Below are positions 1-64,000 of a DNA stretch of 64,000 nt, one piece after another. Under the pieces are notes generated by a model that saw only the letters and a list, made by a program, of their open reading frames with translations, was not told the DNA's origin and ran no database searches. This DNA is from Haliotis rufescens (taxonomy: Eukaryota), in NCBI RefSeq assembly GCF_023055435.1, contig NW_025963779.1:84754001-84818000 (forward strand), in the 5' to 3' direction. The translations under genes and the position numbers were made by a program. Every line of letters begins with the position of its first letter. Positions within the stretch are counted from its first letter, which is position 1.

Positions 1-2597
1 GAGACATCACCAACAAAGGAGGTTAGTACTCGGCAGACTTCTTCCTCTCAGCCAGATGGAGGGAACCTGCACGAGACAGCACCAACAAGGAGGTTAGTAC
101 TCGGCAGACATCTTCCTCTCAGCCAGATGGAGGGAACCTGCACGAGACAGCACCAACAAGGAGGTTAGTACTCGGCAGACATCTTCCTCTCAGCCAGATG
201 GAGGGAACCTGCACGAGACAGAACCAACAAGGAGGTTAGTACTCGGCAGACATCTTCCTCTCAGCCAGATGGAGGGAACCTGCACCAGACAGCACCAACA
301 AGGAGGTTAGTACTCGGCAGACATCTTCCTCTCAGCCAGATGGAGGGAACCTGTACGAGACATCACCAACAAAGGAGGAGTACTCGGCAGGCATCTTCCT
401 CTCAGCCAGATGGAGGGAACCTGCACGAGACAGCACCAACAAGGAGGTTAGTACTCGGCAGACATCTTCCTCTCAACCAGATGGAGGGAACCTGTACGAG
501 ACATCACCAACAAAGGAGGTTAGTACTCGGCAGACATCTTCCTCTCAGCCAGATGGAGGGAACCTGCACGAGACAGCACCAACAAGGAGGTTAGTACTCG
601 GCAGACATCTTCCTCTCAGCCAGATGGAGGGAACCTGCACCAGACAGAACCAACAAGGAGGTTAGTACTCGGCAGACATCTTCCTCTTAGCCAGATGGCG
701 GGAACCTGCACCAGACAGCACCAACAAGGAGGTTAGTACTCGGCAGACATCTTCCTCTCAGCCAGATGGAGGGAACCTGTACGAGACATCACCACAAAGG
801 AGGAGTACTCGGCAGGCATCTTCCTCTCAGCCAGATGGAGGGAACCTGCACGAGACAGCACCAACAAGGAGGTTAGTACTCGGCAGACATCTTCCTCTCA
901 ACCAGATGGAGGGAACCTGCACGAGACATCACCACAAAGGAGGTTAGTACTCGGCAGGCATCTTCCTCTCAGCCAGATGGAGGGAACCTGCACGAGACAG
1001 CACCAACAAGGAGGTTAGTACTCGGCAGACATCTTCCTCTCAGCCAGATGGAGGGAACCTGTACGAGACATCACCAACAAGGAGGTTAGTACTCGGCAGA
1101 CATCTTCTTCTTAGCCAGATGGAGGGAACCTGCACGAGACAGCACCCGGGGGGTTAGTGCTCGACAGGCATCTTCCTCTCAGCCAGATGGAGGGAACCTG
1201 CACGAGACAGCACCAACAAGGAGGTTAGTACTCGGCAGACATCTTCCTCTCAACCAGATGGAGGGAACCTGCACGAGACATCACCACAAAGGAGGTTAGT
1301 ACTCGGCAGGCATCTTCCTCTCAGCCAAATGGAGGGAACCTGCACGAGACAGCATCAACAAGGAGGTTAGTACTCGGCAGACATCTTCCTCTCAACCAGA
1401 TGGAGGGAACCTGCACGAGACATCACCACAAAGGAGGTTAGTACTCGGCAGGCATCTTCCTCTCAGCCAGATGGAGGGAACCTGCACGAGACAGCACCAA
1501 CAAGGAGGTTAGTACTCGGCAGACATCTTCCTCTCAGCCAGATGGAGGGAACCTGCACCAGACATCACCACAAAGGAGGTTAGTACTCGGCAGGCATCTT
1601 CCTCTCAGCCAAATGGAGGGAACCTGCACGAGACAGCACCCGGGGGGTTAGTGCTCGACAGGCATCTTCCTCTCAGCCAGATGGAGGGAACCTGCACGAG
1701 ACATCACCACAAAGGAGGTTAGTACTCGGCAGGCATCTTCCTCTCAGCCAAATGGAGGGAACCTGCACGAGACAGCACCAACAAGGAGGTTAGTACTCGG
1801 CAGACATCTTCCTCTCAGCCAGATGGAGGGAACCTGCACCAGACAGCACCAACAAGGAGGTTAGTACTCGGCAGACATCTTCCTCTCAACCAGATGGAGG
1901 GAACCTGCACCAGACAGAAACAACAAAAGGTTAGTACTCGGCAGACATCTTCCTCTTAACCAGATGGAGGGAACCTGCACGAGACAGAAACAACAAAAGG
2001 TTAGTACTCGGCAGACATCTTCCTCTCAGCCAGATGGAGGGAACCTGCACCAGACAGCACCAACAAGGAGGTTAGTACTCGGCAGACATCTTCCTCTTAA
2101 CCAGATGGAGGGAACCTGCACGAGACAGAAACAACAAAAGGTTAGTACTCGGCAGACATCTTCCTCTTAACCAGATGGAGGGAACCTGCACGAGACAGAA
2201 ACAACAAAAGGTTAGTACTCGGCAGACATCTTCCTCTCAGCCAGATGGAGGGAACCTGCACCAGACAGCACCAACAAGGAGGTTAGTACTCGGCAGACAT
2301 CTTCCTCTTAACCAGATGGAGGGAACCTGCACGAGACAGAAACAACAAAAGGTTAGTACTCGGCAGACATCTTCCTCTTAACCAGATGGAGGGAACCTGC
2401 ACGAGACAGAAACAACAAAAGGTTAGTACTCGGCAGACATCTTCCTCTCAGCCAGATGGCGGGAACCTGCACGAGACAGCACCAACAAGGAGGTTAGTAC
2501 TCGGCAGACATCTACCTCTCAGCCAGATGGAGGGAACCTGCACGAGACAGCACCACAAAGGAGGTTAGTACTCGGCAGACATCTACCTCTCAGCCAA
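1..2597 (+). repeat. 71-bp tandem array (~36 copies visible, runs off the 5' edge) derived from a pLGIC exon 3' end plus splice donor
   Basis: Period 71 (ccagatgg at 52, 123, 194...). Unit = tac tcg gca gac atc ttc ctc tca gcc aga tgg agg gaa cct gca cga gac agc acc aac aag gag|gttag = YSADIFLSARWREPARDSTNKE followed by GTTAGT. A 211-bp three-unit higher-order block recurs at 1964/2175/2386. Confidence 0.95.
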
Positions 2598-2839
2598 TGA
2601 AAAATATGCTCCTCTATGTCGGGACATGAGGAGGTAATACATTGGAACAACCTGATCGTCATTTGTCAGCTCGTGCTCTGTCCGCGCCCCTCACTGGCAC
2701 TAGATTGGAAAGATACATTTGTCAGTGCCTTTCTATCCACAAATCAACGTGTTTACCCATTGATCAGCACTATATCGTACAGAGAAGGAGAAGTAGTATT
2801 GTGGAGGGGGGTATTAGACATAATTTCCATTGTTGGCAG

Positions 2840-5800
2840 ACCAAGAAAATCAACTGGGAGTCGTACTTCGACCCCAAGCTCAACATCCAGAACAACATCG
2901 GGGAGTTAAAGCAGACGACGTGGCGGGAGTTGCAGACGGAGGCGGGAGGGGAGACGTATGTGATGGAGAGACGCCGCATCAAGGGCATGTTCTTCGAGAA
3001 GCTGGAACTGCAGGACTTTCCCTTTGACATCCAAGTAGGTCTGAGAGAGTCCTGTGGATTTCCGATACATGCATTTTCAACGAGAGAAAAAATCAGAGTT
3101 GCCCAAAAACAGATGAACTAAGTCTACTATTTGTGTATATTAAAATGGTAGAACCTCTTGCGGCAACGCAACGCCGATTAATAACCAGTTTCGAAAAAGA
3201 TTCCTTTGGGCGTAAAGGCTAAATAACGGTGAAAATTATATAAAGTCTCATCTTGTCTGTCAGTCAACAGTCCTCGTTCTCTCCACAGGATCTCTCCATC
3301 CTCATCACCAGCGAATCCCCGCCGACTGATGTGGAGCTTATGGAGTTCACCTCGTCCATCAGCCACGTCAACGTGGACAGCTTTGTTGATCAGCAGGAGT
3401 GGGGGTTGTACGACTTCGTGGTGGGCGAGCAGCGTCTCACGCCAAATGAATACAGCAGCGTCAAGTACAAGCGTCCTGGCTTCGTCTTCCGGTGCTGCGC
3501 AGTCAGGAGGGTCGGCTACTTCACGTGGAACATCATGTTGGTCATTGTAAGCATAGAGATATTTCTCGACATCTATACACGATTACCCCAAAGACAAGGC
3601 TATTTCAAGCACATGAACACCAAGTAACCCGATGCCTAGGGTAAACCCATAGAAGTCCGCCAAAACGATTCTTTGGTTTCAATTATGAGTAACTGTACAT
3701 GTTCTGAAATGACACGTGTGTTTCTCAGGGTGAGTCAGTAAAAGCAATTTAGCTTTTCTGTAGAACCATTACACCTATACTTTCAACATTTTACTTTGGT
3801 CAGAGGACACTACGTCGAAATAGATTCTGTTATAAGTTATAATCATTTAATCAGTCGGTCAGCTCATGTCAGTGGGTGCATCCTCATCAGCAGTGACGTG
3901 GACCCTAAGAGGATCTTTCATCAGTCGTTTTGGCAAGCAAGTTCCATTTTTCATGGCATCATTGTCATTAATATATGAACTACCGACATTGTTTTACATT
4001 ACACGTGCCCCATTTCCAGGCTATGATAAGTTCTCTGTCATTTGCCGCCTTCTCCGTTGACCGCGAACTGCCCCAGAGGCGTCTTCAGCTGTCCTTCACC
4101 TTGATCCTCACCATGGTGACCTTCAAGTTCGTGGCCTCGCAGTCAGTACCCAAGCTCTCCTATCTGACGTATCTGGTAGGTGGAACATGGCGTCTCTGTT
4201 CACTGTTCTGTTCAGAACCTGCGTGCGAGTACTGTTTCAGTTGTTTAGAGTATTTGAAAGCAATAGCTTGAAGCACATATACACAGTTATTGACAATAGA
4301 AAAAAAAACAGTTCATTCTGACGTATCTGGAAGGTAAATTTTGGCGTCTGTGTACGTGATTCAAAACGCTGATTCAAGTCTTTGGCATAGTATGAATCAA
4401 TCAGTAGGAGTAGATTTGATACAATACCCGACAAAGGCAATTCTAGTAACAGTTTATTCAAGTGAACAACAATGATTCAATGAATGACACTCTCGTTGTC
4501 TCGTTTCGGATAAGGCAACGGTCATCACCAAACTGTGTTCACCTAATAGAGGCCAATGCCACAATAATATTGATACAGTCATGATGATGTCTCAGTCAGT
4601 AGTGTAAGTGGCATATTTCAGCGCTTACTGGTAAACAAGTTTGGAAGTTTAATCGCTTGATTTCAGCTGGTCCTTGTAATTTTTAAGACCGTAAAGCTGA
4701 ACTCTTCACTTAATTCTTGAGAGAAGACATTCACAAGGCGTCCCGCAATATATTGGCATTTTAAAGTTTAGTTGATGGGTATGATCAATAGTCAAGGAGG
4801 AGACACGAGCAGAGTTGCGTCCGTTGGGCACGCCAGAGATCTATGATTGTGGGTTCGAATCCAGGTTCGACCCGATTATGTTTCTAGGTTTGTCAGCACT
4901 CGTGGGTCCTCGTCCGTGCTCGTGGGTTTCACCAAAGCGTTAAATGTCTGAGACCTGCCTCACTTCGGGCTATGCTCCCACTATAAGGTGACACGCCGTG
5001 ATATAACTGTACCTCTGTTCAAAGCGGAAAGGAACTCAACTCACTCACTCACTCAAACTCAAGTAGGTAGTCGAGAAAATCGGGGAAATGTCTTAACAAA
5101 ATCATGACAGCGTTTTTAGGGTAGGTGAACCTTTTGGAGGGTTACGATGACGATAGATAAAGGCTTCGAGAGGGTCATACATTTTGGTAAATTACTTTTA
5201 AAATATGTCTGGCCCATCAATCACTGTAATAAATGCCTCAGACCGAAGTGACGTCAATGTTTGTGATTTCTACTCCAATTGTATTGTAATCACATAACGT
5301 TCAATTCTGTCCCAGGACCGTTACATCCTTTTGTCGATGTCGTTCCTGTTCCTGGTCTGCGGTTGGCACGCTGTCGTAGCGTTGTATAAAAGTGACGACG
5401 CCACCGCTGGCCTCATGGACTACTACGCTTTCATCACCTTCGTTGTTGTGTATCTGTTCGGGCAGCTGACCTTTCTGACCATCGTGTGGACAAAGGTGAG
5501 TTGGATGACATCATGTAGAGTAACAACCTGGGGACCCAATATTCGGACAACTGATTTCAGGGAAGCCTCTCTATATTTGCTTGCGTTTATCTGGTCGGGC
5601 AGCTGATGTTCTTAACCAAGGTGAGTTAGACGACGTGACATGGAGTAGACTGCACGCAGATAATACAGAAGTATGACATCACTTAGAAGTGTACCCCCTA
5701 TGAAAAGGGTTTCACTGTATATAATTAAATACATCAACGTAGAGTAATTCAGATTTGTATCTATGTGGAATAGAAGGGCCGACTCATGTACGTATCAGGT

Positions 5801-7138
5801 GTTCGGGAGACATCCTTTGAGGTTGCAGCAGTTAAGGTGAAGGTCACGTCAGTTTGCCATAGTATTTAAGCCCAAAAGTTCCACAATTTAATAAAAGGAG
5901 AAGACGTTACTGGTTTCTATTTTTATGTGCCTACAATAATTACTCACTACAATACAACGTTTCTCACAATATCGATGACTGGATTGTCTGGTCCAGACTC
6001 GAATATTCGCCGTCATGTAGCTGAAATATTTTATTGTTCAGTACGAGTGCGGCGTTTAGCAGCAAACAAACAAAACTATTATTAAATCCGTGCAATACTA
6101 AGATGTACCGCACGTGTAACAGCACGTGATTCGTGCAGAAAGGAGTTATTTTGTTCAAGGTGTTTCGGGACACACGCTCCCACCTCCACCAAACTCGAGT
6201 GGTAGTGGTAGCCATCTTACATGGTTATTGTCAACAAATCAATGGAATTTATTTTGTTTATCTTTAATTATCAAATAACAAAACTCCCTTTGAATACCAT
6301 TTCAGTTCGTGTTGAAAAAAAGACAAAAAGAACGTATGGAGGAAGAATACCAGGTCAGTCGTGTGTATATTCTGTATTTAGGGCTAAACTTGCGAGATCA
6401 GGGGATTATCCGTTAATACAATTATACAACGGGGACATTACAGCACAGCGTGACGTCATTGTATATAAACAGCAGGGCAAAATGTATACACCCCTGTTTG
6501 GTGGAGGCTAAAAATGATACCAACAGGAAATGGATATTTGATGTATTTGATACAGGTACAGTAGACTACGGTTAAAACGAACACGCTTATAACGAACTGA
6601 CGGATAAAACGATATTACTTTTTGGTCCCGACTATTTGCTGTAGTTATGCTGTATATATGCTTATAACGAACTACGGTTATAACGAACTAAAATAAGTAG
6701 TCCCTTTGAGTTCGTTATAACCGTAGTTTACTGTATCATAGCTGTACATGTGTTTTGGACCTTAAGTTTGCAGTGTTTCGGTGTCTGTTTTCAATCTGGT
6801 AACGTTTTGAAAGCGTTTATAATATTTTGATCAAGTCCCATTTTTACGTGTGTTCTTTCGACCGGCAGTTTATTACCATTCCATCCCCTCAGTGTGCGTT
6901 GGGGGTAAGGGCTAGCTTGTACAACCCTTGTCAGATGTGTTGCTAGGTTGCATTTGGGGTATTTTATTAGCCGAATTGATTATTGATGTTGGTTTGGCCT
7001 TGTAATCTTCCGTGAACTGATTTTATGCAAGTGTTATGTCTTTGACAGAAAAAACTGGAAAGTATGCCAACGTGGGATCGACCGCAAAAGCGTAAACGAA
7101 AACACAAGCATTTCATGAGCATCAACCCGTTCACATAA
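2840..7138 (+). CDS. Cys-less (Pro-loop) pentameric ligand-gated ion channel subunit, 3' part; exons 2840-3034, 3289-3546, 4020-4175, 5316-5495, 6306-6353, 7049-7138 (last two tentative)
   Basis: All introns are GT-AG, phase 0. Joined protein has ELQDFPFDIQDL (Pro-loop without cysteines), FVDQQEW, pre-M1 RRVGYFTWNI, M2 RRLQLSFTLILTMVTFKF, M2-M3 VPKLSYLTYLDRY, a very short M3-M4 linker and M4 AFITFVVVYLFGQLTFLTIVW. N-terminal exons lie upstream of the window. Confidence 0.88.
4808..5060 (+). mobile_element. SINE family B, 5'-truncated diverged copy
   Basis: Aligns to the copies at 19048 and 22224 (gggcacgccaga...gttcgaatcc...ttatgtttctaggtttgtcagcac...ctgagacctgc) and ends in (cact)n. Confidence 0.75.
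5561..5648 (+). other. Diverged duplicate of the M4 exon end and donor; possible 60-nt cassette exon 5561-5620
   Basis: tatctggtcgggcagctgatgttcttaaccaag|gtgagttagacgac resembles native tatctgttcgggcagctgacctttctgacc...aag|gtgagttggatgac. It is preceded by atttcag at 5554-5560 and reads GSLSIFACVYLVGQLMFLTK, phase 0-0. Confidence 0.6.
6559..6733. mobile_element. Tc1/mariner-pogo-type MITE
   Basis: 24-bp TIRs (cagtagactacggttaaaacgaac / gttcgttataaccgtagtttactg), flanked by TA on both sides, with internal ttataacgaac repeats. Confidence 0.85.
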
Positions 7139-7776
7139 ACAACATGTTAGCGTTCTGGGCTGTATCGACGTCACTGTACTCCGACAACGTTGTTCGTTGT
7201 TCACGCGATCAGCTACTAGTGTGTCTGGTCCAGATCCGGGTACTTACAAGATGCCACGATATAGATGCTCTAAACTACAGTTCCTCGTAAAACAACATTC
7301 ACCCACACTTGACCATTCACAGTCATGGGACCTGGGATAGTTAATCGGGAACTTCCTCTTGGTGACTTATCTCCATCGTCGATGCTGTCGTGACTTGAAT
7401 TATTCATATAGGCTAAAGTATCGCCTGTGTGATATTGTATTTTAATTGACTTTTGTTAGATTGTGAAACCGTGATATGGTGTACAAATATAGTATATGAA
7501 ATAAAATAAAGACATCTTATGCCCATTAAAGAGTTTGTCTTTGTTACCATGTCAACATCGTGGTTCCGGAACTGGACCACGTCGCCAGAACGATCTGTCT
7601 GATCCTTGCTTCCTTGCAGAGTGGTGCAACGGTTTATTGATTTGCACATGTATTATTTATGCAATTATGCATTCTGTGTGTTATAAACGTATAACGTATA
7701 TCTAAAGTAATATAACACATAGTCCATGTGTCAGACCAGATATTGGTACCAACTGGGGTGGCAGAATCTCACTATG

Positions 7777-8081
7777 AAGTCCAATGTGATGCAGAACTGT
7801 GGGGAAACTAGCGAGCACGGCTTGATGGGGGGTGGGGGGTGGGAGTCCAATGTGATGCAGAACTGTGTGGAAACTAGCGAGCACGGCTTGATGTGTGTGT
7901 GTGGGGGGGGGGGGGGAGTCCAATGTGATGAAGGACTTTGGGGAAACTAGCGAGCACGGCTTGATGGGGGTGGGAGTCCAATGTGATGCAGAACTGTGGG
8001 GAAACTAGCGAGCACGGCTTGATGGGGGGGTGGGGGGGGGGGTGGGGTGGGGGGGCGGAGTCCAATGTGATGAAGGACTGT
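7777..8081 (+). repeat. Short tandem array: ~51-bp constant unit separated by variable G/GT tracts (4 full copies + 1 partial)
   Basis: gagtccaatgtgatgcagaactgtggggaaactagcgagcacggcttgatg repeated, with poly-G or (GT)n spacers of different lengths. Confidence 0.85.
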
Positions 8082-8612
8082 AAAAAAGATTATCATGTCA
8101 TTCACCCAGGGTCAGTACACGCTCTTGTTTAAAGCATTGTTTTATACGCCAGCAATTCCAGACCCCCCTCACATGATTGATTCAGCCATACAAACCAGTG
8201 CTTAATGATAAGAGCAACGTTACAAGCCATTAGCGAAAACGATGATACGCAATCAACCAAGTCCGGTCGCTTGCTCCAACTTTGTCGCATTATACAAGTA
8301 AGTATGTTTTAATGGGAGATGGGATTGGTTGAGTTACTGGTCAACAAACACAGATACGTTGATATCTCTCTGATCACCTCCGTCCCACAGGACTAGCATT
8401 AGGGGGCATTCCTACTAGAGTTTCTTTGACACAATCCGGCGCCGGCTCGAACCCCATAAATATTGCTCCATCTCAAACTGTGTACCTAACTATCACTAAC
8501 CATGAAAACAAAGGTGTTGTTTTCCATCAAAACCGGTTTATACCATATACGGTTTATAGTGAACCTATACAGTATCACCACTAAGTCGATAACCGGGTCA
8601 TTGTGCAGCTTG

Positions 8613-8798
8613 CCCGTGAACATCCGGTTTAGAATAGGTCTTCAGTGACCCATGTCGTGGTTGATGCATGTCCTCGAAATCAAATTGCGATGATTGATGC
8701 TCATGGTGTCAATCACAGGATTGTCTGGCCCAGATTATTTACAGACCGCCATCATATATCTGGAATATTGCCGAGTGCGGCGTTCAACAACAAACGAA
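8613..8798 (+). mobile_element. SINE-like family C copy (internal deletion)
   Basis: cccgtgaa...tagaataggtcttcag head; gattgtctgg...atttacagaccgcc...tggaatattgccgagtgcggcg tail. Confidence 0.8.
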
Positions 8799-8980
8799 CT
8801 ACTGTATTATGTAAATCCATGCTGAACCGCAGTTGCGAATATTATGTAGTTAAAGGAGTATGCCGAGCGGGACTGAATGGCGATGAAACATTCATTGCGA
8901 CAGTACCGTCTCCATTTAAGATGTCCTTGGTATATGCCCATGTAGCTCCACTAATTATGAGCTTCGGGTTCCCAACAAAA

Positions 8981-9216
8981 CCCCGTGAAGATCCGGGTTA
9001 GAATTGGTCTTCAGCAGCCTATGCTTGTCGTAAGAGGCGACTAACAGGATCGAGGTCAGGCTCGCTGACTTGGTTGATGCATGTCATCGTATACCAATTG
9101 CATGGATCGATGCTCATGATATCAATCACTGGATTGTCTGGTCCAGATTCGATTATTTACAGACTGCCGTCATACAGCTGGAATATTGTTGAGTGCGGCG
9201 ATAAACAACAAACAAA
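8981..9216 (+). mobile_element. SINE-like family C, near full length
   Basis: cccgtgaagatccgggttagaattggtcttcagc...cttgtcgtaagaggcgactaac...ggtcaggctcgctgacttggttgatgcatg...ctggaatattgttgagtgcggcg plus a (caaa)n-like tail. Confidence 0.88.
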
Positions 9217-9572
9217 GCGACAACAAAAGCTTGCCGCGAATAGCTGATGGTACGTTAAGGAATCATCACTCATCCACATCGACACTGTCTTAATACTATG
9301 CAAGAAACAGTTTTGTGTTTTACTGTATTATTATCGAGTTAACATACATTCGTTGTTTGTCTAAATCACCATGGTTACCGATTAATGAGTGTGATCTGCT
9401 GAACTGACATCCTCTCTTCAATAATATAGTATTGTGTGTATATATATATAATATTATCGATTCGAGTACCTACACATGTAGTTAGGTTACCGCTACTAGA
9501 TTCCGCAGTAAATGGGAGAAACACGCCTGAATTATGTAACCACGCTGCGCGATACATACACATTTGGGTCAG

Positions 9573-9838
9573 ACCCGTGAAGATCAGGGGTAGAATAGGT
9601 CTTCAGCAACCGATGTTTCCCGTAAAAGGCGACTATGCTTGTCGTAAGAGGCGACTAACGGGATCGGGTGGTCAGGCTCGCTGACTTGGTTGATGCATGT
9701 CATCGATCCCAATTGCGTGGATCGATGTTCATGTTGTCAATCACTGGATTGTCTGGTCCAGACTCGATTACTTACAGACAGCCGTCATATAGCTGGAATA
9801 TTACTGAGTGGGGCGTTAAACAGCAAACAAACAAACGA
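9573..9838 (+). mobile_element. SINE-like family C, full length
   Basis: Same consensus as 8981, with the 22-bp tgcttgtcgtaagaggcgacta module duplicated; (aaac)n tail. Confidence 0.88.
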
Positions 9839-9962
9839 ACATTTGGGTCAGGGCACTGTGACACTGACATGTCTTCAAACTGAAATCAAGCAGAACGTTT
9901 TTTGAATGGTTGCAGAAATGTTTAACCGTTATGTCACTTCAGAAGCTCTTGATAGATTTTCG

Positions 9963-10130
9963 CCCCGTGGGGATCCAAGGAAAGAACAGGACTCCTGCAT
10001 CCTGAGCTTGAAAGCTGATCAATGAGAATCGTTGGTTGGACTTTGGGTCACGGGTTTGTCTGTGATTATTATTTACAAGTCGCTAGTGATACACCTGAAA
10101 TATTAATATTGCTGTATTTAAGAAATAAAC
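9963..10130 (+). mobile_element. SINE-like family C, old diverged copy
   Basis: ccccgtggggatcc-aaggaaagaaca-ggactcc-tgcatcctgagctt head maps onto the family head; attatttacaag...ctgaaatatt...gctg maps onto the tail. Confidence 0.5.
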
Positions 10131-10864
10131 GAGTGGGAGTTGTTTGTCCAATAAAACACTGCATTGGGAGCAGTCCCGAGTGGTTTATTCACCCTGCAGT
10201 GATTTATTGTACGATAAACAACGACCACAAGTCGCTTATTTCTTTTATGAGATAGCAACGTTGTTTACGGCCTCTTTAAGGATGATGATAAAATGTACAA
10301 GCTTTAAAAATAGTTACCCTTATATAAATATTGATGACTCTCTCAGTAGAATCCGATCTCGGCAATGTCGGACAAGTCCAATTTAGGCACAGGTGAATTT
10401 TTCCCGCATATTCTCACAATCCTCACGTCGATTACCTGTACCTTTTCTCCCAATACCGATTGTGATACCTCTCCCGCTGGATGCGATCGTTCGGTCACCG
10501 CGTTTATCTGCCTTGCCCAGCTACATCTATGGGCAATAACTCACTAGACACTCCCCTCTCAAAATAACCTCGTCCAAAATACCACGTCTTCAAGTTGCGA
10601 GCGCATGTTCGAATCTCGAGAAATGACGTCATGACAGAACCATGCTTTATCTTGAAATAAACCACCCTTTGTTCTTCATTGGTCTTTGCGATATATGGCG
10701 TAGTTATCGTATATAAGCGATAATAAAATTCACGGAGATATTTTCAAAAAACATGTAGCTTGCCATAAAGTCAGTTGAATATTTAGTGATCTCAATGAAT
10801 GGCAGCAGTTTTGACAAATATGCAGATGTGTATAATGTTGGCAGTGACAATGAAAGATCTGATC

Positions 10865-11427
10865 TATCCTGATTATCATCATCTTCCCGAGGCAAGAGAG
10901 TTAACTGACTGTAAAAGTCCAGTTTCCACCCTTGCCAAACTAGGCTGGTATTATGGAGTTAGATTTTGTCTGGACTAACGAGTATATGCATAGTCCAATC
11001 AAATTCGCGCAACGAAATCGAAATCCGGTTCGTAAACTGTCACGCAGATTTCGGTCGCTGGCAGGATTTGCCATTCATGTGCACCGCCAACTCGTTGTCA
11101 ACATATATTTCCCAAACATTTTTATGTTTTTAATAAAGGTGCTCGCGTGATTTGATGCACTTGGCGATGTAAGACCCGTTTACCACAATATAGACCTTGA
11201 TTATGGATCAGATCGTCTTGACTGGGCGCCACCGTTTTGTTCGAAACAAATGCAAGTGGTGGAATCTCATTGGTCCACAGGAGAGGCTTAGAAGGGACAT
11301 AGCTCTTATAACAACTGGTGGCGCTACGATCGAGTCCAGGAATTCCATCCAAGTTCGGCAAGGGTGGTAACTGGACTTTTAAAGTCATGTTAATACTCTT
11401 GCCTAGGGAAGATGGCTTATCATGATC
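10865..11427. mobile_element. MITE/foldback element with ~100-bp imperfect TIRs
   Basis: catcttcccgaggcaagagagttaactgactgtaaaagtccagtttccacccttgcc (~10880-10935) is the near reverse complement of ggcaagggtggtaactggacttttaaagtcatgttaatactcttgcctagggaagatg (~11356-11414). Confidence 0.8.
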
Positions 11428-12553
11428 AAACCCCAGTGTGTGGAGCTAGTCTTTGCGGTCGTGCCACAATTGAACACACCAAGCAGTCCATCTGTAGAAG
11501 TAACAGTCCTACTCGGCAGCCAAAGTGACTTTAGGATCGCAATGGGCGTGAATCTTAAACTGCGCATCATCAGCAAGGTCAGTGCAGAATGGTTCCAGTG
11601 CCGTGTCCCAAAATATCAAAAACACATACACAAACACCAGAAATCAAGCCATCTTCTCATTTTATAGCAACAAAGTCTTCCAAACATCTTCAGTCTCGTA
11701 GTTTCCAATACATAAATAGTTGAAGGTAACAAAAATACACATCGCTTACAATAACAACCACACTTTAACAGTTAAAACAGTTCTCTCTTGTCAGATGCAA
11801 TACATGTAGATGAACTCAACAAGTGTGCTAAAGCCTCACAGTGTGTAAAAGCACCTGCTGCACATAAAATGACATGCAGTGTAGTTGATGGTCGTGTGGA
11901 TAAATAAAACAACATGGTGTTAAAGCATGGCCCCTTTGTACATGGTATTCATCACAGGAAGACATTGAGCTGCTTTGGCGACAACTAAGACCTGGCACCT
12001 CAATAAAATGAACAGGTTACAACCAGTGGGCTGTAAAATTCATTGACTAAAATACACAAATGTCGTACATGTATTGAATAATGCCATGGTTTATATACGA
12101 CAGCACCATTGACATACGGGAAGGCAATATGAACACAGCATGGCAATGTCAACATTACAGTATCGAGGAAGTTGAGTTTGATTTAATCTCAACTGACAAC
12201 AACGTTCGTCTGCCATATATACTCTCTCTCTTTCACACTCACTCACTCACACAAACTCTCTTTTAATCACAAATGAGGTACATATTACCAGGACGTGTCC
12301 TGCCTCAAGTTTAACCCATATTTCACTCATCGCATGCAACCCTGTAAATGTGATTGCACATACAGTGATAAGTAACAAGCCATACGTCCACATTGATACA
12401 TAGTACATAAACATTATGAAAAGATAAATAAAGGTTTTGAATTAAATACAATGCCATGTTATCATTCAAACAAAAACGTACGTCCACACAATACAAACGC
12501 ATCCATATGTAGGTGATGGTGTCTGTGTAATCAATACAGTATTGCTGTGGCGT

Positions 12554-13225
12554 TCAGTTATCATTCAGTTCGTATTCAAACTCATATGTCCACACCGATA
12601 TCAACCCCAGGAGATATTTATACGGTCTATAGTCCACCATTATAAAGCCAAGTCTCGTGTAGAGATTCCTCGCAGGCTGATGAACCTCCGTCGTTATCAG
12701 CTCTATCTTGTCGTAGTGACGTTGTTTACAAAATGATATCGCCGTTGAAACCAGCTTCTTGGCAATACCTAAGCGTCTGAAGTTCCTTTTCACTGCCATT
12801 CGTCTCAGCCATGCTACTTTACGTTCTGCGTCACCAGCCGTTTTCTTCACAATCCCAACCGTTCCTGCAATCTCGCCGTTAACCTCGGCAATCCAAAAAT
12901 TGTCGTCTTCGTCACGGAAGTAATTCTGTCGTGCATTTTTCATGTCGTCATGGGTCGGGCCATACAGGTAGTACAGTGTGCCAATAAAGCTGAACCCATA
13001 CACGGCACACCCATAGATAATAAGAGATACTGTTACCGCTAGGAAGGACTGTAAAACAACTCCCGCAACAAGGGCAACAGCAGAAGCGAGTTTGATTGAC
13101 GCAGGTCGAGAAATAGCGATCTTAAAAGAAGGGTAAAGATTACTGAAGCTTGCCTCTTTTAACACCTCCCATGTGCCTGAAGCGTCTTTTTCTGTCCATT
13201 GTCGAATATGCACACCTGATGACAT
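12554..13225 (-). CDS. GNAT N-acetyltransferase, NAT8/Camello-like, uninterrupted ORF, 223 aa
   Basis: IRQW near the N-terminus, a long hydrophobic segment (~aa 45-88), FWIAEVNGEIAGTVG, acetyl-CoA motif LRRMAV...RRLGIAKKLV, and LITT..HQPARNLYTRLGF. Confidence 0.9.
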   Translation of the reverse strand: MSSGVHIRQWTEKDASGTWEVLKEASFSNLYPSFKIAISRPASIKLASAVALVAGVVLQSFLAVTVSLIIYGCAVYGFSFIGTLYYLYGPTHDDMKNARQNYFRDEDDNFWIAEVNGEIAGTVGIVKKTAGDAERKVAWLRRMAVKRNFRRLGIAKKLVSTAISFCKQRHYDKIELITTEVHQPARNLYTRLGFIMVDYRPYKYLLGLISVWTYEFEYELNDN

Positions 13226-14061
13226 TGGTTAGGATAATACAGAAGAAATGAAGAGACAGGTGTTTTTCATGTCCTTCCTATTGAACAATCAAAACAGATG
13301 CGTAGAGAGCTCACTTCTCGTCCAGCAAGCACATGCCGGAAGTATACCTTAGTTACCCGCGAACCGCACTGCGCATGTGTGACATCGTAGACTGGTTTCC
13401 ATATTTTCTGGCTCGATTGGTCATTTTGGTATCAACGGGAAGATTTAAATATATACATGAGTAAATGTCTAATGAGTCATCAGGCTTTATAGATGGTGAC
13501 TTACACGTATACAAAAATACACTATACACATAGGCAGAATATTTGATACATGGTCTCTGTACAATATTTACATGAAGGTTTTCGTTGCCAACATGCAGGC
13601 TTTCGTTGCCAAGAGGTGGCGAAAATATGCACATTTTGTTGTTTGAACAAGATTCTAAAACCAAATCTAAATTGAATCATTTGCTATAATTTGTTTTTAA
13701 AAGATGTGCCATTACAAAAGTGGTGTTTGTGTTCTTTGACTATGTTGAAACACTAACAAACACTGCCGTGCATGGAGTCAAAATGTCATCACATTTGCTA
13801 CACCTGAATCCTGTCTACTAATATCTGTAAAAGCGCATAGATGATAGCGCGGAGGAAAAACATAACCGGTTCAACCAAGTACGCGACGAATTTCAACGCT
13901 GATTGGCTAGATTTCTGTCCGTGGCCGGCGCCTCTGACTATGAAGAGCTATTTCCGTGGAAAGGAAACAGCCCAGTCATTTCTCAGCGTTGCCGGTCGCG
14001 AAAAACACTCGAGCGTGCATATTGAATAACTTGACTGACAACTCCATAAATATAAGACACG
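13226..14061. promoter_or_regulatory. Probable bidirectional promoter region between NAT8-like and TBCA
   Basis: Divergent start codons 836 bp apart; CpG-containing patches; ETS-like ccggaagt (~13337) and NRF1-like tgcgcatgt (~13370). Motif function is inferred only. Confidence 0.5.
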
Positions 14062-17000
14062 ATGGCTGACCCGAGAATAAGGCAAATCAAAATCAAGACT
14101 GGAGTCGTGAAAAGGCGAGTATTAACATGTTAACTTTCTTTTCTTATGTAGATCTATGCAGCATGATTCAGACGTGAAATGTCGCGTGTGTTTACACATG
14201 ACACTCGCCTGGGGACCTGCGCATGCTTGTGTACACCCGAGGCTCACTGTCAGGAGAATGCTGGTGATTTCTGTTTTATTTTCCGTCCTGTTTGTGAAAA
14301 TGTCATTGGCCGTAGCGATGTGTGAGATCGGATGCAGACCGTATCTACGACAAAATTACTAGATCTCCAACGTAGCAAGTTTGTTTCAAGTCATTCTGAT
14401 CTAGTCTGTTTTGTCGGTCTCCTTGACAACTATTAATTACAGTAATTTTCCTGCTGTTCATTATGATTGTGTGATTTTACTCTCACTCAGTATCAGTCTC
14501 GCTACAATCTACATGCAGAAAGTATGACCTGGTGACTTGTCTCTCGTTGCAGCTTCTGACTCATCCATCTACCTGATCTAGAATCAAAATGATGCATGTC
14601 TAAATATAAAAATTGTTCATTCTGTTTAGCATGACAGTGTATTCTAAACATTTTTTTATATATTCAGAAGTTTTACAAAGTTGAGTGATTGCCATGGTTT
14701 ACCATGTAGTCTGATATAAATTAACTTTCTTATATATATAAGGTGAGGGGCTGGTACAAGCTATCCAACCTGATAAATATCTGACCCCAGCTCAACCCAA
14801 ATGTCAGTCCAAGGCAAAGGCATCGGGTGTAGTGCATTTTACCAGGAGCACTTTTTCAGATCCAGTTAGATCTAGCACTGTGGGGACTCAAGTGCATTTT
14901 GCCAGCTCGTCTAATTAATGCGGTAATTTAGCCAAAGCTATACCACTGGTCAGTGGACCATAAGTGCTTTCCCACTTCTTCATCATTGCTTTCCAGGGGC
15001 GGTCGGGTAGCCTAGTGGTTAAAGCGTTCGCTCGTCAAGCCGAAAACCCGGGGTAGATTCCCGACATGGGTACAATATGTGAAACCCATTTCTGGTGTCC
15101 CCTGCCTAATATTGCTGGAATATTACTAAAAGCAGCACAAAACCATACTCACTCACTCACTCATTTCTTTCCACAGTGCATATCACATAATCAGGCTAAT
15201 ATCAAACATCTCCTATAATGGCTGCTGAGACAAAATTTGCAGATATTTTTCAAGATGATTGCTCTCATGGTGCGAGGAGCAAAGTTGTAGATATATTTAG
15301 ATATGGACATGCTGTGTACATGGTATGGGAATACTTGCAGGCATTTACCTAGACCTGCCCAGAGGCTGAATATATATAAGAAATGTTTTGCTTTATGAGG
15401 TTGACTTATATTTCACTGATGACAGGACCAATAAAGAGAAAGTGCCCTTATTATATTGAATGCAATGTTAAAATACCTCTATACATCAGAAAGTAATACC
15501 AGATGACCCCCAAGCTTACTTGCCTCAGCTCGCCTTTTTCCGTTTCTGACTGGGTGGTCAGGCTCGCTGACTTGGTTGAAGCATGTCATCGATCCCAATT
15601 GCGTGGATCGATGCTCATGATATTAATCACTGGATTGTTGGGTCCAGACTAGATTATTTACAGACCGCCGTCATATAGCTGGAATATTGCTGAATGCGGC
15701 GTAAAACAACAAACCAACCAAATCTGACCCAGTGACCACTCCGTGGGTGTAGGCTTATCATGTGACCAGACTTTTCTCTTGGTTCTAAACAAACTTACTT
15801 AAGCAAATTTAAATGAGAACAGTTAGGCCTTATGCAAGCCCTTCGTTGCATTTTACAGTTTACATGTTGTCTTGCATAATTGTACAGATGTGCTACTACA
15901 ACTGTGACAGTGAGATATATATAGCTTCACACATCAAAGTGACTGTATCGCCAGCTGTCAGTTGGGCTTCGACAGCACATGGAAGATGAATGCGCAAGAG
16001 GAAATAGTTTTCCACGTTTTAGGATATTTTCTCAATGAAAGATAAACCGTTTATGTCATATGTATATATAAATGTGTAAACTCGTCTGAAATAAAACAGA
16101 ATCACATGAATTGACTGGCCGCAAGGAACTCTGGGTAGGAGAGTGATTGGGATTATCCACATGAGACAACCAAGGAATATTTATATTGTGATGTAGGCTT
16201 TGATAATCACTGGCTTCTTATCTAATCTAGCTGGCAATTTGTATTTTGTGACTCGGCCATAATAAAACCTAAACCTTTTAACAAATGAATGATGCTCTGT
16301 GCAGCACTTGCGTTGTCGACTTTCCTGTGCGGAGCTCTCTATGTTTTGGCTTGAGAATTGAATCGGGCATGTGACGTAACACTCTTAAAATATTTTATAA
16401 CGCACAGAACCATCGACATACTTCCCCCGTAAAACAATCCCACTTTTGCACAAAGTAATTATGTTTGTCCATTTTGCATGCCATGGGTACTTAGTTTGGA
16501 ATCCAAGATAAATCCATGACGCCAGCAGACATCTTCAAGGACCCCACAAACATGACAAACCCCTGAACTGTGAACCAGCAGAATGTGACATAGTACATGA
16601 AGTATGGATTATAGATTCACATGGCTAGACATGGCCTAGTCCTGAGAGAAGAGAATATCTAAGAAGACTACCTGTTTTCTTCCCAAGTTAGGAGATACAC
16701 ATAATACAGCTGAAGTAGTCATTGTCGGCACAGGTACTTTTCTGTAAACAAAAATGTTCCCTAACCAATGAGCAAAAGCGGTTCTTTAGGTATTCCTGTG
16801 TACCAAACCGCAATTAAATTCAACATGGCAGTACTTATGAGATTCATTCCAGCGTATCATACAAGAGACGATCATACACAGTGGCGTACGTACAATAATC
16901 TAATATTCCTTGATGCACAGGTTATCAGGCAACCCGGAACTACAACAAGAACCAGTGTCTGTTTTGGGCTAGGGAATATGGACTCGTCCGCTGTATGGAG

Positions 17001-20000
17001 TACCAAGTACTTTTCTGCATTCTAATTTTGGCTTGGGAACATATTTGGATACAGAAACCTACCTGGGGTACATTTATGTAGTACCAGTGCTAACTATGAC
17101 CCATTCAGCCATAATGCAAGCACTTGTTGCTGAATTGGCAAACACATCGTAACAGTTGGTGCACACTCATCGAACTAGTAGTAACCAATGAGTGTGTTGT
17201 GTTTGATGTTGTATTTGTGATTAATACTGTGGTTTCCGATACAGACTGACAAAAGAGAAGTCGATGTACGAGAAGGAGGTGGAGACGCAGGAAGCTCGGG
17301 TCAACAAGATGAAGGCCGAAGGGGTCGATGAGCATGATGTCCGGAAACAGGTGAAGTTGCATCTCAGGCCATTCTGAGGAATATGATGGCTTACCCCTAC
17401 CGGCAATGACAATTGAAAGATTTTCAACTCTGCCTGCCTTTCATCACTTTATTGTTCCCAAGTACCATGAGTACAAACGGATGAATAAATTTCCTTTTTA
17501 TATATAATGACGGGGGGATATAGCCATCAGTATGTCTGTCCGTCCGTCTGTAATCATAGTTTGTCCGGAGCATATTTCCTAAACCGTACAATCTAGCTTC
17601 ACAAAACTTGTCACACTTACCAATCAGGCTCAGTAGTAGTGCCTTTTGCTATTTAGAGATTTTTAGAATGTTTTATTTTTGTCGTTTCCATCGAAATATG
17701 ATGAACTTAGGAAATTTGATGGTTCTGCTCTTGTCCGGAGCATATTTCCTAAACCGTACAACCTAGCTTCCCAAAAACTTGGTACACTTACCAATCAGGC
17801 TCAGTAGTAGTGCCTTTTGCTATTTAGGGATTTTTAGAATTTTTTTCTTTTGTCGTTTCCATGGAAATATGATGAACTTAGGAAATTTGAGGGTAGTGCT
17901 CTTGTCCGGAGCTTATTTCCTAAACCGTACAACCTAGCTTCCCAAAACTTTGTACACTTAACAATCAGGCTCAGTAGAAGTGCCTTTTGCTATTTAGGGA
18001 TTTTTAGAATTTTATATTTTTGTTGTTTCCATGGAAATTTGAGGGTAGTGCTCTTGTCCGGACCATATCTCCTGAACCATAGAACTTAGCTTCTCAAAAG
18101 TTTTTACACCTATCAAGCAGGTTATGTAGTGATGCCTTTGCTATTAACAGATTTTTCTTCTTCTTTTTTTAATTTAAATTGAAAATTGATGGAGCATATC
18201 TTCTAAGCCATGCGACATAGATTCACCAAACTTTATGCACATATAAATCATGTTCACTAGTAGTGCAGTTTGTTATTTGTAGATTTTAATCTTTTTAATT
18301 TGTAGCCCCTGACATATAATTCTAAGGTGTACTATTTACATGATTTACTGATATCATATACTATATATGATGTGAGCTACATAACCTAGTACATTCTCTT
18401 TATGCCTTTGTGTCATGAGGCTACTACAGAGCTATTCATATGCGAATCTGCGACGTTATTGTTATTACAATTTCATGAGATCATCAGAAAGTGAGCTACA
18501 TGAACCAATATTTAATAACCTTCATTATATTTCTGGTTTTGGCATCAAGGAAAAAGCCAACCTAAATACATTTGAAGATACACACAGTTTACCGACATGC
18601 CACATCGGGGGGATATGTCATCTTCGGATGACTCTTGTTTACTTTATTTATTGGTGTACCCAGTCTTACCTATCGTTGATACTGTTTGGTCAATACTTGA
18701 ACAGCTTTTTCAGAAAATATAATCTAAAAAATATGTTCCACCTCATATTTTACAATTTGAAAGAAAATCTTATAATGAATTTGTCATATTTTATTACTTA
18801 TCAATATCTGTAAAGTGTAGCAATGTGTTTCAGCTGTGATGAGATGGCCTTCTCGTTAGACCTTGTTGAGGTGTGGCATGGTATCTCATGGGCTAGCACT
18901 GTAAAACCATCATTAGTCCGGACTAATTTAATAAGGCACACACACACACATGTGCATGCACAATGCTTATATGAGTACAATAATCATGAACAGACCCCAT
19001 TTCACCTCGTCTTAGGGTCTCCTCCCTGATCTTGCATCTTTGTCACTGGGGGGCCCAGTCGTCTAAGGCGCCGCGATTTGCTGTGCAGAGTTGCATCCCT
19101 TGTGCATGCCAGAAACCTATGATTGTAGGTTCGAATCCCGGTTCGCCCCGATTATGTTTCTAGGTTTGTCAGCACCATATTGTGCTCGTCGGTTTCACTG
19201 AAGTGGTAAACGTCTGAGACCTGCATCATTTCGGGCTTTCCTCCCACATTAAGCTGACACACCGCGCTATAACTGGAATACTGTTAAAAGCGGCGTTAAG
19301 CACAACTCACTCAATTCTTTGTCACTGTAAGTGTTCCAAGTTGGACCAGGACCCAGACAAAGCCATGCTGGTGGTCCTTGTCGCAACATCACGATCATGG
19401 ATTCAGAGTTCCTCAAGAGATTCACTAAACAACATGCTGAATATTTATTGTAGGAATAGTGTGATGATAACATGTTTGTTATTTATATCAAATACATGCC
19501 CTTGTGGTGATTCTGGTTTGGAATAGGTCTCCTGCCTTGTGTGCTTGTTGTATGAGGCAAGATCTGGGACTTAGTTGAGTCCCTGTACCCAGAGACGTGG
19601 GCCACTTCTCATAGTAACAAGCACTGGTCATAAGCCTAAAGTTAATAATAAGAAAATAAGATGTGTTCTAAGATATATTATGAAAGCAAACCTCAACCAT
19701 ACTCAGAGACCCTAGGAAGCTCCTTCATTGCTAACCGTGTCTCCAACTAAATATGTTTCACAGGCTTTGCAAACCCTGTTTGGTATTCACTGGTAAGAGT
19801 CCTGGGGTAGTGTTTAGTTTGCAGTGGGGGTGGAGTTGTTATCCCCTGCTATAAAGTGGAAGTGGGATATAGGAATGGGTCATGTTTGTCTGTCATATTT
19901 CGTTTCCGGAGCAGAACTCAAACCCATGAGAGACATCTTAACCAGACTTGGCACATGGATAGCTCTAGTGGTGAACTGGTGCCTTTTGATAGTTTGGGAT

Positions 20001-21588
20001 TTTAAAAAAAAAAGTATTTTTCGAGTTTCCATGGCAACAACTTTGACTTAGACTGAGATAATATCAATCACTGGATTGCCTGTTCCATGCATGATTATGC
20101 ACAGACTGCTGTCCTATAGCTGGAACATTGCTGAGTGGGACGTTGAATAGCAAAACAACAAAACCCTTACCTTTCCAAACTTGACTGGGGGCGGTCGGGT
20201 AGCCTAGTGGTTAAAGCGTTCGTTTGTCACGCCGAAGACCCGGGTTCGATTCCCGCCATGGGTACAATGTGTGAAGCCCATTTCAGGTGTCCCCCCACCA
20301 TGCTATTGCTGGAATATTGCTAACAGCAGCATAGCCACACTCACTCACTCACTCCAGACTTGACAGACATTGTGGGATGTGTGTGACTGATGCTTGTTAC
20401 AGATGGAGGTGCTGCAGGAGTCCCGCGTGATGATCCCGGACACCAAGAAGAGGCTGAGGACGGCGTACGATGAGCTGGAACAGACACTGGTACGTACATC
20501 TGTAACAATCAGTAGGAATACAGTAAACTCAGATTCATTATCATCATTATGATTTAAATATGGCTGTGAAAATTATGGGTCTGGTATCAGAAATGTTGAT
20601 CCATGGCCCCTAGGGCTAGGATGATACACCAACTATGCGATCTGATATGTATCACGATATCGTGGTCACGATCCGATACGTAACACGATACTTGCATGTG
20701 CTCTCATCTGTGGTACTGAGGCCATTTGTATCCCCCCCCCCCGCATAAAATGCGTGGGGGATATAGCGATCAGCCACTCTGTCTGTCCGCCTGTCCGCCT
20801 ACCTGTCCGTAATCATTTCCTTTTCCGGGGCAGAACTCCAAAACCATTCAGTATATATTTGATCGAAATTTGAAAGATGTATCAGTCACATACTGAAGTG
20901 GTGTCTTTTGATATTTGGGGATTTTTCGAATTTTTATTTTTGAAAATCTTTAGGGAAAGAAGTTGGACAAGGACACGATTGCTTGTTTCACAGATAATTT
21001 TGTGCGACTTGTTTTAGTTTCTGGAGCGTAACTCGATAACCGTTCTATATTTTTCAACAAAACTTGGCAGATATATCAAACAGATGTGTTGCCTTTAGTA
21101 TTTGCAGATTTTTGGCATTTTTATTTTTCTTGATTTCCATGGAAACAATTTGGATTTGTCATCGTGCATGCATGTCATCATATTCCAATTGCGTGGATAG
21201 ATGCTCATGATGTTAATTACTGGATTGTCTGGTCCAGATTCGATTATTTACACACCACCATCATATAGCTGGAATATTGCTGATTGCAGCGTTATAAACA
21301 AACAGAACACAAGATAATGCTGAAAGATTCTGAACTAGGGCATAATAACACTTGATCTGAAATACTGTCGTCACAAGATTAGATTTGATTTTGTCAAAAT
21401 AAGATCGGACACCATCTTGTATCCAGGCTGTCAAAATAATAGGATTATTTGCAGATGTTCGATTATCATGTCAAACAATGAGTTTTGTATGTTTATCCTT
21501 ACAGCAAAGAGAAAGTGATCTGTCAGGAGCAGAGGAATTCGGCCAAGCCAAGGAGATCCTGGAGGCAGCACAGACAGCTCTAGCATAG
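14062..21588 (+). CDS. TBCA: Tubulin-specific chaperone A; exons 14062-14114, 17245-17350, 20403-20489, 21505-21588; 109 aa
   Basis: MADPRIRQIKIKTGVVK-R-LTKEKSMYEKEVETQEARVNKMKAEGVDEHDVRKQ-MEVLQESRVMIPDTKKRLRTAYDELEQTL-QRESDLSGAEEFGQAKEILEAAQTALA*. This is recognisable TBCA sequence with consistent intron phases (2,0,0). Not in the ORF track because the exons are short. Confidence 0.95.
14996..15162 (+). mobile_element. tRNA-derived SINE family A
   Basis: A box tagcctagtgg, degenerate B box, (cact)n tail, approximate TSD catt(g/t)ctttcca. Confidence 0.88.
15551..15721 (+). mobile_element. SINE-like family C, 5'-truncated
   Basis: gggtggtcaggctcgctgacttgg through gcggcgtaaaacaacaaaccaacc. 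Confidence 0.85.
17505..18640 (+). mobile_element. Helentron-associated (HINE/DINE-1-like) non-autonomous element carrying ~170-bp internal tandem repeats
   Basis: 5' ggggggatata followed by a (gtcy)n microsatellite; repeat units start at 17563, 17733, 17904, 18056; 3' cggggggatat, hairpin gtcatc-ttcg-gatgac (18617-18632), then a T-rich end. Confidence 0.75.
19048..19313 (+). mobile_element. tRNA-derived SINE family B
   Basis: ggcccagtcgtctaaggcg A-box region, gttcgaatccc B box, shared ctggaata..gttaaaagcggcgttaa tail, TSD tctttgtcactg. Confidence 0.88.
19840..20050 (+). mobile_element. HINE-like fragment
   Basis: tatcccc...gggatata 5' inverted pair, gtctgtc, and one unit related to the 170-bp repeat (ccggagcagaactc...cttggcac...gtgccttttg...tttccatgg). 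Confidence 0.55.
20187..20353 (+). mobile_element. tRNA-derived SINE family A
   Basis: A box, ggttcgattcc B box, (cact)n tail, approximate TSD tcca(a/g)acttgac. Confidence 0.9.
20728..21158 (+). mobile_element. HINE-like fragment with two internal repeat units
   Basis: tatcccccc...gggggatata, (gtcy)n tract, two units related to the 17563 repeat. Confidence 0.6.
21160..21303 (+). mobile_element. SINE-like family C, 3' part
   Basis: gcatgtcatc...caattgcgtggat...ggattgtctggtccagattcgattatttac...ctggaatattgctga. Confidence 0.8.
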
Positions 21589-22223
21589 TGTTGTCCTTCA
21601 ACTGTCTATGATGAAGCAGAAACTTTACTTTACCAATGCATGCTATCCTGTGTATGAGTAAATGGCAGACCCTGTCTGTCAAGGGGCTGCATTAATACTG
21701 ATACACATGTAACGTCTCCATTTTGTCGGGCTCACGGATACTGTAATTACATTTGGCATTTGGTGTATATGAAGCTCATTCTTAGCTTTGAAAATCTGAA
21801 TTATTATTGTGATCATTATTTTATTCAGGGGAGAAAACTCTTCAGAGCATGATTTCATCACTTTGTTGACATTCAGTGTTTAGAGTGATTGATGCACTGT
21901 GGTTCCTCTCCTCATATTTTGCATATCCAAGAAATATTTTTAAACATAAGGATTTTCAAATTTTAGCATAAGCTGTTGAAAACAAAATCCGAAAATTCAA
22001 ATCCAAATTAGAAACAATTTTAATGTACATGATGTATGACTAATGTAATGTTCATCAATACACAGTAGGAAACAAACAAGATAGCACCCTTTCTATTTGA
22101 GGAATTATATTCCCCTAAGCACCGACCTTTCAAGATATCTATTGTTTTCTTTTGATTTGTGCTAATTACTGCTGGTTTAGTACATGCTGAAACTGGTAGG
22201 CCATCCTGGTCTCTTTCTCAACA

Positions 22224-22502
22224 GGGGGCACAGGTGGCCCAGTCGTCTAAGGCGCTGTGATTCGCTGTGCAAGGAGTTGCGCCCCTTGGGCACGCCAGAA
22301 ACCTATGATTGTGAGTTCGAATCCCGGTTCGCCCCGATTATGTTTCTAGGTTTGTCAGCACCATACCCGTTCTAGTAGGTTTCACCGTTATGGTAAACGT
22401 CTGAGACCTGCATCATTTCGGGCTTTCCTCCCACATTAAGCTGACATGCCGCGATATAACTGGAATATTGTTAAAAGCGGCGTTAAACCCAACTCACTCA
22501 CT
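22224..22502 (+). mobile_element. tRNA-derived SINE family B, full length
   Basis: ggtggcccagtcgtctaaggcg...gttcgaatccc head, (cact)n tail, TSD ctctttctcaac. Confidence 0.9.
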
Positions 22503-23271
22503 CTTTCTCAACGGCATGCAAGTTGACTGTACATCATGGCTAGTACCATGATTACTGTTATTGGCTCTATGCTTGTAAATAGTCTGTTTTGTTATGTACT
22601 TGTTATGATGAAGGACTGTATTTGCCTGGGTCTGAAAGTATCAAATCAACATCTCACTCTAGTGATGCAACACTTGATGTCTGGACTACTTTATATCTGC
22701 CTAGTGATGCTATAACCAGAATTCATGGTTGTGCCACTCTTAAAGGGATTCCCTCTATTTATCTGTATCGCATTTAGGTGGTGCTTACATCCGTCATGCT
22801 CAAAGTGTGTTGTACTTGATGTTCCTGTGCCTTGCACTTGAGGCACCCACTGCCCCATGCTTGTGGAAGGGGATGATGATGTGTGTGACCTGGCTGTGGA
22901 TCGTGCTACCGACTGCTGGTTTGCAATTCAGTATAGTTGCATAATGCTAACAGAGACATTACAACAATGGCAGTGGTGAGACTCCAGTACCAGACCCAGT
23001 TGTTAACTTAAATGATTCAGCTGTGGTATGTCTGTGAAATTCTTGTGTTAGGTGTAATACTGTTTTCGGTGTGGACTGTTACAAGCTAGAGTATGAATAT
23101 TTACAGTATACACCTTGAAACTGAAGTCAATAGAACATCTACATCATTAACCTCACTGCGTCAGGCATGTTCACCACAATCAAATGAGTCATGCATGCAA
23201 TTGGCTTCTTTCGCAGTGTTCCATGTTAAGTTCTGCATTTCCCCTCTTCATGGCCTTACTCAAATTGTCTG

Positions 23272-23562
23272 TGTTTTGTTTGTTTGTTGTTTAACACCGC
23301 ACTCAGCAATATTCCATCTATATGACAGCGGTCTGTAAATAATTGAGTCTGGACTAGACAATCCAGTGATTGACATCATGAGCATCGGTCCATGCAATTT
23401 GGGTGCGATGACATGCATCTTCCAAGTCAGCGAGTCTGACCACTTGAACCTGTTAGTCGCCTCTTATGACAAGCATAGTCACCTTTTATGGCAAGCATAG
23501 TTGCCTTTTACGGCAAGCATGGGTTGTTGAAGACCTGTTCTACCCTGGGTCTTCACAGGTCT
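23272..23562 (-). mobile_element. SINE-like family C, full length, antisense
   Basis: Reverse complement of the family C consensus, with three copies of the 22-bp module. Confidence 0.85.
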
Positions 23563-23977
23563 TTAGATGTGTAAATCGATAATCTCTTGTAATGGCATTG
23601 TTTGGATTTGGATGACCTATCGCAGGAGGCAAAGTTTCAAATCACTGAAGGATATAAATTGGCATGTAGTCATTACATTACCCTCCTTGCACCCACATTG
23701 TGTTTAAGACCACTCAGTTAAGTTTGTATGAGTGTGCTTCAGTCCCCTGTAAGGCTGACTATTGTCCCTGTTATGTGAACCCTCATTGTTGTTCATCAAG
23801 ATGTCAATGTCTACCCCTATCAGATCATGTCAGCATGTGTTCCTTTTGCATAAAATATATGACAAATCAAACAAATAAACTTTTATTCAAGTGAATGTGT
23901 TTTGTACAGACAGATGTATCACAGCCACTGCTCTTACTGTATGTGAACAGTGCAAAATACTAGGCTGATAAATCAGA

Positions 23978-24530
23978 CTATTCTGGATTCATAAAACAAA
24001 CTATTCTGGATTCATAAAACAAACAGACCGCCTCCGTGGTCTTGTGGTAGAGCGTCCGCCCGGAGAGCGGAAGGTCCAGGGTTCGATCCCGGGCCGCGTC
24101 ATACAAAAAGACGTTAAAAGATTGTACTTGTTGTTACCCTGTCTGGCGCTCGGCATTAAGGGGCTAAAACAAGGACTGGTCGGCTCGGAGTCAGTATACT
24201 GTGTCTGAGTGGGGTATTCATGTTAAACTGTGGCATGGTATCTCAGTGAGCTAGCACTATAAATCGGCATCAGTCCGGACTAGTACAAGCAGCCACACAC
24301 ACACATACACGTGCATGCACGTCGCTATATAAGTGCAATAATCTTGGACGCGACGTTAAACCCAATTTCACCTCACCTCACCTCACCTCATAAAACAAAC
24401 TCTCTGGATTCACAAAACAAACCACTCTGTATTCACAAAACAAACATTTCTGTATTCACAAAACAAACTATTCTGGATTCACAAAACAAACTACTCTGTA
24501 TTCACAAAACAAACATTTATGGATTCACTA
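23978..24530 (+). repeat. ~23-bp minisatellite (ctattctggattcacaaaacaaa) interrupted by a SINE
   Basis: Units on both sides of the SINE at 24026-24387. Confidence 0.75.
24026..24387 (+). mobile_element. tRNA-derived SINE family D (MetaSINE/RUDI-like central domain); fragments also at ~18874-18965 and ~30800-30975
   Basis: A box tggtcttgtgg, B box ggttcgatccc, central gtcatacaaaaagacgttaaaa...ctggcgctcggcattaagg, (cacct)n tail, TSD tcataaaacaaac. The superfamily name is from recall, not a search. Confidence 0.8.
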
Positions 24531-24639
24531 TGAAAATGGAATATTATTTGATCTGTGCAAAGTCATCATAGACTCATCACTCAGCTCATGTGTTCTGTTT
24601 TCTTACAATATTTTAAATTATCATAAAACATCTTCTTTT

Positions 24640-26930
24640 TAAAAAACAATATTAATTCCACTTGGTACAGTGAAAGGACATTGATAAACAGGCAGAGCTT
24701 ACATAAATATCTCTCCCCGACAAAATTCGAACAAGCAGCAGTAGTTTAATAATACAGTAGTATAGACTTGGTATTAAGTCATATGTGGTACATCAAGGGT
24801 AAACAGTTGTTAGTGAGGTTTATATAAGAGTGCGTGTTTAGACAAATCTTTTGCCCATAGAGAAGTAATGATGTACAGTGTCAACGATATTCAGCAGTAT
24901 TTCTTTATCTAGGCTGACGGTACCAAACAGGACGGTTCGGAGGTCATATCCATTAACATAATGATAGCTTTCGGATCTAATCTCAGTATAATTTGGGCAA
25001 GTTAATAGGCAGTGTAAAGCACTTTCGTTGAAAAAAACACATGAACATTGAGCATTATCGCTAATAAATCTTTCAAAGTTTGTGACCGTTCAGATCACTA
25101 CATCCTAGTCTTAACTTACAGTGGATTATCTGATTTACGCGTGAATCAATATTTTTAAATATGTCAGGCACTTCTGATTTAATACACTTATACAGTTTTT
25201 TAAAGGAGCGGCTTCTCTCAGAGTAGAATCTAGTACATTCCAGGCGGAGACTGTGGAAGGTAACAATGATTTTTTAGATAATTCAGTTCGGCAATTGGGC
25301 TCATAGTATTCGTTTGTGTTACGTGTTTCATAATGTGCGCGATCCAAGGTTTTTACAGGTACCTTATCACATAAATAATTTGGCGCTGTCCCACCTTTCA
25401 TTTTATAAAAAATGCATAATTTGTGAAAGCATCTTCTCTCAGCCAAGACCATAGACCGGTTTCGTTATTTAATTTTGTATGACGTGTGCCCCTCACGACA
25501 CCTCATATTGTCCTGAGTGCATCTAGATGTAACATTTCTAGGGACAATTCTTGACCCTTGGTGCAATTATTCTATATATGGTCACAGTAATCAGACAAGG
25601 GTAGTATGAGCGTATGTTGACTGTGTCTGTTCAAACGATATTTCAGACGACGAAAGCAATTTATCAATGGGCTAACCTTGGCAGTTAGATTTTCAATATG
25701 GCTTTGCCAATGCCCATCACTTTGTAAAGTTATGTGGCTATTAACATTCTTTATTTTTACATCTGGGTACAGTGTGTGAAGCCCATTTCTGGTGTCCCCC
25801 GCCATGATATTGCTGGAATATTGCTTAAAGCGGCGTAAAATCACACTCACTCAATTATTTTTACATCATTCATGAACAGATCAGACAGGACAGTGACGTT
25901 ACGTTTTCTTGAAAATTGAATTGCTTCTGTTTTATCGGGATTAAATTTTATTTTCCAAGTTTTAGCCCATTGAGAAATACGTTCCAAATTATGATTAATT
26001 GAAATACTTGTTGATAATGGGTCATCAATAATGACATATAGCGAAGTATCGTCAGCAAACAATTTTACATTACATTGGATGTCACAGACGATATCATCAA
26101 TGAATACTAAAAATAATAAGGGTTCTAACACTTAACCTTGAGGAACACCAGCAGGTACAGGTTTAACATTTGATGTGTGTCCATTAATAACTGTATGTTG
26201 CTTTCTACCAGTTAAGTAATTTTGGAACCATTTTAAGAGAGTCCCTTTTATCCCACACTTGCTTAATTTATGTAACAAACCTTTGTGCCAAACACGATCG
26301 AAATCTTTACCAATGTCACAGAATATTGCCTTAACTTCCTTTCCATCATCTAAGGCCTTGCCTATGAAATCATAAAGATTGGTCAGTTGGTAAGCAGTTG
26401 AGTCAGGGGCGGTAAACCCTGATTGCAAACAAGTTATAACTTGATTATCGGAGAAATTGTTGTGCACGTTTTAGGACACATTTCTCAAATACTTTCGATA
26501 GGAAACTTGTGAGCGCGATCGGTCTGTAGTTACAACAAGCATGGGTGTCATTTTTCTTATATAAATTGGGATTACTGATGACTGTTTCCATGGCATAGGA
26601 AAGATATGTTGGGACAGGGATAAATGAAATAACTTTACAAGTGGTTTCGATAAAACAATCAAATCAGGACAAGTAGATTTTGATACGTCAAGTGACAATA
26701 ATACATCCTCTATTTCTTTCTCAGATAAACATATTTGCTCGTGGGGAAAACCATTAACGGAAAATGCGTAATCATCAACGACGTCATCCATGTCAGGAAC
26801 TGAGGCTTGTTCTACGAAATAATCATTAAGAACATTAGCTTTATCAATATCGTCCTCATGTAGAACTTCGTCCTGTTCTAGGGGGGTCTAAATTACGCGT
26901 TTTTCTCCCACTAAATTGCCACCATGGGAC
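24640..26930 (-). mobile_element. Decayed CR1-group LINE (RT and C-terminal region)
   Basis: Fragmented ORFs with QSGF, FCDIGKDFDRVWHKGLLHKL, GVPQG, PLLFLVFIDD, LFADDT, W..KFNPDKT; multiple stops and frameshifts. Confidence 0.9.
25764..25853 (+). mobile_element. 5'-truncated SINE family A inserted into the LINE
   Basis: 3' half of the family A consensus flanked by TSD ttatttttacatc. Confidence 0.85.
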
Positions 26931-27669
26931 AGCTTATCTTTGGCCTGTATAATTTCCTGATGATGACTTGATCTGTTGTTCAAGGTGTTTTTCTTTTTAT
27001 TGCTAAGTACTTATGCAGAAGAAATGTTAATATCAATGCGTTTAGTGTTTTGCTAACATTTTAAGCTGGTAACTGCATATCCAGGTGAGCTAAGTGCCGT
27101 GGCACTAATGTATATATAACAATTTCCCGCATAAAGCACAGGACCGACAACCCTACACATAATTAAGTGTTATATGTAGAAAGACAATAGTAGTCCAGTA
27201 CAAGATAAAAGCGCCTGTACCTGTACTGAGATTGAAGGTTCTTTTACGGAGTTGTATTATGTTAAAGTCTATGTGTAAATTATTCGTTTCGGCCATTTAT
27301 AAAATGCCTATATATTTCAATCATTTTACAAATTGACTGAAAAATCTGTCCATTTATATGGTAGGTTTTAAAAACATCACCATGGACACCATTATGCTGG
27401 GATTAGAAGCCCCCCCCCAAAAAAAAAAAAAATATATTATCCATTGACTTTCGTTTTCTTTCAATCCTATCATTTTCCGTCTCTGGGTGATGAAATTTAA
27501 CATCACAAATTCAAATTTCAAATTCGTTATCATATAAAATAAATGGATCTGTTTCTCTATTTGTAAAATAACTGAAATATTTAGGCGCTTTATAAATTGC
27601 TGAGTGAAAAGTTAAGTATTTTACACATTGACCGATTTTACACACTGACTGTAACAGAGAGACACATAT

Positions 27670-29132
27670 CTTGAAAAGAGATTTAACCGTTTGATGATAT
27701 ATTGACCATCTCGTGGAAGGACGGGCCCATACGCACTAAGTGATGCAAATTAGGGACAAACTCCATAATGCCCATATGAAGGAAAATCTAGAGTTCAGAG
27801 CTCAACGCACGCAATAAAGTCAAAGACACAAATACTTACGCTGTACCCTTTCTTTCCTATTCTCTTGCTGTTGATTGGGCGAAACAAGAAGTTCAGGGCA
27901 TTGACACCCTCACTCGAAGAATCATATCAGACAATAGATCCCACCACCCTCTCTCTTACCTCAATCGCTTATGTTTACCAATATTAATGGGAGGGCGTGG
28001 TTTGATTAACGTGAAGGCTCTTCATGATAGAATTGTATTGTGCACTTTTGCACACATTTATTTGTCTGATGATCCTCTTGTGAAACATGACAAGACCCAT
28101 GATGAAAACAAGGCATCCCACAGTTTCTTTAAACGAGCCAAAGACGTGGGACATAATCTCAATGTCAATGTTGATTTTGTTGATCGTTCTGCACTGCTGG
28201 ACGGTACAGAAATGAGTGTCAACCAAGCGAAGTGCCATATCAAATGGGCCCAGGGTCAGTTTTTCAACGAGAGGCTATCTGAACGACCACTTCAGCGAGT
28301 TTGTGTGCAGTGTGTTCAGAAGAACAACAACCCAGCAGAGTATTTCGTTTGGATGAAGTTGGCTTGCCTGAGCAGTGAAACAGAAGGCGTTCTGTTTGCT
28401 GCTCAGGTCCAGTCACGTCCCACTCGAAATGTAGATTATGCAATGAATTTAATGAGACTGTCCAACACATTGTCAGTGGATGCCCAGCTTTGGCACAACA
28501 CAGTATCTCATAAGCGACATGATGGAGTGGCTCTGTCCTTTTATTACCGTCTTCGTCATGCTTGTGTTTTTGACACAGACGTCCATCCATGGAGCAACCT
28601 AGAATATGTTGAGGGCGTCATGAAAAATGATAAATAAAAAATGTTTTTGAATAGGCCCGTATACAGCCCTAGACCTACCCAGGGCTAAAAAAAAAAACCC
28701 GATCTTGTCCTTTTCGATAAATCCAACGAAATCATTTATGTTATTTATATTCTGTCCCCTTTGACACAAATGTGAATGACAAGATTCAGGACGAACATGG
28801 CAAATATATGCGGACCTCGCTTTCGAAATGTCCCGCTTGAATCCCAAGTTAACTCCCATTGGGAGAGTACCCGGGTTTGCTACCAGGAATACAGCCCTTC
28901 TGACAACAGGGGCAATGCAGAAGGCTGCAGTGTTGGGGAGTCATCACATTCTCCGAAAAGTTCCAGGTGGCTTTGACGAGGCAGCACTTCCTGGGTGAAG
29001 TCCCGTTCGCTGCCTGGGCTGCGTGTAGCGGGTCAAGGGCCCTGAGCTGACGATGAGCTTAACCAGCCTGACTGTGCCAGGATCACCCAAGCCTTCTTAG
29101 CTTTTTTAAAATTTTGATCTGTACATAATAAT
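27670..29132 (+). mobile_element. Decayed R4/Dong-like (restriction-like endonuclease) non-LTR retrotransposon, 3' part
   Basis: ELNARNKVK..NTYAVP, HHP...RL.LP...GGRGL, ETEG..FAAQ.Q...TR, KRHDGVA, PDLVLFDK; ends near a short (taa)n at ~29126. Confidence 0.75.
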
Positions 29133-29391
29133 AATCTATATTCTGTTAAAATGTTTATTTTCCAAAACTAAACGAACCGGATTTCCCCGTTCTTTGATGC
29201 AACTGGCTACAAGTGCTCGGATATGAAAGGAAGGATGTCTGTGATGCCGCGAGACTTCAAGTATCGTTGTGCCATGTACTTCCTCACGTTCTGCTTATAC
29301 AAGGGCATCTCTGTGTCTGTGTGTGCTGGCGATTTTCACGTCAGACCATTGTTTTTAACCATAAGGTGACTTTCTTTTACTTTATAATAGG

Positions 29392-29654
29392 ACCCGTGAA
29401 GATTCCGGATTCTTCGGGAACCCATGCTTGCCGTAAAAGGCGACAATGCTTGTCGTAAAAGGCGACTAACGGGATCGGGTGGTCAGGCTCGCTAACTTGG
29501 TTGATGCATCTCATCGATCCCAATTGCGTGGATCGATGCTCATGATATTGATCACTGGATTGTCGGGTCCAGACTCGATTATTTACAAACCGCCGTCATA
29601 TAGCTGGAATATTGCTGAGTGCGGCGTTAAACAACAAACCAACCAACCAACCAA
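29392..29654 (+). mobile_element. SINE-like family C, near full length
   Basis: acccgtgaagat head with a shortened first hairpin, duplicated 22-bp module, (aacc)n tail. Confidence 0.88.
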
Positions 29655-30370
29655 CTTTATAATACATATGAAAAATAATATTTGTCTTTTATCTGCGCAA
29701 TCGCATTGTTTGCGTATTTTCCACGAGTCGGATATTTTGGGTTGAATCTTAGCTGAAGTGATGAACACACATCACGCAGGGTGAGCTACCGTACCGACAA
29801 ATGGCTATCCTTTCTTAATGAAACAGAGGAACATAGACAACTTGAGGAGATAACGACACAACTTTGTGGGTCTTTATAGAAGATGCGTCACATGCAAATA
29901 TATTCTATAACATTTCGTCCAATTGTAAGGCCTCTCGTGACCAGTGTCACTCCCGACATGGAGGCAAATATTGTATTTTACAGACAAAGAGTCATTGAGA
30001 CCGACGACCGAAATTATATCCGCGGTCCATATCTCGCTTACCGTTACTATTAGAATTTATATATTCTATAAGGAAATAAGTATGGTGAACTATTTATACG
30101 ATAAAACACGCCTCCGAGGTTTTGGTTGAAATTGTAAAATAGCGAGCGAGGGAAAAGCTTTTAGCGTGACAATAGCGTGACGTCATCATAAAGATTTAAC
30201 TGTTGAATGTTTTACTTTGTTCAGTGTGATTAAAGTCGCATGATGCATGATTCAAGTCGGAACAATCACTTGAACCTGTTGATACCGGAAGTAGAATCAA
30301 CAGAATCTCATCATTTCTCCATAACGTAACTGGGGTCTTTTGATTTGTGAATGGTATTCATTCATCTAAG

Positions 30371-30538
30371 GGGGCGGTCGGGAAGCCTAGTGGTTAAAGC
30401 GTTCGCTCGTCACGCCGAAGACCCGGGTTCGATTCCCGACATGGGTACAATGTGTGAAGCCCATTTCTGGTGTCCCCCGCCGTGATATTGCTGGAATATT
30501 GCTAAAAGCGGCGTAAAACAATACTCACTCACTCACTC
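30371..30538 (+). mobile_element. tRNA-derived SINE family A, young copy
   Basis: Near-consensus A box, intact B box, (cact)n tail, perfect TSD tcattcatctaag. Confidence 0.92.
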
Positions 30539-31486
30539 ATTCATCTAAGACAAGTAATATGTAGCACACATTAATTCTTCATCCCAAACCGAGTTTTGAA
30601 TCTATCCATTCAATAGTCTTCATGACAATAGCCCTTGCTCTTACATGCTGTCTTACTGTATGTACATGACCTTAAACCCTCCCTAGAATACCCCAAGCCT
30701 CTCACTGATGCCGTCTTGAACCTGTAAATGGCTATGACCAGAACCATCACACTTTGTGTTTCTGCATCCCCGGACTCGTCACTAGAAGATGATAATAGAT
30801 GGTACTTGTTCTTACACTGGCGCTCGGCTCCGCATTAAGGGGGTAAAACAAGGGCTGGTCGGCTCGGAGTCAGTATACTGTGTCTGAGTGGGGTATTCAT
30901 GTTAAACTGCGGCATGGTATCTCGCTAATATAAGTGCAATAATAATCTTGGACGCGACATTAAACTCCATTTTTACCTTCACTCGTGTTTCTGCTCGGCA
31001 ACCTCTCAAGCATGTACTGACCCCACACGCGATAGCTTCAGACCCAACCAGATACACAAGGAAAGCATCTTTCTGGGCTCTCATATTCTTCAATATTTTC
31101 AGATCTTGTGTGTGTACGAATATAAGAGCCGGATATTAGGCTGCACACAATGAACTAATTGTTGAAACAATTATTTAAATATACTCAAAATAAATACCAT
31201 AATAAATGTCAACTAATAACTGATCTTTTTCAACATAGGTTGTGACAAGGTATTGACTTACGTCTCATCAATGTAGTGTATCAATGAACGGATCACAGAA
31301 ACACTGATTATACGATGCCTTTAATAGAGATGCGCCACTCCACCAGAAACACTGCCCTTTTGACCGTCATACGCATGTGTGCAACCAATAGCAGTCCATC
31401 TGCCCATCCGATTACATACAATAAGAATTACGTCCTTGTGCAAGACAGAGCAATAGCTGACACCAAAGAAAGCTGCATCAACCGCG

Positions 31487-34400
31487 ATGCTGTCTCCGCT
31501 GGCCTACCCCCTCAGCGTCCTTCTGGTCCTTGTCTCCCGAACCGACACAAGCACGGGTACGTTGATTGGGGGTATTACGGTTAATTTCTTGGCATTCGTG
31601 CGAGGCATTTTCTTGAATGGTGTTGATTCCTTTATGTATGGGCTTTTGTTTCTAGGGTCAGACATACGAGTATCCATACGGACGTGACGTTTTTAATCTA
31701 CGAATGATACCTGCTTAATTGTCATGTTATAAATCAATGTATAGTCGATGCATTTCCATTTGTGCATATTTCACAAACAATAATTAGCTATAAACGGCGA
31801 ACAAGCATGGCTACTGGAAACGACATGGAGTACTGGGGACAAGTATGGGTATTGGGAACGGTTAGCATGGGTTACTGGGGACAATCATGGATATTGGGGA
31901 CGGTTAGCTTGGGGTAGTGGGGACAAACATGGGTATTGGGGACGGTTAGCTTGGGGTAGTGGGGACAAACATGGATATTGGGGACGGTTAGCTTGGGGTA
32001 GTGGGACAATCATGGATATTGGGGACGGTTAGCTTGGGGTAGTGGGACAATCATGGATATTGGGGACGGTTAGCTTGGGGTAGTGGGGACAAACATGGAT
32101 ATTGGGGACGGTTAGCTTGGGGTAGTGGGACAATCATGGATATTGGGGACGGTTAGCTTGGGGTAGTGGGACAATCATGGATATTGGGGACGGTTAGCTT
32201 GGGGTAGTGGGACAATCATGGATATTGGGGACGGTTAGCTTGGGGTAGTGGGGACAATCATGGATATTGGGGACGGTTAGCTTGGGGTAGTGGGGACAAT
32301 CATGGATATTGGGGACGGATAGCATGGGGAACTGGGGACAAACATGGGTATTGGGGACGGATAGCATGGGGTAGTGGGGACAATCATGGATATTGGGGAC
32401 GGTTAGCTTGGGGTAGTGGGGACAATCATGGATATTGGGGACGGTTAGCTTGGGGTAGTGGGGACAATCATGGATATTGGGGACGGTTAGCTTGGGGTAG
32501 TGGGGACAATCATGGGTATTGGGGACGGTTAGCTTGGGGTACTGGGGACAAGCATGGGTATTGGGGACGGTTAGCATGGGGTAGTGGGGACAAGCATGGG
32601 TATTTGGGACGGTTAGCATGGGGTACTAGGGACAAACATGGGTATTGGGGACGGTTAGCATGGGGTACTGGGGACAAGCATGGGTATTGGGGACGGTTAG
32701 CATGGGGTACTGGGGACAAACATGGGTACTGGGGACGGCAAGCATGAGACATTGGGGACGACAAGCACTAGAAACGGGGCATCTTATCCCGAATTAGTGG
32801 TATTTTTTATTAAGACACATCGAAACTAGAACAGTGAGTGAAGTTTACTATGAGTTTGGGGGTCGATGTGCAGATCCATCAATGGTGTGACGCACTTTAC
32901 TTTCTTCCTGTTGGCAACAATTGTTAGTTTAGGCTGAATTTTGAATTCTTGAATAATATCATCGGAATAGGGAAGTTTCAAATGTGCTGTAATACATACA
33001 TTAACAAGATACTTGACCTGAATTCCAGTTCATGGATTATAAACTGCCACACGTTTACAAATGTTGGGTCTGGTTTACCGCAGTACAGGAAGTTTATAGA
33101 CTTTTAATCAGGTTGAGCAGAGCAGAGATATTTAATAATAGATGTAGACCTCACTTGCTTTTGTAGATGTCAGTTAAGATATCAAAAGGTTAGCCTCCTA
33201 ATCACTCGTCTTTCTTGACAGATAACATTCTAGATTACACAACTTACGATGACAACATGGTGATTGTGTCAGTTGTTCTGTGCAGGTGGCATGGTGGACA
33301 CACTACTTGGATCCTACCAGAAGGAAGTCCATCCCCGACCTGAGGACAACCAGAGTGTGTACGTGACGCTGGATCTGGCGATCAGACAAGTTGTAGATCT
33401 GGTAAGCTGACGCCTTCTTGTGAATGCTTTATGAAGAAACATTATGAAAGTCGGAGCAATGTTTTGTAATGGAACAATACTGTGGATAGTGCCATCGCAG
33501 GGTGGCATGCTGGCAGGATAGCGGGATATTTGGCTTGCAGCCTTAGGGCGAAGTTGTGGTAGGGGGGCATTGTAGTGGGGTGAGAGGTCGGCGTGATGAT
33601 GGGGTGGCTGGGTGGCAGTGTAGTGGGGTAGGAGGGTGGCGTGATGATGGGGTGGCTGGGTGGCAATGTGGTGGGGTGGGAGGTCGGCGTGATGATGGGG
33701 TCGCTTGGTGGCAGTGTAGTGGGGTGGGAGGGTGGCGTGGTGATGGGGTGGTAGGGGGGTATTGTAGTGGGGTGGGAGGTCGGCGTGATGATGGGGTGGC
33801 TGGGTGGCAGTGTAGTGGGGTGGAAGGACGGCGTGATGATGGGGTGGTAGGGGGCAGTGTAGTGGGGTGGAAGGACGGCGTGATGATGGGGTGGCTGGGT
33901 GGCAGTGTAGTGGGGTGGGAGGGTGGCGTGATGATGGGGTGGCTGGGTGGCAGTGTAGTGGGGTGGGAGGTCGGCGTGATGATGGGGTGGCTGGGTGGCA
34001 GTGTAGTGGGGTGGGAGGGTGGCGTGATGATGGGGTGGTAGGGGGGCAGTGTAGTGGGGTGGGAGGTCGGCGTGATGATGGGGTGGTAGGGGGGCAGTGT
34101 AGTGGGGTGGGAGGGTGGCGTGATGATGGGGTGGTAGGGGGGTATTGTAGTGGGGTGGGAGGTCGGCGTGGTGATGGGGTGGTAGGGGAGCAGTGTAGTG
34201 GGGTGGGAGGTCGGCGTGATGATGGGGTGGTAGGGGGCAGTGTAGTGGGGTGGGAGGTCGGCGTGATGTTGGGATGGTAGGGGGGCAGTGTAGTGGGGTG
34301 GAAGGACGGCGTGATGATGGGTTGGCTGGATGGCAGTGTAGTGGGGTGGGAGGGTGGCGTGATGATGGGGTGGTAGGGGAGCAGTGTAGTGGGGTGGGAG

Positions 34401-37400
34401 GGTGGCGTGGTGATGGGGTGGTAGGGGAGCAGTGTAGTGGGGTGGGAGGTCGGCGTGATGATGGGGTGGTAGGGGGCAGTGTAGTGGGGTGGGAGGTCGG
34501 CGTGATGTTGGGATGGTAGGGGGGCAGTGTAGTGGGGTGGAAGGACGGCGTGATGATGGGGTGGCTGGATGGCAGTGTAGTGGGGTGGGAGGGTGGCGTG
34601 GTGATGGGATGGCTGGGTGGCAGTGTAGTGGGGTGGGAGGGTGGCGTGGTGATGGGATGGTAGGGGGCAGTGTAGTGGGGTGGGAGGTCGGCGTGATGAT
34701 GGGATGGCTGGGTGGCAGTGTAGTGGGGTGGGAGGGTGGCGTGATGATGGGGTGGCTGGATGGCAGTGTAGTGGGGTAGGAGGGTGGCGTGATGATGGGG
34801 TGGCTGGATGGCAATGTAGTGGGGTGGGAGGGTGTCGTGATGATGGGGTGGTAGGGGGCAGTGTATTCGGGTGGGAGGGTGGCGTGATGATGGGGTGGCT
34901 GGATGGCAGTGTAGTGGGGTGGGAGGGGCGTGATGATGGGATGGTAGGGGGCAGTGTAGTGGGATGGGAGGTCGGCGTGATGATGGGATGGCTGGGTGGC
35001 AGTGTAGTGGGGTGGGAGGACGGCGTGATGATGGGGTGGCTGGGTGGCAGTGTAGTGGGGTGGGAGGGGCGTTATGATGGGATGGTAGGGGGCAGTGTAG
35101 TGGGGTGGGAGGGTGGCGTGGTGATGGGGTGGCTGGGTGGCAGTGTAGTGGGGTGGGAGGGTGGCGTGATGATGGGGTGGTAGGGGGCAGTGTAGTGGGG
35201 TGGGAGGGTGGCGTTATGATGGGATGGTAGGGGGCAGTGTAGTTGGATGGGAGGTCGGCGTGATGATGGGGTGGCTGGATGGCAGTGTAGTGGGGTGGGA
35301 GGGGCGTGATGATGGGATGGTAGGGGGGCAGTGTAGTGGGGTGGGAGGGGCGTGGTGATGGGATGGTAGGGGGGCAGTGTAGTGGGGTGGGAGGGTGGCG
35401 TGGTGATGGGGTGGTAGGGGCAGTGTAGTGGGGTGGGAGGGGCGTGATGATGGGATGGCTGGATGGCAGTGTAGTGGGGTGGGAGGGTGTCGTGATGATG
35501 GGGTGGTAGGGGGCAGTGTAGTGGGGTGGGAGGTCGGCGTGATGATGGGATGGTAGGGGGGCAGTGTAGTGGGGTGGGAGGTCGGCGTGATGATGGGATG
35601 GCTGTGTGGCAGTGTAGTGGGGTGGGAGGGTGGCGTGATGTTGGGATGGCTGGATGGCAGTGTAGTGGGGTGGGAGGTCGGCGTGATGATGGGATGGCTG
35701 TGTGGCAGTGTAGTGGGGTGGGAGGGTGGCGTGATGATGGGATGGCTGGATGGCAGTGTAGTGGGGTGGGAGGTCGGCGTGATGATGGGATGGCTGTGTG
35801 GCAGTGTAGTGGGGTGGGAGGGTGGCGTGATGATGGGATGGCTGGATGGCAGTGTAGTGGGGTGGGAGGTCGGCGTGATGATGGGATGGCTGTGTGGCAG
35901 TGTAGTGGGGTGGGAGGGTGGCGTGATGATGGGATGGCTGGATGGCAGTGTAGTGGGGTGGGAGGGTGGCGTGGTGATGGGGTGGTAGGGGGCAGTGTAG
36001 TGGGGTGGGAGGGTGGCGTGGTGATGGGGTGGTAGGGGGCAGTGTAGTGGGGTGGGAGGGTGGCGTGGTGATGGGGTGGTAGGGGGGCAGTGTAGTGGGG
36101 TGGGAGGGGCGTGATGATGGGATGGTAGGGGGGCAGTGTAGTGGGGTGGGAGGGTAGCGTTATGATGGGATGGCTGTGTGGCAGTGTAGTGGGGTGGGAG
36201 GTCGGCGTGATGAGGGGATGGCTGTGTGGCAGTGTAGTGGGGTGGGAGGTCGGCGTGATGTTGGGATGGCTGGGTGGCAGTGTAGTAGGGTGGGAGGTCG
36301 GCGTGATGTTGGGATGGCTGGGTGGCAGTGTAGTGGGGTAGGAGGGTGGCGTGGTGATGGGGTGGTAGGGGGCAGTGTAGTGGGGTGGGAGGGTGGCGTG
36401 GTGATGGGGTGGTAGGGGGCAGTGTAGTGGGGTGGGAGGGGCGTGATGATGGGATGGTAGGGGGGCAGTGTAGTGGGGTGGGAGGGGCGTGATGATGGGA
36501 TGGTAGGGGGCAGTGTAGTGGGGTGGGAGGGGCGTGATGATGGGATGGTAGGGGGGCAGTGTAGTGGGGTGGGAGGGTAGCGTTATGATGGGATGGCTGT
36601 GTGGCAGTGTAGTGGGGTGGGAGGTCGGCGTGATGATGGGGTGGTAGGGGGCAGTGTAGTGGGGTGGGAGGGTTGCGTTATGATTGGATGGCTGGGTGGC
36701 AATGTAGTGGGGTGGGAGGGTGGCGTGATGATGGGGCGTCCTAGCGAGGGTGGTGGGTGGTTTAGTGGTGGGATGATGCTGTTGGTTAATGGCAGAACGG
36801 AAGGGATGGTGGGTCGGGTGGCCAGCAGGTTGGTACAGGGGCGGGACAATGGGATGGGGGTGGGGGGGTGGGGTGGGGGGGTGGGGGGCAGAGCAGTGAT
36901 GTGTGTTCTTTCTTAATTGACCTGTTCAGATCCTTTTCAATACGTATTATGTTGTTTTACAATGAACCTAGTGATGTGTCATCTTCTGACGACTCAACTT
37001 ACTCCTTGTCTACATTTCTAGGCCGAGACAAAGCAGATTCTGACAACCAATCTGTGGATCCGCATGGTAAGATCTTTGTTTTCACGAAAATACAAATATT
37101 AAATAAATAATATTGCCTGAGGTTTAACCGAAAAAAATAATCGTTCACCGGACATGTTGATAGGGTTGGAAAAGGTGAGTTGTGTGTCGGAGCACATCGT
37201 TGGGGTCCTCCAAAAAACGCATGTCTTGTGGCAGGGACCTAAAAAGTAACATATGATTTATTCTGCAGAATTGGACCGACCACAGACTCACATGGAACCC
37301 ATCAAGTTTCGATGGAATTGACACCATTTATGTACCTTTGGACAGTATCTGGACACCCGACGTCACCCTTTACGATGAGTAAGTGTATTGGCTGACTGTT

Positions 37401-40400
37401 ATTAATTATTTAGCCATGAGGACATGAGTTGATCCTAGTAATTCACAGTAATCACAGGACCAATGCTTGTCGTCCCCTATAGTAGCCCATGCTTGTCGCC
37501 CCCTATAGTAGCCTTTGCTTGCCATCCCCTATAGTAGCCTGTGCTTGCCATCCCCTAATGTAGCCAATGCGTGTCGTCCCCTATAGTAGCCCATGCTTGC
37601 CATCCCCTATAGTAGCCAATGCACCAGGCCCCTTATAGTAACCCATGCTTGTCGCCCCTATAGTAGCCCATGCTTGTCGTCCCCTATAGTATCCTTTGCT
37701 TGTCGTCCCCTATAGTATCCCATGCTAGACGTCCCCTGTAGTAGTCCATGCTTCTTGCCCCCTATAGTAGCCCATGCTTGTCGCCCCCTATAGTAGCCCC
37801 TGCTTGTCGTCCCCTATAGTAGCCCATGTTTGTCGCCCCTTTAGTATCCTATGCTTGTCCCCTATAGTAGCCCATGCTTGTCGTCCCCTATGGTATCCTT
37901 TGCTTGTCGTCCCCTATAGTAGCCCATGCTTGTCGTCCCCTATAGTAGCCCATGCTAGTCGTCCCCAGTAGTAGTCCATGCTTCTCGCCCCCTATAGTAG
38001 CCCATGTTTGTCGTCCCCTATAGTAGCCCATGCTTGTCGCCCCTATGGCAGTCCATTCTTGTCGCCCCCATAGTAGCCCATGCATATGGCCCCTTATAGT
38101 AGCCCATGCTTGTCATCCACTATAGTAGCCCATGCTTGTTGTGCCCCTATAGTAGCCTATGCTTGTCGTCCCCTATAGTAGCCAATACTTCTCGCCCCCT
38201 ATGGTAGCCCATGCTTGTCGCCCCCTATAATAGCCTATGCTTGTCATCCCCTATAGTAGCCCATGCTTGTCGCCCCTATAGTAGCCCATGCTTGTCGTAC
38301 CCTATAGTAGCCCATGTTTGTCGCCCCTATAGTATCCTATGCTTGTCCCCTATAGTAGCCCATGCTTGTCGTCCCCTATGGTATCCTTTGCTTGTCGTCC
38401 TCTATAGTAGCCCATGCTAGTCGTCCCCTGTAGTAGTCCATGCTTGTCGCCCCCTATAGTAGCCCATGCTTGTCGTCCCCTATAGTAGCCCATGCTTGTC
38501 GCCCCCATAGTAACCCATGCTTGTCGCCCCTATAGTAGCCCATGCTTGTCGTTCCCTATAGTAGCCCATGCTTGTCGTCCTCTATAGTAGCCCATGCTTG
38601 TCGCACCCTATAGTAGCCCATGCTTGTCGCCCCCATAGTAGCCCATGCTTGTCGTCCCCTATAGTAGCCTATGCTTGTCGCCCCCATAGTAGCCCATGCT
38701 TGTCGTCCCCTATAGTAGCCCATGCTTGTCGCACCCTATAGTAGCCCATGCTAGTCGTCCCCTATAGTAGCCCATGCTTGTCGCCCCCTATAGTAGCCTA
38801 TGCTTGTCGTCCCCTATAGTAGCCTATGCTTGTCGTCCTCTATAGTAGCCCATGCTTGTCGCCCCCTATAGAAGCCCATGCTTGTCGTCCCCTATAGTAG
38901 CCCATGCTTGTCAACCCCATAGTAGCCCATGCTTGTCGCACCCTATAGTAGCCCATTCTTGTGGTCCCCTATAGTAGCCCATGCTTGTCGCACCCTATAG
39001 TAGCCAATGCTTGTCGTCACCTATAGTAGCCTATGCTTGCCGTCCCCAGTTCCTAGCAGCCACTAGGTACTGTTGCCTTATGAAGACTTTCACTCAGTGA
39101 TGAGCTAAGGAACAGATTGCATAAGTCTGTATTCTATTTGTAGCACAGCATTTGGCAGTAACGTCGCTCTGTCGGAAAGGAAGTTCCACAAACTAAAAGT
39201 AACCAATGAAGGCAGAGTAACGCAGAGATTCCCCACCGTCCTCAGCAGCATCTGCGGTGTCGACACCACCTACTTCCCCTTTGACAAACAGCTATGTCCA
39301 CTCAAGTTCGGCTTGTGGCTCCACGATGACGACATTGTGACCTTGACAAGCGACCAGACAGGGGACACCACGTCGTATCTCGAGAATGCTGAATGGTTCC
39401 TCACCGGAATCGATGCAGAGAAGAAGCCATATTTGTACAATGGTTTAGTCTACAGCACTATCACGTACACTGTGTCCATACAAAGACGACCGGCGTTCTT
39501 CATGCTGACGCTGTTCTTCCCATGTTTTCTCCTCAGTAGTATGTCGATCCTCGGGTTCCTCCTCCCGCCAACTTCAGGGGAGAAGGTCGGACTGCAGGTC
39601 ACCCTGCTGCTGTCCCTGACAGTGTTCCTGTTCCTCACCATTGATACGCTGCCACCAAACTCCGAACCATTGCCACTTATGTGTAAGTACAGAAATAGTG
39701 AATGGACATGTCACTTGAAGATCCACCACTAGACCACTAGCATTCGTCACCACTCGCCGCTTTCCGTAACCTGCAAAAAGACTCGTCCCCCTATCGATGA
39801 ATGTTATGTGCGAAAATACGACAAACCAATCAAAATCCGCATTTGACTTCAAGTTCTTCGGTCAAAGAATCCCTCGGGAATAATTTTTGATTTTACATAT
39901 GTCTTGCATCTAAAAAAATACCAAACATACAGTTATATGTGTTCAATCATGCTGTATAATACCGCATGTCCCGATGTGCTTTAAATTGCATCCGAAATTA
40001 TATAATATATGGGGATATATATGTGAATCATTACGCAACGAGTAGACAATTCTTTTAGCTATGCCCCTTTGCGCTTAGACTGAACCTGGTCGCAAAAATG
40101 GCCACGAGAGGGGCACGAGTCGCTATTCGGCTTGTCCCGGAATAACACGAATTGGTCACGAATGGACCATTAGTTCGGTCCAGGCCCAAGAAACCATTGC
40201 TTGTCGTAATAACCGACCAATGAGGATTGCTTATGTGGCCTGGGTATTTGGCCGCTTACAAGTCAATCACTACTTTGCCTGGACCAGACGATTACTTTCA
40301 GGTTGCAGTGATAAAGTTGTAACAGCGTTTACCGCGGCGTAAAACAACACTTTTGTTACAAGTTATTCATATTAGCGGATGGAATCTTGCATTTTATACA

Positions 40401-41108
40401 CCTTAATGACAGGTATCGTGTATTTTATATTGCAGGCGTGTACTTCGTGTTGGTGATCATGATTGCGACCACGTCTTGCGTCCTCGCTGTTATTGTTCAG
40501 AAAATCCACCTGAAAAGCAAACAAGGCTGGAAGGTTCCTCCTCTGGCACGAACTGTCATCATCCACTGGCTTGGTCGTCTGGTGCTGATGAAGAGGCCAC
40601 ACGTTCGCAGGAAACATACAAATGTACGAGAGTTCAACCAACAAGTCTACATTTTAATTTATTTCATCCTTGGTATCAAAGTCAAAGTTACAAAACTGAA
40701 CATTATTAATAGTTTGGCTTTAAAATGTTTCCGATGTTTAGTTGATCAAGATATGTTTTAAGTTTTAACCATTCCATGTTTGCTAAAGTTTGGGTGTTGT
40801 ATATCCAGGAGGACCTTGAAGCAGAGAGAGGGGGTAACACCGTCGGTATTCAGAAAACTCCAACAGCAGCAACAGCAGATGCACCAGCACCGTCAACATT
40901 ACCTAGGGAGTATGGGGCTTTCCGTGAGATACTGACAGGCTTGGAGCAGCTTCTGAAACGTCATGAAGGGGAGAAGGCAACAGACGACACTGACGAATAT
41001 GAGGACTGGCTAACCATTGCATCTATCCTCGACAGATTCTTCCTCATTCTCTCTGTAGTCATTTCGTTTGTCATATCAACCGTCTTCCTTATCCATTTTT
41101 CCGTTTGA
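31487..41108 (+). CDS. Nicotinic acetylcholine receptor-like Cys-loop subunit, non-alpha type; exons 31487-31556, 33286-33401, 37022-37066, 37269-37378, 39144-39682, 40436-40623, 40809-41108
   Basis: Signal-peptide-like exon 1 (MLSPLAYPLSVLLVLVS), 45- and 110-nt exons typical of nAChR genes (ILTTNLWIRM; WTDHRLTWNP...IWTPDVTLY), Cys loop CGVDTTYFPFDKQLC, ENAEW, M1 PCFLLS, M2 GEKVGLQVTLLLSLTVF, M4 DW...ILDRFFL. Splice phases are all compatible. Exon 1 and the 40623 donor are the least certain. Confidence 0.9.
31800..32767 (+). repeat. 41-42-bp minisatellite (~23 copies) in intron 1 of the nAChR-like gene
   Basis: Unit ggggacaatcatggatattggggacggttagcttggggtagt, itself a dimer of ggggac-based subunits. 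Confidence 0.95.
33556..36737 (+). repeat. 47-48-bp G-rich minisatellite (~66 copies) in intron 2
   Basis: Unit gtcggcgtgatgatggggtggctgggtggcagtgtagtggggtgggag; about four G3+ runs per unit. Confidence 0.95.
37463..39047 (+). repeat. 25-26-bp minisatellite (~60 copies) in intron 4
   Basis: Unit cccatgcttgtcgtcccctatagtag. Confidence 0.95.
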
Positions 41109-41980
41109 ACACCATCTGAAAAACACAGGAATGGTACCTGTGCGTGTACCGTTTGACAATCTGGATTGTCTCCCTTTAGATCATTCTTTCATACTATAGC
41201 TTTTACACGTGACAACACAATATTTATCTATTTCCCAACTGCATTAATAATAAGAAAGTCCTAGCTTTTAACGTAATACATTTTATGAAGAGTTTCATAT
41301 TTATTCTACGTTTAGCCAGCCTTAACCACGTATTCTCTATCAAAAATAAAACGAAATGTCTATCTATGTAAAACATGGGTTGCTGAAGACCTATTCCACC
41401 CCGCGTCTCCACGGTCTTGTTCAAAGTGTTTGTGTTTTGGATCATGGTCAATTTTGTGTTGTTTTTACCACCAGGTTCTTTGATTTGGACAAAACAAGGT
41501 TTGAACCACCTTGGAGATGAATGTTGATCATCGTGTCTCATTTATTTCAGTTACAGGGCCAGGTTCCTGCTCAAAAGTAATATTGCTCTGATTGCTCTGA
41601 TAACACTATTGTGCTTTAGTGCTGACTAGTACTTGAAATTGACGGCCATCTTGATTTTTTGTAGATTTATCAATAGTCGAAAAAGTTCAGTAATTGTGAA
41701 TATGTTGTAAGAAACATAATATGGCTAATTCGCAACAAAACACATGCTTTTTTCATCAAAAGATTTAACCTCATCTGAAATAAGAAAGATACATAATTAA
41801 TCGGAGGCCAGATTGGATTATGCAAATAAGACATATTTCTCAAACTAGGATTGCTTGAGACTTCTAGTATGTTATTCTTGGGACCTTGTAGAAATGCATT
41901 GTTGTGAAATAAATTCTGTTTGCAATTTGTTCCAAGTGAAACCTTATTTTGCCTGGACTGTATGGGTCCATGACAATCTA

Positions 41981-42190
41981 CCCCTGTAGATCCAGGGATA
42001 GAATAGGTCTTCAGCAACCCATGCTTGCTTGTCGTATGAGCAGACTATGCTTGTCTTAAGAGGCGACTAACGGGATCGACTAACGGGATCGGGTGGTCAG
42101 GCTCGCTGACTTGGTTGATGCATGTAATCGTATCCCAAATGAGTGGACCGATGCTCAGTCACTGAATTCGATTACTTACAGACCACCTTC
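41981..42190 (+). mobile_element. SINE-like family C copy with internal duplications and deletions
   Basis: tagaataggtcttcagcaacccatgcttg...aggcgactaacgggatc...ggtcaggctcgctgacttgg. Confidence 0.8.
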
Positions 42191-42773
42191 CAAATTGATA
42201 CCCTTTGCCAACGGTGTTGGGGGTGGGTGGGGTGTGGGGGTGGTTTATCCCAGTTTCGTAAAAGTCCTTCTCTTTCTTGCCGGTCCAAAACGTTCTCTAC
42301 AGCTCCCGTGAGCTGCCAGTAACATTAAAAACTCAAGCTGTTCATACTTTTACTGTTTATTAATCTGTGATTCAACAACGCTAAGTGTGATCCCCTTGTA
42401 TTCCCATGTTAGGCATTCAAAGACTATATAATAAATATGTGGTGACTACATGCCCTACATGCTGATGCAAGATACAAGCATATTTCTATACTGCCATCAC
42501 ACTCAGCTCAACAAGTAGAAAGCCAGACTATTGAAAGACATATCTGTGTAAATAACATTTTGAATATTAACAAGCAATAAATAAACATGTACATGCCAAT
42601 AAAAATCAATGATAACCACATACATAAAGTCAAAGCATATATATTGTTCTGATATTTCTTTGACATGGAAACATATGTTTGTATTAATTTAAATCAAGAA
42701 ATATTTAACTCCCAGGTAAATCCACAAACCAAATATTACTATCATGATTCTAAGGGACTACCTTTCTTCCTGA

Positions 42774-42819
<46 letters not shown>
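42774..42819. repeat. (ATT)n microsatellite
   Basis: About 15 attatt... units. Confidence 0.95.
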
Positions 42820-42820
<1 letters not shown>

Positions 42821-43156
42821 AATATCAACAATTAGGTGACCATTTACATATTTCATTCTAAGACGCATGAACGGCACCTGTTAGTGAACCCAGATATGAC
42901 ACATGTCATTAGGTCTTAATAAAGGCAGGCAGGTGAGTGAGTGAGTTGATCTAAAAAATAGTTCGCATTGTGTTACTGGTAGGTTAACATGGGAAAAAGT
43001 CCAAAGTAAACGTGTGTGGCACAGACAGACCAAGAGTCACTATGTTAGCAAATCTGATATTCAAACTCAGGACCATCGGATCCTGGGTTTGGGCCCAGCT
43101 CTGCACTGTTCATCAGACCACCTGGCCACCTTCACTATAAGAAGGTAGGATGCATG

Positions 43157-44280
43157 TGGAGGATTCCATACCTAGAACAATGCAATAATACTACAGGGAC
43201 AGACACACTTAAATAGGCTGTGGGTTACTATTCACTAGATGGTTGGATCAATAACTGCCTACGGTGAAGGATTCAATATCTAGAACAATGCAATAACACC
43301 ACAGGGAGAGACACACAGGCTGTGGGTTATTGTTTACTAGGTGGTTGGGGTATTAACTGTCTACAGTGAAGGATTCAATATCTAGAACAATGCAAAAACA
43401 CCACAGGGAGCGACACACAGGCTGTGGGTTATTGTTAACCAGGTGGTTGGGGTATTAACTGTCTACAGTGAAGGATTCAATATCTAGAACAATGCAATAA
43501 CACCACAGGGAGAGACACACAGGCTGTGGGTTTTTGTTTACTAGGTGGTTAGGGTATTAACTGTCTACAGTGAAGGATTCAATATCTAGAACAATGCAAA
43601 AACACCACAGGGAGAGACACACAGGCTGTGGGTTATTGTTTACCAGGTGGTTGGGGTATTAACTGTCTACAGTGAAGGATTCAATATCTAGAACAATGCA
43701 ATAACACCACAGGGAGCGACACACAGGCTGTGGGTTATTGTTTACCAGGTGGTTGGGGTATTAACTGTCTACAGTGAAGGATTCAATATCTAGAACAATG
43801 CAATAACACCACAGGGAGAGACACACAGGCTGTGGGTTTTTGTTTACTAGGTGGTTGGGGTATGAACTGCCTACAGTGAAGGATTCAATATCTAGAACAA
43901 TGCAAAAACACCACAGGGAGAGACACACAGGCTGTGGGTTATTGTTTACCAGGTGGTTGGGGTATTAACTGTCTACAGTGAAGGATTCAATATCTAGAAC
44001 AATGCAATAACACCACAGGGAGAGACACAGGCTGTGGGTTATTATTTACCAGGTGGTTGGGGTATTAACTGTCTACAGTGAAGGATTCAATATCTAGAAC
44101 AATGCAATAACACCACAGGGAGAGACACAGGCTGTGGGTTATTGTTTACCAGGTGGTTGGGGTATTAACTGTCTACAGTGAAGGATTCAATATCTAGAAC
44201 AATGCAATAACACCACAGGGAGAGACACACAGGCTGTGGGTTTTTGTTTACTAAGTTGTGGGATAAATAACTGCCTGCAG
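43157..44280 (+). repeat. 102-bp tandem array (~11 copies), each unit with an internal inverted repeat
   Basis: gtgaaggatt at 43264, 43366...; caataacaccacag pairs with ctgtgggttattg inside each unit; terminal units are diverged. Confidence 0.95.
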
Positions 44281-47059
44281 GGTAACATACAATTCTGTAA
44301 TTTGCAATGTTTCTTAAAATAATAAGATTTCATATAATTTTTTTTCTGTACTTCTTGCTGCCTTTTTCTACTTGGCTGCACCGACAGCATGAATCTGCGG
44401 GCGGCGGAGGTAGTGTGCACTCAGTCGGATCACCAGACAATGTGGTTTACGTGAACATGATAGACCAAAAACAAACATACATTCAGATTCAGAGGCAGGA
44501 AATGATACACATAAGCTATGACCATCACAGTTTACAGGTTGCAAATAGTTCATAAAGTTGATTGGACGGCCTTATCACTCTCAAATTATCAAATGTTCAA
44601 GAATTGCTTATAAACACACTAACTCCATATCCCGACATGACTCACAACACACAGTAACGTCCCCTCAGAGTCAGTAAGCCACACAGAGGAAAGGCCGATT
44701 AAGAGTGAGCATGAGAAAAAATTGATAATTCTGTGATGGGAATAAAAATGTAAAACCTGTACATATTATTTTAGCATATATATAATATATACGTATTGAA
44801 TAGATATTCTCTACCGGACGGATATTGTAACAATCATATATGACAATGATGGAACTGTTTATAAAAACAATAAATAGACTGTGTATTTCTAACATAACAG
44901 TTCAACATTATCACAGGGAACGCTGCATTATGCACAATGGCCACACTGGTTACACAAACTAGTCACATAGATGAGACAGATAAAGCCTGAGAAATACTCT
45001 CAAACACATCATGGAAGCTACATACATATGTCCATGCTGACTTGCCGTACATGCACTGAAACCTTGTCATCTAGAACTGACCACAGAACCTCGTCACACG
45101 GAGGTGGCACAGCAGGGCAAGTGTTCACTCATCACCCTTTAAACCTGGGTTTGATTCCCTTGGATGTGACATGGTAGTCATAATGCAGGAATATTGCTAA
45201 CACCAGAATAAACACATTAAAAACATCAGACACCCCGCTCCCTCTCTCCCTCTGACGACTGTACTTTTTCCTGCGATAAAGTACACTTTTTGAGTTACGT
45301 CATAATGGACTGACGTCATGGCGCTGTTCAAATTACCTCCCCCATGATCTAGAGTATCCTCCCCCTGATTTAACGTATATAACGTCAAACCCTTCAGATG
45401 CAAGCGTCCTTGAGCTTTATCTATAATAGTTCAGGGCAGAACTATACCTTATTACACTATGGGGTAGAGCAAACTTTATTTCTTAAACAAGGAGTCGAAT
45501 GCAAATACATACATATAATTTCAAATAAATCCTATATTATGAATCTTACAACAGGGCATTTCACAGGGTTTCATCTGAGACAGCAGCAGTAACAATGCTC
45601 TCCCTGCTACGAGTTACAAGGACACAGTAGAGATGAGGGAATGCAATGGTAACCAATGGCAACTGCAGGTTCTGTCAAACAGTGCTACTAGATGACAAAG
45701 TTGCGCACATGTATGACTGGTCCCCATATTGTAAGTAAAGAGATACGTGTGATTGCACTCTATAAGGCACTCTGAGGCACTCTGTGTTGACATCACAGGG
45801 CGGACACAAGTGTACACTCATAACAAATCTCAACACAGACATGGACATCGTTACAAAACATATTCCAAAACCTGTATTCACCACTGAACATATCCCAGGC
45901 TTCTTGTTTACAGTTGAAATAATGTAATACAAGGGTTAGGTTTTCACTGAGGTGTTGTCACGAAGTATAAGTAATGTGTTCAACTGATGTGTCCTGAGAA
46001 ACAAGAATACATTTCAGCCGTATGTGATAATACATTCATCATTGCATATAAAGAATTAAGAACATCATCACACGAGTGTACATTTCGTATTGTCTCCAGA
46101 AGCAGATAAAACATATCGTACAATTAATATCATTTGCATATTTGATCTATAACTGCTTCACAAATACAGAAAAGCTATTTCACACAATATCTACAAAATC
46201 TTCACTGCCACTATGACAGATCTCTCTAGCAGATAGGTGCTATTATTGATAATCAGTTTAATAAAATTGAACAAAAGCTTATATTTCATAAAAACATTAT
46301 TAAGTTTTTAAACAATTTTCCATATTTATGTAATTATTTGGAAATTAGACTGAAATGTATGCTTAAACACTGTAAATGTTAAACTCCTATTGCCGTTATT
46401 TAATTCAAAAGTATTCAGAGAAAACATTCTGCATTACAACTAAGCAAGCCATCAACAAATGCCCTTTCACTCACTCTTCTAATTGCTAATTGTTACAGAG
46501 CAGTCAACCATCATGACCACAGATACCATCTACCTTGTAAGTTTATACCTGTCCCCAAATCACTGTTATATGTCAATAAATATTTTCAAAGCTATTATCC
46601 ATATATACATATACAAAACACATTGTATTTACAGATACACTGTGACCTCATTAACTCCTAGGGAATAAAACAAACCTATCGAGGTATCAGTAGTTCTAGA
46701 CGAGCGAACTACCATGAGTATAAGGCATTAAGGGGACAAGAAAGTAGCATCTAAGATGATAGATATATCAAGATGATGGTATTCAAGATTTTCTGTATGT
46801 CAATATTTCTGTAATGATTCCAAGGTTTCAAATTTACATTTTTGTGTTTTGTGTTTTATAATTATAAAAGAAAATGGGATACTTTGTCCAAGCAAGTGAT
46901 CATTTTATCTTCACATCAGGAAAGCAAGGTGAGACATGGTCACTGGTCTGTTAGTCCGAGACTAGTGAAAATCCAGAGGGACCAAATAATAAACCCAAAA
47001 TAAATTAGGCCACGCACATCAACAGTCTACGGTTTCCTGATTGGTTGATAATAGAATGT

Positions 47060-47178
47060 TTGTTTTGTTTGTTTGTTTGTTTGTTTGTTGTTTAACACCG
47101 CACCTAACAAGTTTCCAACTACATGATGGTGGTCTGTAAATAATCGAGTCTGGAACAGACAATCCAGTGACTGACTTC
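47060..47178 (-). mobile_element. SINE-like family C 3' fragment, antisense
   Basis: (tttg)n followed by ggtctgtaaataatcgagtctggaacagacaatccagtga. Confidence 0.75.
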
Positions 47179-48195
47179 ATATATTCATATAAAAATTGAC
47201 CTCTATATATTGTTTCATAGAACTGGCAGATCCACAATTCAAACAAGATATATGGTAACTGGTAACTAAGAGATCCATATTGTAAAGTAAATACAAAAAA
47301 CAGAAAATACAAAACTAAATAAAACTATTACAACTAGTAAACACACTGGTTTGTAACACCCAGTGACAAACACTGTCCAATAACTACAATGGATACAGTC
47401 AACTACATGTAATACGGTATTTCCATATTCAGCAACATGTCCCCAACATTTATTATGTATCACAGGTGTCAGGATTATGGTGTACAAAAACACATTAAAT
47501 GTTGCATCATCTTGAGACAAACTTCTATAACTATATACATACAGCACTCATGATAACATTATTTATATTGTGTGGAGTTTTTTCATATAATGCCACCTTC
47601 CTTCCTGAATATCAAACTCAAAACGCAAATAAAAACAATAATACAAAAATAAGCAAAGTGTCAAAAAGAAAGATGGTGTCCAGCGCAGGAATGTATTGTG
47701 TTGTGTTCAGACAGACCAGGCAGAAAGAACTCCCAGCTAGGACTTGCCAGCTCAGTGTTTCTTGATAACTAGGTCTACTGATCTGCTGGACCAATAATTT
47801 ATAGAAGTGGAAGGAAATTGAAATTAGGAAAAGACCTTGTTTATTTTCTGGCAAGTCTGTTAACAAAAAAATATTGGAAAGTTATAATTCCTTTGATTTA
47901 ACTTTCAAAACTCTAAGACTTATCTTTCAAAACACATTTTCATTTCATTTTAAATTTAGATGACAGTTGTGCACATATGCTCAGATATTATAAATCACCC
48001 AGTTTTGCACTAAAAGATTAAGATCAAATGTTGAAACTGATATGGATCTCTGTTGTATTTACCATCTTCTCTAATCATGCTAATGTGACATTGTCTGGCA
48101 ATCAATCTTTTTAAATAAGAATGATCCCACTGTACACTCAAAGGTATCAGATAAGCAGATGTTGGGTAACTTTCAGTCACACACACACTGAGATT

Positions 48196-63024
<14,829 letters not shown>

Positions 63025-63441
63025 CTACAGCTATCTGGAAAGGATTAGAAATCAAAAGTCATAATAACAATTAATGACATTGACACCCATTCAACCTATT
63101 ACTTATTGAAAAGAATTATTTTGACCTGTAGAGAATTATTGTATTAGTGTAAACCTATTTTTCTATTACTAATAATTCTCCTATTGTTCCTTAATACATC
63201 ATGTGGCTAATCCCAAAATGTTTTTTGCATTAATCCCTCTTAAGTACTAGATTAATTAACCATGTCATTCTTTGTTAGGGATCTTTATTCAAATTACTTA
63301 ATCCTGAAGATTACTTTCAAGCTATAACATAAGGCGTCTTGGTAAAAACAAAATCACAGAGGGAAAGAGAGACATGGATCCAAACCAAACCTTTATTCTT
63401 GGCACTTGACACTTACAGCACCATATTGTCATTCTACATAT

Positions 63442-63726
63442 GGCTAAAAAAAATAATAGTCTTGGTTCTCAGGCACCGCCCGCATCATCATGAAGTCGGC
63501 CACACATTTCATTTTTATTTTCATTTTTAATTTTTTTTATTTTACTGCGCATTTCGTCTCATGGTCATGGTGGCAATAGGAGTTTGTATGCTTTTTTATG
63601 TAGTGAGGCCCTTTCCCATGTTGATTGTACACAACTGTTTATTTGGTTACATACTAGTTTGAACAAGCAATAAAATAAAACCACCACCCGCCTGCCTGAG
63701 AATCAATTCTTTTAATTTTTTAAGCC
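63442..63726. mobile_element. MITE with ~35-bp imperfect TIRs
   Basis: ggctaaaaaaaataatagtcttggttctcaggca versus tgcctgagaatcaattcttttaattttttaagcc. Confidence 0.6.
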
Positions 63727-64000
63727 TATTGTCCCATGTATGTTAGACTATTAGTTAGAATAAAAGGATTTTAACGCCACCCAACCAATTATGTGGTAAA
63801 ATGCTGACCTAGATTTATTTACTGATTAGATCTATTTGAAAAGACATTCTGATCCACATAGAAATCTGATAGACTAGGTTTTTTGGAGGGTCAGACAGTA
63901 AAAATCAAAATGCAAGAAATGTGCTCATGTGATTAAAACCCCCATTGATACATTAAATAGCTTGACTCTAAACAACATTACGTTACCCAACGCTATGTAA

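Follow-up and report, generated by a model that had tools for sequence, protein, structure and literature searches.

The CCCG-starting SINE copies in this stretch of the Haliotis rufescens genome carry a 5′ module of about 70 nt that is predicted to fold as an H-type pseudoknot followed by a conserved hairpin. The family is a known type of SINE with a real RNA structure that is common to LINEs and RNA viruses. The structure is apparently undescribed; in the literature searched, no account of the RNA structure of the head or of its viral copies was found, and only PMC4758252 names the head. From the sequences compared, the structure appears to be selected at the RNA level. We put at about even the chance that the head is an exonuclease roadblock which sets and guards the RNA's 5′ end, probably with a second role. 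The window referred to throughout is the whole stretch of 64,000 nt that was analysed.

Eight copies had been listed in the sequence-only reading of the window. All eight are present, each beginning at a CCCG-like point, and a covariance model recovers all of them (E 3.5e-19 to 1e-4, rough E-values) together with two decayed heads, at 19496 and 40152, that were absent from the earlier list. The copies are as follows.

8608..8799, + strand: pseudoknot kept, hairpin deleted.
8980..9227, + strand: the SINE copy described in detail below, with head, body, LINE-type tail and (ACAA)n; 3′ end approximate.
9572..9838, + strand: full-length copy with the 22-nt hairpin unit duplicated.
9959..10027, + strand: decayed head that probably belongs to an older subfamily (GGGGAUC/GGACUCC).
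19496..19575, + strand: decayed head found by the covariance model.
23275..23564, − strand: full-length copy with three hairpin units.
29388..29655, + strand: copy with a deletion inside the pseudoknot.
40152..40350, + strand: strongly decayed copy.
41365..41416, − strand: pseudoknot alone, 3′ part gone.
41976..42160, + strand: copy with internal duplications.

Pseudoknot and hairpin are both intact only in the copies at 8982, 9574, 23559 (− strand) and 41981; the knot of the 29392 copy is interrupted by its deletion, and the hairpin is absent from those at 8613, 9963 and 41415. The 9572..9838 copy is bounded by a 13-nt target-site duplication (9560–9572 and 9839–9851), and a weak candidate duplication of 8 nt was seen for the 8980..9227 copy. 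A 31-nt head pattern has 10,001 exact matches in this genome against 0 for the reversed control, and the copy number of the head is far beyond chance. The window also contains long minisatellite arrays at 1–2596, 31801–32767 and 33556–36736, with units of about 71, 84 and 95 nt.

In the predicted fold, S1 has 4–5 bp, L1 is a single U, S2 has 7 bp and L3 is A-rich; next come a stem and an internal loop, and then the hairpin. The parts are given here for the 8980..9227 copy, with cells counted over 17 lineages.

8982..8985, + strand: S1 5′ strand, CCCG, pairing with 8994–8997; 65 of 68 cells paired.
8986..8986, + strand: L1, the one-nucleotide loop U; U in 16 of 17 lineages, a count helped by an anchoring that favoured U.
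8987..8993, + strand: S2 5′ strand, GAAGAUC, pairing with 9006–9012 and crossing S1; 108 of 119 cells paired.
8994..8997, + strand: S1 3′ strand, CGGG.
8998..9005, + strand: loop L3, ending AGAAU(A/U/G).
9006..9012, + strand: S2 3′ strand, GGUCUUC, followed in most lineages by an N-G-Y triplet (9013–9015).
9016..9026, + strand: P3 5′ strand (mutated in this copy) and the GCNU side of the internal loop.
9027..9044, + strand: hairpin GUCG-UAAGAGG-CGAC plus UAA.
9045..9048, + strand: P3 3′ strand, CAGG here and CGGG in most copies.

L3 measures 7–9 nt in viral copies and up to 23 nt in one SINE, and its predicted place is the minor groove of S1. In the older SINE subfamily (L492, L501–L503, L518 and window 9959–10027) S2 is seemingly richer in G-C on both strands; its copies are too decayed for the S2 pairs to be fixed, and a guessed pattern for this subfamily gave 0 matches.

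The 17 lineages, retroelements and viruses, were anchored by a pairing-maximising search, so that p-values from this table are biased in favour of the fold. Loci L083, L103 and L170 (5′ part missing or garbled), L155/L159 (a phage match without the knot) and the near-duplicates (L157, L097, L126, and every member but one of the dominant metagenome family) were left out. After shuffling of partners, 71 of the S2 cells pair, to be set against the count listed above. The MAFFT alignment test and the viral flank-shuffle test are free of the pairing-search bias. When 11 retroelement heads are aligned with MAFFT, 90.2% of cells pair in the corrected structure (slid-register controls, 32–48%) and two-sided changes occur in 18 cells, a result reached in 0 of 500 shuffles by statistics that ignore kinship. 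In this alignment S1 is 88% paired, with two-sided change in 2 pairs, and S2 has two-sided change in five of its seven pairs. The P3 stem, of 5–6 bp in the LINE subfamilies, is borderline across lineages (p = 0.05). Single-strand MFE folding is uninformative for a knot.

These results uphold the central claim of the sequence-only reading, that the head forms a structured RNA module with a pseudoknot and marks the 5′ end, and retain two of the four helices proposed there, S2 and the hairpin. The S2 helix, given as UGAAGAYC/GGUCUUCA, is confirmed by covariation. The GUCG/CGAC hairpin is conserved without covariation, on which the data are silent because its stem never varies; the stem is invariant in 11 of 11 rows, in part owing to the design of the search, and the hairpin loop and UAA do vary in LINEs retrieved by protein search. 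The two other helices fell away. The outer stem CCCGU/ACGGG is 49% paired on the MAFFT alignment and pairs in 39 of 85 cells over the 17 lineages (permutation p = 0.50); the 5′ CCCG pairs instead with the CGGG inside what had been drawn as a loop. The GGGUU/AACCC knot is 80% paired in retroelements, yet without any two-sided change (p = 0.70 with viruses included), and most heads among the first 100 matches listed read GGGGU, not GGGUU.

Rfam 15 gave nothing on the head, either at the gathering threshold or at E up to 10. The looser search returned five matches on 12 loci, no ribozyme family among them (twister, pistol, hatchet, hammerhead, hairpin and twister-sister are absent), in agreement with the earlier remark that the topology is that of none of the HDV-like, twister and hammerhead ribozymes. 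That the head lacks a tRNA and A and B boxes was also correctly noted from the letters: Rfam and ARAGORN find no tRNA there. The ARAGORN tRNA search returned 0 genes, and Rfam has a single gathering-level match in the window, to a tRNA located at 20193 inside another SINE. The element is not a tRNA-derived SINE (SINE2) with A and B boxes. A tRNA-headed SINE is present in the window at 14996–15165, 20188–20354 and 30371–30541; it has a related tail and an (ACTC)n end, the same repeat as in the LINEs found here.

The element is most likely an LP-SINE, matched by its features rather than by alignment to the Hdi_LP or Hmi_LP consensus. LP-SINEs are known from Haliotis, Littorina, oysters and a fruit fly (Hdi_LP, Hmi_LP, Lsa_2, Sgl_LP, Oco/Oed_LP; PMC4758252), and their head of about 70 bp is common to the 5′ ends of Nimb-17_LMi, I-3_DR and RTE-9_CPB (PMC4758252). 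The same paper proposes a promoter role for the head and asks for experiments, and gives a length of 255 bp for Hmi_LP. Like LP-SINEs, the element here has a LINE-derived head of about 70 nt in place of a tRNA, target-site duplications, a LINE tail and a length of about 255 bp. Its head is homologous to the module with which full-length EN-RT-RNase H LINEs begin at their 5′ end in this genome and in L174 and L089, and the LINE-type tail carries short tandem repeats. A tail was recognisable in 45 of 60 copies sampled, and 26 of these 45 have variable target-site duplications (8–16 bp) directly flanking the head. The duplication ends 1–3 nt ahead of CCCG in 23 of the 26, and GA precedes CCCG in 38 of the 60; since the duplication abuts the head, nothing lies upstream of it. 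The SINE tail resembles that of the LINE, yet ends in (ACAA)n rather than (ACTC)n, so that the exact partner LINE of the SINE was not found.

The scallop LP-SINE heads in the supplement of PMC4758252 have the same hairpin and a matching knot, whereas RNA structure, viral copies and a ribozyme-bearing sister LINE do not figure in the parts of that paper available to us. The module had been proposed as undescribed; head and LINE origin were already reported there, with the head as a presumed promoter. The idea of a graft onto a LINE-type tail is right as regards the tail and understated the case, the head itself being a LINE 5′ end as well. The likeness to LINE 5′ ends of other animals, suggested in the sequence-only reading for RTE-type elements of invertebrates, holds, and the module is found at such ends.

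LINEs of this genome were located via ORF1 of a metagenome LINE, and intact ones have an ORF2 with endonuclease, reverse transcriptase and RNase H. The module hairpin lies upstream of ORF1 in all 30 LINE loci sampled, in one of them via a SINE insertion. Two sister subfamilies, with ORF2 77% identical, differ at the 5′ end and provide a ready-made natural control. The first begins 58 nt before the module, at G1 of a minimal HDV-like fold. In this 58-nt unit, P1 (7 bp), P3 (3 bp), L3, P1.1 GG, J4/2 C-N-A-A and P2 fit and P4 is minimal; the Rfam model HDV-F-prausnitzii scores 26.5–28.5 bits, below its cut-off of 44, and the unit is predicted to be an HDV-like ribozyme. It was seen at L353–L382, L383–L388 and L389–L426 (e.g. 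L385:222-279). The LINE that carries it is of I/Nimb type, with about 1,000 copies; the ribozyme-bearing clades given in the available part of PMC5786205 are R1, R2, R4 and RTE, together with Ingi and LOA, a list from which I/Nimb is absent. The last bases of the ribozyme are retained in 1003 of 1070 exact matches to the knot of this LINE, and among 93 distinct copies the ribozyme is complete in 89 and partial in 4, and none starts at the module.

The ribozyme-less sister (28 matches, 25 distinct) begins U-CCCCG in 24 of 25 copies, with random letters before it, and the exact U start is confirmed by target duplications of 11–13 bp in all four full-length copies. Its L3 has 16 nt, and ORF1 and ORF2 are intact in two copies (L577–L580, L549–L576). 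Behind the ribozyme, the module of the first LINE keeps S2 through an A-U/C-G swap. A relaxed conservation in that position was considered and dropped, as the same variants occur without the ribozyme. A further conserved stem-loop (GCAACC...GGUUGC-like) lies just 3′ of the module in L174, L130, L089 and L353 and is absent from the SINE.

The start of a bare head lies six letters ahead of the loop U, irrespective of which letter stands there (G and G in the two SINEs, U in the LINE). The start position is G in 38 of 60 copies of this SINE and in 60 of 68 copies of the second SINE family, and in the ribozyme-less LINE G is not in excess at the next base outward (7 of 25). A cap-derived G or a purine start site, suggested by the two SINEs, is ruled out by the U-starting LINE. 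Stalling of the reverse transcriptase was likewise set aside as the cause of the boundary, since a stalled enzyme would halt 3′ of the fold and the ribozyme-bearing copies read through the fold. The insertion boundaries fall at the base of S1, and are DNA proxies rather than mapped RNA ends. Three miRNA-seq runs, all from one study, yielded 31-nt antisense reads, with hardly any sense reads at the heads, and are uninformative on long RNA ends. The antisense 31-nt RNAs are piRNA-like and map to the SINE body (L010:1418-1448) and the LINE pseudoknot (L385:285-315), mostly in one of the three runs.

Precision of the start to a single base would be expected of a self-cleaving ribozyme of a new class, cutting six nucleotides before the loop U with the hairpin and AGAAUA as its active site. 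We hold this, the self-cleavage idea of the sequence-only reading carried over to the corrected fold, to be quite unlikely. The head does alternate with the HDV-like ribozyme as the 5′ end of the sister LINEs, and its unpaired bases are highly conserved, including a C-N-A-A string that we take to resemble HDV J4/2. The lack of module starts among the 93 copies does not argue against cleavage, because the hypothetical cut site would there be buried in the HDV P2 helix. Where this LINE family has a recognisable ribozyme fold, however, it is a separate HDV-like unit upstream, and Rfam's ribozymes give no match to the head even with the threshold relaxed to E 10. Multi-head SINE copies also suggest that internal heads are left uncut, with slippage accounting for part of them.

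SINE copies with 2–15 tandem pseudoknot units of 45–52 nt at the 5′ end were seen at L329, L338, L340–L350, L012 and L015; some sit inside target-site duplications, and C/T-rich spacers recur. The multi-head copies contain 1,269 junctions; copies at unrelated loci have the same extra spacer, and they start at the first knot, which lacks the hairpin. Tandem heads were discarded as proof of RNA cleavage at GUC, a plain microhomology junction occurring 360 times too.

The 18-nt hairpin pattern alone picked out nine viral loci, seven of them distinct. The whole pseudoknot lies upstream of the hairpin in six of the seven, as against at most 0.1% with shuffled flanks; the seventh is a chance match in a phage, without the knot. 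A model built from retroelement heads only scores the six viral copies at E 1e-18 to 5e-10 (rough E-values). Looser viral patterns yielded no further true copies, and a descriptor run over 154 loci kept known loci only, missing two true ones, L153 and L158. Five of the six are RNA viruses, four of them with RdRP or tetravirus-type capsid families in Pfam.

L156: RdRP_3 and nodavirus-type capsid (Pfam).
L158: RdRP_3 (Pfam).
L154: RdRP_4 (Pfam).
L152 and L157: peptidase A21 capsid (Pfam).
L151: no Pfam match; counted as an RNA virus by layout only.

In all five the module is on the coding strand, 6–101 nt past the stop that closes the final long ORF, no other long ORF follows it, and L151 has the start of a second module copy in tandem. 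The sixth copy (L153:2951-3032) is in a DNA virus contig of 212 kb, where a full module separates two genes of the same orientation and lies 121 nt past the upstream stop. Animal-derived metagenome contigs supplied 120 loci with the head, 112 of 121 matches coming from one SINE family. The head was also found in five prokaryote assemblies, in what looks like host DNA: a LINE with ORF1 and an endonuclease ORF2 (L174:2977-6045) and the SINE-like repeats L170–L173. These are likely animal DNA in the bins.

The published view of a LINE promoter, taken as an internal promoter acting at the DNA level with an incidental fold, agrees with the constant place of the module at or near the start of the element (PMC4758252). 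A DNA promoter cannot explain a module in viral 3′ UTRs, and these RNA viruses have no DNA stage; S1 and S2 show compensatory changes, and no internal starts are seen behind the ribozyme, where a promoter would be expected to fire regardless. Promoter activity as the sole function is largely refuted, and we regard it as most improbable. For cleavage, the place of the module is awkward as well. Some linear RNA viruses carry ribozymes (PMC13725137), and in the part of that source available these mostly precede ORFs or form close pairs; the module trails the last viral ORF, where a cut would remove the genome 3′ end for no coding gain.

The fold might also be where a host factor docks (translation initiation, the ribosome or an RNA-stability protein), with the 5′ end set separately. 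This is unlikely in our judgement, as are its two corollaries: that docking would aid uncapped viral and LINE RNAs and bring SINE RNA to the LINE protein, and that the 5′ end would be set, for example, by an overlapping internal promoter, as in the dual Pr77 of L1Tc. In its support, the module is kept behind an HDV-like ribozyme, whose product would be uncapped, and occurs in tombus-like viruses, the characterised relatives of which are uncapped, and between the two genes of the DNA virus contig; the hairpin unit alone is duplicated in many SINE copies. For the 77-mer of L1Tc, promoter plus ribozyme activity is cited in PMC4758252. Docking nevertheless requires a second device for the exact start, and the U start without an extra G and the 0 of 93 internal starts are unlike a Pol II promoter. 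The 3′ cap-independent enhancers are, moreover, described as plant-virus-specific in the available part of PMC12397905.

A structure that blocks decay would explain the fold, the fixed start, the alternation with a ribozyme and the place in viral 3′ UTRs, and the exonuclease roadblock is the preferred reading, self-cleavage being the weaker one. Covarying S1 and S2, the viral 3′ UTR position and a start fixed by distance rather than by letter argue for it, and two marks of xrRNAs, a pseudoknot and a place past the last stop in the five viruses, are found. The elements would be read through from host promoters; enzymes of the Xrn1/Xrn2 type would digest the host leader and halt at the base of S1; and a Nimb-type LINE reverse transcriptase, recognising the tail, would copy the trimmed RNA. 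The same barrier in a viral RNA would leave behind a short 3′-terminal RNA, as known xrRNAs do. With an HDV-like ribozyme in front, trimming would be unnecessary and the end would be shielded. Compensatory change keeps the fold behind the ribozyme, so that a second role is likely and end-setting would not be the sole job; this role may be in RNA stability or in binding a host factor through the hairpin. Against the roadblock, the length of L3 ranges over 7–23 nt in elements that have succeeded, a poor fit to a tight ring of 15–16 nt built from L3 alone, and no known xrRNA class model in Rfam 15 matches the head. The hairpin, being almost invariant, resembles a pocket for binding or catalysis more than a mechanical block, and LINE starts exact to one base also fit cleavage.

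xrRNAs have been described from viruses, and PMC8374639 closes by asking when one will turn up in cellular RNA. If the module blocks exonucleases, it would be a third route to a retrotransposon 5′ end beside promoters and ribozymes, would explain why one 70-nt head is found across unrelated LINE clades and many SINEs, and would be a structured RNA common to viruses and animal genomes. If it cleaves instead, it would be a new ribozyme class. It falls a little short of an even chance, in our estimate, that the head represents a new xrRNA class which has passed among RNA viruses, a DNA virus and animal retrotransposons, swaps with an HDV-like ribozyme, frees SINEs from the need for a promoter of their own and has reached more than 10,000 copies.

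Among known systems, the P1/pseudoknot/AAAUA module of the pistol ribozyme resembles the head in its short stem, loop pseudoknot, A-rich linker and G just after the knot. The P2 and cleavage junction of pistol are without counterpart in the head, and Rfam gives no match. Like the HDV-like ribozymes at LINE 5′ ends (PMC5786205) and Pr77 of L1Tc/ingi, the head is a short 5′ module that fixes the 5′ end and is common to unrelated LINEs and their non-autonomous partners. Unlike the HDV-like ribozymes, it is a simple H-type knot plus hairpin without the P1-P2-P3-P1.1-P4 order, and follows no G+1 rule, with U in 24 of 25 LINE copies. xrRNAs sit in viral 3′ UTRs (PMC8374639), and those of class 3 stop the enzyme at the 5′ base of P1 (PMC11702639). 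The head differs from them in lacking an Rfam match, in being present in retrotransposons and in that its exonuclease resistance is a prediction; compared with class 3 as described in the available parts of these sources, it has no P2/L2B element, an N-G-Y triplet after the knot strand and an extra hairpin domain. As in class 3 xrRNAs (ST9a, SCNMV, PLRV; PMC11702639, PMC12397905) and flaviviral xrRNAs (PMC8374639), the loop of a stem-loop pairs with a downstream strand, the module stands at the start of a viral 3′ UTR, and a tandem copy occurs; the boundary, in the head a DNA insertion boundary, coincides with the 5′ base of the first stem.
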